The notes beneath the pieces were generated by a model. That model made no database searches and was not told where the DNA came from. It saw only the letters and a program-made list of their open reading frames with translations. From the NCBI GenBank assembly GCA_047601445.1, contig JASGJH010000001.1:3616001-3680000 (forward strand): a DNA stretch of 64,000 nt, read 5' to 3'. The DNA comes from Myxococcales bacterium. Lineage in GTDB: Bacteria > Myxococcota_A > Polyangia > Polyangiales > DASUME01. This document shows, one piece after another, positions 1 through 64,000 of this stretch; positions within the stretch are counted from its first letter, which is position 1; each line of letters starts with the position of its first letter. The translations under genes and the position numbers were made by a program.

Positions 1-1
1 G

Positions 2-1832
2 GCGTGCGGTTCGCCGCCGGCCACGACTACGGGCGGGGGCAACGGCTCCCTTGACGGTCCGGGCGATGGCGACGGGGACGACGCTCCGGGCGACGGGGAT
101 GGCGACGGCAACGGAAAGCCCCAGGCCCCGGTCTCCCTCAAGTCCTGCGGCAGCGACAACCCGGCGGGCCTCAGCGACAAGGACGTGAAGACACTGCTGG
201 CCGGCGGGGAGCCCGGCGACATGCGCTTCGTCTATCCCTACGACGGCACCGTGTTCCCGCGCGGCTTGGCTGCTCCCATCTTGATGTGGGACGGCGCGGG
301 CGACGGCGCGAACGCGGTGTACGTGCACATGAAGTCGAGCGCCTTCGAGTTCGAGGGTTGCCTCAAGCCCAGCGCCAAGGGGCAGATCGCGCTCCCGCAA
401 AACGTGTGGGAACAGGCAGCCGCGGGCACGGGCGGCAAGAGCGACCCCTTCCAGCTCGAGCTCTCGGTGCTGAGCGGAGGCAAAGCCAAGGGCCCCATCA
501 AGCGCGCGATCGTCATCGCCCCCGGCAGCCTCAAGGGGTCCGTCTTCTACAACAGCTACAGCTCCTCCATCGCGCGCAAGGCGGGAGCCACGGGTGGCGC
601 CGTACTGCGCATCCCGCCGGGTGGCAGCGCCGAGATGTTCGTGGGCAAAAACGGCTGTGCCGGCTGCCATGGGGCGTCGGCGGACGGCAAGCGTCTGGTC
701 ACGAGCGAGGGCGTCTACAAGCTCACCCCCGACATCGGCGTGAACCCTCCGCGCGAGCGCCAGACCACCACCGAGTTCGCGGGCCTCACCCCCGATGGCT
801 CCGTGTACGCCTATCAGGGCAAGGTGTTCGAGACCGACTCGGGCTCTCAGCTCATGAACACGGGCTTGCCGACCTCGGCCATGGAAATCGCCTGGTCTCC
901 CGATGGACGCTGGGTCTCCTTCATCGACGGTCCTGTGGATCCGCGCGGCGGCCCGGTGGCCGCCATCCCCCTGCCCTGCGTGCTCCCCAACGTCCCGCCG
1001 GGCTGCGGCACGGCTATGGCACCGGGACCGAGCAGCGGCGGCAACAACGGCCTGCTCACCATCATGAGTTGGGACAAGACCGCCCGCACCATGGGCGACA
1101 AGCGACGCATCACCAACCTGAGCGACCAGGCGCAGTGGCCGCTGTTTTTGCCCGACAACAAGGGCCTCATCTACACGGATACCGCCACCAACGACCTGTT
1201 GATCCTCGATGTGGCATCCGGCACCTCCACCGTGTTGGCCAAGGCCATGGGCTTCAAGAGCGTGCAAGACGTGAAGGACAACAAGACCTTCCTCCCCTAC
1301 GCCGCTGACGGCGAAGCGCGCCAGGCCTACTTTCCCACCGTCGCGCCCGTGGCTGCAGGCGGCTATTTCTGGGTCTACTTCGACACGCCTCGCCGCTACG
1401 GCAACATGAACACGAGCAAGATTCGACTCCGGCCTCACGGACCCGAGCGGCATCGTGAACGCGATCTTGCCCAGCCTGAACATCCCGGGGGCCGGCAGCT
1501 TCACCGCCTCCAAGCAGCTGTGGGTCACAGCCATCGAGATCTCCCCCGACGGCACCTACAAGGGCGACCCGAGCGCGCCGCCCTTCTATCTCCCGGGCCA
1601 GGAGATGGGCGCCAACAATCACCGCGCCTTCTCGGCTCTCGACCCCTGCCTCGACGAGGGCGAGACCTGCGACAGTGGCATCAAGTGTTGCTCGGGTTTC
1701 TGCAGCGAAGATCAGTGTGTGCCCCCGCCCAGCCGCTGCGCCGAGACCGAAGAAGCCTGCTCGTCCAATTCAGACTGCTGCGACTCGGCCGACCAGTGCA
1801 TCGGCGGCTTCTGCAGCATCGTGCTGCTCTGA
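2..1832 (+). CDS. Secreted lipoprotein with TolB/WD40-like beta-propeller and Cys-rich C-terminal repeats (5'-partial; apparent +1 frameshift at ~1422)
   Basis: Frame open from base 2 (ACGSPPATTTGGG..GDGDGD linker; possible lipobox Cys). Motifs YPYDGTVFPRGL, CAGCH and WSPDGRWVSF. Continues in the 1455..1832 frame (KQLWVTAI..DPSAPPFYLPGQ, then CCSGFC/CCDS repeats) if one T of GATTC at 1420-1424 is removed. Confidence 0.75.
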
Positions 1833-1961
1833 GCAGAGGACTCGGCGCCCCCCAAGGACGCGCTGAGCGCCTCACCGGCGCACCCGTTTTTTGCTCGCCG
1901 CTCGGCCCCCCAGGCACAATTGGAGGGCCCCTAGAATGGGCGAGTAAAGCAGGGATGTCGC

Positions 1962-2240
1962 GTGCTCGGTCTGACGATCCGGATTCTCGTCCTGTGCAGC
2001 GTGGTGTTTGCCGTGGTCTACGGCATCACCCGGGCGCTGCGCGCGAAGATCCAGGAGAGCCAGGTCGCGCGCATCCAGGCTGAAATCCGCGACCTTGGGT
2101 ATGCGGTGAAGGCCGGCAGCGTAGATGCGGAGACGTACGCCGCGCGCGCCGAGCAGATCCGGCGTGCCTGCGAGGACCTCGGCGTGGAGGTCCCGGACTT
2201 GCCCCTGCGATTGCCCGAGGGCGACGAAAGAGACGGTTGA
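1962..2240 (+). CDS. Small single-pass membrane protein (possible SHOCT-like C-terminal helix), first gene of SPFH operon
   Basis: 92 aa ORF with N-terminal hydrophobic helix; stop abuts the next start (2241). Confidence 0.7.
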   Translation: MLGLTIRILVLCSVVFAVVYGITRALRAKIQESQVARIQAEIRDLGYAVKAGSVDAETYAARAEQIRRACEDLGVEVPDLPLRLPEGDERDG

Positions 2241-3302
2241 ATGCGTATCCCGTGGCTTCCCGACAACGTCGTGAAGTGGCTCTGGCCTGCCTTGGCCGTG
2301 CTGCTCACCGTGTTCCTGCTGGCCTCCTCGGTGGTGGACATCGAGCCTGGCGAGGTCGCCGTGCGAGTCAACAACCTGACGGGGGACCAAACACCCATCG
2401 TCACGCCGGGCTGGACCACGCGCATCCCGTTCGTGCACTCGCTGCACGTGCTCGACGGAGCTCCCCAGAGCTTCTCCATGCGGGGCAACAAGGACGAGAG
2501 TGACTTGGTGGTCGCCCAGCTCACGGTGCGCGCCAGCGACGGCTCGAACTTCCACTTCGCCGACACCACGCTGAACTTCCAGCTCAAGGGAGAGGAGGCC
2601 GTGCGCGCCATCCGCGATAGCGGCCTGGGCGACGGCTTCAAGAACTGGCTGCGCCCCTACGTGCGCTCCATCTTGCGCGACGAGTTCGGGCGTGAGTCCA
2701 CCATCGCGGTCTCGAACCCCACCGCCTACGCTCAGGCCACCGATCGCGCGCGCGAGCGTTTGAACAAGGTGCTCGGCCCCCACGGCATCGTGGTCACGCA
2801 GCTGGTCACGCCACGGCCCCAATTCAACGATTCCTACGAGCACGCCATCGAAGAGCGCAACCGTCTGGGCAACGAGCTGCAGGTGATCACCTCGAACCTC
2901 GACCGCTCCGCCACCGAGCGCGACCGCCGCATCGCCGAGGTCGATCAGGCGCAGAACCGCGTGATCCAGGAGCGCCGTGCCTCGCTCGAGACCGACCTGG
3001 CGCGCGCCGTGGCCGAGCTCGCCGAGACCAAGCGCACCGCGGACACCTATCGCATCGGCAAGATCGCCGAGGGCCAGGCCGCCTTGAGCGCCGCGACTCA
3101 GACCGCCACGCAGCTGCAAGCGGAGCTCGACGCCAAGTACGCCTCGAAGCGCGCCGAGATCGAGGCTTTTCGCATCCAGCCCGTGGAGCGCGTGATGGAA
3201 CGCCTGGGTGAACGCCTCTCGGACGTGACCATCAACATTCAACCCTACGCCGACGACGCCACGCCGGCGCGCGTTCGCTACGAAGACGTGAGGGCACCAT
3301 GA
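2241..3302 (+). CDS. SPFH/band-7 (prohibitin-like) domain membrane protein with C-terminal coiled coil
   Basis: N-terminal TM, IEPGEVAVRVNNLTG, VRSILRDEFG, then an Ala/Glu/Arg-rich coiled coil. Confidence 0.8.
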   Translation: MRIPWLPDNVVKWLWPALAVLLTVFLLASSVVDIEPGEVAVRVNNLTGDQTPIVTPGWTTRIPFVHSLHVLDGAPQSFSMRGNKDESDLVVAQLTVRASDGSNFHFADTTLNFQLKGEEAVRAIRDSGLGDGFKNWLRPYVRSILRDEFGRESTIAVSNPTAYAQATDRARERLNKVLGPHGIVVTQLVTPRPQFNDSYEHAIEERNRLGNELQVITSNLDRSATERDRRIAEVDQAQNRVIQERRASLETDLARAVAELAETKRTADTYRIGKIAEGQAALSAATQTATQLQAELDAKYASKRAEIEAFRIQPVERVMERLGERLSDVTINIQPYADDATPARVRYEDVRAP

Positions 3303-4564
3303 TCGGCAGTATCCGTCGACCCAAGAAGAACCAATCGGAAGACGAGCCGAGCGAGAAGGCCCCCGATTCCAAGCTGCTGACGCTCTCCCGCATCTACGTG
3401 CTGGGCTTCTTCGGCTTCGTGCTGCTGCGAGCCTGTGGACTCACCACGGTGGAGGCGGGCACGGTGGGCGTTCGTTACAACAACGCGCTCGGCCTGCACC
3501 AGCACGACCTCGAGCCGGGCTATCACATGGAGCTCACCGGATTGCAGCGCGTGTACCGCCTGCCCACGAGCTATCTGATCGTCAACTACGAAGGCTCCGA
3601 CAGCTTCAGCGTCCGCACCAAGGACAACAACACCATCCTGCTCGACGTGTCGATCCCATACCGTATCAAGCCGGGTCAGGCCTGGAAGGTGATGGACGCG
3701 GGCAACCATCTCGACACGGGTGACGGCAAGTATCGCTTCCAGCGCTTCGCCGAGCAGACCGCTACCGGCGTACTGCGCGAACACTTGGCCGAGCTGCAAA
3801 GCGAGGACTTTTACAACACCACGCGCCGTCTGGAGGTCACCACGGAAGCGCTCAAGGTGCTCAACAGGCAGCTCGATGCCTACCACCTCGAGGCTCTCAC
3901 GATCCTGGTGCGCGCGACCTATTTCCGCGAGGAGTACGAGAATCAGCTGGCGCGCATCCAGCTCAACGAGCAGCAGAAGCTGCTCGATGGCGCCAAGCGG
4001 GCGGTGGCCGAGCGTCAGCAGGATCTCGACAACTTCGAGCAGCAATCGAACGCCATGGTGTCCGCCAAGGAGCAGGACTGGGCCGAGCGCATCGCCGAGC
4101 TCGACCGCGCCTATCAGGTCGGCTCCATCGAGACGGGCAACGACCGAACGCCCGGGGCCGCGCGCAAACTGCTCGGCACGCTCTCCGAGGAGAAGCAGGC
4201 CGAGCTGGTGACCAAGGCGGGTCAGGTGTTCGGCATCGAAGAGACCCGCGTCACGGATGCCCACCTGTTGGGCATCAAGAACGTGGAGGCGGAGAAGACG
4301 GAGTACGAGCAGCGTGTGAACGCCGAGGCCGACGCCGTAGCGGCGCGCCTCAACGCCGAGGGTGAGGCCAAAGTGGCCGTAATCAAGGGAGCCTACGAGA
4401 CGCGCGTCAACCAGCTGCTCTCGAGTCCGGCGGGTCGCGCCTATGTGGCCTACAACGTCGCCAACCAAGTGAACTTCGCAGATACGCTCACCTTCCAGAG
4501 CAGCGATGGAGTGCCCTCGGTGCTGGATTTGGGGTTGTTGGCGAGGAAGCTGATGGGCCGCTAG
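3299..4564 (+). CDS. SPFH/band-7 domain membrane protein with coiled coil
   Basis: TM, VEAGTVGVRYNN, FSVRTKDNNTILLDVSIPYRI, LREHLAEL; ATGA overlap with the upstream SPFH gene. Confidence 0.8.
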   Translation: MIGSIRRPKKNQSEDEPSEKAPDSKLLTLSRIYVLGFFGFVLLRACGLTTVEAGTVGVRYNNALGLHQHDLEPGYHMELTGLQRVYRLPTSYLIVNYEGSDSFSVRTKDNNTILLDVSIPYRIKPGQAWKVMDAGNHLDTGDGKYRFQRFAEQTATGVLREHLAELQSEDFYNTTRRLEVTTEALKVLNRQLDAYHLEALTILVRATYFREEYENQLARIQLNEQQKLLDGAKRAVAERQQDLDNFEQQSNAMVSAKEQDWAERIAELDRAYQVGSIETGNDRTPGAARKLLGTLSEEKQAELVTKAGQVFGIEETRVTDAHLLGIKNVEAEKTEYEQRVNAEADAVAARLNAEGEAKVAVIKGAYETRVNQLLSSPAGRAYVAYNVANQVNFADTLTFQSSDGVPSVLDLGLLARKLMGR

Positions 4565-4672
4565 GGAGAGGCTGACGGCTTAGGCTGGGTAACCGTCCAT
4601 CGCCGTCGCTCTCGACCGCGGATTGATCGATGGTCACACGGGGCACGGGCTCGTTTACAAACCGCAAGACGC

Positions 4673-5368
4673 GTGCCCAAACGGCGCCGGCCTGACATCC
4701 TTGGGCTCGTGTTACCCCTCGCTCCGAGCCACGTCATCTTCGATCTCGACGGCACTTTGCTCGATACCGAGCCCCTCTACACCCAGGCAGCCCAGGCTGT
4801 GGTCGGTCGCTTCGGCAAGACCTACGACTGGAGCATCAAGCGCCACACCATCGGCGGCGATCCCCACTCCGGCGCGCGCTTCGTGGTGGACACACTGAAG
4901 CTGCCGATCTCTCCGCAGCAATACCTCGAGGAGCGCGAGGGCATGATGCGCGAGCTGTGCAAGACGGCGCGCCCGAAGCCAGGTGCCCAGGGATTGGTGG
5001 AGAACCTCAGCCGACGCGGCATCCCCCTTGCCATCGGCACCAGCAGCGGCCGAGAGTTGTGCGAGATCAAGCTGGCTCCCCACGCCTTCATGGGGCACTT
5101 CCGCAGCGTGGTGTGCAGCGACGACCCGGGTATCCGCGGTGGCAAGCCCGCTCCCGACATCTTCCTGAAGGCCGCCGCCGAGCTCGGCGCGGAGCCCGCC
5201 CGCTGCTTGGTGTTCGAGGACACCTTGATGGGGGTGCGCGCGGCGGTCGCGGCGGGCATGCAAGTGATCGTCGTGCCCGACGCCAACCTGAGCGATGTGG
5301 ACTTCAGCGCGGCCACCCACGTGCTCACGAGCCTGGAAGGGCTCGAGCTCGCGGCCTTGGGGCTGTAA
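4673..5368 (+). CDS. HAD-superfamily phosphatase (beta-PGM/pseudouridine-5'-phosphatase-like)
   Basis: IFDLDGTLLDTE, GTSS, GKPAPDIF and VFED motifs; true start may be GTG 4709. Confidence 0.9.
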   Translation: MPKRRRPDILGLVLPLAPSHVIFDLDGTLLDTEPLYTQAAQAVVGRFGKTYDWSIKRHTIGGDPHSGARFVVDTLKLPISPQQYLEEREGMMRELCKTARPKPGAQGLVENLSRRGIPLAIGTSSGRELCEIKLAPHAFMGHFRSVVCSDDPGIRGGKPAPDIFLKAAAELGAEPARCLVFEDTLMGVRAAVAAGMQVIVVPDANLSDVDFSAATHVLTSLEGLELAALGL

Positions 5369-5515
5369 GCACGGGCAGTGAGCGCATCGAAGCGCTCACG
5401 AAAACCCGCTCTCTGTTACAGCCAGACTTCCGAACCGTTGCGTGATGCTGCCCGCGAGCTTTAGGCCTTGCGCGACCGTGCGACGTTGGGAACGGTTGCC
5501 ATGCGGAGGACGGCG

Positions 5516-7258
5516 ATGGCGAGCGAGAACCCGAAACCTAGCTTCATGCGGGCCCTGTGCATGGGGGACATCGAACAAGAGCTAATCTTTCCGTATCCCG
5601 AGCTGAGCGCGGAAAAGAAGGAGATCCTGCGCGACGTGCTCGGCTCGGTGGACGCCTTGCTCGGCAACCACGCGGGGGACTTCCGCAAGTGGGACCAGCA
5701 GGGCGAGTTCCCCATGAGCTTCATCGAGGAGCTGAAGCAGTTCGGCATGTTCGGCCTGGTCATCCCGGAGGAGTTCGGCGGCCTGGGCTTCCAGAGCGCC
5801 TCCTATTCGCGCACGCTGCAGCAGGTGGCGCGCTACGACGCCTCCGTGGCCGTGACTATCGGAGCCCACAGCTCCATCGGCATGCGCGGCCTACTCTTGT
5901 CGGGGACCGACGAGCAAAAAGCACGCTACTACCCCGACCTCGCGAGCGGCCGACGCATCGCAGCGTTCTGCCTCACCGAGCCGGGCTCGGGCTCGGACGC
6001 CAGCTCCATTCGCACCACGGCGGAGCTCGACGGGGACCACTGGGTGATCAACGGCGAGAAGCTCTGGATCACCAACGGCGGCATCGCCAGCTTCTTCACC
6101 GTGTTCGCCAAGACGCCTTCGGCGGGCAAAGGCAAGATGACCGCCTTCCTGGTGACGCCGGAGATGGGCGGCGTCACGCCCGGTCCCCATGAAGACAAGA
6201 TGGGCATCCGCGCCAGTAGCACCACCACGGTCACCTTCGACAACACGCGCGTGCCCGCGGACCACGTGCTCGGCGAGGTGGGCGCCGGCTTCAAGGTCGC
6301 GATGGCCATCTTGAACAACGGGCGCACCGGCCTGGGCGGAGGCTCCGTGGGCGCCATGAAGCACGTGATTTCCCTGGCGGCCCAGCACGCCCGGGATCGC
6401 AAGCAGTTCGGCAAGCCCATCTACGAGTTCGGTCTGATCAAGCAGAAACTCGGTCGCATGATGGTGGACTGCTACGCGGCCGAATCGGTGGTCAACCTGG
6501 TCGCTCACATGATCGACAGCAAGAGCCAGGACTACGCCGTGGAGGCCGCCATCTCCAAGATCTTCGCCAGCGAGGCCCTGTTCCGCGTCTCGGACGAGGC
6601 GCTGCAGATCGCGGCGGGCGTCGGCTACATGCGGGAGCTGCCCTACGAGCGTGTGGCGCGTGACGCGCGCATCATGCGCATCTTCGAGGGCACCAACGAG
6701 ATCCTGCGGCTGTTCGTGGCACTCACCGCGATGAGCGACGTCGGCGATCAGCTCAAGGACCTCGCCAGCGGTGTGAAGGGTGTCTTCGCGGATCCCATCA
6801 AGGGTTTCGGTGTATGGACCGACTACGCCAGGCGGCAGGCAGCACTGCGCACCGGCATCTCGGCCAGCAGCAAGCTGCAGGGCCTGCCCGAGTCGCTGCG
6901 CGACGTGAGCACCACCTTCGAGGACGCCACGCGCCAGCTGGCCCAGGGCGCCGACCGCATCCTGCGCAAGCACGGCCGCCACATCATCGGCAAGCAGCTC
7001 GCCACGCGACGGCTCTCGGACATCATGGTGGACCTGTTCGTGATGGCTGCGATGCTCAGTCGCGTGGGCACGAGCGTTGGACGCCAGGGGGCCCAGGCCA
7101 GCGAGAAGGAAATCGCCATCCTGCGCTCCTACGTGGGTCAGGCCAAGACGCGCATCGATCGCAACTTCGCCCGCATCGACGACAACGAAGACGAGCTGAT
7201 CAAGGCGCTGGGCGATCACGCCGTCGAGCACGAGGGTTATCCCTGGGACGTGCTGTGA
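5516..7258 (+). CDS. Acyl-CoA dehydrogenase (VLCAD/ACAD9-like, long C-terminus)
   Basis: FCLTEPGSGSDA, NGEKLWITNG, KMGIRAS, RDARIMRIFEGTNEILR; RBS GGAGGA at ~5505. Confidence 0.93.
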   Translation: MASENPKPSFMRALCMGDIEQELIFPYPELSAEKKEILRDVLGSVDALLGNHAGDFRKWDQQGEFPMSFIEELKQFGMFGLVIPEEFGGLGFQSASYSRTLQQVARYDASVAVTIGAHSSIGMRGLLLSGTDEQKARYYPDLASGRRIAAFCLTEPGSGSDASSIRTTAELDGDHWVINGEKLWITNGGIASFFTVFAKTPSAGKGKMTAFLVTPEMGGVTPGPHEDKMGIRASSTTTVTFDNTRVPADHVLGEVGAGFKVAMAILNNGRTGLGGGSVGAMKHVISLAAQHARDRKQFGKPIYEFGLIKQKLGRMMVDCYAAESVVNLVAHMIDSKSQDYAVEAAISKIFASEALFRVSDEALQIAAGVGYMRELPYERVARDARIMRIFEGTNEILRLFVALTAMSDVGDQLKDLASGVKGVFADPIKGFGVWTDYARRQAALRTGISASSKLQGLPESLRDVSTTFEDATRQLAQGADRILRKHGRHIIGKQLATRRLSDIMVDLFVMAAMLSRVGTSVGRQGAQASEKEIAILRSYVGQAKTRIDRNFARIDDNEDELIKALGDHAVEHEGYPWDVL

Positions 7259-7442
7259 TCGGCTCAGGTTGAATGGAGCCCATGGCTCGCACGGGTCGCC
7301 CAGTCTCGGCGCACGTCTCAGGGAGAGCGCCACCGTTCGCACGCAATGGACGTCCGCGGAAACGTGTGATGTCGGGCGGAGGCGGATGTCGTAGAAAAAA
7401 CGCCATTGCTCGAGGCGCCTCCTTCATCACTCTTGGGGGCAT

Positions 7443-7985
7443 ATGCCCTCGCTGACCCGCGTTTTTTTCAGCGCCGCTCTGGCCCTCGGCATCCACGCTT
7501 TCGCGCCACTCGCGCAGGCGGAAATGACCCCGGGCGAGCAGTTCCTCGGAGAGTATCGCGACATCTCGACGAGCCAGTCGCGGCAACGTATCGGCGACGC
7601 CATCAGCCGCGCCACTGCCCCCATGGGCATGCTGGTTCGCTCGGTGGCCAAGAAGCGGCTCGAAGAGGTGAACCCCGCCTACCCCAGCATCCGCATCACG
7701 CGTCGCGGCGATCTGCTGTCGGCGACCTTCGCGGGCCAGTCGTACGCAGCGAGCACGGACGGCACGCCACGCCGCAACGTCGCAGCGGACGGCTGCGCGG
7801 TGTACGTGTCCTATTCAGTGGAAGGCAATACGCTGCACGCACGCTACAAGGTGTCGGATGGGGAGAAGCGCTTCGACCTCACCCACGTCCCCGGCACTCC
7901 TCGGCTGGGCGTGCAAGTCACCGTGACGAGCAAGCGGCTGCCCAAGCCTGTGCTCTACGAGCTCGCCTACGTGAAAATGCCCTGA
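7443..7985 (+). CDS. Secreted hypothetical protein
   Basis: 180 aa; Sec signal peptide (AQA cleavage); GC-rich third positions. Confidence 0.7.
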   Translation: MPSLTRVFFSAALALGIHAFAPLAQAEMTPGEQFLGEYRDISTSQSRQRIGDAISRATAPMGMLVRSVAKKRLEEVNPAYPSIRITRRGDLLSATFAGQSYAASTDGTPRRNVAADGCAVYVSYSVEGNTLHARYKVSDGEKRFDLTHVPGTPRLGVQVTVTSKRLPKPVLYELAYVKMP

Positions 7986-8019
7986 GCCCCGCGCACCTGA
8001 GCTTGGAGAGCGGGGGCTC
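7985..8019 (+). terminator. GC-rich stem-loop just after stop codon
   Basis: GAGCCCC..GGGGCTC inverted repeat; no U-tract. Confidence 0.35.
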
Positions 8020-8223
8020 GGAGATTCGAGCGACACGGGATGTTGGAGCGAGAAAGGCGGTCCGCGCGGCCGTCACGCCGCAGCAAGCGCGGCGCACCAG
8101 GCTGATTGTTTACGATCCCTAACCACTGTGTCGGGCGCCGCGAGCCTTCCCCGGTGCTGTCATCAACGGTAGGTGTGTGCACGTCGAGGTTGACACCACA
8201 ACGCATCTCTCGAGGAAAGCACC

Positions 8224-8979
8224 ATGACTACCCATTCTCTCAAGAACAAGGTTGCGCTGATCGGCGGCGGCGCGAAGAACCTGGGCGGCCTACTCTCACG
8301 GACCTTCGCCTCCGAGGGCGCCAAGGTGATCGTGCACTACAACAGTGCGGCCACCAAGGCCGCCGCCGACGAGACGCTCGCCGCCATCGCGCGCGCCGGT
8401 GGTGAAGCCTTCGCCGTGCAGGCCGACCTCACGCGGGCCGCGAACGTCGCTCGCTTGTTCGACGAGGGAAAACAGCGCTTCGGACGAATCGACGTGGCCG
8501 TGAACACGGCCGGCAAGGTCCTGCGAAAGCCGATCATCGAGACGACCGAGGCCGAGTACGACGAGATGCTCGCGGTCAATGCCAAGGCCGCCTTCTTCTT
8601 CATCAAGGAGGCTGGCCGCACGCTCAACGAAGGCGGCAAGATCGTGACGATCGTCACCTCGTTGCTCGCGGCGTTCACCGATGGATACGCGACCTATGCT
8701 GGCGGCAAGTCCCCCGTCGAGCACTTCACGCGCGCCGCGGCCAAGGAGTTTGCAGGCCGGCGCATCTCCGTGACGGCCGTCGGACCGGGGCCCATGGACA
8801 CTCCCTTCTTCTATGGGCAGGAGACCCCGGAGCGCGTGGCCTTCCACAAGTCCCAGGCGATGACGGGACAACTCACGAAGATCGAGGACATCGTACCCAT
8901 CCTGAAGCACCTGGTGACCGACGGTTGGTGGATAACCGGCCAGACGATCTTCGCCAATGGGGGATACACCACGCGCTAG
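8224..8979 (+). CDS. Short-chain dehydrogenase/reductase
   Basis: GGGAKNLG, YAGGK catalytic motif, GPGPMDT, ITGQTIFANGG; RBS GAGGA. Confidence 0.93.
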   Translation: MTTHSLKNKVALIGGGAKNLGGLLSRTFASEGAKVIVHYNSAATKAAADETLAAIARAGGEAFAVQADLTRAANVARLFDEGKQRFGRIDVAVNTAGKVLRKPIIETTEAEYDEMLAVNAKAAFFFIKEAGRTLNEGGKIVTIVTSLLAAFTDGYATYAGGKSPVEHFTRAAAKEFAGRRISVTAVGPGPMDTPFFYGQETPERVAFHKSQAMTGQLTKIEDIVPILKHLVTDGWWITGQTIFANGGYTTR

Positions 8980-9042
8980 CTTTGCGCGGATGCCCGCCTT
9001 TATCGTATCGTGAGCCCGTTTCGACCCCCGAAGCGAGGCCCC

Positions 9043-10467
9043 GTGGACATCACTCCGCACATCGACCGCCCCCCCGCATCTGCCGCGAACGCTGGCGTCA
9101 CCACGGATCCCGCCGCGCTTCGCCGTATCATCTTCGCCGCCTCGCTCGGCACGTTGTTCGAGTGGTACGACTTCTATCTCTACGGCAGTCTGGCGACCTT
9201 CTTCGGGAGTCTGTTCTTCCCCGAGGGCAACGAGACGGCGCAGCTATTGGCGAGCCTGGCGACTTTCGGAGCCGGCTTCGGCGTACGTCCGCTCGGGGCG
9301 CTCGTGTTCGGACACATCGGCGATCGCGTGGGCCGCAAATACACCTTCATGGTGACCATGGCGCTGATGGGCTTCAGCACCGCGGCGATCGGACTCTTGC
9401 CCACCTACGCCACGCTCGGCTTGGGGGCCACCACCCTGCTCGTACTGCTGCGCTTGCTGCAGGGCCTTGCGCTCGGAGGTGAATACGGCGGTGCCGCCAC
9501 CTACGTCGCGGAGCACGTGCCGGATCACCAGCGCGGCTACTACACGAGCTTCATCCAAACCACGGCGACGCTGGGATTCTTGGTGAGCCTGGGCGTCATC
9601 GGCTGCTCCCGTGGCGTGCTCGGTGAGGAGCAGTTCCGCGCCTTCGGCTGGCGCATCCCGTTCCTGCTCTCCTTCGTGCTGCTCGCGGTCTCACTCTACA
9701 TCCGCGTGCGCATGCAGGAGTCACCGCTGTTCGCCAAGCTGCGCACCGAGAAGCGCGTGGTGGTGAATCCGCTCAAGGAGAGCTTCACCAACCCGCTCAA
9801 CCTCAAGTACGTACTGATCGCGCTGTTCGGTGTCACCGCGGGCCAGGGCGTGGTGTGGTACACGGGCCAGTTCTATGCGCTGACCTTCCTGCAGAGCGCG
9901 CTCAAGGTGGGTTGGCAGAGCGCCTATCTCATGATGGGCGTGGCATTGGGCCTGGCCACCCCGCTCTACGTGTTCTTCGGTTGGCTGTCCGACCGCGTGG
10001 GGCGCAAGAAGATCATGCTGCTCGGCATGGCGCTGGCTGCCCTGACCTACGTGCCCTTGTTCGTGGCCCTCCGCCAAGTGGCCACCCCGAGCAGCGCAGG
10101 AGCCTCTCTCTCCAACGCAAGCCTCGCGCTAGGAACGCTGATTCTGCTCGCCATGATGATCTACGGCTGCATGGTGTACGGCCCCATCGCGGCGTTCTTG
10201 GTGGAGCTCTTCCCCACGCAGATCCGCTACACCTCCATGTCCTTGCCTTACCACCTGGGCAACGGCTGGTTCGGCGGCTTTCTCCCGCTGATCGCCACCG
10301 CGGTGACCGCGTCCGATTGGGCCAAGCAGACCTTCGGAGAACACGCCATCTATACAGGCCTCGGCTATCCTATCGCCGTATGCGTGCTCAGCCTGGTGAT
10401 CGGAGGGCTGCTCGTGAGGGAGACCAAGGATCATCAGATCGATGCGGATGTGCATCTGGGCGGGTAG
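9043..10467 (+). CDS. MFS transporter, metabolite:H+ symporter (MHS) family
   Basis: GTLFEWYDFYLY, GDRVGRK, LQGLALGGEYGG, ELFPTQIRY. Confidence 0.92.
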   Translation: MDITPHIDRPPASAANAGVTTDPAALRRIIFAASLGTLFEWYDFYLYGSLATFFGSLFFPEGNETAQLLASLATFGAGFGVRPLGALVFGHIGDRVGRKYTFMVTMALMGFSTAAIGLLPTYATLGLGATTLLVLLRLLQGLALGGEYGGAATYVAEHVPDHQRGYYTSFIQTTATLGFLVSLGVIGCSRGVLGEEQFRAFGWRIPFLLSFVLLAVSLYIRVRMQESPLFAKLRTEKRVVVNPLKESFTNPLNLKYVLIALFGVTAGQGVVWYTGQFYALTFLQSALKVGWQSAYLMMGVALGLATPLYVFFGWLSDRVGRKKIMLLGMALAALTYVPLFVALRQVATPSSAGASLSNASLALGTLILLAMMIYGCMVYGPIAAFLVELFPTQIRYTSMSLPYHLGNGWFGGFLPLIATAVTASDWAKQTFGEHAIYTGLGYPIAVCVLSLVIGGLLVRETKDHQIDADVHLGG

Positions 10468-10753
10468 TCCCCGCACGGCCGGTTGGCCCTGAGCGCGGAA
10501 CCTCCGTGCACGCGCGACAACGCGATCGCCTACCCCGGCCAAAAAGGGGGGAACGCTGCCTGGGCAAGCCGAAGGCGCTGCCGCGCGTGCATCAAACGTC
10601 GACCGGCGGACAGACCGCTACTGGGGGATTTGAGCTGCTCCTGCTCGCCAGTGCCGACGTTGTGTGGTGCTCTTTCTTACGCAAATCCGCCCCGTTTTCT
10701 GCCCCCGACAGGCGCCGCCGGGCGCGTGCCCCCTTCGTGCGGGGGCCGTACAC

Positions 10754-10854
10754 CGTGAGCGAAGCGGACCTCGCGGTGGAGTGGGTCCCGTCGCGGCTTC
10801 GCCGCGACGGGCGGGGAGGGCGCGTGCCCTCCCCGTTCGAAAAGGCGCGATCTC
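10754..10854 (+). repeat. ~100-bp dispersed double-hairpin repeat (REP/MITE-like), copy 1
   Basis: Matches the reverse complement of 34231-34327; hairpins CCGTCGCGGC-TTC-GCCGCGACGG and GGGGAGGGC-GCGT-GCCCTCCCC. Confidence 0.85.
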
Positions 10855-10902
10855 ATTGCACGTTCGGCCTTGCGCTTGGCCGAGACGGTGCACACTTGGG
10901 GG

Positions 10903-12522
10903 ATGGATGAAAGCCGAGATGCTGGGACTCGCGGGCGAGCAGGACAGAACCGCTTGAATCGAAGAATGTTCGTGCAGAACACGGCCTGCGCCGCCGGTGC
11001 TGCGTTCCTCGCGCAATGCTGGGGCGAGCCCGCAGCGGCGGATGCTCCGCCCCTCCCCCTCGGACCCGCCGAGCCCTTCGACTTCGCGGAACTCGTGAAG
11101 AAGGCGGCGGTCCGAGCCAGTGCCCCCTACGTGCCCGCGCCCAAGCCAGCGCCCGAGATCATGGCGCAGATGATCTACGACCAGCACGAGGCCATCCACT
11201 ACCGCCCTGATCGCGCGCTGTTCGCCGATTCGCCCTACCCGGTGTTTTTCCGCCACCTCGGCAAGCTTTTCCCGAGCACCGTGAAGATGTACGCCCTCGA
11301 TGGCGGCCAGGCGCGCGAGGTGCTCTACGACCCGTCGCTCTTCACCATGCCCAAGGACTCGGTCGCGAAGAAGCTGCCCAAGGACGCCGGCTTCGCTGGC
11401 CTCTCATTCCAGACGGCAGGCAAGTTCGACCCGGTGGACAAGGGCTGGCTGTGCTTCCTTGGAGCATCGTATTTCCGCGGCGTCGGAGAGAACACCGAGA
11501 TGGGCATCTCGGCGCGCGCGGTGGCCGTAAACACGGCGCCTCCCGGCAAGGAAGAGTTCCCCGGCTACGTGGCGTTCTACATCGCTGGCGCCAAGGGCGA
11601 AGGCGACCCCGTGGTGGTGCACGCGCTGCTCGACTCACCGAGCATCTCGGGAGCCTATCGCTTCACCTGTCACCGCAAGAACGGCGTCACCATGGAGGTG
11701 GAGTGCCGCCTCTTCTTGCGCGAGGACATCGACAAGCTCGGCATCGCTCCGCTGACCTCGATGTTCTGGTACGCCGAGTACGGTCGCGGCAATCACATCG
11801 ACTGGCGCCCCGAAGTTCACGACTCCGACGGTCTCCTGCTGTGGACCGGCTCGGGCAAGCGCATCTTTCGCGCGCTCGAGAACTACAAGGAGTTCACCAT
11901 CTCCACGTTCCCTGACAAGAACCCCAAGGGCTTCGGGTTGACCCAGCGCGACCGCGACCAGAACCACTTCCTCGATCCGGTGTACTACGAGCGCCGGCCG
12001 AGCCTGTGGATCGAGCCCATCGGCAACTGGGGCAGCGGCCACGTGGAGCTGGTGGAGATCCCCACCGTCGACGAGTACCACGACAACCTGGTGAGCTACT
12101 GGGTGCCCGCGGCGCCGAGCAAGAAGGGCGCGAAGTTCGAGTTCAACTACCGCATGCACTGGCGCAACGACGAGCCCTACCCGCCGTCCGATCTGGCGCG
12201 CGTGCGAGAGACCTATATCGGTCGTGGCGGCGAGCCAGCCACCCCCGATCCCGTGGGCATCACCAAGTTCGTGGTGGAGTTCCAGGGCAAGCCGCTCGAC
12301 GCTGTGGCCGATCCGAAGCAAGTCGTGGCCAAGCTCAAGACCTCGCTCGGGGAAATCGTTTCTCAGAAGATGCAGCGCGTGCCCAACACCACGCGCTACC
12401 AGATCCACTTCGACGTCAAACCCGGCAAGCCCGGTGTGGCCGAGCTCGAAGCGACGCTGTTCGTGGGCCAAAAGCCGGTCACCGAGACCTGGCGCTATCG
12501 TTTCGTCACAGGGAAAACATGA
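10903..12522 (+). CDS. opgD: Periplasmic glucan protein OpgD/MdoD-like, Tat-exported
   Basis: NRRMFVQ twin-arginine signal; FLGASYFR, EEFP, LGIAPLTSMFWY, RPEVHDSDGL, YERRPSLWIEP, DEYHDN. Confidence 0.85.
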   Translation: MDESRDAGTRGRAGQNRLNRRMFVQNTACAAGAAFLAQCWGEPAAADAPPLPLGPAEPFDFAELVKKAAVRASAPYVPAPKPAPEIMAQMIYDQHEAIHYRPDRALFADSPYPVFFRHLGKLFPSTVKMYALDGGQAREVLYDPSLFTMPKDSVAKKLPKDAGFAGLSFQTAGKFDPVDKGWLCFLGASYFRGVGENTEMGISARAVAVNTAPPGKEEFPGYVAFYIAGAKGEGDPVVVHALLDSPSISGAYRFTCHRKNGVTMEVECRLFLREDIDKLGIAPLTSMFWYAEYGRGNHIDWRPEVHDSDGLLLWTGSGKRIFRALENYKEFTISTFPDKNPKGFGLTQRDRDQNHFLDPVYYERRPSLWIEPIGNWGSGHVELVEIPTVDEYHDNLVSYWVPAAPSKKGAKFEFNYRMHWRNDEPYPPSDLARVRETYIGRGGEPATPDPVGITKFVVEFQGKPLDAVADPKQVVAKLKTSLGEIVSQKMQRVPNTTRYQIHFDVKPGKPGVAELEATLFVGQKPVTETWRYRFVTGKT

Positions 12523-14141
12523 GAAGTAGTCATTCGAAGCCCCGCGCTCTGCCGGCGCTGCTCGCCTGCGGCGCATTGCTCGCCGGTTGCAACGGCGCGC
12601 CCCCGAGCCGCCCCAAGTCCCAGGTCGATCATCCCGTGCAGACCAAGCCCGATGCCGGAGCGCAAGCGGTGGTCACCCGCGACAGCTTCACGCCGCCCGA
12701 GCAATTCGCACTGATGGTGGACCGCGCGCGCGAAGAGAGCCGCCACGTGGGCAAGCCCCTCAAGCGCATGGAGCTCCCGCCTTCCCTGCAGAACCTGGAC
12801 TACGAGAAGTACATCACCATCCGCTATCGGCCGGAGAAGAGCCTGTGGCGTAACGAGCCGGGTCACTTCGAGGTGCAGTTCTTCCACGTGGGTTTGCACT
12901 ACTACGAGCCGCTCAAGATGGAGGTGCTCGAGCACGACAAGCTCTCGCTGATCCCGTTCAACCCCGAGTTGTTCTCCTACGACGGCGTGACCCCGCCGCC
13001 CGCCGACGCCGAGCTCGGCTTCGCCGGCTTCCGCATCCACGCGAACCTCAATCGCGCCGACTATCGCGACGAGTTCATCGTATTCCAGGGCGCGAGCTAC
13101 TACCGCACTGTGGCCAAGGGACAGATTTACGGCTTGTCCGGCCGCGGCCTGGCCATCGACACGGGCGAGCCCGGCCCCGAAGAGTTCCCGCGCTTCACGG
13201 AGTTCGTGCTGGTTCGCCCGCAGGCCAACGACACGTTCATGTGGGTGCTGGCGTTCCTGGAGAGCCCGCGCGTCACCGGGGCCTATGCCTTCCGCATCCA
13301 GCCTGGCGATGAGACGCAAATCGAGGTCACCGCGCGCGTTTTCCCACGCAGTCCCATCAAGGTGCTCGGTGTGGCGCCCCTCACCAGCATGTTCCTGTAC
13401 GGAGAAGAGTCGCCGCCCAATCGCTTCGGCGGAGATCATCCGAACCTCAAGCGTCCCGAGGCACACGACTCCGACAGCTTGGTCAGCTGGAGCGGCCAGG
13501 GCGAATGGTTGGTGCGCCCTCTGCGCAACCCGCCGAAGACCCAGGTCTCCACGTTTCGCCTGGATTCTCCGCGCGGCTTCGGCTTGATCCAGCGCGACCG
13601 CAGACCCGAGAGCTACAACGACCCGGAGTACGCCTACGAGCGCCGTCCGAGCGCCTGGATCGAGCCCCTCGACAACTGGGGCCCGGGTTCACTGCGCTTG
13701 CTCGAGATCGGCACTCAGCTCGAGAGCGACGACAACATCGGCGCCATGTGGGTGCCTGACGCGATCGCACCCGAGGCCGATGGCCTGAACCTGCACTACC
13801 GCGTGCACATCGGCATGGGCCTACCCACGGGGCTCGGGCCGGCTTCCCAGGCGCTCGACACGCGCTTCAAAGATCTCGGCGGCGGGCGCACGCGCTTCGA
13901 GGTGGAGTTCGCGGGGGCGGCCCTCACGGATGCCAATCCCCAGCACCCACTCGAGGCCATCGTGAGCGCCCATGGCGGCAAGATCACCTCCCAGCGCGTC
14001 GACCAGGACGCCAGCAACGGGCGCGCGAAACTCACCTTCGAGGTGAAGCGCGACGGCGCGGGCGCCGTGGATTTGCGCGCGTTCTTGCGCTCGGGTCCCG
14101 ACGCGTCGAGCGAGACGTGGGTCTATCTGCTGAGCGACTGA
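12519..14141 (+). CDS. opgG: Periplasmic glucan protein OpgG/MdoG-like, predicted lipoprotein
   Basis: ATGA overlap; LLAGC lipobox; FQGASYYR, YGLSGRGLAIDT, EEFPRF, APLTSMF, PRGFGLIQR, YERRPSAWIEP. Confidence 0.85.
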   Translation: MRSSHSKPRALPALLACGALLAGCNGAPPSRPKSQVDHPVQTKPDAGAQAVVTRDSFTPPEQFALMVDRAREESRHVGKPLKRMELPPSLQNLDYEKYITIRYRPEKSLWRNEPGHFEVQFFHVGLHYYEPLKMEVLEHDKLSLIPFNPELFSYDGVTPPPADAELGFAGFRIHANLNRADYRDEFIVFQGASYYRTVAKGQIYGLSGRGLAIDTGEPGPEEFPRFTEFVLVRPQANDTFMWVLAFLESPRVTGAYAFRIQPGDETQIEVTARVFPRSPIKVLGVAPLTSMFLYGEESPPNRFGGDHPNLKRPEAHDSDSLVSWSGQGEWLVRPLRNPPKTQVSTFRLDSPRGFGLIQRDRRPESYNDPEYAYERRPSAWIEPLDNWGPGSLRLLEIGTQLESDDNIGAMWVPDAIAPEADGLNLHYRVHIGMGLPTGLGPASQALDTRFKDLGGGRTRFEVEFAGAALTDANPQHPLEAIVSAHGGKITSQRVDQDASNGRAKLTFEVKRDGAGAVDLRAFLRSGPDASSETWVYLLSD

Positions 14142-14189
14142 CAACGTTCGCCGCTCAGCCCCGTGCCAGCCTTGCACCAGCAAGGCGCG

Positions 14190-14232
14190 CCCGTGCCCGT
14201 GCCCGACGGCGTGCTCAGGCACGGGCACGAGA
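14190..14232. repeat. Hexamer-repeat hairpin (CCCGTG)n...(CACGGG)n between convergent genes
   Basis: CCCGTGCCCGTGCCCGACGGCGTGCTCAGGCACGGGCACGAG. Confidence 0.6.
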
Positions 14233-14260
14233 GCAGGCGACGGAACAAGCCAGCCGCTTG

Positions 14261-15379
14261 CTAGGCGTACTCGTTCACCCACCGATCGATCTCGATGCGC
14301 GCCATCACGAGGTTGGTCTCGTCGGGGTCGAAGAGCAGCAAGGCAAAGCAACGCGGCCGCTTGGGCAAGGGCTTGATCAGCTCGCAGCACGACTGCGTGG
14401 AGACGACTAGCTCCATGAGCTCGGCATCTGCCTGGGAAGCTGCGAGCGTGACGTACTCCTGGCGCAACACGCTGGCAGCGCTCTCTGCCCACTGGCTCAT
14501 GTCGATGGGCGGCTTGGATTCGCAGGCGAGGGTTAGTCCGGTCTCCGCGTCCACCAGGGCCAGCCCCAGGGAGCCGGGGAACAAGGTCATGGTCTTGGGC
14601 AAGCGCGCCAGGAAGCTCGGCAGACGTGGCACCGGCGGCAGCTCCGACTTGAGCGGCACCAACGACTCCTGCAGGCGCTTGAACGACATCTCCTCGCCAT
14701 CGAACTCCACCGGCACGTTGCGTCCTGCCTCGTCGCGATACTGCAGCGCCGACATCAACACATGACTGATCGGTCTGTGGATGGTGCGCTCGGGTGCGAA
14801 GCAGCCATGCTCCACATACACGTCGCCGGTCAGCCAGCCGATGATGACGTAGGCCGCGGTGTCGGCGGTCAAGCCGTCGAAGCGAGCTTCGAGGAGCTCC
14901 CCGCGCATCACGAACATGGTTCCGGTGCGACCTGCACTCTCGATCCGTAGGCTGCAGGTCTTGCGCTCGATCTCGAGCAGCTGCAGGAACGCGGGAATGT
15001 TCATGTTGTGCAACGAGCCGTAACAGGTCTCCGCCAAGCCGCTGGTGAGCTGCACCAGCATATCGGTGGCATCGAACGGCTCGACCATACATGCGATCAC
15101 GCCGAGGCGCGCGGCGCGCTGCCTGAGCTCGGGAGTGTCCTCCGGCAGCAGCACGAAGCGCCCCAACCGCGGCTGCTCCTTCTGGAGCCACTCGAGCAGC
15201 CTCCAGGCTTCGGCCAGCTGGACGTCCACGAAGGCCGCCTCGAAGGGCTTGCTCTTGAGCTCCTCCATGGCCCGCCCGTGGCTGTTCACGAGGACCGTCT
15301 CGAAGTCCATGTGAAAGGCAGAAAGGACCTGCGTAAGGACGCCTCCCTTGCCTGGCTCGATCGTTAGAATTCGGATCAC
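14261..15379 (-). CDS. Atypical receiver + DUF4388/PATAN + C-terminal roadblock-like domain protein
   Basis: N-terminal REC-like fold (AAFVDVQL; EPF instead of KPF); YGSLHNMNIPAFLQLLEIERKTCSLRI..GTMFVMRGEL..A (DUF4388); C-terminus LGLALVDAETGLTL..LIKPL..LLLFDPDETNLVMARI. Confidence 0.8.
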   Translation of the reverse strand: MIRILTIEPGKGGVLTQVLSAFHMDFETVLVNSHGRAMEELKSKPFEAAFVDVQLAEAWRLLEWLQKEQPRLGRFVLLPEDTPELRQRAARLGVIACMVEPFDATDMLVQLTSGLAETCYGSLHNMNIPAFLQLLEIERKTCSLRIESAGRTGTMFVMRGELLEARFDGLTADTAAYVIIGWLTGDVYVEHGCFAPERTIHRPISHVLMSALQYRDEAGRNVPVEFDGEEMSFKRLQESLVPLKSELPPVPRLPSFLARLPKTMTLFPGSLGLALVDAETGLTLACESKPPIDMSQWAESAASVLRQEYVTLAASQADAELMELVVSTQSCCELIKPLPKRPRCFALLLFDPDETNLVMARIEIDRWVNEYA

Positions 15380-16239
15380 GACCGCACCTGCGCGTTGGTT
15401 GAGGAGTCATGCGTGCGCGCGCGCTTGGCGAGCTGGCTCAGCAAGAGCGTGGAGGCCGGACGACTCGAACAGACAGCTGCGTAACTGACGCGACTGTCGC
15501 GCCAGGTCACGATGGCAGTGTTGCTGCACCAGGTGGCCGAAGCCACCGACGTGCCCGGCTCGAAGAACGTGGTGACGTCGAACAACCGGGTCGACCAACT
15601 GCCGATCTCCAGGGCCTCGGCCACGCGCAACTCACAGGCAGGGTCCACCGCCAGGACCATCGGAATGCCGAGCTGCTCGTGCCGCGAGAAGGCAAAGCCC
15701 GTGGCACCCGCGACCAACGTCTGCTGTAGCCGCTCGTGCGCGGAGGCGGCAACCTCGGGCTGTTGGCTTGCTGCCACGGAAGCCAGAAGCTCCACCGCCT
15801 GGAACACGAAGCGGGCGTCATAGCCGGTCTTGGTATGCGGCAAGAACCCCGTGGGGCGACGTCGAGCCCGCGCGATGCGCCCTACCGCTTCGCCGGTATG
15901 GGCCGAAAGCGCTCGACGCAGTTGCCCCTCCGACAGCAGACCACTCGAGACCAGCGCCTCCCCGATGGGTTTGCCGCCCTCCTTGCACTGGCGGAACAAG
16001 TCTTCCATCGCGGTGCGCGGCAGCGGAGGGTTCTTTTGCTGGCACAGGATGTCCGTGAGTCGCTTGTGCATGTTGGCAGCGACGGCCCAGCAGATGCGCC
16101 GGTTCTGCAGCAGGATCACGCCGTCGTCGCCGAACGACAGCACGCCAGTGGCGGTCGCCGGCATGCTCTCGATGTGCTCGAGCAGCTCCACGGCGGCAGG
16201 GAGCGTTGCGATCTCGGCTTGAGCAAGCTCGACGGACAT
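15376..16239 (-). CDS. PATAN/DUF4388-like protein with MshEN-like helical motif
   Basis: ATGVLSFGDDGVILLQNRRICWA; KPIGEALVSSGLLSEGQLRRAL; GTGA overlap with the next gene. Confidence 0.6.
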   Translation of the reverse strand: MSVELAQAEIATLPAAVELLEHIESMPATATGVLSFGDDGVILLQNRRICWAVAANMHKRLTDILCQQKNPPLPRTAMEDLFRQCKEGGKPIGEALVSSGLLSEGQLRRALSAHTGEAVGRIARARRRPTGFLPHTKTGYDARFVFQAVELLASVAASQQPEVAASAHERLQQTLVAGATGFAFSRHEQLGIPMVLAVDPACELRVAEALEIGSWSTRLFDVTTFFEPGTSVASATWCSNTAIVTWRDSRVSYAAVCSSRPASTLLLSQLAKRARTHDSSTNAQVRS

Positions 16240-16243
16240 CAGC

Positions 16244-16648
16244 TCAAGCCCTCCCGCTTGGATCACGCGCCGATCCGCGTGCCCCTGCCAGCTCGAGCAT
16301 GCGTCGGCGCACGCCCGAGAGCACCAGCCCGACATTGGGAACGCCCGAGGCGATGGCCACCAAAGCGACGTCTTGCTCGTTGGGCAATCGCTCCATCACG
16401 CGCACGGAGCCAGCCGACACCAGCACGATCTCCCGAAACTCCTTGCCCCCTTCGCTCCCGAAGCGCGCGAACAAAGCTGCCCAATCGGCACTCTGCGCCA
16501 CGCCGAACAACTCCGGGGACGCATTGGCCGTGTCGGAGAGGGTCGATACAGGGCTGCCATCGTCCGCCAGCACGCGCAGCACGATACCCGTGCGCAGGCA
16601 CACCAGCGCGAAAGCGATCTCTTCCACCTGCTGCTCGCTCGTATTCAT
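16244..16648 (-). CDS. Roadblock/MglB-like small protein (divergent)
   Basis: 134 aa; FALVCLRTGIVL..FREIVLVS..LVAIASGVPNVGLVLSGVR resembles the roadblock alpha/beta pattern. Confidence 0.55.
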   Translation of the reverse strand: MNTSEQQVEEIAFALVCLRTGIVLRVLADDGSPVSTLSDTANASPELFGVAQSADWAALFARFGSEGGKEFREIVLVSAGSVRVMERLPNEQDVALVAIASGVPNVGLVLSGVRRRMLELAGARGSARDPSGRA

Positions 16649-17319
16649 GAGCTCGGCCCCCCGCGCGGCGGCTTGCTGCGCGGGGCGTGCAAGGTCGCCC
16701 AGTCGCGCTGCTCGCGCTCTTCGATGCGTTGCAACAGCTCCAGCATCAGCGTGTGGAAGGGCCGATGGATGGTGCGCGGCACGTCGCGCGTTGGAATGCG
16801 GGAAAGACGTGCATGCCCCGCCGCCAGCACTTCGGCCAAGGCTCCCTCCCCTTGCATGTCGCCCAGTTGGGCGTGAATCAGCTCACCAGCCTCGAGGTAG
16901 AGCTCGGCGTCGCCCACCACGAAGCCCACGCTCTGGGCCTCCGTGTGAGCGCGCCGCAGGACATCCACGAGCAGCATCGGCTCCGAACCGAGCGAGCCCA
17001 ATGTCTCGCGCAAGGTGGTGAGGAGCTGCGCGCTGGTGAAGGGCTTGCGCAGCAGGAGGCCCCGGCCGAACAAGCGATGGCGCCCCTCGTGCTCCATGAA
17101 CGAGGTCGTCAAGATGAGCGGGAGCTTGGCAAAGGCCGTGAGGTCCGCCGGATCGAGCGAGTCCGAGTCGAGCACGGCCACGTCGAACCCGTGCGCTTCG
17201 ACCTCCGCTCTCGCGACCTCGATGCACTGGGAGCCCACCACGTCCACACCGTAGTGGCGCAGCGTCCGGCTCACCGCGGCGATCAAGCGGGTGTCGAGAT
17301 CGAGCATCAAGAGCCTCAT
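16645..17319 (-). CDS. Response regulator with DUF4388-like output domain
   Basis: MRLLMLDLD..FDVAVLD..LILTTS..LRKPF; then AELYLEAGELIHAQLGDMQGEGALAEVL..RTIHRP; ATGA overlaps on both sides. Confidence 0.8.
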   Translation of the reverse strand: MRLLMLDLDTRLIAAVSRTLRHYGVDVVGSQCIEVARAEVEAHGFDVAVLDSDSLDPADLTAFAKLPLILTTSFMEHEGRHRLFGRGLLLRKPFTSAQLLTTLRETLGSLGSEPMLLVDVLRRAHTEAQSVGFVVGDAELYLEAGELIHAQLGDMQGEGALAEVLAAGHARLSRIPTRDVPRTIHRPFHTLMLELLQRIEEREQRDWATLHAPRSKPPRGGPSS

Positions 17320-18335
17320 CGGGGACCGTCCGAGCGCGGCAAGAACACGGCGAAGGCACTCCCGCGCGGGTCCGCCTCCAGTAGCAGGCGTCCGCCCTGA
17401 TTTTCGGCAGCTGCACGAGCCTCGGCCAGCGCGATCTGACTCGAAAGCAACTCGCGGGGAGCCGTGGCCTCGAGCAGCCCGTCCCAGGCGCGCGACGAGA
17501 GGGCCGGCCCGTCGTCGCACACGCGGAGGTACAGGTGTGACCCGGGATGACTCGAAGAGAGGCTCGAACTGATGGTGACCTGACATGGCACCGCCGCGCG
17601 CTCCGCCGAGTGGAGCAGCAGGTTGACGAAGATCTGCTCGATCACGATGGGATTGCCGCGCACCCAGGCCGACTCGGGGTGCAGTTCGATGCGCACCCGA
17701 TGTAGACCGTCGCGGTAGAGCGAGTTGAGCAGACTTTGCGCCCGGTTCACCACCTCGAACAACGACACCGGCACCGAGATTGGCGGTCCCAGACGCGCAT
17801 AGTCGAGCAGACCATCCAACGTGAGCTGCAACCGGCGACTCGCATCGCAGATGTCCTTCACCGTCTCGCGCAGGCTCTCGTACACCATGCTGCGGCCGCT
17901 CGAGTCGAGGAAGTCTGCGCTATAGACGATGCTGGCGACCGAGCTGCGGAGCTCGTGGGCCACGCTGGCCACGAGTCGGTGGGTAGACTCGAGGCGCGGT
18001 TGGTGCGCCGGCAGAGCGGACACGGGATGGCCTGCAATCTCCCGCAGCAAGAGCATGTATCCGCCGCCCTCGACCGCGTAGCGCGTGCACCCGAGGTGAC
18101 TCTGCGCCTCCCGCTCCGGGCTCCACGCGACGTAGTCTCCGGTAGCCGTCTGCTCGAGCAAACGCCAGAGCTCTCCCGGCAGCTGCAGGGGCTCGTGATC
18201 ACCGAGCACGCGCGCGAGGAGCGCCAGCGCGGGCGGCGTCGCAGACTGTAGGGAGCCGTCGCCCGAGCAGAAGGCCACCGGTGCCGGCATGCCCTCCGAG
18301 AGCAGCAGACACCGTGCGCACTCTGAACGCGTCAT
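17316..18335 (-). CDS. Cytoplasmic sensor histidine kinase with degenerate ATPase domain
   Basis: H-box VAHELRSS; IEQIFVNLLLHS; VCDDGP; no GxGLGL G2 box; start uncertain (18290-18377). Confidence 0.75.
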   Translation of the reverse strand: MTRSECARCLLLSEGMPAPVAFCSGDGSLQSATPPALALLARVLGDHEPLQLPGELWRLLEQTATGDYVAWSPEREAQSHLGCTRYAVEGGGYMLLLREIAGHPVSALPAHQPRLESTHRLVASVAHELRSSVASIVYSADFLDSSGRSMVYESLRETVKDICDASRRLQLTLDGLLDYARLGPPISVPVSLFEVVNRAQSLLNSLYRDGLHRVRIELHPESAWVRGNPIVIEQIFVNLLLHSAERAAVPCQVTISSSLSSSHPGSHLYLRVCDDGPALSSRAWDGLLEATAPRELLSSQIALAEARAAAENQGGRLLLEADPRGSAFAVFLPRSDGPR

Positions 18336-18499
18336 CGCCTGGGTCGAGTCCACCGAACGCCAACTTGCAAGCGACAAGCCACGCTCGCGTCGTGTTGTCT
18401 CGCGCGCTCCTCACGCACCGTTCTGCGCGTCTGCGCCGGCGAACGCGTGAGCTCTTCCTTCTAGCGCGCCACCGCAGGCCCGCCGTGGAGCCCGCCGCA

Positions 18500-18552
18500 G
18501 TCGGAATCCGCCATGGCGGGCCCTGCCGTCCGGCGTGTCGCATTCCGCCATG
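18500..18552 (+). promoter_or_regulatory. Direct repeat pair, candidate upstream activator (enhancer) sites
   Basis: GTCGGAATCCGCCATG (18500-18515) and GTCGCATTCCGCCATG (18537-18552), 14/16 identical, upstream of a sigma54 site. Confidence 0.45.
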
Positions 18553-18622
18553 TACGAAAGTCTAATCTCGTGTGTTTAGCGCGATATTCACGGGTTTTTG
18601 CAAGATCGCCACGCTGCACATT

Positions 18623-18639
18623 TTGGCCTCACGCTTGCA
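18623..18639 (+). promoter_or_regulatory. sigma54 (-24/-12) promoter
   Basis: TTGGCCTCACGCTTGCA: GG-N10-GC with TGGC and TTGCA, ~95 bp before the roadblock gene. Confidence 0.7.
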
Positions 18640-18734
18640 TTGACTGGCGTTCGCAAAGGCTAGACGGCGTATCCGCATCGGTTGCGGTGACGAGCGAGCT
18701 GGCATCCAACGAGTCGGATCGATACGGAGGCACT

Positions 18735-19097
18735 GTGGCAAACATCAAGGAATCCCTCACTAGGATCATGCAGCTCGACGGTGCTGTAGGTTGCTGCATC
18801 GTGGACAGCAACAGCGGCATGATGCTCGGCGCGGACGGCGGCGGGAGCATGAACCTCGAGGTCGCGGCAGCTGGCAACACCGAGGTGGTGCGCGCCAAGC
18901 GTAAGACGATGCGCTCCTTGAACCTCAAGGACAACATCGAGGACATCCTCATCACGCTCCACAATCAGTATCACCTGATCCGCCCGCTCACGTCGAACGA
19001 CGCGCTCTTCATCTACCTCGTGCTCGACAAGCAGAAGGGCAACCTCGCCATGTCGCGCCACCAGTTGGGAGCCATCGAACGCGACCTGTCCGTCTGA
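18735..19097 (+). CDS. Roadblock/LC7 (MglB-like) protein
   Basis: RBS GGAGG + GTG; LDGAVGCCIVDSNSGMMLG..VAAAGNTEVVRAK..IEDILITL..YHLIRPL..FIYLVLDK..NLAM. Confidence 0.85.
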   Translation: MANIKESLTRIMQLDGAVGCCIVDSNSGMMLGADGGGSMNLEVAAAGNTEVVRAKRKTMRSLNLKDNIEDILITLHNQYHLIRPLTSNDALFIYLVLDKQKGNLAMSRHQLGAIERDLSV

Positions 19098-19128
19098 ACC
19101 AATCTTCGACCTCGAAAGGATCAAACTC

Positions 19129-19497
19129 ATGCCCAGCGAAAAGCAGCTCTCCGAAGTTCTCGAACGGATTCAAGGCGACGCCAACGGCTTCATCGCAGCC
19201 TCCCTGGTGGATCTGGACTCGGGTATGACCCTGGCGGTCAAGTCCCTGCGTTCGGACTTCGACCTCACGGCGGCCAGCGCCTACAACAGCGAGCTCGTGA
19301 AGCAGAAGCTCAAGATCATGCGCACCCTGGGGCTCACGGGCGGCATCGAGGACATGCTCATCTCGCTCACCGATCAGATCCACTTGGTGAAGCTGGTGGG
19401 TCCGAACACCTTCCTCTACCTCGCCGTGGACAAGAAGCAGAGCAACATCGCCATCGTACGCACGGCGGTGAACAAGCACGTTTCTGCTCTCGGCTGA
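19129..19497 (+). CDS. Roadblock/LC7 (MglB-like) protein, paralogue
   Basis: GFIAASLVDLDSGMTL..ASAYNSELVKQK..IEDMLISLTDQIHLVKLV..FLYLAVDK..NIAIVR. Confidence 0.85.
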   Translation: MPSEKQLSEVLERIQGDANGFIAASLVDLDSGMTLAVKSLRSDFDLTAASAYNSELVKQKLKIMRTLGLTGGIEDMLISLTDQIHLVKLVGPNTFLYLAVDKKQSNIAIVRTAVNKHVSALG

Positions 19498-19595
19498 AGC
19501 GCGCCGCGCAGCGTGACCCGCCGCTCTCGGCCGCTTTTCCGGGGGGGAAGAGTATGCCGAGGGCGGCGCAGGCTTTTAACCGCCCAGGAACGGAT

Positions 19596-21096
19596 ATGCC
19601 CACGATCGACCCTGCCAAAGGTGTGCTCGTCATTCGCGTCGTCTACGACGGCCCCGCGCTGTCCGGAAAGACCACGAGCTTGCGGGCACTGGCCAAGGGC
19701 GTGTCGCGTGACGTGGAGTGTCCAGGTGAGAAGGACGGGCGCACCCTGTACTTCGATTGGGTCGACTACGTGGGCGGCATCTTCGAGGGTCGACAAATCC
19801 GCTGCCAGATCGTGAGTGTCCCCGGTCAAAAGCAGCTAGCCAAGCGCCGCAAGTTCTTGCTAGAGAGCGCCGATGCGGTGGTATGCGTGCTCGATACGCG
19901 CGCTGGGGAGATCGAGTTCGGCCTCAATTGGCTCTCGGATCTGACCACCAGCTGCCGCAAGAAGAGTCCTCCGGTGGGGATCGTGCTCCAGGCCAACAAG
20001 CGCGACGCCATCGACGCCGTGCCGCGCGAGGAGCTGAGGACGCGCATCAACAAGGTGGCGCCCATCGCCATCGTGGAATCCGTGGCCCGCGCTTCGGACG
20101 GCATCCGCGAGGCCTTCGTGCTGGCAGTGCGCCTCGCGCTCGATCGCGTCCGCGCGCTCTCGGCCGAAGGGCGCCTGGAGAGCAGTACGTCCTACGATGA
20201 GCGTGCCCAGGATCTGCTGACCAAGCTGGAGCAGGCCGAGTCGGTGGCCGACGTCGCGCTGCCCGAGCAGGCCGCCTACGGAGAGCCCATCCCGCCCCTC
20301 ACCGAGGTCACGCCCCTCGCAGTACGCGGCCCGGGCAGCGCGGAGGACGAGCCGCTCGAGGTCGGCGAGGAACGCGTGTTCGTCCCGGATCCGATGATGC
20401 CAGGTGGGATGATTTGGCCGCCCGTCGACGGGCGCACGTTGCTCTACGAAGTGGCGGGGCTAGGCATTCGCCCGGCGCGCACGCCGCGCGGGGAATGGTG
20501 GGGTTCAGGCTCGGGCTGGCGCTTTCACTCCCAGGCCAACGCGATTCTATCGAGATCACAACCGGGCGCGCGCCGAGCTCATCGACCGCGCGCGACTACA
20601 CGCCGCCAATGCCGCCCACATCTCTCCGGGACGCGCCGTGATCCTGGCCGACGCTGGCTCCGGCAGGCTCCGGCTGTGGCAGCTGGTCCGCGTGGAGCCC
20701 GTGTTACGCGAGCGGTTGGCCGGAGCGATGGCGGCCCCCGATGCCCGAAGCGTGGCGCTCGGCTTCCTCGATGTGGCCCTGCAACTACTCACGGCGCGCG
20801 AGTGGTTCAGCAAGGGGGCCATCCAGCTGCCCTGTACGCTCTGGACGGTCGGCTCCGACCGTCCCAATCGGCCCACCTTCGTCGGGCTGATGCCGGACGG
20901 CCACTCGCCCACCTTGCCCGAGGTCGGCCCCGCGGCGCTGCTGCGACGGGAGCTCACGCCGCACCTGCGGGAGCTGCGGCGCTCGCGCGTGGACTACGCC
21001 GAGGTCTTCGCCGAAGTGGCGGCGCAAGCTTCCATCACGCGCGCCCAGGAGGACCCGGCGCGGCTCCTTGGAGCGGTCGTGCTCGAGTTCGACTAG
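19596..21096 (+). CDS. MglA-family small GTPase with long C-terminal extension (apparent +1 frameshift at ~20545)
   Basis: VVYDGPALSGKTT (G1), GRTLYFD, SVPGQ, QANKRD (G4). Deleting one T in GATTC 20543-20547 joins the 20638..21096 frame, giving ~499 aa. Confidence 0.85.
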
Positions 21097-21105
21097 AGCC
21101 GTCGC

Positions 21106-22527
21106 TCAGCGCAGTCCGTAGCGGCGCAGTCGATCGCGCAGGGTGGTGCGCGGCAGCCCGAGTACGCGCGCCGCAGCGCTCAAGTTGTGCCCGGAGGACT
21201 CCCAGGTTTCCTGAATGGTGCGGCGTTCGAGATCACGCAGCGGCTCGAGTCGGACGCCACTCTGAGTCGGTGAGCTGAACTGAGCCACCTGCACCTGGGC
21301 CGTCTTGCTCTCCGCGATGGGCTCTCGACTCTCCGCGAGCGCGGTATGACTCGGACGTTCCTGGCGATCCTTCAGCGCAGCCATCAGCTCTGCCACGCCC
21401 ACTCGCCCACCGGCCGACAACACGGCCGCCTGCTGCACCACCGCGCGCAGCTCGCGCACGTTGCCAGGCCACGCATAGGCGTGGAGCGCTTCGATGGCGC
21501 GCGGCGAAAAGTCGACCTCCACCCCATAGCGCTCCGCGAAGTCTCCCAGGAAGTGACGCGCCAGCATGTCGATGTCTTCGGAGCGGTCGCGCAGGGGCGG
21601 CGTGGTGATGGTGAAGCCGGCCAGGCGATAGTAGAGATCACTGCGTAGGCTGGAGGCCGTCCCGATCAAGTTGCGGTGCGTCGCACTGATCACGCGCGCC
21701 CGAAACGGGATGTCGCGCGAGCTGCCCACGCGCCGAAAACTGCGGGTCTCCAGGGCGCGCAGCAACTTGGGCTGCAGTGAACTCGGTAGCTCGCCGATCT
21801 CGTCGAGGAACAAGGTGCCAGAACCGGCGCTCTCGAAGAGGCCCGGGCGGCTGCCGCGCGCGCCGGTGAAGGAGCCTGCTTCGTGGCCGAACAACTCGCT
21901 CTCGAACAGGGACTCGGGGATAGCCGCGCAGTTCACGGGCACGAAGGGGCCGTCGGTCTCGCTCGTGCTGTGCACCGCCTGCGCCACCAACTCCTTGCCG
22001 GTGCCCGTCTCACCCAGGATGAGCACGGGTAGATCGCGATAGCGAGCCACGGTCCGCACCTGCTCGCGCACGGCCCGGATGGCTGGCGCCTCGCCCTTGA
22101 TGAGGTTCGAGAGCGCGGACCCGGAGGCGCGTGGCAGCTCGATCGCAGCAGGTCGCTTCCCCTCGACGACCGCGCGCAGGCGCTGGTCGAGGGTGGCCGC
22201 GCTGATCGGCTTCTCGAGCACGTCCTGAGCGCCGGCGCGCACCGCCTTGACCGCCGACGCCACGTCGAGATGAGCGGACATCAAGACCAGTGCCGACGGA
22301 ACGTTGCGCGCACTCAAGCGCTCGATCAACGACAGGCCGTCCATACCTGGCATCTGCAGGTCGACCACGATGGCTTCGCTGGGCTCGGCTTGGATGGCCT
22401 GCAACGCTTCGTCGCCGCTCCCCGCGACACGCACCGTCCAACCGCGCATCGACAACTCGCGAGCGAGCGAACGCGCGTGGAGAAGGTCGTCGTCTACAAG
22501 CAGTACGGCAGAAGACCGAGCGTGCAT
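21106..22527 (-). CDS. sigma54-dependent response regulator (NtrC family; REC-AAA+-Fis HTH)
   Basis: [65 protein letters not shown]. Confidence 0.93.
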
Positions 22528-22834
22528 TGAAGTGTCCTTGGGGGGGCCCACAACACAACTGCACTCCTCGCACGCGAAGTCCGCTCGCCCGCGGTTCGCT
22601 GCGAAACTAGCCCCGAAAAACTCTAGCCCAAACGCGCCATGCGCTTCAACTTGTAAGTACGCCCAGCCTCGGCGCACAACAAGTCGTGGGTACGCGGCGC
22701 ACCGCACTCACTTCGCACTCGGTCGAAGTACGCCCTCGGACGCGCGAGCAAAAAGTCCGGCGAGTGCATCACCGCAAGTGCGTGGATAGTTCCGAATGGG
22801 AACGCTACGCGTCACGACGCGCGCTCCCACGCGT

Positions 22835-23152
22835 TCACGACGCGCGGTTGAACTTGTGTTGCTTGACGGACTCGACGGGACCTTCGAGCGCCTGCAGCGC
22901 GGCCGTGTCGATGCAGCTGCCCGTGAACTCGAACTCCAGATCGTGGATGGTGTTGCCACGTTGGAGTGTGAGCGTCATGCGGTTCTTGGAGAGATTGCGC
23001 GCAGCAACGTAGGAATCCATGTCGCTCATCAGGACGCCGTTAACGATCAACAAGCGATCGCCCACGCGCACACCGGCCTTCTCGGCCGGGGACCCTGGAA
23101 AGAGAACGAGGACAGGAATTCCTTCGACTTGCGTTGCGGACACGGCTACCAC
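22835..23152 (-). CDS. Stand-alone PDZ domain protein
   Basis: GIPVLVLFPGSPAEKAGVRVGDRLLIVNG..MTLTLQRG. Confidence 0.75.
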   Translation of the reverse strand: MVAVSATQVEGIPVLVLFPGSPAEKAGVRVGDRLLIVNGVLMSDMDSYVAARNLSKNRMTLTLQRGNTIHDLEFEFTGSCIDTAALQALEGPVESVKQHKFNRAS

Positions 23153-23295
23153 CCCTCGAGGCGGTAACGACGCCTCATGTAGGTGTATATAGCACCGCGT
23201 CTCCTGTTTCTTCCCCGCGTGAGCGCTGTTGTGTGCGACGCAGCACCAGGATCGCGGACCAAAATTCTAAGCGCGCGAAAGTACGAGCGTCGCGT

Positions 23296-24774
23296 TCAAC
23301 AACGCGGACGTTCCAGTAGATCCACCCAGAGATCACGCTGGAGTTGGCTCAGCAACGCTCGCGCTTCGACAACGCTCGGCAATCCAAGCTCGCGCTCCAT
23401 TCGTGTCTCGGGCTGCGCCGCCGCTACGTTGCTTGCGAGCTGGGCGATCGCTTCGCGCAAGGCTGCGTCGATGCGAGCGCGAGCCGGCTCCGCGAGCTGC
23501 GGCATGAGCCAGGCGTGTACCGCGAACGACAGCGAGGCGTGACCCAGCTCATCGTCCGCGATGGATCCCATGCTGCGCTGGACGCGCGAGTCGGCCGCGC
23601 GGACCGCCTGAAATGCACCGACCATGGCGCCGAAGGTCTCGCGCACGCAGCCCTCGACGGCGTTCTCGAGCGCGATGCTCTCGAGCGAGCGCACCGGCAG
23701 CGTGGCGAGCGCGGGCTCCGCTAGCTCGCTTGCTCCGAACGCTCGCGCCAGGGCACCGACCTGCCGTGTGTGCCGCGCCTCCTCCACGCTGGCCCGTCGT
23801 GCCGCTTCGACCAACGCCAATGGTGCGCCGTGATGCGCGAGCTCCTCCGCCAGGCGCTCGAAGGCCAGCACGCTGGCGGCCTCGAGGTACGCGCTCTGCG
23901 CCAGGAACGCCGCGCACTCGTCTCCCTTCGAAGCCGGCGTGGTGGGCGCCAAGCCTGCGGGCATACGCCCCACGCAAGCCTCACTGCGCGAGCGTTCTTC
24001 GGATGAGATCTCGCTGACCTCTCCGGTAAAGCTGACGAGCAACCAGTAGCCGGTCGTGATCATGGGCGAGCAGGTGGAGGTGAGCCTGGTGGCGTAGACC
24101 TCGTAGCCGCGCTCGTTGCGCCTCGCCTGGGTGGATTCGGCCTCGCACGAGACGTTGTAGTGCTCGGCTTGCACCAACAGCAGGGCCTCATCCACCGTGT
24201 CGATGGGCGCCAAAAACTCTCGCAGTTCCTTGGCCGTGGCCCAGCGCCGCACGTCGCCGGCCCGCGTGGTCACCACGGAGATCTCACGACAGATCTGCAG
24301 ACACTGCGGGTTGGTGAAATTCACCGGATGGCGTTCGACTTGCTTCAAACAAGTGGAGCCCGCTGGGGCAGAACTGCACGGGGTGCCGCGCTGGCTCAAG
24401 ACTTCGAACTGCGTTTGCGTCCAGTTCTCCGGGCCGCCCTGGTCGGGGATCCCGCTCGCGCTGCGCAGTGCGAGGTAGTCGACCGGCACGATGGGCTGCA
24501 AATTGGTCGCGTTAACGGGGAAATTGCTGTTTGTGTCGCACTGCACGCGCTCGGGCACCGCGATCGGCGGGGGCGCCACGCTCGGCTGCAGCGGCGGTCG
24601 CTCGGTGGGCTTGGAAGGCATGGCCTTCGGCACCATGCCGGGCGGACTGCACGCACTCATGGGCAACGCAGCGAGCAGCGCGCTCTGAAGCGCCCGGGTC
24701 CGCACCGCACGCAGCATCAGCTCCACCGGATCCTGCGCTCCATCACGCGGCACGACGTGGCCATCCTTCGCCAT
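23296..24774 (-). CDS. Myxobacterial lipoprotein with C-terminal ferritin-like domain
   Basis: MSAC lipobox-like; Cys-rich middle; CVGR; YLEAASVLAFERLAEEL..EEARH; ENAVEGCVRE; DELGH. Confidence 0.8.
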   Translation of the reverse strand: MAKDGHVVPRDGAQDPVELMLRAVRTRALQSALLAALPMSACSPPGMVPKAMPSKPTERPPLQPSVAPPPIAVPERVQCDTNSNFPVNATNLQPIVPVDYLALRSASGIPDQGGPENWTQTQFEVLSQRGTPCSSAPAGSTCLKQVERHPVNFTNPQCLQICREISVVTTRAGDVRRWATAKELREFLAPIDTVDEALLLVQAEHYNVSCEAESTQARRNERGYEVYATRLTSTCSPMITTGYWLLVSFTGEVSEISSEERSRSEACVGRMPAGLAPTTPASKGDECAAFLAQSAYLEAASVLAFERLAEELAHHGAPLALVEAARRASVEEARHTRQVGALARAFGASELAEPALATLPVRSLESIALENAVEGCVRETFGAMVGAFQAVRAADSRVQRSMGSIADDELGHASLSFAVHAWLMPQLAEPARARIDAALREAIAQLASNVAAAQPETRMERELGLPSVVEARALLSQLQRDLWVDLLERPRC

Positions 24775-24829
24775 TGGTTTCCCCCGACTTCACTTTACTG
24801 CCTGCGGTTGCGAAAGGCATGCTGGTGAG

Positions 24830-25894
24830 ATGCCACGCAAACCCACCAAGGCCTCAGGCAAGCCGCGCGCGAGCAAGGGCGAAACGCGCGAGCAGAGCCA
24901 GGACGCCCCCAAGACCAAGCCGCGCAAGCGCAAGAAGACGGTCGAGGCCAAGAGCGTCGGGCTCACGGCCGAACAGTGCGTGGTGGAGACCTCGACGCGC
25001 GAGCTCGAGCCGCTCGCAGCGCGGATCGAACAGGTCGGCGGCCACGTGTTGTGCCGCTATCGGGAGCCCCTCTCGGGTGGGTACGTGCTGTTCGCTGTCT
25101 TGCCCATCGACCAGATCGCGCCCACGCCCTTTCAGCGTGAGCTCTCGAAGACCCACGCCCAACGATTGAGCGAAGTGATCCCCAAGGTGGGCCGCTTCCT
25201 CGATCCCGTGGTGGCGGTCGCAGGTACGGTAGGCGACGCCAGCTTCATGACCCCGAACGGGATGCATCGCCTATCTGCCATGACCAGCCTCGGCGCCAAG
25301 GCCATCACCGCGCTGGTGGTACCCGAACAGGAAATCGCCTATCGCATCCTCGCGCTCAACACGGAGAAGGCCCACAACCTGCGGGACAAGGCGCTCGAAG
25401 TGGTGCGCATGGCCCATGCGCTCTCGGAGGCGGAGGCCACCTCCGAGCACCACGAGACCGAGTTCACGCTCGAGTTCGAGCAGCCTGCACTGCTGACACT
25501 CGGTCTCTGCTACGAGGAGAACGGGCGCTTCTCGGGCGGGGCCTACATGCCTGTGGTGAGTCGCTGCGAGGAGTTCCTGGATCAGCCGCTCTCCGAGACG
25601 CTGCCCATGCGCAAGGAGCGCGCGGAGAAGCTGCTCGAACTCGATCAGGCCGTGAACGAGGCGGTCAAGAAGCTGAAGGACGCTGGCTTTACGTCGGGCT
25701 ACTTGAAACCCGTGGTGGTGGCGCGCATCAACCCGCTGCGGTTCGTGAAGGCCAAGCCGGGCGAGCCCGTGCGAGGAGATTTCGACAAGACCGTGGGCCG
25801 GATGCTCGAGGGAGCGCGCAAGTTCGACGCGTCGAAGGTCAAGGCCTCGGACATCGCGCTGGCAGCCAGCATGGGGAGCGGCGAGGAGAACTGA
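24830..25894 (+). CDS. ParB/Srx N-terminal domain protein with Lys-rich N-terminus
   Basis: IDQIAPTPFQR, FLDPVVAV, TPNGMHRL, ALNTEKAHNL. Confidence 0.75.
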   Translation: MPRKPTKASGKPRASKGETREQSQDAPKTKPRKRKKTVEAKSVGLTAEQCVVETSTRELEPLAARIEQVGGHVLCRYREPLSGGYVLFAVLPIDQIAPTPFQRELSKTHAQRLSEVIPKVGRFLDPVVAVAGTVGDASFMTPNGMHRLSAMTSLGAKAITALVVPEQEIAYRILALNTEKAHNLRDKALEVVRMAHALSEAEATSEHHETEFTLEFEQPALLTLGLCYEENGRFSGGAYMPVVSRCEEFLDQPLSETLPMRKERAEKLLELDQAVNEAVKKLKDAGFTSGYLKPVVVARINPLRFVKAKPGEPVRGDFDKTVGRMLEGARKFDASKVKASDIALAASMGSGEEN

Positions 25895-25901
25895 GCCCAG
25901 C

Positions 25902-26362
25902 GCTCCCTACTCATTGATTGGTAGTCGTAGTCGTAGCCGCTCCGCAACTTCGGTTGGCACCCGCCGATAACCTTGGCGGAGGATCGAAATGCTCTACCAC
26001 GAAAAACTAGACGTCTATCAGGCCGCGATTCAGCTGACAGCTCTTTTCGTTCAGATAGGGGAGGCCCTCCCAAAGGGCTACGCGGCACTTGCAGAGCAGC
26101 TCAGACGCGCAGCGATGTCTATCCCACTCAGCATTGCGGAAGGCGTGGGCAAGCCAACTCCAGCAGAGACGGCACGATTCCATGGAATCGCGCGCGGCTT
26201 CGCCATGGAATGCGGCGCCATCCTCGACGTCATGCACATCGAGCAAGGTTCCGTCGACTCGACCAAGTCTGCCAAAGCACGCGTCGTGAGAATCGTGGAA
26301 ATGCTGAGCAGGATGTGCCGCTGAGCCCGAGCACGAGCACGACCACAAATGTGAGCGGGTAG
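25902..26362. repeat. Imperfect inverted hexamer-repeat arms flanking the four-helix-bundle gene
   Basis: Left arm GGTAGTCGTAGTCGTAGCCGCTC (~25920-25942); right arm GAGCCCGAGCACGAGCACGACCAC (~26324-26346), roughly complementary to the left. Confidence 0.6.
25989..26324 (+). CDS. Four-helix-bundle protein (23S rRNA intervening-sequence protein/bAvd-like family)
   Basis: HEKLDVYQ..LP..LAEQLRRAAMSIPLSIAEGVGK..RFHGIARG.AMEC; RBS GGAGGA; visibly more A/T-ending codons than neighbours. Confidence 0.9.
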   Translation: MLYHEKLDVYQAAIQLTALFVQIGEALPKGYAALAEQLRRAAMSIPLSIAEGVGKPTPAETARFHGIARGFAMECGAILDVMHIEQGSVDSTKSAKARVVRIVEMLSRMCR

Positions 26363-26364
26363 CC

Positions 26365-27336
26365 CTAGCGCTCGGGCCCGAAGCTCAAGTCGAGCGAGCG
26401 CGCGTGCAAGCGGCCCTCCCGCACGTGAAAGTGCAGCATGCGCTCGGCGCCAGGCTCGGCCTCGACCTCGGGACCTTCCAGCACGAGCTCGGTGCTCCCC
26501 GTGAGCTGCAGCACGCTGCCGTCCTCGAAATCCAGGAACAGCAGGCCCGCGTAGGGGTGCAGCAAGAGGTTGCCGAAGGTATTGAAGAAGTAGTTTCCGC
26601 TGTAGTCGGGGATCTTCAGCCAGTGGCCAGTTTGATCTTCTGCGACGTGCACGAAGCCACGCGGGCCGCCGCGGTGGGAGACATCCACGCCGCGGGCAGG
26701 ATCGCGGCTACCGGGCTCGTCGAACGACGCGCTGGCGATGAAGAACGTGTCCGCACGCCGCACGAGCTCCAAAGCCTGCGCGGAGAGCCGCGCGCCTTCG
26801 TGGCTCGTGGGGCCTGCATCGCTGCGGGCACGGAATTCGGCACGCCGACGGTGGATGTACTTGGGGCAGTTGCCGAAGCTCTGCTCGACCTCCAACCGAA
26901 AACCGATGCCGATCTCATGCGCGAGAACGTGTCCGTTGACGCGATTGCGACGTCGCGTCTCGAATTGGATGCCCAGCATGCCCAGCTTGGCGCCAAGCTC
27001 GAGCTGATCCGCCAGTGGGTCGCCCGCGCGCGGCTCCGCGCGGATGTCGAGCGTGGTGGCATCGGGCGTGTGCACGAAGCCGGGCTCGCCCACCAGCAGC
27101 GAAGCCCACGGACGCAACGCAGCATCGAGGCTGCCCACCACCATGAAGGGCTGTTCCTCGAAGAACTCGCGGTGCTGGTCAGGCATGCCCTCGCGCACCA
27201 CGCGCCGCCCCACCTCTCCGAGTCGTTCTGCCAGGCCGTAGCGGGCCTGCAGCGCGCGTTCCCCCGCGTGGAACGCCGGCTCGGCGTGGGACCAACCCGC
27301 GCGCGGATCAGGCTTGTCGTTCGAGGCGTTCGACAT
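26365..27336 (-). CDS. Pyridoxamine 5'-phosphate oxidase-like FMN-binding protein
   Basis: FHAGERALQ, RRRNRVNG, FGNCPKYI, DVSHRGG, PDYSGN. Confidence 0.9.
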   Translation of the reverse strand: MSNASNDKPDPRAGWSHAEPAFHAGERALQARYGLAERLGEVGRRVVREGMPDQHREFFEEQPFMVVGSLDAALRPWASLLVGEPGFVHTPDATTLDIRAEPRAGDPLADQLELGAKLGMLGIQFETRRRNRVNGHVLAHEIGIGFRLEVEQSFGNCPKYIHRRRAEFRARSDAGPTSHEGARLSAQALELVRRADTFFIASASFDEPGSRDPARGVDVSHRGGPRGFVHVAEDQTGHWLKIPDYSGNYFFNTFGNLLLHPYAGLLFLDFEDGSVLQLTGSTELVLEGPEVEAEPGAERMLHFHVREGRLHARSLDLSFGPER

Positions 27337-27961
27337 GGTGGGTCCGAGTGCCCGGCATGGGCACGAAACCGGGCAGCGCTTCGACGCGCGCGAGCCAATC
27401 GCGGAGCCGCGGGTGATCGGCCAGGGAGACCCCTCCTTCGGGCGCCCGCTTGAGGTAGCTGTACATGGCGACGTCCGCGAGGGTCGCGCGCTCGGAGGCC
27501 AAGAAGGGCTTGTGAGCAAGCTCGGCCTCCACCACCGTGAGCAGCTGCTGCGCGAGGGCGCGCGCGGGAACCTCGTCGAGGGTGCTGCGAAACAGGGCCG
27601 CACGACGCAGCGCGCCCGGACCATAGGCGAGCTGCCCGGCAGCGATGGAGAACCAGTGCTGCACTCGGGCCGCGCCCAGCGCGTCGCGGGGCAGCCACGG
27701 GCCCTCGGGATCGTAGCGAGTCACCAGGTAGACCAGGATGGCGTTGCTGTCCGAGAGCGTCAGTTCGCCGTCTTCGATGACGGGCACCTGGCCCCAGGGG
27801 TTTTTGGCCAAGAATGCGGGCTCGCGTTGCGCCCCTTTGGCCAGGTCCACATCGATGGACTCGAACGGCAAGCCCAGCAGAGAGAGCATCAGTTCCACGC
27901 GGTGTGCGTGGCCCGAGAGCGGGTGACGGTAGAGTCGGATCGGTCGAGCAGGCGTTGTCAC
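27308..27961 (-). CDS. Glutathione S-transferase
   Basis: LYRHPLSGHAHRV, NPWGQVPV, DSNAILVYL, TLADVAMY; GTG start with AAAGGA RBS. Confidence 0.92.
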   Translation of the reverse strand: MTTPARPIRLYRHPLSGHAHRVELMLSLLGLPFESIDVDLAKGAQREPAFLAKNPWGQVPVIEDGELTLSDSNAILVYLVTRYDPEGPWLPRDALGAARVQHWFSIAAGQLAYGPGALRRAALFRSTLDEVPARALAQQLLTVVEAELAHKPFLASERATLADVAMYSYLKRAPEGGVSLADHPRLRDWLARVEALPGFVPMPGTRTHHVERLERQA

Positions 27962-28036
27962 GGGCAGTCCTTTCGCATCCGAGGACAGCTTGACCGAGGC
28001 CCATCGGGCGCGGAATGGCCAGCGGACGGAACTCAC

Positions 28037-28055
28037 TATTTCAATCTGTGCAATA
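28037..28055. promoter_or_regulatory. LysR-type T-N11-A operator in divergent promoter
   Basis: TATTTCAATCTGTGCAATA (TATT..AATA dyad) between gst and lysR. Confidence 0.5.
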
Positions 28056-28064
28056 ATCGTGATC

Positions 28065-28979
28065 ATGGATCGCCTCGAAAACATGCGGGTGTTCGCCGTG
28101 GTGGCCGAAACCCGCAGCTTCGCCCGGACCGCCAAGAGGCTCGCCCTGTCCGCCCCCGCCGTGACGCGCGCGGTGCACGCGCTCGAGCAGCACGTGGGCA
28201 CGCAGCTCCTGCACCGGACCACGCGGGCCGTACGACTCACGGATGTGGGCGCGCGCTTCCTCGCGGACGTGCGGCGTATCCTGAGCGAGCTGGACGAGGC
28301 GGAGGCCACTGCGCGCGGATCCTCCACCGCTGCGGTGGGAGAGCTAGCCGTCACGGCGCCGTTGATGTTCGGGCGCCTACACGTGGCCCCGGTGCTGCTC
28401 TCGTTCCTGCGTAAGGAACCGCAACTCACCTCGCGCACGCTGTTCGCCGACCAACTGGTGGACCTATTCGAGGAGCGCATCGACGTGGCGGTACGCATCG
28501 GAAGCCTGGAGGACTCCTCGCTCAAAGCCGTCAAGCTCGGCAGCCTGCGCCGGGTGCTGTGTGCCGCACCGAGCTACCTCGAGCAGCACGGTGTGCCGCG
28601 CAGCCCGGATGATCTCGCCTCCCATCGGCTGATCGCCTTCGTGGGCGTGACGTCGCACCGGCACTGGGCCTTCCGGCAAGGCGAGCGGCTCAAGAGCGTG
28701 GCGCCCAATCCGCGCATGGTCGTGAACGCGGCGGACATGGCCATCGCCGCAGCGTGCGCGGGGCACGGACTCACGCGGGTGCTCTCGTATCAGGTAGAGC
28801 AGGAAGTGCGCGCCGGGGCACTCCGCATCGTGATGCCCGAGTTCGAGCCGCTGCCGACGCCGGTACACCTGGTGCGCGCCGAGAACCCCAAGCCCCCTGC
28901 GCGCGTGCGTCTGTTCATGGACTTCGCCGTGCCGCGCTTGCGCTCGGCGCTGAGCGGCATTCAGGCGGCCTTCGCGTAG
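28065..28979 (+). CDS. LysR-family transcriptional regulator
   Basis: MDRLENMRVF..SFARTAKRL..LLHRTTRAVRLT; IDVAVRIG. Confidence 0.95.
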   Translation: MDRLENMRVFAVVAETRSFARTAKRLALSAPAVTRAVHALEQHVGTQLLHRTTRAVRLTDVGARFLADVRRILSELDEAEATARGSSTAAVGELAVTAPLMFGRLHVAPVLLSFLRKEPQLTSRTLFADQLVDLFEERIDVAVRIGSLEDSSLKAVKLGSLRRVLCAAPSYLEQHGVPRSPDDLASHRLIAFVGVTSHRHWAFRQGERLKSVAPNPRMVVNAADMAIAAACAGHGLTRVLSYQVEQEVRAGALRIVMPEFEPLPTPVHLVRAENPKPPARVRLFMDFAVPRLRSALSGIQAAFA

Positions 28980-28991
28980 GTCCGCGCGCGT

Positions 28992-30635
28992 TCAGAGCGC
29001 GAGGCCCACGCGGAAGGAGAACTCGTTGAGCGAGTTGGCCTTGGGTGCACTGCCGGCCTTGGCGCCGGGGGCCGCTGCCTGGTTGTCGGCGCCGGCCATG
29101 TTCGTGGTGGGCGTGCCAGGAAACTGATACAGCGAGTACTCGGCCGTGAGGCGCACGTGCTTGGTGGCCCAGTAGTTCAAGCCGACCTGGTACACATTGA
29201 CGAAGATGTTGCTGGTCTGGGCGTCGAGCGAGCCGTGACTCACGCCGCTGCGGCTGTCGGAGTCGTAGTGCATACGGAAGAGCTCACCGCGCGCCACGAG
29301 CTGCAACGCATGCTTGGCCTGGGCCCCGAGGCCGTCGGGCAACTTGGTGATGCCGTAGACGCCGGCCGGGTTGCCGTTGATGCGCGGCGTCCCGAGTAGC
29401 CACATCGAGAGCTGCAGATAGCCGCCGACGCCCTTGAAGGTGCCCGAACGCAAGGTGTCGTCCTTGGCGCTGGCCAACACCTCGCGCCGGCCCTCGTTGG
29501 CGTACACCACCTCGCCGCGCACATCGAAGCGCTCGAAGGGGATGTAGAACTCGCCCGCCAGAGCATACGCACGCGCGGAGGGTACGATCCAAGTCTCCTG
29601 GTCGCCCTTGCCGTAGGTGCTCGACCAGAAGGTGTAGCCGCCGGGCGTGCTCAGGCCGGGCGCCGCGTAGCGCACGAACTTGGGGTCACGGCTCCCGTAA
29701 CGCGCACCGCCACCGATGTGCAGCTTGGCCAGCGCATCCTTGCGCGAGGTGAATGGACGCAGCACCACGCGGCCCATGCCGTCGAAGCGATTGTCGATGT
29801 TGGGGCGGTTCATGCCGTCGCCGCCGAAGATGCCGAGCTGATACTCGATCGACTTGCTCTCCGTATTGCCCCACCACATCAAGCCTTCGGCCTTGTTGTA
29901 GGGCGTGGCCACGGTGCGCACGATGAGCGCGCGTTCCATCATGTCGAGCCAGCGCGAGCTGGTCACGTTCTCCATGGTGAAGGGCGCGTTGTACTGGCCG
30001 AGATAGATGCGTTGAGTCGGAGCGGGCAGGTAGCCCACGAAGCCGTCGTAGACGTTGGCCGTGCTGAGCGGCGCCTGATTGCCGTCGACCTGCGTGGGCG
30101 CGAAGTTGCCGCCGAGATAGTAGAACCACTTCTTGCGAATCAAACCGCCGAACTCGATGATGAAGCGGCGGAAGAACAGGTTGGTCTTGAGGCCGGTGCC
30201 ATTGGCGCGCTGATAGGACGCGACGCCAGGCCCCTGGAAGGTGTACGTGTCGAGGTGCATGCGCGCGCCGGGCACGAACACCAAGTTGTCGTCGATCGAG
30301 CGCAGGTAGAAGACGCCGTCCGAGTAGTCGAGGCGCGCGTAGGGCTGGTCAGCGCTCGGGGCTGCGGGCACGGGTGGCAAGACCACCGGGCCGGGCGCAG
30401 GGGCCGTCACGTCCGTGGGCTGCGGCACGCTGAGGGTCTCGGCCACGGGGGCCGGGGCGACCAGAGGGGCCACCGGGGCAGCCGACTCGGGGCCGGCGCT
30501 CGGGGCGCTCGGTTCAGCCGTCCCAGCCTCGGGGGGAGTCTGGGCCGCCGCGGGGGCGGTCAGCACGAGGCCAGATACCAAGAAAAGGGAGAGTGAAATC
30601 GCGGCCGTGGAACGACCAGAGAACCCAAAAGTCAC
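28992..30635 (-). CDS. Outer-membrane porin (phosphate-selective porin O/P-like)
   Basis: Signal peptide, Pro/Ala linker, GQYNAPFTME..MERA, GLNYW, C-terminal beta-strand FSFRVGLAL. Confidence 0.75.
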   Translation of the reverse strand: MTFGFSGRSTAAISLSLFLVSGLVLTAPAAAQTPPEAGTAEPSAPSAGPESAAPVAPLVAPAPVAETLSVPQPTDVTAPAPGPVVLPPVPAAPSADQPYARLDYSDGVFYLRSIDDNLVFVPGARMHLDTYTFQGPGVASYQRANGTGLKTNLFFRRFIIEFGGLIRKKWFYYLGGNFAPTQVDGNQAPLSTANVYDGFVGYLPAPTQRIYLGQYNAPFTMENVTSSRWLDMMERALIVRTVATPYNKAEGLMWWGNTESKSIEYQLGIFGGDGMNRPNIDNRFDGMGRVVLRPFTSRKDALAKLHIGGGARYGSRDPKFVRYAAPGLSTPGGYTFWSSTYGKGDQETWIVPSARAYALAGEFYIPFERFDVRGEVVYANEGRREVLASAKDDTLRSGTFKGVGGYLQLSMWLLGTPRINGNPAGVYGITKLPDGLGAQAKHALQLVARGELFRMHYDSDSRSGVSHGSLDAQTSNIFVNVYQVGLNYWATKHVRLTAEYSLYQFPGTPTTNMAGADNQAAAPGAKAGSAPKANSLNEFSFRVGLAL

Positions 30636-30800
30636 GCGGCAGGCTCCTCAAGTGCGCGCACGCAAATCATGGAGATTGCGTGTCAAACGCCACTTACGGC
30701 CCGTCATTTTCGACACTCAGGTGACAGCGCTCGACCGTTAGTGTGACATCCGTGTGACGAATCGTTCGGCCGTTACGCGCCCGAAACTGACCGGTCGGAG

Positions 30801-31826
30801 TCAGGTGCGCTGGGATCGCTGGAGTTCCGCCCACAATTCGGGGCCACCGAAGCGCCGCTTTCCACCTTGCTCGGCCTGCTTGATGAGGGCGACGAGGCGG
30901 GCGTTCACGGGGACGGGCTGCCCGAGTTGCTCCCCGAGCTGCACTACCTCCCCATTGATGAAGTCGATCTCGGTGGGACGGCCGCGCTCGAGGTCGTCCC
31001 ACATGGACGAGCGCGCCAAGGGGTCGATGGCGAGGGTGTTGCGCCCGGCCACCTCGAACAAGAAGTCAGGCACGCCCAGTAGACGCGCCATCCAGCGGGG
31101 AGGCAGCGGCGTCAGGCGCGCGGGCTGGATGTCGGTGCGGCTCAAGAGCGCGAGTGCCTCCGCCTGCGCCAACCCCAGGCAACGCCGGAAGGCGCGCTGC
31201 GCGAGCTCCTCTTTCAAGGGCAAGTCCGAGAGCGCATTGATGGGGTTGTTCAAGTTGAGCAGCAGCTTCGCCCATTGCACACGCTCCAGATCGTCGTGCA
31301 AGTCCAGGCTCAGGCCGGCCCGCGTGAACGTGTCGACGAAGGGCGCGAGCCCGAAGACGCGCTCGGCCGAGAGTCCTCCCTCCGAGCCCTGGTGAAACGC
31401 GCCCTGTCCGCGCTGCACCACGTTGAACTGCACCATACCCGCGAGCACGCGACAGCGCGGCAGCAGACGCGAGAGCACACGCGCGTTGTGCAGACCGTTC
31501 TGCAGACTCAGCACCAGGGTGCCCGGACGCAGCGCGCTGGCGAGCTGCTCGGCGGCCTGCTGGGTCGCCGCGGACTTGACGCAGACCAGCACGAGCGAAG
31601 CCGCCCGCGCGCGATCCACGTCGCTTCCGGCCATGACCTTGTCCGCGGGCACGTGCAGTTCCGCGCCTCGGTAGTCACTCACGTGGAGTCCGTGGGTCCG
31701 CAGTTGCGCGACCATGGCCGGGCGCCCCACCAAGTGAACACGCGCGCCCGAGGCGAGCAGACGCCCGCCCACGTAGCAACCCACCGAACCGGCTCCGTAA
31801 ACACAGATGAGAGGCGCGTCCACCAC
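30801..31826 (-). CDS. panE: 2-dehydropantoate 2-reductase (ketopantoate reductase family)
   Basis: GAGSVG, CVKS, SLQNG, WAKLLLN, SSMWDDLERGRPTEIDFING. Confidence 0.88.
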   Translation of the reverse strand: MVDAPLICVYGAGSVGCYVGGRLLASGARVHLVGRPAMVAQLRTHGLHVSDYRGAELHVPADKVMAGSDVDRARAASLVLVCVKSAATQQAAEQLASALRPGTLVLSLQNGLHNARVLSRLLPRCRVLAGMVQFNVVQRGQGAFHQGSEGGLSAERVFGLAPFVDTFTRAGLSLDLHDDLERVQWAKLLLNLNNPINALSDLPLKEELAQRAFRRCLGLAQAEALALLSRTDIQPARLTPLPPRWMARLLGVPDFLFEVAGRNTLAIDPLARSSMWDDLERGRPTEIDFINGEVVQLGEQLGQPVPVNARLVALIKQAEQGGKRRFGGPELWAELQRSQRT

Positions 31827-31949
31827 CGAGGCAGTCTAGCAGGGAGGCCGATGTTCTTGGCGCACACAGACGATCACGCCCGTCTCCGACGGCGAAAACC
31901 CATGTCGACCCCCTGCGCGTCGCGGAGAACCCGCGTATCCTTGGGCCAC

Positions 31950-33026
31950 ATGTCTTCCGCGTTCGACCCCTCGCCCAGCTTGTTCTCTCGGCTCCCGTTC
32001 ACCGCCAGCGTGGCGCGGGCCCTGGGTCGTTCGTTGGTGCGGCATCTGCGCGAAGGCCGCCCGCACGCGGAGTGGCCTCTGGCCTACGACCTGATGATGA
32101 GCGTTCTGCGTCAGGCAGCCCAAGACCATCCCGAGCTCTCGAAGGCCCTGGCGCGCGCGAGTTCGGCGCCGTTACCGCTCTCGCTGCGCAGCAAGGTCCA
32201 GCTCACGCAGGCTGCGTTGGCAGGCTTGCCCGCGGAGCTCTACACGCCGACGCGCAGCCCCTGGGACCGCGCGCGTCGCCGGCGCGAGCAAGGGCCCGGC
32301 GAGACGACGTTCCTGTTTCTTCACGGCGGCGGCTACGTCACGTGCTCGCCTCGCACCCATCGCGACATCATCTCTCGCATCTGCTTGGAGCTCGGCGGCC
32401 GCTGCATCGCTCCGGACTATCGGCTAGCGCCCGTGCACCCCTTTCCCGCCGCGCTCGAAGACGCGCTGGCCTGCTACCGCAGTTTGCTCGAGGCGGGTCA
32501 GGATCCAGGCCGGCTGTTCGTGGGTGGAGACTCCGCCGGCGGTGGCTTGAGCTTGGCCCTGGCCGTGCGTCTACGCGAGCTGCGCCTGCCGCTCCCGCGC
32601 GCGCTGGTGTTGCTCTCGCCATGGGTGGACCTCTCGCTCGACCATCACGCGCTGGCTCCTTACGCGGATCATGACTACTTGGCGGTCGAAGCCACGTTGA
32701 CCAACGCCCGTGAATACGCCGGCGCGAGCGCGCTCTCGCACCCGCTCATCTCGCCCCAGCACGCCGACCTGCGGGGGCTGCCGCCGATGCTGATTCAGAC
32801 GGGCGAATGGGAGCTCCTGCGAGAGCAGAACTTGACCTTCGCGCGTACGGCCCGGCGCGCGGGCGTTACGGTGGAGCACTCACTCTATCCGGGCATGCTG
32901 CACGCGTTCACCTGCTTCGCGGGGCTCACGGAACAAGGCGCGCGGGCCATCGCCGAGCTCGGGCAGTTCATGCGGGCTCAGCTCGCGTCCGAAGAGCCCG
33001 AAGCGCCGCGCGCCAAGGCCTCTTGA
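31950..33026 (+). CDS. Alpha/beta hydrolase, HSL-family esterase/lipase
   Basis: FLHGGGY, DYRLAP.HPFPAALED, GDSAGG, LSPWVD, GMLHAF. Confidence 0.92.
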   Translation: MSSAFDPSPSLFSRLPFTASVARALGRSLVRHLREGRPHAEWPLAYDLMMSVLRQAAQDHPELSKALARASSAPLPLSLRSKVQLTQAALAGLPAELYTPTRSPWDRARRRREQGPGETTFLFLHGGGYVTCSPRTHRDIISRICLELGGRCIAPDYRLAPVHPFPAALEDALACYRSLLEAGQDPGRLFVGGDSAGGGLSLALAVRLRELRLPLPRALVLLSPWVDLSLDHHALAPYADHDYLAVEATLTNAREYAGASALSHPLISPQHADLRGLPPMLIQTGEWELLREQNLTFARTARRAGVTVEHSLYPGMLHAFTCFAGLTEQGARAIAELGQFMRAQLASEEPEAPRAKAS

Positions 33027-33045
33027 TGGCGGCGACTCGAGCTCC

Positions 33046-34110
33046 TCAAGCCGACGCCTCGGACCAGCTCACGAGCACCTCGCGCGCCCCCTGAAACGGG
33101 CGCCTCCCGTGCAGCATCAGGTGGTTGTCGACCAAGAGCACGTCGCCTGGACGCCAGCACACGCGAATGGCCGAAGCGTCCACCACCTGGCGCACGTGGT
33201 TCACGATGGCATCGGCGATGGGAGCGCCGCTGGCCAGGCGCACGTCGGTGGCGACCTCGCGCCCTAGCCACTGAAACGCCCTGCGGTAGCCCAGCGCCAG
33301 CGGGCGCAAGGCCAAGGCGCGCAGGCCCCGCTCGCGATGGGCGGCGCTGGCCAGGATCTCCGCAGGCGTGGAAGCATGGAAGACCAACAGGTGATTCAGC
33401 CAGGCGCGCTCGCGGGTCTCGGGGTGCAGGCGCACCGCGGTCTGCTGTTGCTCGAGCGTGAGCGAGCCGTCGTGGCCGAAGTAGGCGCTGGTGCCCAGGC
33501 GCCGCAGGCGCGCCAGGAGCTCCTCGCGATCGCGCGTGCCAAAGGTAATGTTCCAGCGCTTGAGCTCGAAGGGATCGTGCCAGCCGTCCGCGCGTGCGTG
33601 TCGGCGCCGGATGCGGAGCGGGCCCGCGAGGAGCGGCTCGACGAGCCCCGGATCGAGCCGAGAGAGTACGCGGCGACCGTCGACGAGTGTGGTCTCCCCG
33701 CCGGTCCTGGAGGCGCGCCTGCACCAGAAGAAGAGCTGACGCGGCATGCGAGGCAAGTAGCTCATCTCCGCGTGCTCGGGCACCACCACCGCCGAGGAGA
33801 CTTCGCTCGCCGTGTACACACCCGGAGCCTGGTAGGTGCGCGGGCTCGGTCCCTCGTAGCTCGCGCCAAGCGGCCCCCCAATGGTGGATGCCACTTCGGC
33901 GAACTCGCTAGCGTCCACTTGCGGAAAGTCTCGCAGAAGGATGGCGCCCGCCATCTGCAGCGTTTGCCGGAGCTCGTCGCCGTGCTTGGCGACGTGGTCG
34001 GCGAGTCGCTGATGACGACCTGCACCCGAGACGAGCACGGGCCCCTCGGGCAGAGACACGCGTGGGCGCACGGGAACGCGCGGCAGTTTGGAGACGGAGC
34101 TTGCGATCAT
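33046..34110 (-). CDS. TauD/TfdA-family (SyrP-like) Fe(II)/2-oxoglutarate dioxygenase
   Basis: GAILLRDF, SPRT..GVYTASE, HAEMSY, GGETTLVD, HPET, W..GDVLLVDN.LMLHGRRPF. Confidence 0.9.
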   Translation of the reverse strand: MIASSVSKLPRVPVRPRVSLPEGPVLVSGAGRHQRLADHVAKHGDELRQTLQMAGAILLRDFPQVDASEFAEVASTIGGPLGASYEGPSPRTYQAPGVYTASEVSSAVVVPEHAEMSYLPRMPRQLFFWCRRASRTGGETTLVDGRRVLSRLDPGLVEPLLAGPLRIRRRHARADGWHDPFELKRWNITFGTRDREELLARLRRLGTSAYFGHDGSLTLEQQQTAVRLHPETRERAWLNHLLVFHASTPAEILASAAHRERGLRALALRPLALGYRRAFQWLGREVATDVRLASGAPIADAIVNHVRQVVDASAIRVCWRPGDVLLVDNHLMLHGRRPFQGAREVLVSWSEASA

Positions 34111-34230
34111 GGAATGCAGGCAGCTGAGCAAATTGCGATCCAGGGCGCCGTGTTGATCTTTGCGGTGTCGCCCGTGCTTGGACGCGGTTCTCCCCGGAAC
34201 CTTCGAGGGCACCCCGGAAATCTGCGACTC

Positions 34231-34327
34231 GAGCGCACCGTTTCGCGGGGAGGGCACGCGCCCTTCCCGCCCGTCGCGGCAAAGCCGCGTCGGGCCCCAC
34301 CCCACCGCGAGGTTCGCTTCGCTCACG
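34231..34327 (-). repeat. ~100-bp dispersed double-hairpin repeat, copy 2 (inverted relative to copy 1)
   Basis: Its reverse complement CGTGAGCGAAGCGAACCTCGCGGTGG..CGCGGCTTTGCCGCGACGGGCGGGAAGGGCGCGTGCCCTCCCCG matches 10754-10854. Confidence 0.85.
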
Positions 34328-34459
34328 AAGTAGTACTTGGATGGTCGGCTCACTCGGGCCCACCAGCCGTTCGGCCCTCGTCTTGCATTGCGTCGAGGAG
34401 TGAGTCGTCACGTTTTCCGGTCACCACCCCATCTCGAGTCCAGTGCAGCCACGGATTCC

Positions 34460-35750
34460 GTGCGCGAGCGCCCGGTCCCGCAACTCGCTTCCACCACGCA
34501 GCTGCTTGGGCCTAGCGAGCACATGTTCATGGCGCTACGGCGCTTCACCCCGACCAACGTGTGCCGGGTGATCGCCATCGAAGGGGAGCTCTCACCGCGC
34601 GCGGTGCAGCTCGCGCTGAGGCACCTGCAGGCCCGTCATCCACTGCTGCGCTCCCACGTGGTGGATGCAGAGGTCCCCTATTTCGTGCACGGCGAGGCAG
34701 GCGCTCCCCAGCTCCACGTGGTGCAGCGCGAGAACACGCAGCACTGGCGACGCGTGCTGGAGCGGGCCCTGAACACGCCCCTCACGCAGGCACCGGGCCC
34801 GCTCTGCGAGGTGCACTATGTGTACGGCGAAGGGCAGCGCGCGGCCGAGCTCATCGTCGTGGCCGAGCACGTCATATGCGACGGGATCAGCATCAACCAG
34901 CTGTGCGCGGAGCTGCTCGAGCTGTGCGCGCGTCCCGAGGTGGGCATGGCCCGCCCGGCCCTCCCCGTGCTGGAACGCATGCTGCCGGAACACGGCCTTC
35001 AGGCACGCTTGCTGGGCTTCGGCGCTGCGCTCACGACCTTCGCGCGGGTGTCCTTCGGACGCGCCCTCTCGGGCGGACGACGCTGCGCAGAGAGCTCGAG
35101 CTATGCCTATCGCGAGCTCGACCCCGAGCAGACCCGAGGTCTGCTGGAGCAAGCGCGCCGCCACGAGACCACGCTCACGGGGATCTTGCTGGCCGCCGTC
35201 ACCCAGGTGCTCGCGGAGCGATACCCGGACGAGCGCCGCTATGCCATCAGCGTGCCGATCAACTTGCGGTCGCGCCTTCGAGGGCGCGCGCTCAGCGCAG
35301 AGGACCTCGGCAACTACACCAGCGTGGCCTATCTCGAGACGCGCCCGAACACGGATCCCTGGCGGCTCGCCGCGTTGCTCAAGCGAAAGCTCGATACGAT
35401 TGTCGCCAGCGACCGGCTCCTGTCCGCCGTATCTCTGATCTATCGCACGGGCAGGCTGTGCCTGCGCCCGGGCCGCCCGCCGCTCGCCCACGCCATGCTG
35501 AGCAACAGCGGCATCGTTCCACTGCGGCGAGACTACGGCGCCTTCCGCACGCTCGCCTTTCGCAGCGCCACGTCGGCGCCGATGCTGTCGGCCGATTCTC
35601 TGCTTCTTCTGCAATACGCTGCACGACCGTCTCTGCATCAATCTGCTGTTCGCCGAGCAGGTGTTGTCACGCAGCGAGGCCGAGCAGGTGCTCTCGGAGC
35701 TGGAGCACAAGCTCGCTGCCTTCGGCCCCCTCGGAGAAACCGCCCCATGA
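34460..35750 (+). CDS. Condensation-domain/PapA5-like CoA-dependent acyltransferase (apparent +1 frameshift at ~35596)
   Basis: RHPLLR, HVICDG (HxxxDG), PINLRSRL, LGNY, LSNSG. Removing one T in GATTC 35594-35598 gives ADLCFFCNTLHDRLCINLLF..stop 35750. Start uncertain. Confidence 0.78.
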
Positions 35751-36055
35751 CACGCATGACCCTGGATGAGCTCATCGAACGCTACGACCAAGACCATCAG
35801 CATCCCGCGAACCGGGCGCTCCACATGGTGGGCATCACGCTGATCGGCAGCTCCGTGGTGCTGCTCGTGCCCGCGCCCCCGCTTGCGGCGGCGCTGTTCG
35901 TCTCGGGCTGGGCCGCGCAGCTCGTGGGTCACCGCATCGAAGGCAAGCCGCCGAGCTTCACGCGTGACCCGAGGTTCATGGTGGTGGGCGCTTTCTGGTA
36001 CGCGCGACGCGTGCGCGAGTTGAGCCAACGGCTGGCTCACGCACGCACGACTTGA
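35747..36055 (+). CDS. DUF962/Mpo1-like membrane protein
   Basis: YDQDHQHPANRALHMVGI..QLVGHRIEGKPPSF; ATGA overlap with the corrected upstream stop. Confidence 0.85.
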   Translation: MTRMTLDELIERYDQDHQHPANRALHMVGITLIGSSVVLLVPAPPLAAALFVSGWAAQLVGHRIEGKPPSFTRDPRFMVVGAFWYARRVRELSQRLAHARTT

Positions 36056-36071
36056 GACCTGAAAATCAGCC

Positions 36072-37643
36072 TCAGAACGCCGGTCGACTCGGCGTGCCCG
36101 CGTAGGGCACCACGCTGTCGCGCACCCGGATCAATCCGTTGAGCACGCCCACGAAGGCCGTGCCGTCGGGCGCCAGGGAGATGGCCGCCCAGTTGTTGTC
36201 GTAGCGCACGCCCGTTCCGGTGAGCACGCGATAGACGGTCTTCCCGGTGTCGAAGTCGATGGCCGTGAAATAGTAGGCATCGAGCCCATTCGGTGCGTTG
36301 GGAAGCTTGGTGTAGGCGTAGACGAGCCCGGTGGCGGTGGACAGCTTGGGCACCGTGGTCTGCGAGATCTCCCGGCTCTCCCACATCACGTCGCAACCAC
36401 TCTCGTCGGCCCGCACGTCGATGCGCGCGAGCCCGGGTGCGCTGGTCTTGCCGCCGCGCATGGTGAGAAAGAGGTCGTAGCCCGCGTTGTTCTCCACGAT
36501 CAGCGAGCGACCGTGGCCGATCAAGGTGTTCTCCGTGGCGCTCTGTCCTGGGCTGAACACGGGCGTGCGGCACACGAGGCGCTCGTTCGCGCCGGCCTTG
36601 CGGCGGTACACCAGCACGTTCATGCGCGGCTCGGCGTTGTCTGCGATCGCCACGTAATCTTCGCCGAGGATGGTCGGGGTGGTGCCGGAGCCCTGGTTGA
36701 TCTGCCCGAGCTTGCGCGCGGTCCCGCGGTCGTAAGCCTCGCGCCAGATCAACGCGAGGGTGCCCTGGGCCGTGGCGGCGAAGTGGTAGAGCGCGTGATC
36801 CGACACGATGTACGCCCCCTCGGGCGCCATGCTGAAGGAGTTCTCGATCTCCTCGCCCGCGAGGCGCTTGCTCACCACGCGGGGCGCGGCCGGGTCGGCC
36901 TTGGCGCGCACGAAGCCGAGCGTGCCATAGCGCGCCACGAACCAATAGTTGCCCTCGAAGTCGGGCATCACGGCCGTGATCTTGTCGAGTTCGCCCGTGG
37001 GTAAGGTGAGCTCCCGCGCGAGATTGAAGTGCTCGTGACGAACGAACCGCAGCTCCTCGCCCTGCCCTTCCACCGCGATGACCTCGATGGATCCGTCCGC
37101 GGTCCCCACCACGGCCCGGTCGAGATGGTCGAGATAGAAGTAGGCTCCGCCCGAGGTGTCGTTCATGGTCTTGCGCAGCTGCAGCATCGAGCTGCGGCGC
37201 GCGGGCAGCTCGTAGCTCGCCAGGACGTGCAACGTCTCCGGCTCGAGCAGCAACAGGGTCGGCGTCCGCTTGCTGACGCACACGGTGACGATGCGACCAC
37301 GCCGATCGAAGTTGATGGTCGGGCACTCGCCGCCGAGGAACCCCATGGAGCGCGACGCGACCTCGGGCTGATGGCCGAGAGGCCCCGCCCAGCTGTAGGC
37401 GTTCGTGGTGAACGGATCCACGTGCATCGAGCTCGCGCCGTGCGGCGCCATGAACGGATGCTCGGGCGCGTAGGGCTTGGCCAACGGACGCGGAGCGTGC
37501 GCGACGCCGTCGCGTGCAGGCACCAGATGCTGCACGCTCGTATCCCATGGGATCGCGCGCGAGGCGCCGACCCGCATGTGTCCGCAAGCGCTGACCAGCG
37601 CGAGTGCGGTGAGCAGCGCGAGCTGCTTCCAAGCAGCGCTCAT
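36072..37643 (-). CDS. Secreted lipoprotein, probable beta-propeller, function unknown
   Basis: LVSACG lipobox; SSMHVD, SGGAYFYLD, IENSF, GSGTTPT, repeated short beta motifs. Confidence 0.75.
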   Translation of the reverse strand: MSAAWKQLALLTALALVSACGHMRVGASRAIPWDTSVQHLVPARDGVAHAPRPLAKPYAPEHPFMAPHGASSMHVDPFTTNAYSWAGPLGHQPEVASRSMGFLGGECPTINFDRRGRIVTVCVSKRTPTLLLLEPETLHVLASYELPARRSSMLQLRKTMNDTSGGAYFYLDHLDRAVVGTADGSIEVIAVEGQGEELRFVRHEHFNLARELTLPTGELDKITAVMPDFEGNYWFVARYGTLGFVRAKADPAAPRVVSKRLAGEEIENSFSMAPEGAYIVSDHALYHFAATAQGTLALIWREAYDRGTARKLGQINQGSGTTPTILGEDYVAIADNAEPRMNVLVYRRKAGANERLVCRTPVFSPGQSATENTLIGHGRSLIVENNAGYDLFLTMRGGKTSAPGLARIDVRADESGCDVMWESREISQTTVPKLSTATGLVYAYTKLPNAPNGLDAYYFTAIDFDTGKTVYRVLTGTGVRYDNNWAAISLAPDGTAFVGVLNGLIRVRDSVVPYAGTPSRPAF

Positions 37644-37728
37644 GCAACAACGCACCGCACCGAGGGCGAGGTGTGAAGAGCGCTGATGCTTGGAAATACC
37701 CGGGGCGTGCATGATGAAGAGCGCATTG

Positions 37729-37745
37729 AGCAAAGGCCGCGCCAA
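37729..37745 (-). promoter_or_regulatory. sigma54 (-24/-12) promoter for the lipoprotein gene
   Basis: Minus strand TTGGCGCGGCCTTTGCT, GG-N10-GC, ~85 bp upstream of ATG 37643. Confidence 0.6.
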
Positions 37746-37762
37746 CCCGACAAATTCGCCTC

Positions 37763-37805
37763 AAAATGCAAAAGCCCCGCCGAATCGATGTGATTTGGCG
37801 GGGCT
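37763..37805 (-). terminator. Rho-independent terminator downstream of peroxiredoxin
   Basis: Minus strand AGCCCCGCC..GGCGGGGCT followed by TTTGCATTTT. Confidence 0.7.
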
Positions 37806-37907
37806 CACGAATGCCTCAGGGTTCCCGAAAGCGGACTGTCTACCATGAAAGACGTGAGGGGCCGTGACGTACGACCGTAAAAGCTCACGGGCTCCCAGGA
37901 GCCATCC

Positions 37908-38555
37908 TCACCGCGGAAGATTCGGCTGCGGTGTAAGGCGGAGATAGGGACGAACCGCGCGGTAACCAAGGGGAAACTTTTGCTTGATGAGCTCGGGATC
38001 CTGGAGCGCAGGTACGATCACGACGTCGTCGCCGTGCTTCCAGTTTCCCGGTGTGGCCACGCTGTGGCGGTCGGTCAGCTGAAGCGAGTCGATCACACGC
38101 AGGATCTCGTCGAAGTTGCGCCCGGTGCTCGCTGGATACGTGATGATCAGGCGCACCTTCTTGGTGGGATCGATCACGAACAACGAACGCACCGTGTGGG
38201 TCGAGCTCGCGTTCGGATGGATCAGGTCATACAGCTCACTGACCTTGCGGTCCGCGTCGGCGATGATCGGAAAGTTCACGCGCGTGGACTGGGTGTCGTC
38301 GATGTCGGCGATCCACTTGTGATGGGACTCGACCGGATCTACGGAGAGCGCCAGCACCTTCACGCCTCGCTTCTCGAATTCGCCCGCGAGCTTGGCCGTG
38401 AGACCGAGCTCGGTGGTGCAGACCGGCGTGAAATCCGCGGGATGGGAGAAGAGCACGGCCCAGCTGGAGCCGAGCCACTCGTGAAAACGGATACGCCCCT
38501 GAGACGAATCCTGTTCGAAGTCGGGAGCGAGGTCCCCTAGCCGCAAGCTGCCCAT
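37908..38555 (-). CDS. 1-Cys peroxiredoxin (Prx6/LsfA-like)
   Basis: FSHPADFTPVCTTE, YPASTGRNFDEILR. Confidence 0.95.
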   Translation of the reverse strand: MGSLRLGDLAPDFEQDSSQGRIRFHEWLGSSWAVLFSHPADFTPVCTTELGLTAKLAGEFEKRGVKVLALSVDPVESHHKWIADIDDTQSTRVNFPIIADADRKVSELYDLIHPNASSTHTVRSLFVIDPTKKVRLIITYPASTGRNFDEILRVIDSLQLTDRHSVATPGNWKHGDDVVIVPALQDPELIKQKFPLGYRAVRPYLRLTPQPNLPR

Positions 38556-38808
38556 AGACGATGACTCCTGGTTGCGAGAGGGGCAGCCGTCGCAAGGGAC
38601 GTACCAGCATGCAGAGGGGCGATTTTCTCGGGAAAACCTTGGTGCTTACGGAGCCGAATGGGCCCGATCCATGAAATGCCATGGGCGGCTACGAAATGTC
38701 ACGGGCGCGACACCAGGGCCGGAATCGGCGAGCGGATACGGCTCGAACACGGGCGCGCCTTGCTGGTGGCGGCAAGGCTGGCACGGGAGCAGGGCGACCT
38801 TCGCTTTG

Positions 38809-40788
38809 CTAGCGGGTCACACAGAAGCCGAACTGGGTAGACGCCCCCGGTTGCAGCACCGCGTTGTGATCGACGCCACCGAAGGTCACCTTCCCCGTGC
38901 TCCCCGAGACCTTGCTCTCCCAGTTTTGGTTGAGGGTCCCACCCAGATCGAGCTGCACCGTCCAGGTCAACGCTGCGGCACTGCGGTTGATGACCTCGAA
39001 GGTGTGGCAGTAGCCGGCGCCCCAGTCGTTGTTCACGGTGAGGTTCAGCTCGAAGTCCTGCTCGGGAGCCGGCGTACCCGCGTCGGACGCGGGTGGAGCG
39101 TCAGGCTTCTCGCCCGGTTCATCGGGCCCGGCGTCGAGCGAGGGCTCCGCACCTTCTCCCTGCTCACGCTGCAACAACAGCTCGGGCGACGTGAGGACGC
39201 CGATCAAGGCCGAGAGGCTGCCGTCCGTGGCGGCGAAGGCGCGCTCGCTGCGCTCGGCGAGGCACACGGATCGCTCGTCCTCGCTCAAGCTGAGGGCGTA
39301 GCGCAAGAGGGAGCGTGCATAGCAACTCTGCACCTGGGCGCTCTGCGCGAGCGCGTCGATCATGGAGGGCAGATCGGCGTAGTCCCCCTGAACGTCGCTG
39401 CTCACCAGGATCTGGGCGCTGTCGTCGATGGCTTGTCCGTGATCGTCGGGTCGGTAGCGTCCGATTCCGTCGAAGTGCTCGAAGGCGAAGCCGATGGGAT
39501 CCATCAGCCGGTGACAGCTCGCGCAGGGCTCCTTCTCGGAATGGGCCGCATAGCGTTCGCGCGAGGTTTTCTTGGGGTCCAGGGCGGGCGGCTCGATCAC
39601 GATGCCTGCCGGCGGCGGCGGGAGGACCTCACACAGGAGACGTTCGCGCACCAAGCGGCCGCGCTGGACAGGCGAGGAGTCGTTGGAGCGTCCATGCGCG
39701 AGCATGGTACCGCCGAGGGTCAAGATGCCGCGTCGCTCCTGCTCGGAGAGCTCGCGGGGCGCGCCATCCATGGTGGAGGCGGCGTCGGGCAGCCCGTAAA
39801 ACATCGCCAGGGTGGGATCGAGGAAGGTGGTCTCGCTCGTCAGCAACGCCCGGACGGATCCCCCCTGCTCGAACAGCACGTGATCCACGAAGCGATCGAC
39901 CTCACGCGAAAGCGCGGTCCGCAGATCTTGGTTGAGCTCGGGAAAGCTGGCGTTGTCCTTGGGCACGGTGGCGATGGCGGCCAGGCCCAGCCAATCCTTC
40001 ACGAAGGCGCGCAGCACCGGGCGCGAGCGCGCATCGGTCAACATGCGGTCGACCGCGGACGTGATCTGCCCGGGCGTGTGCAACTTGCCGGTCCGTGCAG
40101 CCTCGCGCAACGTCGAGTCGGGCGAGGTCTGCCAGAGTAGATAGGAGAGCTCGCTCGCCACCTCGTAGTCGTCGAGCACGTAGAGTCCGCCGGCGTCGTC
40201 GAGCGCGCCGAGCTCGCTGCGATAGAGGAAGCGCGGCGACTGCAGCATGGCGGCGAGTACACGGTTGGCGCCTTCGGCAGGCGTCGGAGCAGCCTGGGCA
40301 AGCTTCAAATAGGGCGCCAGCGCGCTGTCGTCCACAGGGCGTCGGAAGAGCTCCGCGGCGAGCTTCTCGGTCAGCGTCTTCAGGCACGCTGCGTCTGGTG
40401 CAGACAAACAGGGCGCGAAGCGTGTGAGGTCGGCCTGGCTTGCGATGTCTTCGGCAGCGGCTTGCAGCTTGTCGGCCAGCAGCGGCGTCACCAGCAGTCG
40501 ATCGGCCGCGCGTCCGAAACCGTGCTCCACGGGATCGGCCGGAAACGTGGATCCGAAGTCGCCTTCGACCCCGAGCACATCGCGAACCGTGTTCTGATAC
40601 TCCACCGGCGTAAGTCGAACCAAGCGGCGTGCCGGGGCGTGCACTTCGTCGCAGAAGATGCTCTGGGCGCGTTGCCCCGGCAGTCGATCCAGTTCTCCGC
40701 CCAGGGCCGGGCCAGCAGGCGCGCCAGCATCGCACGCCGCGAGCGCGCACAGGAGTCCGAGGTCTCTCAACGAGGAGCGCATGTTCAT
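38809..40788 (-). CDS. DUF1592/DUF1588-family lipoprotein with CxxCH and C-terminal CBM2 domain
   Basis: LAAC lipobox; RLTPVEYQNTVRD, LQSPRFLYR, SELSYLLW..PD, SSPVQRG, CASCH..DPIGFAFEHFD; tail NDWGAGYCHTFEVIN..W..WES..NAVLQPGASTQFGFC. Confidence 0.87.
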   Translation of the reverse strand: MNMRSSLRDLGLLCALAACDAGAPAGPALGGELDRLPGQRAQSIFCDEVHAPARRLVRLTPVEYQNTVRDVLGVEGDFGSTFPADPVEHGFGRAADRLLVTPLLADKLQAAAEDIASQADLTRFAPCLSAPDAACLKTLTEKLAAELFRRPVDDSALAPYLKLAQAAPTPAEGANRVLAAMLQSPRFLYRSELGALDDAGGLYVLDDYEVASELSYLLWQTSPDSTLREAARTGKLHTPGQITSAVDRMLTDARSRPVLRAFVKDWLGLAAIATVPKDNASFPELNQDLRTALSREVDRFVDHVLFEQGGSVRALLTSETTFLDPTLAMFYGLPDAASTMDGAPRELSEQERRGILTLGGTMLAHGRSNDSSPVQRGRLVRERLLCEVLPPPPAGIVIEPPALDPKKTSRERYAAHSEKEPCASCHRLMDPIGFAFEHFDGIGRYRPDDHGQAIDDSAQILVSSDVQGDYADLPSMIDALAQSAQVQSCYARSLLRYALSLSEDERSVCLAERSERAFAATDGSLSALIGVLTSPELLLQREQGEGAEPSLDAGPDEPGEKPDAPPASDAGTPAPEQDFELNLTVNNDWGAGYCHTFEVINRSAAALTWTVQLDLGGTLNQNWESKVSGSTGKVTFGGVDHNAVLQPGASTQFGFCVTR

Positions 40789-42059
40789 CCCCCCAGCCCG
40801 GACAGTCCGCCACTGATGTCGCTCACGCCGAAGCTGTCGACATCGACTCCCATGCTCTGGCACAGCGACACCAGGAGCTTCTGATGCGGCGCACCGTTGA
40901 ATTGGAGATAGCGCCCGGTCTTGAAGTTCCCGTTGCCTCCGCCCGCGATGATGAAGGGCACCGACTTGAAGTCGTGCAACCGCGAGTCGCCCAACTCTTT
41001 GACCCAGACCACGGTGCTCGTGTCGAGCAAGCTGCCGCTGCCGTCGGCCTCCTGGGTGTTGGCGAGGCGCTCGAGGAAGGCGGCGAACTGGCTGGCGAAC
41101 CAGCGTTCGGCGCGCACGAACTCCTGCACCCCGGCGGTGTTGGAGTCGTCCATGTGAGAGAGCTCGTGGTGCCCCTGGTTGGCCTGCGCCCACGAGAGGA
41201 TGGCTGGCGAGACCGTGTGCGACCATTGCAGCGAGAGCACCGGACTCAGGTCACAGGCAGCCGCTGCCACTAGCAAGTCCATCTGCAGCTCACCGACATC
41301 GGGCAAGTGCTCGTTGCTCCGGCTATCGCTCAGGCTCGGCGCCGTCAGCGTGCCGCACGCACCCGCAGCCGGGCCCGACAGGCGCTTTTCCAGGCTCCGC
41401 AGCGCGTCGAGGTGGGCATCGAGCTTCACGCGCTCTTCGCCGCCGAGTTGCTTCTCGAGGGCCTTGAGCTCACCGCGCACCAAATCGATGACGCCCTTGC
41501 GGCCCATCGGATCCGTGTCGCCGCTCGCTCCCGAGGTGGGCGCCGCGCCGAATAGGCGCTTGTAGGCCTGCACCGGGTCGTCCTCCGGAGCCACGAATTG
41601 ATGACTCTGGTTGTACGACATGCGGGTCTGGATCGAGGCTCCCCAGGCGCTCGTCTGCACGCCGAGCTCGATCGACGAAAACGGGGCGTTGGCGCCGATC
41701 TTTTGCGCGATGAATTGGTCGACGCTGATGGCGCCCCCGCCCGTGAGCATGTGCTCCATGCCGCCTTCGTGGCTGCCACCCCGCACGCGCTCGAAGTTCA
41801 AGCCGTCCAGGATCAAGAGGTCCTGCTTGTGCTCCGCCAGGGGTTCGAGGATGGAGCCTGGCGCGAAGCTGAAATTGGTGTCAGCGCCGGTCGGACGATA
41901 GAAGCGGTGCACAGTACCGTTGGGACTGAACCAAACGATGATGCGGCGTGCCTTCTGCGCCGCCCGCACGCGGGGTGCGGGCGCGAGCAGCCGCAGGAAG
42001 GGAGCCGCCACCAGGGCCGCTCCTACACCACTCATCCATCGACGACGCGTTGCTTGCAT
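40785..42059 (-). CDS. DUF1552 family protein (Tat-like signal)
   Basis: TRRRWM, IIVWFSPNG, ISVDQFIA, KLDAHLDALRSLEKRL, HHELSH, LLDTS, PFIIAGG. Confidence 0.88.
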   Translation of the reverse strand: MQATRRRWMSGVGAALVAAPFLRLLAPAPRVRAAQKARRIIVWFSPNGTVHRFYRPTGADTNFSFAPGSILEPLAEHKQDLLILDGLNFERVRGGSHEGGMEHMLTGGGAISVDQFIAQKIGANAPFSSIELGVQTSAWGASIQTRMSYNQSHQFVAPEDDPVQAYKRLFGAAPTSGASGDTDPMGRKGVIDLVRGELKALEKQLGGEERVKLDAHLDALRSLEKRLSGPAAGACGTLTAPSLSDSRSNEHLPDVGELQMDLLVAAAACDLSPVLSLQWSHTVSPAILSWAQANQGHHELSHMDDSNTAGVQEFVRAERWFASQFAAFLERLANTQEADGSGSLLDTSTVVWVKELGDSRLHDFKSVPFIIAGGGNGNFKTGRYLQFNGAPHQKLLVSLCQSMGVDVDSFGVSDISGGLSGLGG

Positions 42060-42101
42060 GGCTGGGATCTCTCAGGAGTTCCAGTAAAGTGGCGCCCGGC
42101 G

Positions 42102-43214
42102 ATGAATCGGGGCTCGGGAAAATGCACGGCGGCACTTTGGCTGGCCCTGAGCCTTTGCCTGCTGGGGTCCGGCTACTGCGCTCGCCTGCCTGCCCACGCC
42201 CAGGCGCGCCTGCGCGTGCTTTTGCTGGCCCCGGAGGGCAGCGCGTTCGCGCAACGTGTGCGGGGACAGGCTGGCGACCTGCCCCTGGAACTGGTGCCGA
42301 GCGAGGCGCAAGTCTCGGACACGCTGGATCCGAGCTCGCTGCTGCGCGAACAATCCGCGGACGCCGCCCTGTGGCTCGACGAGCGCGGACCCGCGGTGCC
42401 CGAGGTGCATCTCGTGGATGCCCTGGGCAAGGCCACACAAACGCGGCGTGCGGAGCTGGCGGGCTCCCACACGGAAGATAGTTCGGCGCGCTCCGAGATC
42501 GCCGCCTTGCTGGCACGGGCTGAATTGCTCGAGCTGCTCGAGTCACGTCGCGCACCCGCGCAGGAACCGTCCAAGCTGCCAGCGTCCCCCGAAGGCGCAC
42601 CCGTCGCTAAACCGGGTTCGAGCCCACCCGAGTTCGCCAGTACGCAGGCCGACGCAGAGACCTCCAGCACGTCGCAGATCTCACCTGGTTGGCACGGGGG
42701 ATTCGTGGCCGGGCTACGCATCGGGCAGCTCGACGCGGCGCGCTGGTTGCTCTCGATCGAAGTGGGCCCCCAGCTGCGCTGGCGCGCGCTCGGGCTCGGC
42801 CTTTTCTATGCAGGGAGCTTCGAAGACCAGCGTGACCTCAGCAGCGTGCGCCTCGGACTACGCACGGATCGCCTGGCCCTGAATGTGAGCGGCGTGTTCG
42901 AGCTTTTGCCGACGCTGGAGTTCTCGGCTGGAGCGGACCTCGGGGTGCTGCTGACGAAGCGCACGACCGACGCGGTCATGGGAGAGCTCGAGCGTACCCC
43001 GGCCCACCGATCAGGCAGCTTCGTGGCGGCGCCGCGGCTGAGCCTGCGCTGGTCGCCGCGCTGGTATTTGAGCTTCGGGATCAGCCTGGGTGTGGACTTC
43101 CTTACAACCTCACCGACCTACGAGGTGGTGTCGGCGGCGGGCCGTACCGAGCTCGAACGGCTGCGCTGGGCCCAACCCTGGGTCAGTTTTTGGCTCCTGG
43201 GCATCCAGCGGTGA
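42102..43214 (+). CDS. Exported protein with probable C-terminal outer-membrane beta-barrel
   Basis: Signal peptide (AHA), Pro/Ser linker, amphipathic beta strands; co-oriented with the ECF gene. Confidence 0.65.
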   Translation: MNRGSGKCTAALWLALSLCLLGSGYCARLPAHAQARLRVLLLAPEGSAFAQRVRGQAGDLPLELVPSEAQVSDTLDPSSLLREQSADAALWLDERGPAVPEVHLVDALGKATQTRRAELAGSHTEDSSARSEIAALLARAELLELLESRRAPAQEPSKLPASPEGAPVAKPGSSPPEFASTQADAETSSTSQISPGWHGGFVAGLRIGQLDAARWLLSIEVGPQLRWRALGLGLFYAGSFEDQRDLSSVRLGLRTDRLALNVSGVFELLPTLEFSAGADLGVLLTKRTTDAVMGELERTPAHRSGSFVAAPRLSLRWSPRWYLSFGISLGVDFLTTSPTYEVVSAAGRTELERLRWAQPWVSFWLLGIQR

Positions 43215-43251
43215 CCCGATCTACTCGTGCCCGGCCACTTGGACTACGGTC

Positions 43252-43827
43252 ATGTCGCCGATGCCGGTCCGAACCGACGATTCTACCCCCAGTGCCCCGG
43301 ATCCGCGCGTCGCGCGGGCGGTGGCGGGCGATCGAGCGGCCCTCGAGCAACTCCTGATGGAGCACCTGCCCCGCATCCGCAACCTGGTGCGCTACCTGCT
43401 ACGCGGCGACAGCGAGATCGACGACGTGTCGCAGCAGGCCATGATCGAGATCATGCGCAGCCTGCCGGGCTACTCGGGAGAGGGCTCCTTCAAGGCCTGG
43501 CTGGATCGCATCACGGTGCGGGCCGCGTTCCATCACATCCGGCGGCGCAAGCTCGAGCGCAAGCACGGCGACATCGGACCGGAGCTCTTGCTGGTCACCG
43601 GCGAGGGCGAGGCGCCCGACAACTACAGCTTGCGACGCGAAGCCGTGCGCTGGCTGGACGATCTGCCAGACGAACAGCGCTACGCCGTGGTGCTGCATCA
43701 CATCCTCGGCTTCAGCGCCCCCGAGCTGGCCCAGGAGCTGAATCTCCCCCTGGAAACGGTGCGCAGCCGTCTGCGCCTCGGCATGGACAAGCTGCGGCAG
43801 CGCTTGCCCGGACAGGCCAAGTCATGA
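43252..43827 (+). CDS. ECF sigma-70 factor
   Basis: GDRAALEQL, DDVSQQ, FKAWLDRI, LPDEQRYAVVL, ETVRSRLRLG. Confidence 0.92.
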   Translation: MSPMPVRTDDSTPSAPDPRVARAVAGDRAALEQLLMEHLPRIRNLVRYLLRGDSEIDDVSQQAMIEIMRSLPGYSGEGSFKAWLDRITVRAAFHHIRRRKLERKHGDIGPELLLVTGEGEAPDNYSLRREAVRWLDDLPDEQRYAVVLHHILGFSAPELAQELNLPLETVRSRLRLGMDKLRQRLPGQAKS

Positions 43828-44672
43828 CGCACTCCGATCCCGAGCGCGACTTGGACGCCGAGCTCGAGCTGCGGCTGCGGCTCGATACCCAGGCGGGGCC
43901 CGCCCAGCGCATCAGCAAGGACCGCGCGCGCGAGTTGGTGCTCGCGGCGATGGCCAGTGCCGCGACCGCTTCTTCCGTGCCCGAGTCGGGCGCGGTGGAG
44001 AGCTCGCGTCCGAAGACCTCGGGCCGCTCGCAGGGGCGTACTCGCATGGCCATGGCAGCCGCCGCGCTGTTGGCTGCCTTCGTGTCGGGTGCAAGCGCGT
44101 CCCTTTGGATGTGGGGCCGCGAACGTCCGCGTGTCGATCCAGTCGCCCCGACTGCCGAGCCCGTGTCGCGTGTCCGTAAAGCGCCCGTGCCCAACCAACC
44201 GCCTCCGGAACCCGCGCAGGCCGAGCCCGTCGACGACGAGCCCTCTGACGTGCCCGAGAAGCCCACACGAACACGCAGACCCGAGGCCATGCCCGAGGAT
44301 TTGCTCGAGCGCGCCAACAGCCTGCGCGCCGAGGGCGCCTTCCCGGCAGCGCGCGATGCCTATTCGCAGGTGGTACGACGCTATCCGAGCAGCCTCTCGG
44401 CCTACGCAGCGCAAGTGGCGGCAGGGTCCCTCGAGCTCGAACATCTGGGCCAGCCCGAGCAGGCACGCCGGCTGTTCGAACGTGCGCTGGCGAGTCGCCC
44501 GAGCGGCGCGCTTTCCCTGGAGATCTATCAAGGGCTCGCGGCCAGCTACGCTGCGCTCGGGCGCCCGCAGGACGAGCGACGCATCCTGACGCGCCTGGTG
44601 GAGTCCTATCCACGAGCCCATGCGGCGACGCGCGCGCGCGCTCGACTCCAGGAACTCGCCCCCGCTCCCTGA
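43824..44672 (+). CDS. Single-pass anti-sigma-like protein with periplasmic TPR domain
   Basis: ATGA overlap with sigma; TM AAAALLAAFVSG; Pro linker; TPR-like LLERANSLR..YSQVVRRYP..LVESYP. Confidence 0.75.
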   Translation: MTHSDPERDLDAELELRLRLDTQAGPAQRISKDRARELVLAAMASAATASSVPESGAVESSRPKTSGRSQGRTRMAMAAAALLAAFVSGASASLWMWGRERPRVDPVAPTAEPVSRVRKAPVPNQPPPEPAQAEPVDDEPSDVPEKPTRTRRPEAMPEDLLERANSLRAEGAFPAARDAYSQVVRRYPSSLSAYAAQVAAGSLELEHLGQPEQARRLFERALASRPSGALSLEIYQGLAASYAALGRPQDERRILTRLVESYPRAHAATRARARLQELAPAP

Positions 44673-45721
44673 TGGCCCTGATGTCGCGCCCCATCACAGC
44701 TTGGTTGGGCTCGCTCGTCGCGCTCTCGGGCTGCGTTCAGTCGGACGTGGTGGCCCGCGAACGCATCAGCGCCGGATGCCTCGACGAGGACTGCAGCTGT
44801 CGCGCCACCCTTTGCCCCGACGCTCACGCCGCTCGCGACATGTTCTGCGCGAGCAGCGGCTTCGTGGGCCTGAGCGGCGACTCCTGTGAACCGAACCAGC
44901 TCACAGCCCGCGCGCACCGTTATGCGCTGTGCAGCTGCAGCGACTACACGGCCGGCGGTAGCCTGCACGTGGACGCCTTTCGCGGTTCGCCCACCGACAC
45001 GCTCACCAACGCAGGCGACGTGGGCGTGAATGGAGACTTCAACGCGGGTGCCGACGTGAGCATCGGCGGTGCCTTGCGGCTATCCGGCCAGGTCACGAGC
45101 GAGGCGAGTCAGCCACTCAGCACCGGTGCAGGTGTCGAGCAAAGCCCCACGCCTCCCTGCGACTGCGCCGATCCCGATCAGCTCGCCATGCCCGATCTCG
45201 TCTCCCAGGTTCGCGCCGACAACGACAACCAAAGCATCGGCCTGGCGGTCCGGCAGCTCGACGGCGTGTCGAACCCGGCACCGTTGACGTTGCCCTGCGG
45301 ACGCTACTTCCTATCGCGCATCGCCTCGCCCGATCCGGTTCGCATTCACGTAACGGGACGCGCCCTACTGGTGGTGGAGTCCAACATCGAACTCGATTCA
45401 TCGTTCGAAATCGAGGTGGACCCAGGGGCAAGCATCGAGCTCTTCATCGCTGGCACCATGCGCGTAAACGGCGAGCTGACGCTCGGTGATGTCGCGCGAG
45501 GCGAGAGCTCACTGCGCCTGCACCTTGCGGGCGAAGGAAGCTTGAACTTGCAGGGCAACGCCACCATCGCGGGCGTGCTCGATGCCCCGCGCGCGGAGTT
45601 GGTCACCGGGCAGGCGCTCACCGTGTACGGTGCGCTGCTGGTGCGACGGGCAGCGCCGGAGGCCAACCTGGTGGTGCACTACGATGCGGCGCTAGCGAGC
45701 GCGGGTGGGTGCGGGGAGTGA
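44672..45721 (+). CDS. Cys-rich lipoprotein with beta-solenoid-like C-terminal region
   Basis: LSGC lipobox; Cys-rich N-terminus; LTLPCGRYFL, GVLDAPRAEL, VYGALLV, VHYD. Confidence 0.7.
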   Translation: MALMSRPITAWLGSLVALSGCVQSDVVARERISAGCLDEDCSCRATLCPDAHAARDMFCASSGFVGLSGDSCEPNQLTARAHRYALCSCSDYTAGGSLHVDAFRGSPTDTLTNAGDVGVNGDFNAGADVSIGGALRLSGQVTSEASQPLSTGAGVEQSPTPPCDCADPDQLAMPDLVSQVRADNDNQSIGLAVRQLDGVSNPAPLTLPCGRYFLSRIASPDPVRIHVTGRALLVVESNIELDSSFEIEVDPGASIELFIAGTMRVNGELTLGDVARGESSLRLHLAGEGSLNLQGNATIAGVLDAPRAELVTGQALTVYGALLVRRAAPEANLVVHYDAALASAGGCGE

Positions 45722-46111
45722 GGTTTGGGCCGAGCTTGCACTGGTCCCAAAAGGACGGCGACCTCATGCGGTTGCAAGGAAAACCTTCTCCGCTGGCCAC
45801 GCCCCATGCGACGCTCTTTCCCAGGCCGTAGCCAACCGCCGACCCCCACCCAGTTCGCCCACGAAGTGCTTCTTACGGCCTGCCAGGACGCCTCGAGCTC
45901 CCGCCTTGCGGCATCAACTTTCATTGACCCCACGCTTTCTCCTACGGAACACAGCGCATGAAAGAGCGCTTCGGGAGTGCGGCAGAACCGTGCGGCCCGG
46001 TCGCTCAGCGCAGCATGGCCATCGACCTGACGAAGGTGGTGGCCATGCTGCAGGGCAAGCTCGGCAGTCCGGCTTCCCGGTGCTCTCTGCAAGCCCCGGC
46101 CCGCTACGCGC

Positions 46112-46918
46112 TCAACCCTGGTAATACACCGCGAAGAAGGCCCCCTGCGGGTCCATACACTGCGCGATCTTGCCGTTGCCAGGCACGTCCATGGGCCCGT
46201 TGAGGACCTTGCCGCCGGACTCCTTGACGATGGCCAGCGTCTTGTCGATGTCGGCCACGTCCACGTAGAACATCCAGTGCGCCGGGGCTTTCATCATGGT
46301 GGCCGCGTTGGACATGCCGCCCATGGACTTGTCGCCGCCATCGCGGTGCGTGAACATGAAGTAGGTGCCGAGTCCCTCCATGTCCATGGCGGTGGTGGGC
46401 TTCCAGTCGCAGAGCGCAGCGTAGAACTTCCAGGCGCCTTCCCAATCCGTGGTGTTCAGCTCGGCCCACGAGACATTACCCGGCGTACCCGGCGCGGGGC
46501 TCTCCATGGACGAGCCGGCCTTGGGCGTGAACAGCGCGAAGACTGCTCCCTGCGGATCGGCCAGCACCGAGAAGCGCCCCACCTCGGGGATGTCCATCGG
46601 CGGATGCAGCAGCTTGCCGCCCAGCTTCTCCGCCTGCTTGGTCGACGCGTCCACGTCCTTGCAACCGACGTAGCCGAGCCAGTGCGGCGGCGCCCCCGCG
46701 CTCGCTGCTTCCGGCGGCAACCGCATCAGTCCGCCAATCGGCGTGCTCTTCACGGTCCACATCGTGTAGGGCTGGCTGCTGCCCTCCCAGGCCTGCGTGC
46801 CCCATCCGAGCACCTTGCTGTAAAAGGCCTTGGCTCCGCCTTCGTCGGTGGTCATCAAGTCGTACCAGACGAATCGCGGCGCATTCGTGCCTGCACCAGC
46901 TGCCTTGTCGTTGCTCAT
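46112..46918 (-). CDS. VOC/glyoxalase-family protein (two domains)
   Basis: FVWYDLMTTD..FYSKVLGW; DPQGAVF; WAELNTTD; DPQGAFF. Confidence 0.92.
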   Translation of the reverse strand: MSNDKAAGAGTNAPRFVWYDLMTTDEGGAKAFYSKVLGWGTQAWEGSSQPYTMWTVKSTPIGGLMRLPPEAASAGAPPHWLGYVGCKDVDASTKQAEKLGGKLLHPPMDIPEVGRFSVLADPQGAVFALFTPKAGSSMESPAPGTPGNVSWAELNTTDWEGAWKFYAALCDWKPTTAMDMEGLGTYFMFTHRDGGDKSMGGMSNAATMMKAPAHWMFYVDVADIDKTLAIVKESGGKVLNGPMDVPGNGKIAQCMDPQGAFFAVYYQG

Positions 46919-49200
46919 GCTTGGCTCTTTCTGGGCTCTGGATGTCCCTGCTCGAGTTCCTCGGGAGCACGCTCATCCACTCCCAGCGAGTGCGCTTGCC
47001 ACCACCGTGACAGCCAGCGCGGTGCCCACCAGTTGTAGTGCCCCAAGAGCTGCATCGTAGCCGGGACCAGCAGGGCTCGCACGATGGTCGCGTCGATGAT
47101 GACGGCGATCGCCATGCCGACCCCAAGTTCCTTCACCAACAGCATGTCCGCGCTGATGAAACCCACCATGACCGCCACCAAGAGCAGCGCTGCGCGGGTA
47201 ATGATTTGTCCTGTCTGCTCGACGCCCTGGCTGACGCTGGACTTGGTGTCACGGGTGCGATCGTAGGCCTCACGGATGCGACTCAGCAGAAAGAGCTCGT
47301 AGTCCATGGCCAACCCGAACACCACGGCGAACATCACCACGGGAATGGTCAGCTCGATGTTGCCAGGCGAGCGGAAATCGAGCACGGACTCGAGTCTTCC
47401 CTCCTGGAAGATCCAGACCAGGGCGCCGAAGCTCGCCGTCAGCGACAGCACGTTCATGATGATGGCCTTGATGGGCATCACGACCGAGCCGAAGGCCAAG
47501 AAGAGCACCACGAACGTCGCCAGGCAGATGATGGCCAGGGCCCGCGGAAAGTGTCTCGCCAGCGTGGCCCGCAAGTCGGTCAGTCGCGCCGCCTGCCCGG
47601 CCACCATGGCCCGCATACCGGGTTGCTTGGCTTCACGAATTTGCCGCACTAACTCGGACGCTTGTTTGCTCTCCGGCGGCACGTCGGTGGCCACGCGCAC
47701 GGCGGCATCCTTGCCGCGCACGAGGGGCGTGAGGCGCGCGCGCAGCGTGGTGCCCATGGGACTGGCCAGCGCCACGCCGAGCTGCTCGGCCGTGCGACCC
47801 GCCGCCTTTCCCACCACCGCATCGACGCGTGTGACGTGGGGCAAGGCCTCGAGCTTCTGCACGTAGGCCTCGAGCGTGCGCAGGCCATCCTCGCTCAACA
47901 CCTCTCGGTCGGTGGTGACGAAGATCTCCATCGGGTTGCTGGCGCTGCTGGGGAAATCCTTGGACTGCATCAGCTCCGCGATCTGACGTGCCTCGGCCTC
48001 GGCGGGCAACACCGCAGCCCCGCTGACCGCGGCTTCGATGCGCAGGAACGGCAGGCCCAGCACGACCAACAACGCCGTCACGCCCAGGGTCACCGTCACG
48101 GGCGCGCGCATGACGGCGTCTGCGACGCGATGGAAATAGCCCCGCGAGTGGTGCCCGGCGCGCTTGCGCCCAAAGCTCAGCCAATCGATGCGCGGCCCGA
48201 GCAGCGCCAGCATCGTGGGTAGCAAGACCAGAGCGCCCAGCAGCGACATCAGCACCACCAGGCTTCCGGCCAGGCCAACGCTGCGCAAGAGCGGCAACGG
48301 AAAGACCAGGAGTGCGAGCAGGCTCACCGCCACTGCGCCGCCGGAGTAGCCCACCGTGCGGCCCGCCGTGCGCAGGGTATGCACCAGCGCCTTCTCGGTG
48401 GGAAAGCCCGCGTCGAGCTCGTCGCGAAAGCGACTGGCGATGAACAGCGAGTAGTCGATGGCCACGCCGAGCCCCACGAAGGTCACGATGTTCATGGCGA
48501 ACACGGAGACCTCCATGGCGTGCGTCAACAGCCGCACGCAGGCCAGGGCGAGCACCACGGAGAACGCGCCCACCACCAGCGGCAAGCTCGCCACCACCAC
48601 TCCTCGAAAGAACACCACCAACAGGATGGCCAGCAGCGGCAGCGTGATGAGCTCGGCGCGCACTAGATCGGTCTCGGCCGCGTGCTGCGCCTCGCGCGAC
48701 GCTGGGATGCTGCCGCCGACGATGGTGTTCAAGCCCTGGATGCGCAGCTGTGGCTCGACGAGCTTGTACGTGTCCTGAACCTTGCGCCCGGTGCCAGCCA
48801 GCCGGATCGTAGAGACCACTTTGCGGCCGTCCGCCGAAACGAGTGCGTCGGGGGCGGGACCATAAGGCGTGCCCACGCGCTGAACTCCGGGAATCTCTCG
48901 CATGCGCTCGAGCGCGGGTGCCAGGACTCGCTTGAATGCAGGATCATGGACCTCGAGCTTCTCTGGATGCGAGTAGGCCACCACGATGTCCGGCGTGCCC
49001 AGGCCGAAGCGTTCGTCGAGCTTCAGGTCGGCGCGCGCGGACTCGGCGTTGGGGTCGTCGAACCCGCTCGCCACGAGGTCGTGGGCTACGCCGCGCCCGT
49101 AAGCGAGCGCTGCGAGGAACAACACCAGGAAGGCCGCCAGGAGTGGACCTCGCGAGCGATGAGTGAAACGCGCGACCGGTTCGAGCAAGCTCATGTCCAT
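46915..49200 (-). CDS. MMPL-family (RND) transporter
   Basis: GLGVAIDYSLFIASRFRDEL, TAGRTV, FGLAMDYELFLLSRIRE, IDATIVRALLVPA. Confidence 0.93.
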   Translation of the reverse strand: MDMSLLEPVARFTHRSRGPLLAAFLVLFLAALAYGRGVAHDLVASGFDDPNAESARADLKLDERFGLGTPDIVVAYSHPEKLEVHDPAFKRVLAPALERMREIPGVQRVGTPYGPAPDALVSADGRKVVSTIRLAGTGRKVQDTYKLVEPQLRIQGLNTIVGGSIPASREAQHAAETDLVRAELITLPLLAILLVVFFRGVVVASLPLVVGAFSVVLALACVRLLTHAMEVSVFAMNIVTFVGLGVAIDYSLFIASRFRDELDAGFPTEKALVHTLRTAGRTVGYSGGAVAVSLLALLVFPLPLLRSVGLAGSLVVLMSLLGALVLLPTMLALLGPRIDWLSFGRKRAGHHSRGYFHRVADAVMRAPVTVTLGVTALLVVLGLPFLRIEAAVSGAAVLPAEAEARQIAELMQSKDFPSSASNPMEIFVTTDREVLSEDGLRTLEAYVQKLEALPHVTRVDAVVGKAAGRTAEQLGVALASPMGTTLRARLTPLVRGKDAAVRVATDVPPESKQASELVRQIREAKQPGMRAMVAGQAARLTDLRATLARHFPRALAIICLATFVVLFLAFGSVVMPIKAIIMNVLSLTASFGALVWIFQEGRLESVLDFRSPGNIELTIPVVMFAVVFGLAMDYELFLLSRIREAYDRTRDTKSSVSQGVEQTGQIITRAALLLVAVMVGFISADMLLVKELGVGMAIAVIIDATIVRALLVPATMQLLGHYNWWAPRWLSRWWQAHSLGVDERAPEELEQGHPEPRKSQA

Positions 49201-49429
49201 GGACCAGGGCAAGCCGCGTGCCGAGGCGGGAGCTATCCAGCGTTCGCTTCCACGGGCTCGACGCAGCGGAAATCCAGGGAAAACTACGGCCCGAAACAAA
49301 TGCGCGGCCAGGCCCTCCCCGCGGAGAAGCGGGACACGGGGGCAGAATGTCCCAGTCCGCACAGGCGAGCCACAGAACTGGAGCGCTCGGAACAGGACAC
49401 GGCTGCACGAAACGGATAGCCTTGAACTC

Positions 49430-50005
49430 ATGCAGCGCCCGCTCGACCCCGCCACGCTCCGCATCGACGTGCCCCACTGGATCGACGAGTTGGTCGCCGC
49501 GCAGCGCGGGTCGCTCACGACGCCCGAGGCACGCATGGACCTGGCCATCGCTCTCTCCCGCGGCAGCGTGGAGCATGGTGGTAGTCCCTTCGGGGCCGTG
49601 GTGTGCGCGGGTGACCAGGTCATCGCTGGCGGTGCCAACCTGGTGTTGAGCAGTGGCTTCTCGCTTGCGCACGCGGAGATCGTCACATTGTTGCGGGCGC
49701 AGCAGGTGCTCGCCACGGGCGTCGACTTTCCTCGCCCCTATACGCTCTACACCAGCGCCGAGCCGTGCTGTCAGTGCTTCGGCGCCTTCGTGTGGTCCGG
49801 CATCGATGAACTCGTGTGCGGCGCTACCACCGCGGACGTCGAGCGCATCGGCTTCGACGAAGGGCCCAAGCCCTCACAATGGGATCGCGTGCTCGAGGCC
49901 AAGGGCTTCAAGGTCGTGCAAGAGATGCAGCGCGCGCAGGCGGTGACGGTGCTCGAGCTGTACCGCGCCCGCGGCGGCGCCCTCTACGGTCCCTGCGAGC
50001 GCTGA
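49430..50005 (+). CDS. Zn-dependent nucleoside/nucleobase deaminase
   Basis: PFGAVV, HAE, LYTSAEPCCQC, GFDEGPK. Confidence 0.9.
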   Translation: MQRPLDPATLRIDVPHWIDELVAAQRGSLTTPEARMDLAIALSRGSVEHGGSPFGAVVCAGDQVIAGGANLVLSSGFSLAHAEIVTLLRAQQVLATGVDFPRPYTLYTSAEPCCQCFGAFVWSGIDELVCGATTADVERIGFDEGPKPSQWDRVLEAKGFKVVQEMQRAQAVTVLELYRARGGALYGPCER

Positions 50006-50015
50006 GCTCGATGCG

Positions 50016-50780
50016 CTAGCCCCAGCGCCTCCGATCCATCCCGAGGTGCTTGGGCCGCCAGTGATGGGCCTGATGTTCGGCCAGGTAATCGGGACGTGCG
50101 AACAACTTCACGAAGACGAGCCCCGCGATGAAGCCGCCGATGTGGGCCCAGAAGGCCACGCCGCTCTCCGCGCCGCCGAGGCCGCCGAAGATCTGCAAGA
50201 GCATCCAGTAACCGAGCATCACCCAGGCCGGCAACGCGAACGACGTGATGAAGAAGCCGAGCGGCACCAGCGTGTACACGCGCACGTGGGGGAAGAGAAT
50301 GATGTACGCCCCCATCACGCCGCTGATGGCGCCCGACGCGCCCACCATCGGCACGGTAGACGCCGGCTGGGCCAGCACCTGCGCCAACGCGGCCGCCAAG
50401 CCACACAGCAAGTAGAACATCACGAAGCGCAGGCGCCCCATGGAGTCCTCCACGTTGTTCCCGAACAGCCAGAGGAACCACATGTTGCCGAGGATGTGCA
50501 TCCAGCTGCCGTGCAGGAACATCGAGTAGAGGATGTGTTCGGGCGCCCGTCCCGGATCGACCAGGCACATCAGGCCAGGACCGATGGGATTGCCGGTACC
50601 CGGCTCGGCCAGCAGCGTGAGCTCGCCGGGGATCAAGCCGAGGTTGCATACCGAAGCGGGGAGCGCATCCCCGGCGCCGCCCCCCTGTACCAGGAACCAG
50701 ACCAGCGCGTTGAGGGCGATGAGGGCCAGGGTCACGATGGGCGTGCGGATGGTCTCGTTCTCGTCGCGGTAGGGGATCAC
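50016..50780 (-). CDS. Rhomboid intramembrane serine protease
   Basis: SMFLHGSWMHILGNM, GASGAISG, AHIGG. Confidence 0.95.
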   Translation of the reverse strand: MIPYRDENETIRTPIVTLALIALNALVWFLVQGGGAGDALPASVCNLGLIPGELTLLAEPGTGNPIGPGLMCLVDPGRAPEHILYSMFLHGSWMHILGNMWFLWLFGNNVEDSMGRLRFVMFYLLCGLAAALAQVLAQPASTVPMVGASGAISGVMGAYIILFPHVRVYTLVPLGFFITSFALPAWVMLGYWMLLQIFGGLGGAESGVAFWAHIGGFIAGLVFVKLFARPDYLAEHQAHHWRPKHLGMDRRRWG

Positions 50781-50971
50781 GCGCTCACCTTAGTGGATCG
50801 GGGCCCGGTAGCCAGGCCTGTTCAACGCGCCAAACGCTGAGCTTTCATTCATTATTCCAATCGGTTACAAGGTGGCTTCGACTTTTTTTGCGAGCCTTGT
50901 CGATCGCGACTGGGCTCGGACGTCGTGTCGCTGAAGACACGGACTCAAGCCCAAGGAAACGGAGCACGACG

Positions 50972-51691
50972 ATGAAGTTCATGGTGATGCACAAGACGAC
51001 CCCCGACATCGAAGCCGGCATCATGCCCCCCGAGAGCCTGATCAAGGAAGTCGGGCAGCTGGTGGGGAAGGCGCGCGAAGAAGGCAGGCTCGTGGATGGC
51101 GCCGGGCTGCGTCCGAGCTCCACCCGCGTGCGCGTGACCTTCAAGGATGGCAAGCGCACCGTGAAGCACGGCCCCTACAAGGGCGACAACGAGTTGATCG
51201 CTGGCTTCAGCATGCTCAAGGTGAACTCGATGGACGAGGCCATCGAGGTGGCGGAGCACTTTGCCAAGATCGTCGGCGACGTGGAGATCGAGATTGGTCC
51301 GGTCACCGAGCCCTGGGATCTCGGCATGATGCCCAAGCCGGCCGACGCGCCCCTGCGCGTGCTCGCCATGCACAAGGCGGACAAGAAGTCCGAAGCGGGC
51401 GTGCCCCCGAGCCCGCAGCTGATGGAGAACATGGGCAAGCTGATCGAGCAGATGGTGAAGTCGGGCGTGTTCCTCGGCGGCCAGGGCCTGGCTCCCAGCG
51501 CGAAGAGCACGCGCATCCTCTCGAAGGAAGGCAAGCACACCGTGATCGACGGCCCCTTCGCGGAGTCCAAGGAGCTGGTCTCGGGTTACATGATCATGGA
51601 GTTCGACACCAAGGCCGAAGCCGTCGCGTTCGGCGAGCGCTACATCGACGTGGTGCACGCCACCGAAGTCGACGTGCGCGAAGTCATGTGA
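50972..51691 (+). CDS. Tandem YciI/DGPF-domain protein
   Basis: Two repeats (GLRPSS..HGPY..ELIAGF and GLAPSA..DGPFAESKELVSGY). Confidence 0.85.
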   Translation: MKFMVMHKTTPDIEAGIMPPESLIKEVGQLVGKAREEGRLVDGAGLRPSSTRVRVTFKDGKRTVKHGPYKGDNELIAGFSMLKVNSMDEAIEVAEHFAKIVGDVEIEIGPVTEPWDLGMMPKPADAPLRVLAMHKADKKSEAGVPPSPQLMENMGKLIEQMVKSGVFLGGQGLAPSAKSTRILSKEGKHTVIDGPFAESKELVSGYMIMEFDTKAEAVAFGERYIDVVHATEVDVREVM

Positions 51692-51700
51692 CGTGACCGC

Positions 51701-53437
51701 TCAGGAGCTCTGTGAGCTGCGCGCGGCCTTGCCGTCCTTGCCGTCGCTGCGCGGCTCCGCCTCTCCCTTGGCCTGGTTGATCAGCAAGGAGCGCGTGGGC
51801 ATGGCCAGCGATGTGCCAGCCTTCTCGACCACCTCCATGAACGACAGCAGGAGCTGCTCGCGCACCACGGCGAATTCGTTGCCGTCCACGGTGTTGACGT
51901 AGGCGGACACCTCGAGGTCGATGGAGGACGCCCCGAACTGCAGCACGCGCGTGGTGAGCCCGTCAGTCCGCAGCTTGGGCTCCGCTCGCAACACCTGCTC
52001 CACGCCCTGGCGCACCTCTCGCACCTGCGACGCCGAGGTGCCATAGGCGAGGCTCAAGGTGCAAGCGAAGCGCAAGCGGTCCCGCGCGGTCAGCGACTCG
52101 AGCTTCATATCGGAGAGCTTGCCGTTGGGGATGGTGATCAGCGTGCGGTCGGCGGTGCGGAACCTGGTCGAGCGCAGGCCAATGGACTCCACGGTGGCTG
52201 TGAAGTTGTCGATGGTGACCGTGTCGCCCTCGCGGAAGGGCTGGTCGGCTCCAATGGCGAAGGCTCCGAACAGGTTTTCGAGGGTCTTCTGCGCGGCCAA
52301 GGCCACCGCCAAGCCGCCGACACCGAGGCCCGCGATCAAGCTAGCCACCGGATAGCCGAGCTGCGAGAGGAGCGCCACGGCGGCCACCGCGAACAGTGCC
52401 ACGTGTCCCACGCGCGCGAGCAGCGGCACCAAGGAGCGCGAGAGACCGTTGCGCTGGGCCCAGGGAGAGATCGACAGCAGCTCGGAACCCACTCCGATGC
52501 TGCGCGAGAGCAGCCAGAAGAAGCCCGCGAAGAACAGGCCGCGCATCAGGCCGTGCACGAACTGGTGAGCCGGAGCGTAGAGGGAGAGCCAGGGCAGCAA
52601 CAACCAGCACACGAACAGAGAACACCACAGGGTCAGCGGCCCGCGTGTGCGTCGCACGAGCTCGTCGTCCCAGTGCGTGGCCGTACGCGAAGTGAACACG
52701 TTGAGCGTGCGCCCGATGAGCCGACTCACCAGGTAGCCGAGCCCCCAGCCCACCAACACCAACAGCGGCATCGCGAACCACTGCCACAGCAGGAGCTCCT
52801 TGGGGCCCGAGCGCAACAGCCAGGCGGGCAGATGCTCACGCAGCCAGCGGTCGTCGAGCTCGAGGTACCAGTCGTCGATGTGGTTCACGGTAGCCAGCGT
52901 GAACAGCCAACGCGTGCCCTGCTCGGTCTCGCGCTTGACCAGGCGCACCGGCGCCGGCACCTGATCCTTGCCCTTGAGGTCCGCCACCTGCTCGAGCGAG
53001 CGCGGCAAATCGTCATCGAGGTTGCCCGTGGAGAGCGGCGAGAGCTTGTCCACGTCGAGCCAGGCGCGGCGATCGAGCACGGCCTTGAGGCGCTCGGCGA
53101 GCTGCGCTCCCTGTTCGGCCTGGCCCTTGGGGATCTCGAGGAAACCGGCGGCCTTCTCGAAGTCGTGTTTGCGGCACAGCTTCACGAACTCTGCCATCGA
53201 CGCGCGCGGAGAATCCGGGGCGACCTCCACATCGGTCACGTCCTTGTCGGCACCCCCATCGGCATGTTCGTCGGAGTGCTTGTCGGCGTCCTTGTCCGAC
53301 TCGTCGTTCTTTTCCTCCTGCGGTGCTTCCTGCGCCCTCGCGCGCGGGATCAGGCGCGACTGAGCGTGGACAGCAGGTGCGCCCAGGATGGACGCCACCA
53401 GCAAGAGAGCGAAGAGAGCGAACGAACGCTTCGACAT
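51701..53437 (-). CDS. MscS-family mechanosensitive channel with periplasmic N-terminal domain
   Basis: DSPRASM, AGLGVGGLAVALAAQKTLENLF, VESIGLRSTRFRT, IPNG, FGASSIDLE. Confidence 0.92.
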   Translation of the reverse strand: MSKRSFALFALLLVASILGAPAVHAQSRLIPRARAQEAPQEEKNDESDKDADKHSDEHADGGADKDVTDVEVAPDSPRASMAEFVKLCRKHDFEKAAGFLEIPKGQAEQGAQLAERLKAVLDRRAWLDVDKLSPLSTGNLDDDLPRSLEQVADLKGKDQVPAPVRLVKRETEQGTRWLFTLATVNHIDDWYLELDDRWLREHLPAWLLRSGPKELLLWQWFAMPLLVLVGWGLGYLVSRLIGRTLNVFTSRTATHWDDELVRRTRGPLTLWCSLFVCWLLLPWLSLYAPAHQFVHGLMRGLFFAGFFWLLSRSIGVGSELLSISPWAQRNGLSRSLVPLLARVGHVALFAVAAVALLSQLGYPVASLIAGLGVGGLAVALAAQKTLENLFGAFAIGADQPFREGDTVTIDNFTATVESIGLRSTRFRTADRTLITIPNGKLSDMKLESLTARDRLRFACTLSLAYGTSASQVREVRQGVEQVLRAEPKLRTDGLTTRVLQFGASSIDLEVSAYVNTVDGNEFAVVREQLLLSFMEVVEKAGTSLAMPTRSLLINQAKGEAEPRSDGKDGKAARSSQSS

Positions 53438-53635
53438 GGCACCGTTGTGACCCAAGGCAAGGATCTGGCAAGTCCGTAGCTTCCGTGGGTGGGGTGCAGA
53501 AAAGGTGTTCCAGAGCGTTCGCTCGCCGTGGGGCATTTCGACGCAACGGGACATTCTTGCGGCGCATGATTCGAAGCGCGTTCCGCGCGCGCGGCTCGGG
53601 TCAGACTGAGAGATGCAGGTGCTCGAGGAATCGCC

Positions 53636-54376
53636 GTGGGCAAGGCGCGCAACATAGTCGTCGCCGTGACGTTCGTGACCACTTCGGGGTTGGTCGCGAC
53701 GTTCGCCTCGGGGGCGCTCGAGCGTGAGCCGGACTCACGGCCCGACATGATCTGGATTCCCGCCGTTCAGGCGCACGCGGCGCGGGGCTTCTGGATCGAC
53801 ACCACCGAGGTCACGAACGAACAGTTCTCGGCTTTCGTGCGCGCCACCGGCTATGTGACCTTGGCCGAACGTCCCCCACGCGCCGAGGACGCGCCGGATG
53901 TCCCGCTGCGTCTGCGCGAAGCCGGCTCCATCGTGTTCACGCCGCCCCAGAAGCCCACCTCGCGCGCCGACGTGAGCGAAGAATGGTGGCGCTTCGTTCC
54001 CGGCGCGGATTGGCAGCATCCGCGGGGGCCGGACAGCGATCTCGCCGGACACATGCAGGAGCCCGTGGTGCATATCGCCCGCACGGACGCCCTCGCCTAC
54101 GCTGCCTGGGCACGCAAGCGCTTGCCCACGGTGGCCGAGTGGCGGCTCGCGGCGGCCCAGCCCGACACGGAGGCAGCCGAGCGTGGCGCGGCTCGAGCTC
54201 TCCTCGAACGCGTGCTGCCCGTGGCCTCGTCGCCTGCCAATCGCTTCGGCCTCTTCGACATGGAAGGAAACGTCTGGGAGTGGGTCTCGGATGATCTGCG
54301 TCTCGATCACTACGCCGGCCGACACAGCACCAGTGATCGCGTCGGCTTTCGCTGCGTGCGAGACGTCTCCCCCTGA
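53636..54376 (+). CDS. Shortened FGE/SUMF1-domain protein (catalytic Cys region absent)
   Basis: FWIDTTEVTNEQF, GADWQHPRGP, PVVHI..DA.AYA.W..KRLPTVAEW, NRFGLFDMEGNVWEW, VGFRCV; no RGGS..C segment. Confidence 0.8.
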   Translation: MGKARNIVVAVTFVTTSGLVATFASGALEREPDSRPDMIWIPAVQAHAARGFWIDTTEVTNEQFSAFVRATGYVTLAERPPRAEDAPDVPLRLREAGSIVFTPPQKPTSRADVSEEWWRFVPGADWQHPRGPDSDLAGHMQEPVVHIARTDALAYAAWARKRLPTVAEWRLAAAQPDTEAAERGAARALLERVLPVASSPANRFGLFDMEGNVWEWVSDDLRLDHYAGRHSTSDRVGFRCVRDVSP

Positions 54377-54569
54377 CGCGTCTCTTCGCCGCGCAGGCGC
54401 GCTCGTCTGGGGCATTCGTGCGCTGCGATCGACGCCCAGCCGCGTGTGGATACGCAGGCAGTCCGGAAAATCACGCTCGCAAAGGACGGCACGGGCCGTG
54501 CTCCACATAGGGGAGTGACACGGCGAGCGTAGAGACTCGCCCATCCGACCAACACAACGGGGTGCGACA

Positions 54570-54785
54570 ATGAATTGGACGCAAATCGAGGGGAAGTGGG
54601 ATCAGGTCAAGGGCCAGCTTCGTTCTCAGTGGGGCAAGCTCACCGACGACGACGTCGCGAATCTGCGCGGCAAGAAGGATCAACTCGTGGGCAAGATCCA
54701 GGAGCGCTACGGCGTAGCGAAGGACGAAGCCGAGCAACAGATCGATACCTGGCTCAAGAAGTTCAACGCGCGCGATCCGAGCTGA
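54570..54785 (+). CDS. csbD: CsbD/YjbJ-family stress protein
   Basis: MNWTQIEGKWDQVKG..WGKLTDDD..GKIQERYG. Confidence 0.93.
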   Translation: MNWTQIEGKWDQVKGQLRSQWGKLTDDDVANLRGKKDQLVGKIQERYGVAKDEAEQQIDTWLKKFNARDPS

Positions 54786-54823
54786 CGCGTGTGCACGCGC
54801 GGCGAAGGTCACGCGTGCAGTGA

Positions 54824-54891
54824 CCACGACCTCGTCACGGCGGCAGGCGGCGTTCCCCCCTTTGCGCCTGTCGCCGCTGACGTGGTCGTGG
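54824..54891. terminator. Long stem-loop between convergent csbD and glutaredoxin genes
   Basis: CCACGACCTCGTCACGGCGGCAGGCG..CGCCTGTCGCCGCTGACGTGGTCGTGG inverted repeat. Confidence 0.6.
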
Positions 54892-54892
54892 A

Positions 54893-55171
54893 CTAGCTGT
54901 CTTCGCCGCCCGGGCTGGTCTGGCCGAGAATGCCGTCGAGCCTGCCGGCCCGGTCCAGCGCCAAGAGGTCCGTGAAGCCTCCATAGGACACGTCATTCAC
55001 GAAGACCTGCGGGACGGTCGTCATCCCCGTGACCTCGACCAGCCAGCGACGCTTGGCGGTGTCCCGGGCCACATCGATCTCCTCGTAGGGCACCCCCTTG
55101 CGCTCGAGGAGCTGCTTAACGCGCCAGCAGTAACCGCAGAAGGGGGTCGTGTAGATGAGTACTTTCGCCAT
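54893..55171 (-). CDS. grxC: Glutaredoxin 3-like
   Basis: YTTPFCGYC, TVPQVF, GGFTDL. Confidence 0.9.
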   Translation of the reverse strand: MAKVLIYTTPFCGYCWRVKQLLERKGVPYEEIDVARDTAKRRWLVEVTGMTTVPQVFVNDVSYGGFTDLLALDRAGRLDGILGQTSPGGEDS

Positions 55172-55230
55172 CTTGGAGACGATGTAAGCCCAGGTACGTA
55201 TGGGCCCCGGAGCGCGGGCTGTAATTATCC

Positions 55231-55315
55231 TTGACGCCTACGGAAAGAGGTCTTAGTACAAGTGTACGCACAGTCGTTTGGACACTTGTTTGGACGGTCG
55301 TACGAACAACTGTAC
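55231..55315 (+). promoter_or_regulatory. sigma70-like promoter overlapped by five 12-bp repeats resembling FabR/DesT operators
   Basis: TTGACG-17bp-TAGTAC; GTACAAGTGTAC|GCACAGTCGTTT|GGACACTTGTTT|GGACGGTCGTAC|GAACAACTGTAC (55256-55315). Confidence 0.6.
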
Positions 55316-55357
55316 AGGCGCTTACGTGTTGCTTGCCCGTGTTCCTGGGAGATGCCG

Positions 55358-56515
55358 ATGACCACCGCTCCTCTTTCCAAGCCAGGTTACTCCCAAACCA
55401 GCCCCTCGGCCCGCTTCAGCACACGCTCCCCGCTGGGCCCGCTGCGCTCCGTGCTTCGGAGCAAGCTGGTGAGCGCACTCGCCTACCCGCACTCGGTGGA
55501 TCACTACCTCGAGCTGGTCTCGCCGCTGTGGTCGGTGGACCGCATCCGTGCCGAGGTCGTGGAGGTCATCCGCGAGACCGCCGACGTGGTCACGCTGGTG
55601 CTGCGTCCCAACGAAAACTTCGGCTCCTACAAGGCCGGCCAGTACGTCGCCATCACCGTCGAGGTCGAGGGCGTGCGCCACACGCGCTGCTTCTCCCTGA
55701 GCAGCAGCCCGCTGCGTCCCGACGGCCTGATCACGCTGACCATCAAGGCCCGCGCTCAGGGCGGCCTGGTGTCGCCCTACCTGGTGAAGCACGCCAAGCC
55801 CGGCCTCTCGCTGGTGCTCTCCGCTGCGCAGGGCGATTTCGTGATCCCCGAGCAGCTCCCCGAGAAGTTCCTCTTCATCAGCGGCGGCAGCGGCATCACG
55901 CCCGGCATGGGCATGCTGCGCACCTTGCTGGGTGGCGGCTACCGCGGGCGCATCGTGTTCGTGCACTACGCGCGCACCCCGGCCGACGTGATCTTCGGCG
56001 CCGAGCTGCGCGCCCTGGCTGCCCAGCACGAGAACCTGACCCTGGTGGTGGAGACCGAGTCCGAGCGCGGCTCCTTGCCCGACCTCAACCACGAGAGCCT
56101 GTCGGCGCTCGTGGCCGATTACGCCAGCTGGGATGCCTGGGTTTGCGGCCCGACCCCACTGATGGACGCCGCCCGCCGCGTGTTCGCCGCCCAGGGCGCC
56201 GAGAGCCGCGTGCGCACCGAGCAGTTCGTCACGGCTAGCCAGCCGCTGAGCTTCGAGAACGAGGCGGGGCTCGTGCAGTTCGCCCGCTCGAAGAAGCGCC
56301 TCGAAGGTGACAAGCGCAACCTGCTCGAGCAGGCGGAGGCCTCGGGCCTGAGCCCCAAGAGCGGCTGCCGCATGGGTATCTGTCAGTCCTGCAAGTGCCG
56401 GAAGCTCGAGGGCGTCACGCGCGACCTGCGCACCGGCGAGCTCTCCACCGACAGCAACGTCGACATCCAGCTGTGCGTCAGCGTCCCCGTCGGCAACGTC
56501 TCCATCGACCTCTAA
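55358..56515 (+). CDS. FAD/NAD(P)H-2Fe2S oxidoreductase, desaturase partner
   Basis: AGQY, RCFSLSS, GGSGITP, VCGP, GCRMGICQSC..LC; start 55352 or 55358. Confidence 0.92.
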   Translation: MTTAPLSKPGYSQTSPSARFSTRSPLGPLRSVLRSKLVSALAYPHSVDHYLELVSPLWSVDRIRAEVVEVIRETADVVTLVLRPNENFGSYKAGQYVAITVEVEGVRHTRCFSLSSSPLRPDGLITLTIKARAQGGLVSPYLVKHAKPGLSLVLSAAQGDFVIPEQLPEKFLFISGGSGITPGMGMLRTLLGGGYRGRIVFVHYARTPADVIFGAELRALAAQHENLTLVVETESERGSLPDLNHESLSALVADYASWDAWVCGPTPLMDAARRVFAAQGAESRVRTEQFVTASQPLSFENEAGLVQFARSKKRLEGDKRNLLEQAEASGLSPKSGCRMGICQSCKCRKLEGVTRDLRTGELSTDSNVDIQLCVSVPVGNVSIDL

Positions 56516-56575
56516 CCCGCGCTGGTCGCGCGGCTGCACCTCACCTCAACTGAGTCGTCCCTTAGGAGAAACTCC

Positions 56576-57841
56576 ATGGAACTCGCGAAAATCACGCTTA
56601 CCCCCGAGCAGATCGAAGCCTTCGGTGCCGAACTCCAGGCCCTCGAGGAGCGCACCCGCGCCAAGCTCGGTGCCGAGGACGCGGCCCACATCCGCAAGAT
56701 CATGAAGCTCGCCCAGAACCTGGACACCGCGGGGCGCGCGCTCTTGCTGGCCAGCTTGTTCCCGCCGGCGTGGCTGGCGGGCACCACCATGCTGGGCGTG
56801 GCCAAGATCCTCGACAACATGGAGATCGGCCACAACGTGATGCACGGCCAGTACGACTTCATGAAGGACCCCGTCATCAACACCAACTACGAGTGGGATA
56901 CGGTGGCCCCGAGCGAGCAGTGGCGGCACGGCCACAACTACGTGCACCACACCTTCACCAACGTGCTCGGCCTCGACCACGACATCGGCTACCGCGTGGC
57001 GCGCCTCTCCGAGGAGCAGCCCTGGCACCCGAAGTGGCTGCTCGGCAACGTGGTCAACACGTTCTTCCTGGCCACCTTCTTCGAGTGGGGCGTGGGCGTG
57101 CACGACGTCAACGCTGCGGACGCCTACTTCGAGAGCGACATGTCCAAGCTCGAGGTGGACCTGATCCCGGCCCTGGTGAAGAAGATCTCGCGTCAGGTGC
57201 TCAAGGACTACGTGTTGTTCCCCGTGTTGGCAGGCCCGATGGCGGCGCCGGTGTTGGCGGGCAACGTGGTGGCCAACCTGATCCGCAACTACTGGACCTG
57301 GGCGGTGATCTACTGCGGTCACTTCCCCGACGGCACGGTGGTGTTCACCGAGGACCAGATCCGCAACGAGACGCGCGGCCAGTGGTACCTGCGCCAGATG
57401 ATGGGCTCCGCCAACATCGAGGGCAGCCACGCGTTGCACGTCATGACGGGGCACCTCAGCCACCAGATCGAGCACCACCTGTTCCCGACCATCCCGGCCT
57501 GGCGTTACCCGGAGATGGGCGTGGAGGTCAAGGCCATCGCGGAGAAGTACGGCGTGCCGTACACCACGGGCAGCTTCGGCAAGCAGCTGCGCAGCGTGTT
57601 CAAGCGCATCGCGCGCCTGTCGTTGCCGCTCAGCGTCGACGACGCGCTCAACTGGCGCAAGAACGCCGAGATCAACGCGCGCATGAAGACCGAAGGGCAC
57701 GAGGTGCTGAAGGGCAAGCGCAAGCCTGGCTATCACGCGCCCCGCGCCGTGAAGATGGAGAAGGGGGCCGCCAGCGCCAAGCGCATGGTGACCTCCGCGC
57801 TCAAGAAGTCCCAGGGCTGGTTGAGCCGCGTCGCAGCGTAG
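56576..57841 (+). CDS. Membrane acyl-CoA desaturase (DesA3/DesB-like)
   Basis: His boxes HNVMH, HGHNYVHH, HQIEHH; RBS AGGAG. Confidence 0.93.
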   Translation: MELAKITLTPEQIEAFGAELQALEERTRAKLGAEDAAHIRKIMKLAQNLDTAGRALLLASLFPPAWLAGTTMLGVAKILDNMEIGHNVMHGQYDFMKDPVINTNYEWDTVAPSEQWRHGHNYVHHTFTNVLGLDHDIGYRVARLSEEQPWHPKWLLGNVVNTFFLATFFEWGVGVHDVNAADAYFESDMSKLEVDLIPALVKKISRQVLKDYVLFPVLAGPMAAPVLAGNVVANLIRNYWTWAVIYCGHFPDGTVVFTEDQIRNETRGQWYLRQMMGSANIEGSHALHVMTGHLSHQIEHHLFPTIPAWRYPEMGVEVKAIAEKYGVPYTTGSFGKQLRSVFKRIARLSLPLSVDDALNWRKNAEINARMKTEGHEVLKGKRKPGYHAPRAVKMEKGAASAKRMVTSALKKSQGWLSRVAA

Positions 57842-57947
57842 TGCTCGCGGCGTAAGGCCGCGCGCTGGGCGCAGAATGCGAGAGGCCAACCGCGCGAGGC
57901 GGCGCGAAAGGCCGAGCGCATGACTTCCGCCCGACGCGCACACAAGG

Positions 57948-57985
57948 GGGCCGAGTTCCCAAGGGGAGCTCGGCCCTCTGCGTTT
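57948..57985 (+). terminator. Terminator-like hairpin after the desaturase operon
   Basis: GGGCCGAGTTCCC-AAG-GGGAGCTCGGCCC followed by TCTGCGTTT. Confidence 0.55.
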
Positions 57986-58081
57986 AAGCACCCCAGGGCT
58001 GCACGCGAGAGCACAGCCCCGCACGCCGCCCGAACCAATGTTTCGTGGCTCCCATGCGCGCGCCCCCCTCGCCGCACCACA

Positions 58082-60901
58082 ATGAAAACCACGATGTGGT
58101 GGTCCGGCGCGCAGCAGCACACCGAGGGCACGGCGCGCGGCGGCCTGCAGGCCAAGTTCGTACGAGTCCTGTTGTGCATCCTGCTGCCCTTCAGCCTGGC
58201 CACCTTGGCCGGAGTCACGTTCATCGAGTACCAGGCGTCGCGCCAGAGCGCGCGGGACACCGAGCACCGCATCGAGGAGGGCATCGCGGACAAGGCCCGC
58301 GTGCTCACCGAGAACCACGCGCTGGCGCTGAGCGGCCTGGTGGCAGAGAACGCCTTCGTCGACGTGAACGAGCTCGTGGAGGGCGCGGTCTCGCGCGATC
58401 AGGACGTGTTGTACGGACTGTTCGTGGCAGTGGACGGGCGCCCCTGGGCCTACGTCTCACCGAGCACGCGCGCGGCGGGGGGACACCGCATGGTCACGCC
58501 GGGGGATCTGAGCGAGCTCGGGCTCGCCGGGGGCAAGGCGCTGTCTGCGCTCGAGACGCAACGGCGCGTGCACGCGTTCGGAGACGAGGTGCTGGAGTTC
58601 GCAGCGCCCGTGCTGGACGAAGGGGAGCTACTCGGCACGGTGCGCTACGGCTTCAGCACGCGGCGCACGCACAAGGCCCTCGAGCTCTCGCGCGACCGCG
58701 CCACACGCACCCTGCTCACCACGCTGCTGACGATGAGCGCACTGACCTTGCTCGGCGGCATTTTGGGGTCCTGGTTCGTGCGCCGTGCCCTCGCGCGCGT
58801 GGCCAAGCCGCTCAACGCGCTCACCGACGCCGCCTACGCCATCGCCGCGGGCAACCGCGACGTGCGCGTGAACGTGAAGAGCGGCGACGAGCTCGAGGTA
58901 CTGGCCAGCGCCTTCAACTCCATGCAGGAGGCCAACCAGAGCGCGCTCGAACAGCTGGAGGCCAAGACCGAACAGGCGCTGGAGGCGGCGCGCCTCAAGA
59001 GTGAGTTCTTGGCCAACGTGAGCCACGAGATCCGCACGCCGATGAACGGCGTGACGGGCCTGGTGAAGCTGATGCTGGAGATGCCGCTTCAGGGCAAGCT
59101 CCGGCGCTACGTGGAGACCATCGACGCCTCGAGCTCCGCGCTGCTGACGGTGATCAACGACGTGCTCGATTTCTCCAAGATGGAGGCCGGCAAGTACACG
59201 CTGCACCGTGAGCCCTTCGAGCCGCGCACCGCCATTCAGGACGTGGTGGAGCTGCACGGCGCACGCGCCGCAGAAAAGCACGTCGAGCTGTTCCACCGCG
59301 TGGCGGCGGACGTGCCGCGGATGATCCAGGGCGACGTCGATAGATTCCGCCAGGTCCTCAACAACCTGGTCGGCAACGCCGTGAAGTTCACGGATCGGGG
59401 CGAGATCTTCGTCGACGTGCGGGTCGAGTCCCGGCAGGACTCCGACGTGACGCTCCACGTTTCGGTGCAAGACACGGGCATCGGCGTACCGGAGCGCGAT
59501 CTGCAGTCCATCTTCGACGCCTTCTCGCAGGTCGACGGTTCCCTGGTGCGCCGTCACGGCGGCACGGGGCTGGGTCTGGCCATCTCGAAGCATTTGGTCG
59601 AGATGATGGGAGGCGCCATCGGTGTGCAGAGCGAACTGGACGTGGGAAGTCGCTTCTGGTTCACCATCACGGGCCACATCGAGCAAGAGGAGGAGCGGGT
59701 CAAGGAGCCGCTACCTCCACGCAAGTCCGCCCTACTCATCGAGGCCAACCAGCGCCTGCGCGAGCTCATCAAGGAGCATCTCGAGAGCTGGGGCATCGTC
59801 TGCGAAGCGCTCGCGAGCGCGGACCCCGCTCAGCCCGGCTTGGACGCGCTGCTCCACTCCGGCCGGAGCTTCGACGTGGTGATCACGGGCGAATCGGCGC
59901 GGCTCTCCGAGCTGCGCATGCTGCTGGAGTCGCTGGAGGCCAACGCGCGCGCGCGGGTGCCGGTGTTGGCGATCACACACTCGAGCTTCACCGGCGACTA
60001 TCGAGATGCCGGGCTCTCCTTGCTGGGGCCACTGCACAAGCCGCTGCGGATGTCCGAGCTCTACAACTGCTTGCAGAAGGCGCTGTGCGGGCAGGTCGAG
60101 CTGCCCAGCGCGGAGGCCCACGCCAAGGCGCGCCACAAGCGCGATAGCAGCAACAAGATCTTGGTGGTGGAGGACAACGAGATCAACCGCTTCGTGGCGG
60201 TCGAGCAGCTGCAGGACCTCGGCTACGAGGTGGATGTGGCGAGCGACGGCAGAGAAGCACTGGCGAAAGTGGCCCAGCGCGCCTATCTGGCCGTGTTGAT
60301 GGACTGTCAAATGCCGGAGATGGACGGCTACACGGCAACCCGCGAGATTCGCAAGCGCGAAGCCGGCACGGGCAGGCACCAGCTCATCATCGCGCTCACG
60401 GCACACGCCATGGCGAGCGAGCGGCAGCGGGTGGCCGCCGCAGGGATGGACGACTACCTGTCGAAGCCCCTGCGAGGCAACGCACTGGAGCGCATGGTCG
60501 CGCGCTACGTGCCCCTTGACGCCGCACCCACGCCGGAGCACGAAAAGCCGGCGATGACCTCCCCGATCCTCGACACGCCCCCGGCCGCGCCCCTGGCGCC
60601 CGGCGGACGGCGCTCCGAGCGCCTCATGCGCATGTGCCAGCACGAACTCCCCAAGCAGGTCGAGGACGTGGTCAGCGCGATCGAGCATCGCGATGCGGGC
60701 AACCTGCGTGCGGCGGCGCACAAGCTCAAGGGAGCCGCGCTGGTGATCGAGGCCAGTCCCCTGGCCGAGGTGGCCGAGCGGCTGGAGAAAGCAGCGGAGC
60801 AGCAGTCGCTGGACCTCTGCGCGGAGCTCCAGGCGCTGCTTCGCCGTTGCTTGTCCGACGTGCTGGTGGCCTTGAATCTCGAGCTCGAGAAGTACGCCTG
60901 A
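58082..60901 (+). CDS. Hybrid sensor histidine kinase (2TM-HAMP-HisKA-HATPase-REC-REC-Hpt)
   Basis: FLANVSHEIRTPMNG, NLVGNAVKFT, DTGIG, GGTGLGL, MDCQMPEMDG, AHKLKG. Confidence 0.95.
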   Translation: MKTTMWWSGAQQHTEGTARGGLQAKFVRVLLCILLPFSLATLAGVTFIEYQASRQSARDTEHRIEEGIADKARVLTENHALALSGLVAENAFVDVNELVEGAVSRDQDVLYGLFVAVDGRPWAYVSPSTRAAGGHRMVTPGDLSELGLAGGKALSALETQRRVHAFGDEVLEFAAPVLDEGELLGTVRYGFSTRRTHKALELSRDRATRTLLTTLLTMSALTLLGGILGSWFVRRALARVAKPLNALTDAAYAIAAGNRDVRVNVKSGDELEVLASAFNSMQEANQSALEQLEAKTEQALEAARLKSEFLANVSHEIRTPMNGVTGLVKLMLEMPLQGKLRRYVETIDASSSALLTVINDVLDFSKMEAGKYTLHREPFEPRTAIQDVVELHGARAAEKHVELFHRVAADVPRMIQGDVDRFRQVLNNLVGNAVKFTDRGEIFVDVRVESRQDSDVTLHVSVQDTGIGVPERDLQSIFDAFSQVDGSLVRRHGGTGLGLAISKHLVEMMGGAIGVQSELDVGSRFWFTITGHIEQEEERVKEPLPPRKSALLIEANQRLRELIKEHLESWGIVCEALASADPAQPGLDALLHSGRSFDVVITGESARLSELRMLLESLEANARARVPVLAITHSSFTGDYRDAGLSLLGPLHKPLRMSELYNCLQKALCGQVELPSAEAHAKARHKRDSSNKILVVEDNEINRFVAVEQLQDLGYEVDVASDGREALAKVAQRAYLAVLMDCQMPEMDGYTATREIRKREAGTGRHQLIIALTAHAMASERQRVAAAGMDDYLSKPLRGNALERMVARYVPLDAAPTPEHEKPAMTSPILDTPPAAPLAPGGRRSERLMRMCQHELPKQVEDVVSAIEHRDAGNLRAAAHKLKGAALVIEASPLAEVAERLEKAAEQQSLDLCAELQALLRRCLSDVLVALNLELEKYA

Positions 60902-60909
60902 GCCTGAGA

Positions 60910-61938
60910 CTACTTGAGGATGACGTCCACCTGGGACAGAGCACCCTTGCGTAGCTGGTAGTGTTCGCGCACGCGCGGCAGGTCCATCACGGTGGTGGTG
61001 GACACCGGCAACTGCAAGTCGTGGCTCGTGAGCTGCCAGCCGTTGTCCATGGCATCGAACAAGATATCGGCGGCCTGCGTACCCAGGGCCACGTGATCGG
61101 GCAAAAATGCGACGTCGCCGAAGGGACCGTCGGCGCTCATCAGCGAGCTCACGCCCACGATGGTGGGAATCCAGGGCCGTTGGTTGAGCCCCACCAGCCA
61201 GCCCTGGCTCAAGAGCGCCTCGCTGAGCAGACGATCGTCGTTCAACACCCAGATCGCTTGCGCGTGCTCCTTGAGGTTGCGCAGGGCGCGCTTGATGTCG
61301 GAGGCGTTGAACGAGGCCGACAGTACCTCGGGCACCACCGTGACCTTCTCCTGCCGGGCGAGCGCGGCCTCCGCCTGGACGAAGCCCCGAAATCCCTCGC
61401 GCCGAATCACGCCCACGCGCGTGATGGGCAGCGTGATCAGCCTCCGCAAGCTCGTGATGGCGGTCACCAGCGGCACTTCGTAGCGAATGCCTGTAGCGTT
61501 CCGCAGGTCGAGCTCGCTCTTCTCCAACAGCGACGTCATCACGATTACCGCGGGCGGGAGGGCCCGGCCCGTGTGCTGCCGCTGGTAGTCGCGGTACGCG
61601 GCTACCGTGGGGTTGTTGACCAGGACCAGCGCGGCAGGCTCGTAGCGCTGGATGGCCTTGGCCATGACCCACGCGTCGTGTCGACTCTCGATCTGGACCG
61701 CGATCAACTGGACGACCTTGCCGATCTCGTCGCTCAGGCCGGTCCACAGCGCACGTGTCTGCTCGGTGTCGGGTGTGAAGACGAGCACGCGATCGGGGCG
61801 TGCGCCGCCCTTGGTCTGGCGCAACTCGCGATAGACACGCTCCTCTCGCACAGGCTGGCGGCCGATCTCGCCGCAGGCGGCGCTCAACGCCGCGATCCAG
61901 GGCAAGCTGGAGAGCCATTCGCGACGGGTCAGCGCCAT
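60910..61938 (-). CDS. Tat lipoprotein, ABC substrate-binding-like periplasmic protein
   Basis: TRREWL signal, SAAC lipobox; NATGIRYEVP..RVGVI..AIWVLND..LGTQAA. Confidence 0.7.
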   Translation of the reverse strand: MALTRREWLSSLPWIAALSAACGEIGRQPVREERVYRELRQTKGGARPDRVLVFTPDTEQTRALWTGLSDEIGKVVQLIAVQIESRHDAWVMAKAIQRYEPAALVLVNNPTVAAYRDYQRQHTGRALPPAVIVMTSLLEKSELDLRNATGIRYEVPLVTAITSLRRLITLPITRVGVIRREGFRGFVQAEAALARQEKVTVVPEVLSASFNASDIKRALRNLKEHAQAIWVLNDDRLLSEALLSQGWLVGLNQRPWIPTIVGVSSLMSADGPFGDVAFLPDHVALGTQAADILFDAMDNGWQLTSHDLQLPVSTTTVMDLPRVREHYQLRKGALSQVDVILK

Positions 61939-62543
61939 GCGTCGATGCCCAGCTGTTGGAGGATGTCCGGCTTGAGTTTGGTCACGGCGCTGAGCGGCTG
62001 GTTGCCTGCGGGCGTCAGCACGGCCAGCGCCACCAGTCCGACGCGATGCTCGAGCTCACGCGCTACCAACCTCATCTCGCTCGTACGCTGCAGCTCGGGG
62101 ACCAGCCGCGCCGGCAGCAAGATGGCCTCCACCCGCTTCAGCTGCAGCAGGGGCAACAGGTCCTCCAGCTTGCTCACGCGCTCCACGTTCGGCTCCGCGT
62201 CCACCAGCTCGTGAACGAACTCGACGGTGCCCTCACGCCCCAGCAAGTCGAGTGCCCCCACGCCCCGGATGCTTTCCCGTGCGGGCATGCGGTCCACGGA
62301 CACGAGCGCATAGGGCTCGTCGGAGCGTCCATGCCGGTAGCCCCGGAGGCGCGGCGTGAACCCGTGGGACTCGAGCACGGGCGTCAACGTGAGCACGGCG
62401 TCCTGGCCCTGCTGCAGAGCGCGATCGAAGTCGGCCACGCGGCCCACGGCCGTGATGGTCAGCGCGCTGAGCGCCTCCGAAAGCTCGGCCTGGAGCGCAC
62501 GCTGCTTCATCAGGAGATGCAAGAACACGAGGAGGCGCGACAT
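61929..62543 (-). CDS. Hypothetical protein, possible periplasmic-binding-like fold
   Basis: 204 aa ORF co-oriented and overlapping in the TonB-receptor cluster; ERVSKLEDLLPLLQ..VEAILLP. Confidence 0.6.
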   Translation of the reverse strand: MSRLLVFLHLLMKQRALQAELSEALSALTITAVGRVADFDRALQQGQDAVLTLTPVLESHGFTPRLRGYRHGRSDEPYALVSVDRMPARESIRGVGALDLLGREGTVEFVHELVDAEPNVERVSKLEDLLPLLQLKRVEAILLPARLVPELQRTSEMRLVARELEHRVGLVALAVLTPAGNQPLSAVTKLKPDILQQLGIDAWR

Positions 62544-62621
62544 CTCTCTTTCTCTCCACCGAAGTCCACGCCCATGCGCTTCCGTTTTCGCCGAAGCGCG
62601 CCTAAATGCCCCGTAGTCCCC

Positions 62622-64000
62622 TCAATAGGTGTGTCTCACATCGAGCATGATCGCACGTGGCACGAGCGGGATCTCGAAGGCCGCGAAGCCCGGGTCCGGA
62701 CCGGTCATCCCCGTGACGTTGCGCGCGCGCAGGGCAATTCGCGTCTCTTGCCCCCGAATTAGGTACAGCTCCCGGGTCTGCAGCGACAGCTCGAGCAGCC
62801 AATAGGTGGGCAGCGTGAAGGACGCGCCGCGGGCCACGATGCTGGCGTCTGCCGCTCGACGGGGACCGACCAGCATCTGCTGCATTTGGAGGTCGAGCGG
62901 GAACTTGGGATGCGAGGGCAAGCGCACGAGCAGGCCCAGGCGACCGATGTACGGCGGATAGACCACCGCCTTGCCACCCACCAAGGTGGGGATATAGCCC
63001 TCCTGGCCGAGGTCTCTTCGCGAGTACACCAGGTCGAAGCCCAGGTAGGCGTCGAGCGCATCGCGATAGCGTAGGTCCAGACGGTTCTCCCAGGCGAGTG
63101 CGTGCTGGCTGGCCACGTTGTAGGCGGCCTGGTTGATGCCAGACGGAAGAAATTCGGCCTTGTCGAGTAGCCAGCTCTGGGAAAGCGCACTGGTCGCCTC
63201 GAGCAGCTTGCCGAGGCGATAGCCGACTTGCGCCTCGATCGTATGAATGAACTGAGGCTTTAGATTTCGATTGCCGATCACGTCTCCGGGGCGCAGCGGG
63301 ACCGCGTAGAGCAAGTACGGCGACGGCGCCTTGAAGGCACTCCCGTACAGCAGCTTCACCGTGATGGACCGAGGCAAGTGGGAGATCACGCCGAAGCGCC
63401 CTGTCACGACGTCCCCGTACTTGTTGTGATGGTCATAACGCACGCCGCCCGCGAGCCGCAGCCAGCGCGGGACGGCCTGGTAGTTGCCGTTCACGTAGAT
63501 GCCGATATTGAAGAGGTCCGCGTCCTTGGGTTTGTCTCCGGTGTTCCCCACGATGGGCACCGCCTGTTGCGTCATCAGGTCGATGCGCTCGGGGGATGGC
63601 AGCTGTTCGCGGTCGAAGGTCAGCTCGCTGCCGAAGATGGCGCTGACGGTGGCGAGGGGCCGATAGCGGGCCTCCAGCACGGAGTCGAAGGCGTGGTACT
63701 GACTCCTGCGCTCCACATCGTAGACGTCGCTGGCGACCTCCACGTGGTCCGCGGGACGAATGCCGCCCTGGAAGTAGGTGCTGAGTGAGGCGATGTCGAG
63801 CTTGGGCGTGACGTGCAGCAGACCGTCCAGGTTCACGCGATACTGACCGAGCGCGATGGTCGTCCCGCGCTGGATTCCGTCCACCTCTTGATGGCTGAGC
63901 TGGGCCCACTGCGCAAAGTCGCCCCCGCGCTGAATGCCCGAGGCATAGGCGCTCGCGATCAGGTGCCCGAGCCGCTCGTCTCGCACGCCGAAGCGGCTCT
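62622..64000 (-). CDS. TonB-dependent outer-membrane receptor (5' end outside window)
   Basis: GGVRYD, KLLYGSAFKAPS, GNRNLKP, C-terminal PRAIMLDVRHTY barrel strand. Confidence 0.88.
   Translation of the reverse strand, partial: SRFGVRDERLGHLIASAYASGIQRGGDFAQWAQLSHQEVDGIQRGTTIALGQYRVNLDGLLHVTPKLDIASLSTYFQGGIRPADHVEVASDVYDVERRSQYHAFDSVLEARYRPLATVSAIFGSELTFDREQLPSPERIDLMTQQAVPIVGNTGDKPKDADLFNIGIYVNGNYQAVPRWLRLAGGVRYDHHNKYGDVVTGRFGVISHLPRSITVKLLYGSAFKAPSPYLLYAVPLRPGDVIGNRNLKPQFIHTIEAQVGYRLGKLLEATSALSQSWLLDKAEFLPSGINQAAYNVASQHALAWENRLDLRYRDALDAYLGFDLVYSRRDLGQEGYIPTLVGGKAVVYPPYIGRLGLLVRLPSHPKFPLDLQMQQMLVGPRRAADASIVARGASFTLPTYWLLELSLQTRELYLIRGQETRIALRARNVTGMTGPDPGFAAFEIPLVPRAIMLDVRHTY

Follow-up and report, generated by a model that had tools for sequence, protein, structure and literature searches.

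To our knowledge, the bacterial Ras-like GTPases characterised so far are single-domain proteins. The closest described system is MglA/MglB of Myxococcus xanthus and Thermus thermophilus, which acts with RomY, MglC and RomR/RomX and for which heteromeric GAP complexes are reported (PMC9481161). An Arg in the G2 motif and the xVPGQ motif mark group-1 MglA, and PATAN proteins are known to be encoded near group-1 and group-5 MglA (PMC4316618). The catalytic and MglB-binding elements of MglA are Arg53, Thr54, Asp58, Gln82 and the beta2 strand (PMC6785124). Actinobacterial conservons (AGPS; CvnA-D) likewise place an HK-like protein, a roadblock protein and a small GTPase in one conserved locus and are not known to include a response regulator (PMC4316618; bioRxiv 10.1101/2025.07.03.663114).

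Here we describe a gene cassette of a Myxococcales bacterium (GCA_047601445.1, contig JASGJH010000001.1; GTDB lineage Bacteria; Myxococcota_A; Polyangia; Polyangiales; DASUME01). It spans 14261..23152 of the window, by which we mean the whole 64,000-nt stretch analysed (positions 3,616,001-3,680,000 of the forward strand). The cassette is a real, conserved and previously undescribed bacterial signalling system of the MglA/roadblock kind; the literature that we searched contained no description of it.

Results

Organization and conservation of the cassette

Ten contiguous signalling genes had been claimed in the original prediction, and all ten are present (Table 1). The tight packing of the left operon was borne out, with 4-nt overlaps at three of four junctions (ATGA, ATGA and GTGA) and a 4-nt gap at the fourth. 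Pfam annotation, proposed as a check, assigned DUF4388 and a weakly scoring REC to g1, HisKA and a weak HATPase to g5, the complete NtrC-type set to g9 and PDZ to g10; in g2 and g4 DUF4388 was weak. Hydrophobic segments never reach a Kyte-Doolittle 19-mer mean of 1.9, in agreement with a self-contained, apparently cytoplasmic module.

We followed conservation in two samples of mutually related loci, whose counts are not independent: set A, 32 related loci, 22 of them with long flanks, and set B, 39 loci chosen solely by the pseudokinase domain of g8. The predicted conservation of the neighbourhood was found as a six-gene core in 17 of the 22 long set-A loci. Set-B loci contained the GTPase-pseudokinase fusion (37), any roadblock (33), PATAN (24), g2 (22), the activator (15), an orthologous HK (12) and the full core (9). 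Across loci, gene content is kept and gene order is shuffled. The roadblock gene g3 occurs in 23/32 set-A loci, whereas g4, counted originally as part of the module, occurs in 2/32 and does not belong to what is conserved. The PDZ gene was present in 18/32 set-A and 8/39 set-B loci, and binding of its product to the RB1 C-terminus may be entertained as a weak lead. No conserved output gene was found among the neighbours of related loci.

Table 1. Features of the cassette, in window coordinates
Feature	Description	Coordinates	Strand	Evidence and remarks
g1	REC-DUF4388(PATAN)-roadblock, 372 aa	14261..15379	-	DUF4388 E 4e-12; REC E 0.013; C-terminus vs RB1, hhalign 97.8%
g2	PATAN-like, degenerate MshEN-like helical motif and C-terminal domain	15376..16239	-	DUF4388 E 0.005
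g3 (RB3)	divergent roadblock-type, 134 aa	16244..16648	-	hhalign to RB1 94.5%, E 8e-8
g4	REC-DUF4388, 224 aa	16645..17319	-	DUF4388 E 0.008; lineage-specific addition
g5	soluble HisKA-HATPase protein	17316..18335	-	alternative in-frame GTG start 18353
Left promoter	sigma-54 type -24/-12, toward left operon	18367..18381	-	21/22 intergenic regions; shuffle mean 3.6, max 10
Palindrome 1	enhancer-like, candidate activator site	18499..18513	.	leave-out test also applied
Palindrome 2	enhancer-like site	18536..18550	.	leave-out test also applied
Right promoter	sigma-54 type -24/-12, toward RB1-RB2-GTPase	18624..18638	+	22/22 regions; shuffle mean 2.3, max 5
g6 (RB1)	roadblock-type, 120 aa, GTG start	18735..19097	+	73-87% identity across close loci
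g7 (RB2)	roadblock-type, 122 aa	19129..19497	+	RB1 paralogue, ~39% identical
g8	MglA-type GTPase (~residues 1-190), linker, protein-kinase-like pseudo-enzyme domain (predicted)	19596..21096	+	
g9	REC-AAA+-HTH_8 sigma-54 activator	21106..22527	-	all motifs intact
g10	stand-alone PDZ protein	22835..23152	-	Pfam PDZ_6 E 5e-10; accessory, position varies between loci

The GTPase g8 is fused to a predicted kinase-like domain

The original prediction described g8 as an MglA-like GTPase. Its G domain is of the MglA type, but the protein is a two-domain one of about 500 aa, frameshifted in this genome, and the GTPase-pseudokinase fusion, which that description overlooked, is the defining feature of the cassette. 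In the g8 model, a linker of 37 residues, modelled with low confidence, joins the G domain to the kinase-like domain, and no other domain is present. MglA is the nearest relative of the G domain both by sequence (3t12, E 1e-38) and by fold (5ymx, Z 21.7, rmsd 2.7, 190 residues aligned). The invariant R49, T50, D54 and Q78 align to Arg53, Thr54, Asp58 and Gln82 of MglA, and the R49-T50 pair, in which the Arg beside the G2 Thr is the intrinsic arginine finger, was kept in 31/31 sequences. Among 102 full-length representatives, G1 was found in 102, G2 "RT" in 102, PGQ in 101 and NKxD in 97; the window copy has SVPGQ (G3) and NKRD (G4). The MglB-facing beta2 residues are also conserved in the g8 family.

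Group-1 MglA are single-domain proteins of 150-240 aa, a definition outside which g8 falls by both length and domain number. Because proteins of more than 240 aa were left out of the main survey of MglA groups (Wuichet and Sogaard-Andersen 2014; PMC4316618), the g8 family fell outside it. In the phylogeny that had been suggested as a check, the fused G domains formed a separate branch (SH 99, FastTree). The claimed distinction from canonical mglBA stands, with canonical mglBA at a separate locus in this genome.

In fold searches with the model of the whole protein, matches to the G domain took up the results. The C-terminal domain was searched with a model of the intact orthologue in locus L036 (pLDDT 95.7). 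Among the matches listed, 49/49 from Foldseek and 40/50 from VIA were kinase-fold by title, with 140-210 residues aligned. The scores were modest, with a best Foldseek E of 0.008, a best Z of 7.4 (6.8 for a named kinase), none at Z 8 and an rmsd of ~5; the Staphylococcus pseudokinase-like EssB (4ann) gave Z 6.6 and rmsd 3.7 over 139 residues. The nearest named Atlas clusters were RIO1/ABC1/Pkinase (0.88-0.89), and hhalign against the Ser/Thr kinases of this genome found the right register at a nonsignificant E of 0.04 (controls 0.17-0.31). Searches of Pfam (including Pkinase), PDB sequences and plasmids gave no informative match. With positions assigned by sequence register, 152 sequences contained the beta3 Lys in 3 cases, the catalytic Asp in 5, the DFG Asp in 9 and both Asp in 1, so the domain lacks the beta3 Lys, catalytic-loop Asp and DFG Asp by which an active kinase is recognised. 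Given these modest fold scores, we consider the C-terminal domain to have a predicted protein-kinase-like fold without catalytic residues.

The family is large, with 790 clusters at 50% identity matching the domain, and a G domain lies upstream in 104/107 representatives with at least 200 residues there. Loci of the fusion family carry the labels Myxococcota, Acidobacteriota and Gammaproteobacteria. Distribution is patchy (52/401 class genomes, 4/301 phylum genomes), and positive genomes measure 5.6-13.2 Mb, with several copies per genome.

As assembled, the reading frame of g8 is broken near 20545, and 120/120 homologues align across two frames. Identity to the closest homologue is 80% after the frameshift and 78% before it. 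About 10 other genes showed no split frames against same-genus loci, which gives no obvious sign of an error-rich assembly. Either the assembly is wrong at this point or the lesion is very recent; a programmed frameshift was ruled out because the homologues are single ORFs.

Roadblock and receiver proteins, and the histidine kinase

Roadblock identity of the small proteins was upheld in part: Pfam Robl_LC7 missed them, including those that adjoin g8, but hhalign shows homology to RB1 for both g3 and the C-terminus of g1. Weak matches to solved roadblocks were seen for RB1 (LAMTOR5; 7f8m, E 0.009) and for the RB2 profile (MglC, 7ct3, E 0.018), and JGI gives many RB2 relatives the name Roadblock/LC7/MglB family. 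Loci L024, L062, L077, L093, L095 and L098 carry RB1 as a fusion to REC-PATAN. Hits to RB2 with an E better than 1e-50 were seen in 3/301 phylum genomes, all with the pseudokinase domain, and 12/301 had weaker RB2-profile hits and no pseudokinase hit. A hydrophobic-X-hydrophobic C-terminal end was observed in 29/34 RB1-type proteins, also in loci without PDZ.

The predicted REC-DUF4388-roadblock architecture of g1 was recovered, but its receiver pocket is degenerate: Asp, Thr/Ser and Lys are found in 15/20 orthologues, whereas in the window copy Asp alone is retained and the acidic pair, like Thr/Ser and Lys, is missing. Matches of g2 to NCBIfam NF053729 (E 9e-6) stayed below cut-off, and an Atlas match to PatA_N (0.79) is a lead only. 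We rejected the g2 C-terminus as a roadblock, since profile comparison matched it to none of RB1, RB2 and g1.

For g5, HisKA and HATPase domains and His127 agree with a histidine kinase, but the N box has His instead of Asn and the F and G2 boxes are gone; from these motifs, g5 appears to be a pseudo-kinase in this lineage. The phospho-histidine is absent in 10/24 HK orthologues, both His and Asn are kept in 11/24 set-A orthologues, and His and G2 in 10/12 set-B orthologues. Pfam PAS matched 0/24 orthologues. L036, a locus with a whole g8, also has the degenerate ATPase domain; 97/154 residues of this domain are identical between the two (63%), versus 45% for the N-terminus. A working two-component pair, as proposed originally, is thus not sustained, since normal autokinase and receiver function is impossible here by motif criteria.

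The sigma-54 activator and the intergenic region

The activator g9 carries REC Asp/Thr/Lys, Walker A and B, arginine fingers, HTH_8 and a GAFTGA-type loop reading GSFTGA, and rpoN is in this genome. Both back-to-back promoters were found in 21/22 regions versus a shuffle mean of 0.3, and the genome background of the strict right-promoter pattern is 0.009 per 260 nt. Paired palindromes lie between the promoters in 18/22 regions (shuffle mean 0.2; the motif was derived from the same regions). Of 1991 sigma-54-like sites in the genome, a matrix built without this locus scored this one highest (28.2 vs 20.3), and no second genomic site of a wider regulon scored near it. The promoter and paired sites recur in the rearranged loci L063, L071 and L076 (background, 1 in 100 windows of sequence), and a pair score of at least 20 was reached in just 3/48 distant loci. 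No sigma-70 promoters were found. The conserved back-to-back promoters and paired palindromes suggest that g9 probably drives the cassette's own operons. The postulated sigma-54 link is thus backed by DNA sites, but these indicate an input that expresses the cassette rather than a downstream output.

Discussion

The cassette resembles MglA/MglB in the sequence and fold of its G domain, the intrinsic Arg finger, xVPGQ, and the neighbouring roadblock-type and PATAN genes. It differs in a GTPase that is ~500 aa long, carries a fused kinase-like domain and forms its own branch, in roadblocks that miss Pfam Robl_LC7, in a dedicated HK, sigma-54 activator, promoters and PDZ protein, and in its patchy distribution. 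The predicted separation from conservons also holds: the GTPase has group-1 motifs and a pseudokinase fusion and does not show the group-2 set (a G2 without Arg, GTPGQ, NxFD, DAR), the ten proteins include no CvnC-type Pfam family, the HK is soluble, and three receiver-containing genes and a sigma-54 activator are present. The activator, -24/-12 promoters and paired palindromic enhancer-like sites recall NtrC/NtrB-type systems, whereas here the best-scoring targets in the genome are the cassette's own operons and loss of catalytic motifs has recurred in the cognate kinase.

Roco proteins are defined by a Roc-COR tandem, usually with LRR. Those of the LRRK2 family presumably offer a parallel, by architecture only, in combining a kinase-fold domain with a Ras-like G domain within a single chain; the g8 model has no LRR or COR, its G domain is MglA-type rather than Roc-type, and its kinase fold is minimal and without catalytic residues. 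Bacterial pseudokinase families also combine a kinase-like fold with loss of the VAIK-Lys, HRD-Asp and DFG-Asp, but the g8 domain is undetectable by Pfam Pkinase, and "GTPase" does not occur in the main text describing those families (bioRxiv 10.1101/2025.01.12.632604).

We consider it fairly likely that the cassette is an inducible G-protein switch. Phosphorylated g9 would bind the two palindromes and drive both sigma-54 promoters, so that the whole cassette would be expressed together, with a positive loop where the kinase is intact. The G domain of g8, judging from its residues, would use MglA group-1 chemistry to hydrolyse GTP, with an RB1/RB2 dimer that may, by analogy with MglB, act as its GAP. 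Receiver-PATAN-roadblock fusions hint that such proteins couple phosphorylation state to the available roadblock dimer, and we infer physical coupling of GTPase, roadblocks and receivers. The fused pseudokinase, to which the fold searches point, could be an internal module whose binding depends on nucleotide state and which relays the signal to a target. In this lineage g5 would be a non-autophosphorylating scaffold or relay, so phosphate for g9 would have to come from another kinase.

The shared group-1 catalytic residues, the PATAN neighbours known for group-1 and group-5 MglA (PMC4316618) and the weak RB2 match to MglC would also fit a paralogous switch for cell polarity or motility, operating in the manner of MglA/MglB/RomR under particular conditions. 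We regard this as unlikely given the canonical mglBA elsewhere, the separate branch of the fused G domains, the presence of the domain in so few class and phylum genomes and the lack of a recurring motility gene family among the neighbours. The g8 frameshift in an assembly that is not obviously error-rich, together with the lost g5 ATP boxes and g1 receiver pocket, could instead mean that the system is real in relatives and a decaying relic in this genome. Against such decay, identity is as high after the frameshift as before it, the degenerate ATPase domain is well conserved with a locus that has a whole g8, and promoters, palindromes and g9 are intact, making this distinctly doubtful.

Two further explanations concern what the roadblocks and the GTPase do. 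The roadblocks might form complexes of their own, with the GTPase co-regulated and not controlled by them, as two orphan RB1 paralogues in this genome (L026, L027), each with its own sigma-54-type promoter and no GTPase, and a GTPase without partners in L057 and L059 would allow; 6/39 set-B loci have no roadblock. We find this quite improbable, as the strongest RB2 hits are confined to genomes with the pseudokinase domain, a roadblock lies near the GTPase in 33/39 set-B loci, and the beta2 residues facing MglB are conserved. Alternatively, in social bacteria with large genomes, the GTPase might set the threshold of a cell-fate system triggered by conflict or stress, a reading that would suit the patchy, multicopy distribution in large genomes and the ABC-ATPase-phosphatase fusions of some variants (5/39 set-B loci). 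It is very improbable, considering that PADLOC matched none of the 8 cassette proteins tested, that no variable effector gene was seen, and that RB1 and RB2, far from evolving fast, are very conserved.

The inducible G-protein switch remains our preferred reading. More tentatively, the cassette might represent a distinct bacterial G-protein class, with a Ras-like GTPase and its own pseudokinase effector in one chain, receiver-PATAN-gated roadblock heterodimers, a self-reinforcing sigma-54 loop and, in several lineages, an HK serving as non-catalytic scaffold. The cassette unites GTPase switching, a predicted pseudokinase, receivers and sigma-54 control in a few soluble proteins amenable to purification. 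If true, it would provide a second, non-polarity model for roadblock GAPs and an example of kinases turning repeatedly into pseudokinases inside one system.

Conservation and layout of the cassette

The cassette is real and conserved. All ten genes that the original prediction had claimed are present in the window (table below), and the left operon is tightly packed, mostly by overlaps as it had stated: adjoining genes share 4 nt at three of the four junctions, and the fourth is a 4-nt gap. Hydropathy analysis revealed no membrane-like segment in any cassette protein (highest 19-mer mean, 1.81). Two tandem MdoG/OpgG-type periplasmic glucan genes lie left of the cassette (window positions 10870 to 14141) and are not kept beside it in related loci. 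Residues ~85 to 112 of g2 contain an MshEN-like c-di-GMP motif that scores below the family cutoff; its key Arg and Gln positions are changed, and c-di-GMP binding is doubtful.

Positions of cassette genes and related features
Feature	Location	Strand	Remark
g5, histidine kinase (HK)	17316-18335	minus	left operon
g4, REC-DUF4388	16645-17319	minus	left operon
g3 (RB3)	16244-16648	minus	left operon
g2	15376-16239	minus	left operon
g1, REC-DUF4388-roadblock	14261-15379	minus	left operon
g6, RB1	18735-19097	plus	right operon
g7, RB2	19129-19497	plus	right operon
g8, GTPase	19596-21096	plus	right operon
g9, sigma-54 activator	21106-22527	minus	
g10, PDZ	22835-23152	minus	
Orphan RB1 paralogue	G000:C1:7304119-7304481 (L026:8120-8482)		86% identical
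Orphan RB1 paralogue	G000:C1:8340276-8340638 (L027:8277-8639)		75% identical
ABC-ATPase-phosphatase fusion	L022:2728-4095, L023:3852-5351, L058:9633-10985, L063:11046-12479, L077, L091, L094, L096, L102		

Conservation was assessed in two samples. Set A comprised 32 loci found with the GTPase as query on contigs from one genome per species, including 22 long loci of at least 13 kb. Set B comprised 39 loci chosen only by a match to the C-terminal, kinase-like domain of g8 among 401 genomes of the class; 40 of the 80 listed matches were taken, with long contigs preferred, and L065 was dropped as a duplicate. Since the loci are kin and not independent, the counts are to be read as a description of the pattern and not as a test of it: the core (fused GTPase, RB1, RB2, orthologous HK, PATAN [DUF4388] protein, and activator) was held by 17 of the 22 long set A loci, bearing out the conserved neighborhood proposed as a check, and the same loci contained g2 (17), RB3 (18), PDZ (12), and g4 (2), while set B loci contained the fusion (37 of 39), any roadblock (33), RB1 (27), PATAN (24), g2 (22), RB2 (19), activator (15), orthologous HK (12), PDZ (8), and the full core (9). 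Gene content is kept across loci while order and orientation differ, and no additional gene recurs among the neighbors of the close loci. L057 and L059 carry the GTPase without any other cassette gene.

A GTPase fused to a likely pseudokinase domain

Full-length g8 orthologues are single open reading frames of ~500 amino acids. The frame in the window is broken near position 20545; 120 of 120 homologues align across the two frames, the closest with 78% identity before the break and 80% after it, as expected if the break is either an error in the assembly or a lesion of very recent origin. MglA is the nearest relative of the G domain. The group-1 MglA marks, as defined in PMC4316618, occur in 102 full-length representatives as follows: G1 in 102, G2 Arg-Thr in 102, PGQ in 101, and NKxD in 97. 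Residues named in section 7 of PMC6785124 align with invariant g8 positions. In the MglA phylogeny suggested as a further check (FastTree), the fused G domains branch apart from canonical MglA (SH, 99), with one unfused protein inside the branch; the survey in PMC4316618 left out proteins of >240 amino acids. Next to an RB1 gene, at L025:8992-10089, is a short GTPase that groups with this branch and is unfused. The cluster of one subtype includes a second G-domain gene, itself divergent (L062:5804-7483, L093, L095, and L098); RB1 of this subtype is fused to REC-PATAN, with the PDZ gene after it.

The C-terminal domain of g8 had no meaningful match in Pfam or among PDB sequences. Predicted alone, the domain from L036, an orthologous cassette with an unbroken g8, reached a pLDDT of 95.7 and a pTM of 0.89. 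All 49 listed Foldseek rows were kinase-fold proteins, none of them reaching an E value of 0.001. Of 50 rows from a wide structural search, 40 had titles of kinases or pseudokinases, including a few known kinase-fold proteins such as EssB, PAN3, and ILK, and their alignments covered the greater part of the domain (Z, 5.5 to 6.8; rmsd, ~5); eight rows were partial helical matches and two were ambiguous. The nearest named clusters in the Atlas were RIO1, ABC1, and Pkinase at 0.88 to 0.89. Profile comparison with kinases of the same genome was nonsignificant, and the catalytic loop fell in register. Of 152 aligned domains, 3 have the beta3 Lys, 5 have the catalytic Asp, and 9 have the DFG Asp; a single domain has both Asp residues. 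A GxxWPPxxGR motif along with several Trp, Arg, and His residues was 85 to 100% conserved. A kinase fold is likely but not certain, and the domain would represent a minimal pseudokinase.

The family is large, with 790 representatives at an E value of 0.001 and 643 at 1e-10. Its distribution is patchy, as the domain was found in 52 of 401 class genomes and 4 of 301 phylum genomes. Some members have two kinase-like domains (L022:596-2827, L094:8282-11284, and protein P0262); because P0262 retains both catalytic Asp positions and a beta3 Lys, the family may include a rare active member.

Roadblock proteins

RB1 and RB2 are paralogues, and g3 and the C terminus of g1 fall in the same group; the roadblock fold is a putative assignment that draws on weak PDB matches and the source annotation. 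RB1 follows REC-PATAN within a single protein at six distant loci, a fusion that ties receivers to roadblocks. Two orphan RB1 paralogues in the window's genome count against a dedicated role, as do weaker homologues in 12 of 301 genomes, these lacking the pseudokinase domain. The strongest RB2 matches are limited to three genomes, all with the domain. Both orphans have a sigma-54-type promoter 95 to 117 nt upstream without paired palindromes, and the L026 orphan is divergent from a gene for a receiver-less sigma-54 activator. Beside the GTPase of some distant variants, mostly those with RB3/RB4-type roadblocks, an ABC-type ATPase repeatedly occurs in fusion with a dual-specificity phosphatase domain; the window's type lacks this fusion.

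Probable sigma-54 control

The window's genome encodes rpoN. Across 22 HK-RB1 intergenic regions (L021 was dropped as a duplicate), a -24/-12 motif was found rightward in all 22, leftward in 21, and in both directions in 21, relative to a mean of 0.3 and a maximum of 2 for both motifs in dinucleotide shuffles. Paired palindromes of the form TG[GT]C[CG]-N5-[CG]G[ACT]CA lie between the promoters in 18 of 22 regions (shuffle mean, 0.2), and because this motif was derived from the same alignment, further tests were made. When the window and L036 were left out of its construction, a matrix still ranked the cassette locus first of 1991 sigma-54-like genomic sites (28.2 versus 20.3 for the next). The matrix gave 27 to 34 at the rearranged loci L063, L071, and L076, none of which was used in its building, compared with a score of at least 20 for 1 of 100 random genomic windows; of 48 distant loci, 45 scored <20. 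Every functional motif is intact in g9, and the simplest reading of these sequences is that g9 would activate both operons via the predicted sites. In one clade (activator genes of L029 to L046 and L051), the GAFTGA loop reads GAFTSA or GAFTNA.

Histidine kinase and receivers

In the window, as in L036, g5 retains His127 and has lost the N-box Asn, F box, and G2 box. Ten of 24 set A orthologues lack the His (a clade of nine and L041), 11 keep both His and Asn, and L050 lacks the Asn; the 12 set B orthologues include 10 with His and G2, one apparently degenerate, and one unparsed. By this pattern, the ancestral g5 was probably an active kinase, and catalytic function has disappeared on several occasions. 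A comparison of the window with L036 still gives 63% identity in the degenerate ATPase domain, a level that speaks for a role having been kept. Of 20 g1 orthologues, 15 have an intact receiver; the receiver in the window is degenerate.

Relation to known systems and proposed mechanism

The original prediction set the cassette apart from canonical mglBA and from conservons, and both distinctions stand: mglBA is a separate locus in the same genome (near C1:1048659-1049701), and the cassette is not a conservon (bioRxiv 10.1101/2025.07.03.663114). The cassette would work like MglA/MglB; g8, however, is not a single-domain group-1 MglA. Nor is g8 a Roco protein, from which it differs in architecture. 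M. xanthus is known to have regulators of the roadblock type that are heteromeric or serve two functions (PMC9481161 and PMC13408092). The main text of the bacterial kinase atlas (10.1101/2025.01.12.632604) does not mention GTPases, and PATAN proteins receive no more than a mention in PMC11580455. We found no account of the cassette in the openly accessible literature, and it is apparently undescribed in print.

Observed gene content, catalytic residues, DNA sites, and fusions form the basis of the mechanism that we propose. In this model, g9 would drive expression of the cassette, a roadblock dimer would act as the GAP of g8, receiver-PATAN-roadblock proteins would gate this dimer, and the pseudokinase domain may pass the signal onward. 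The architecture is distinctive and testable in vitro.
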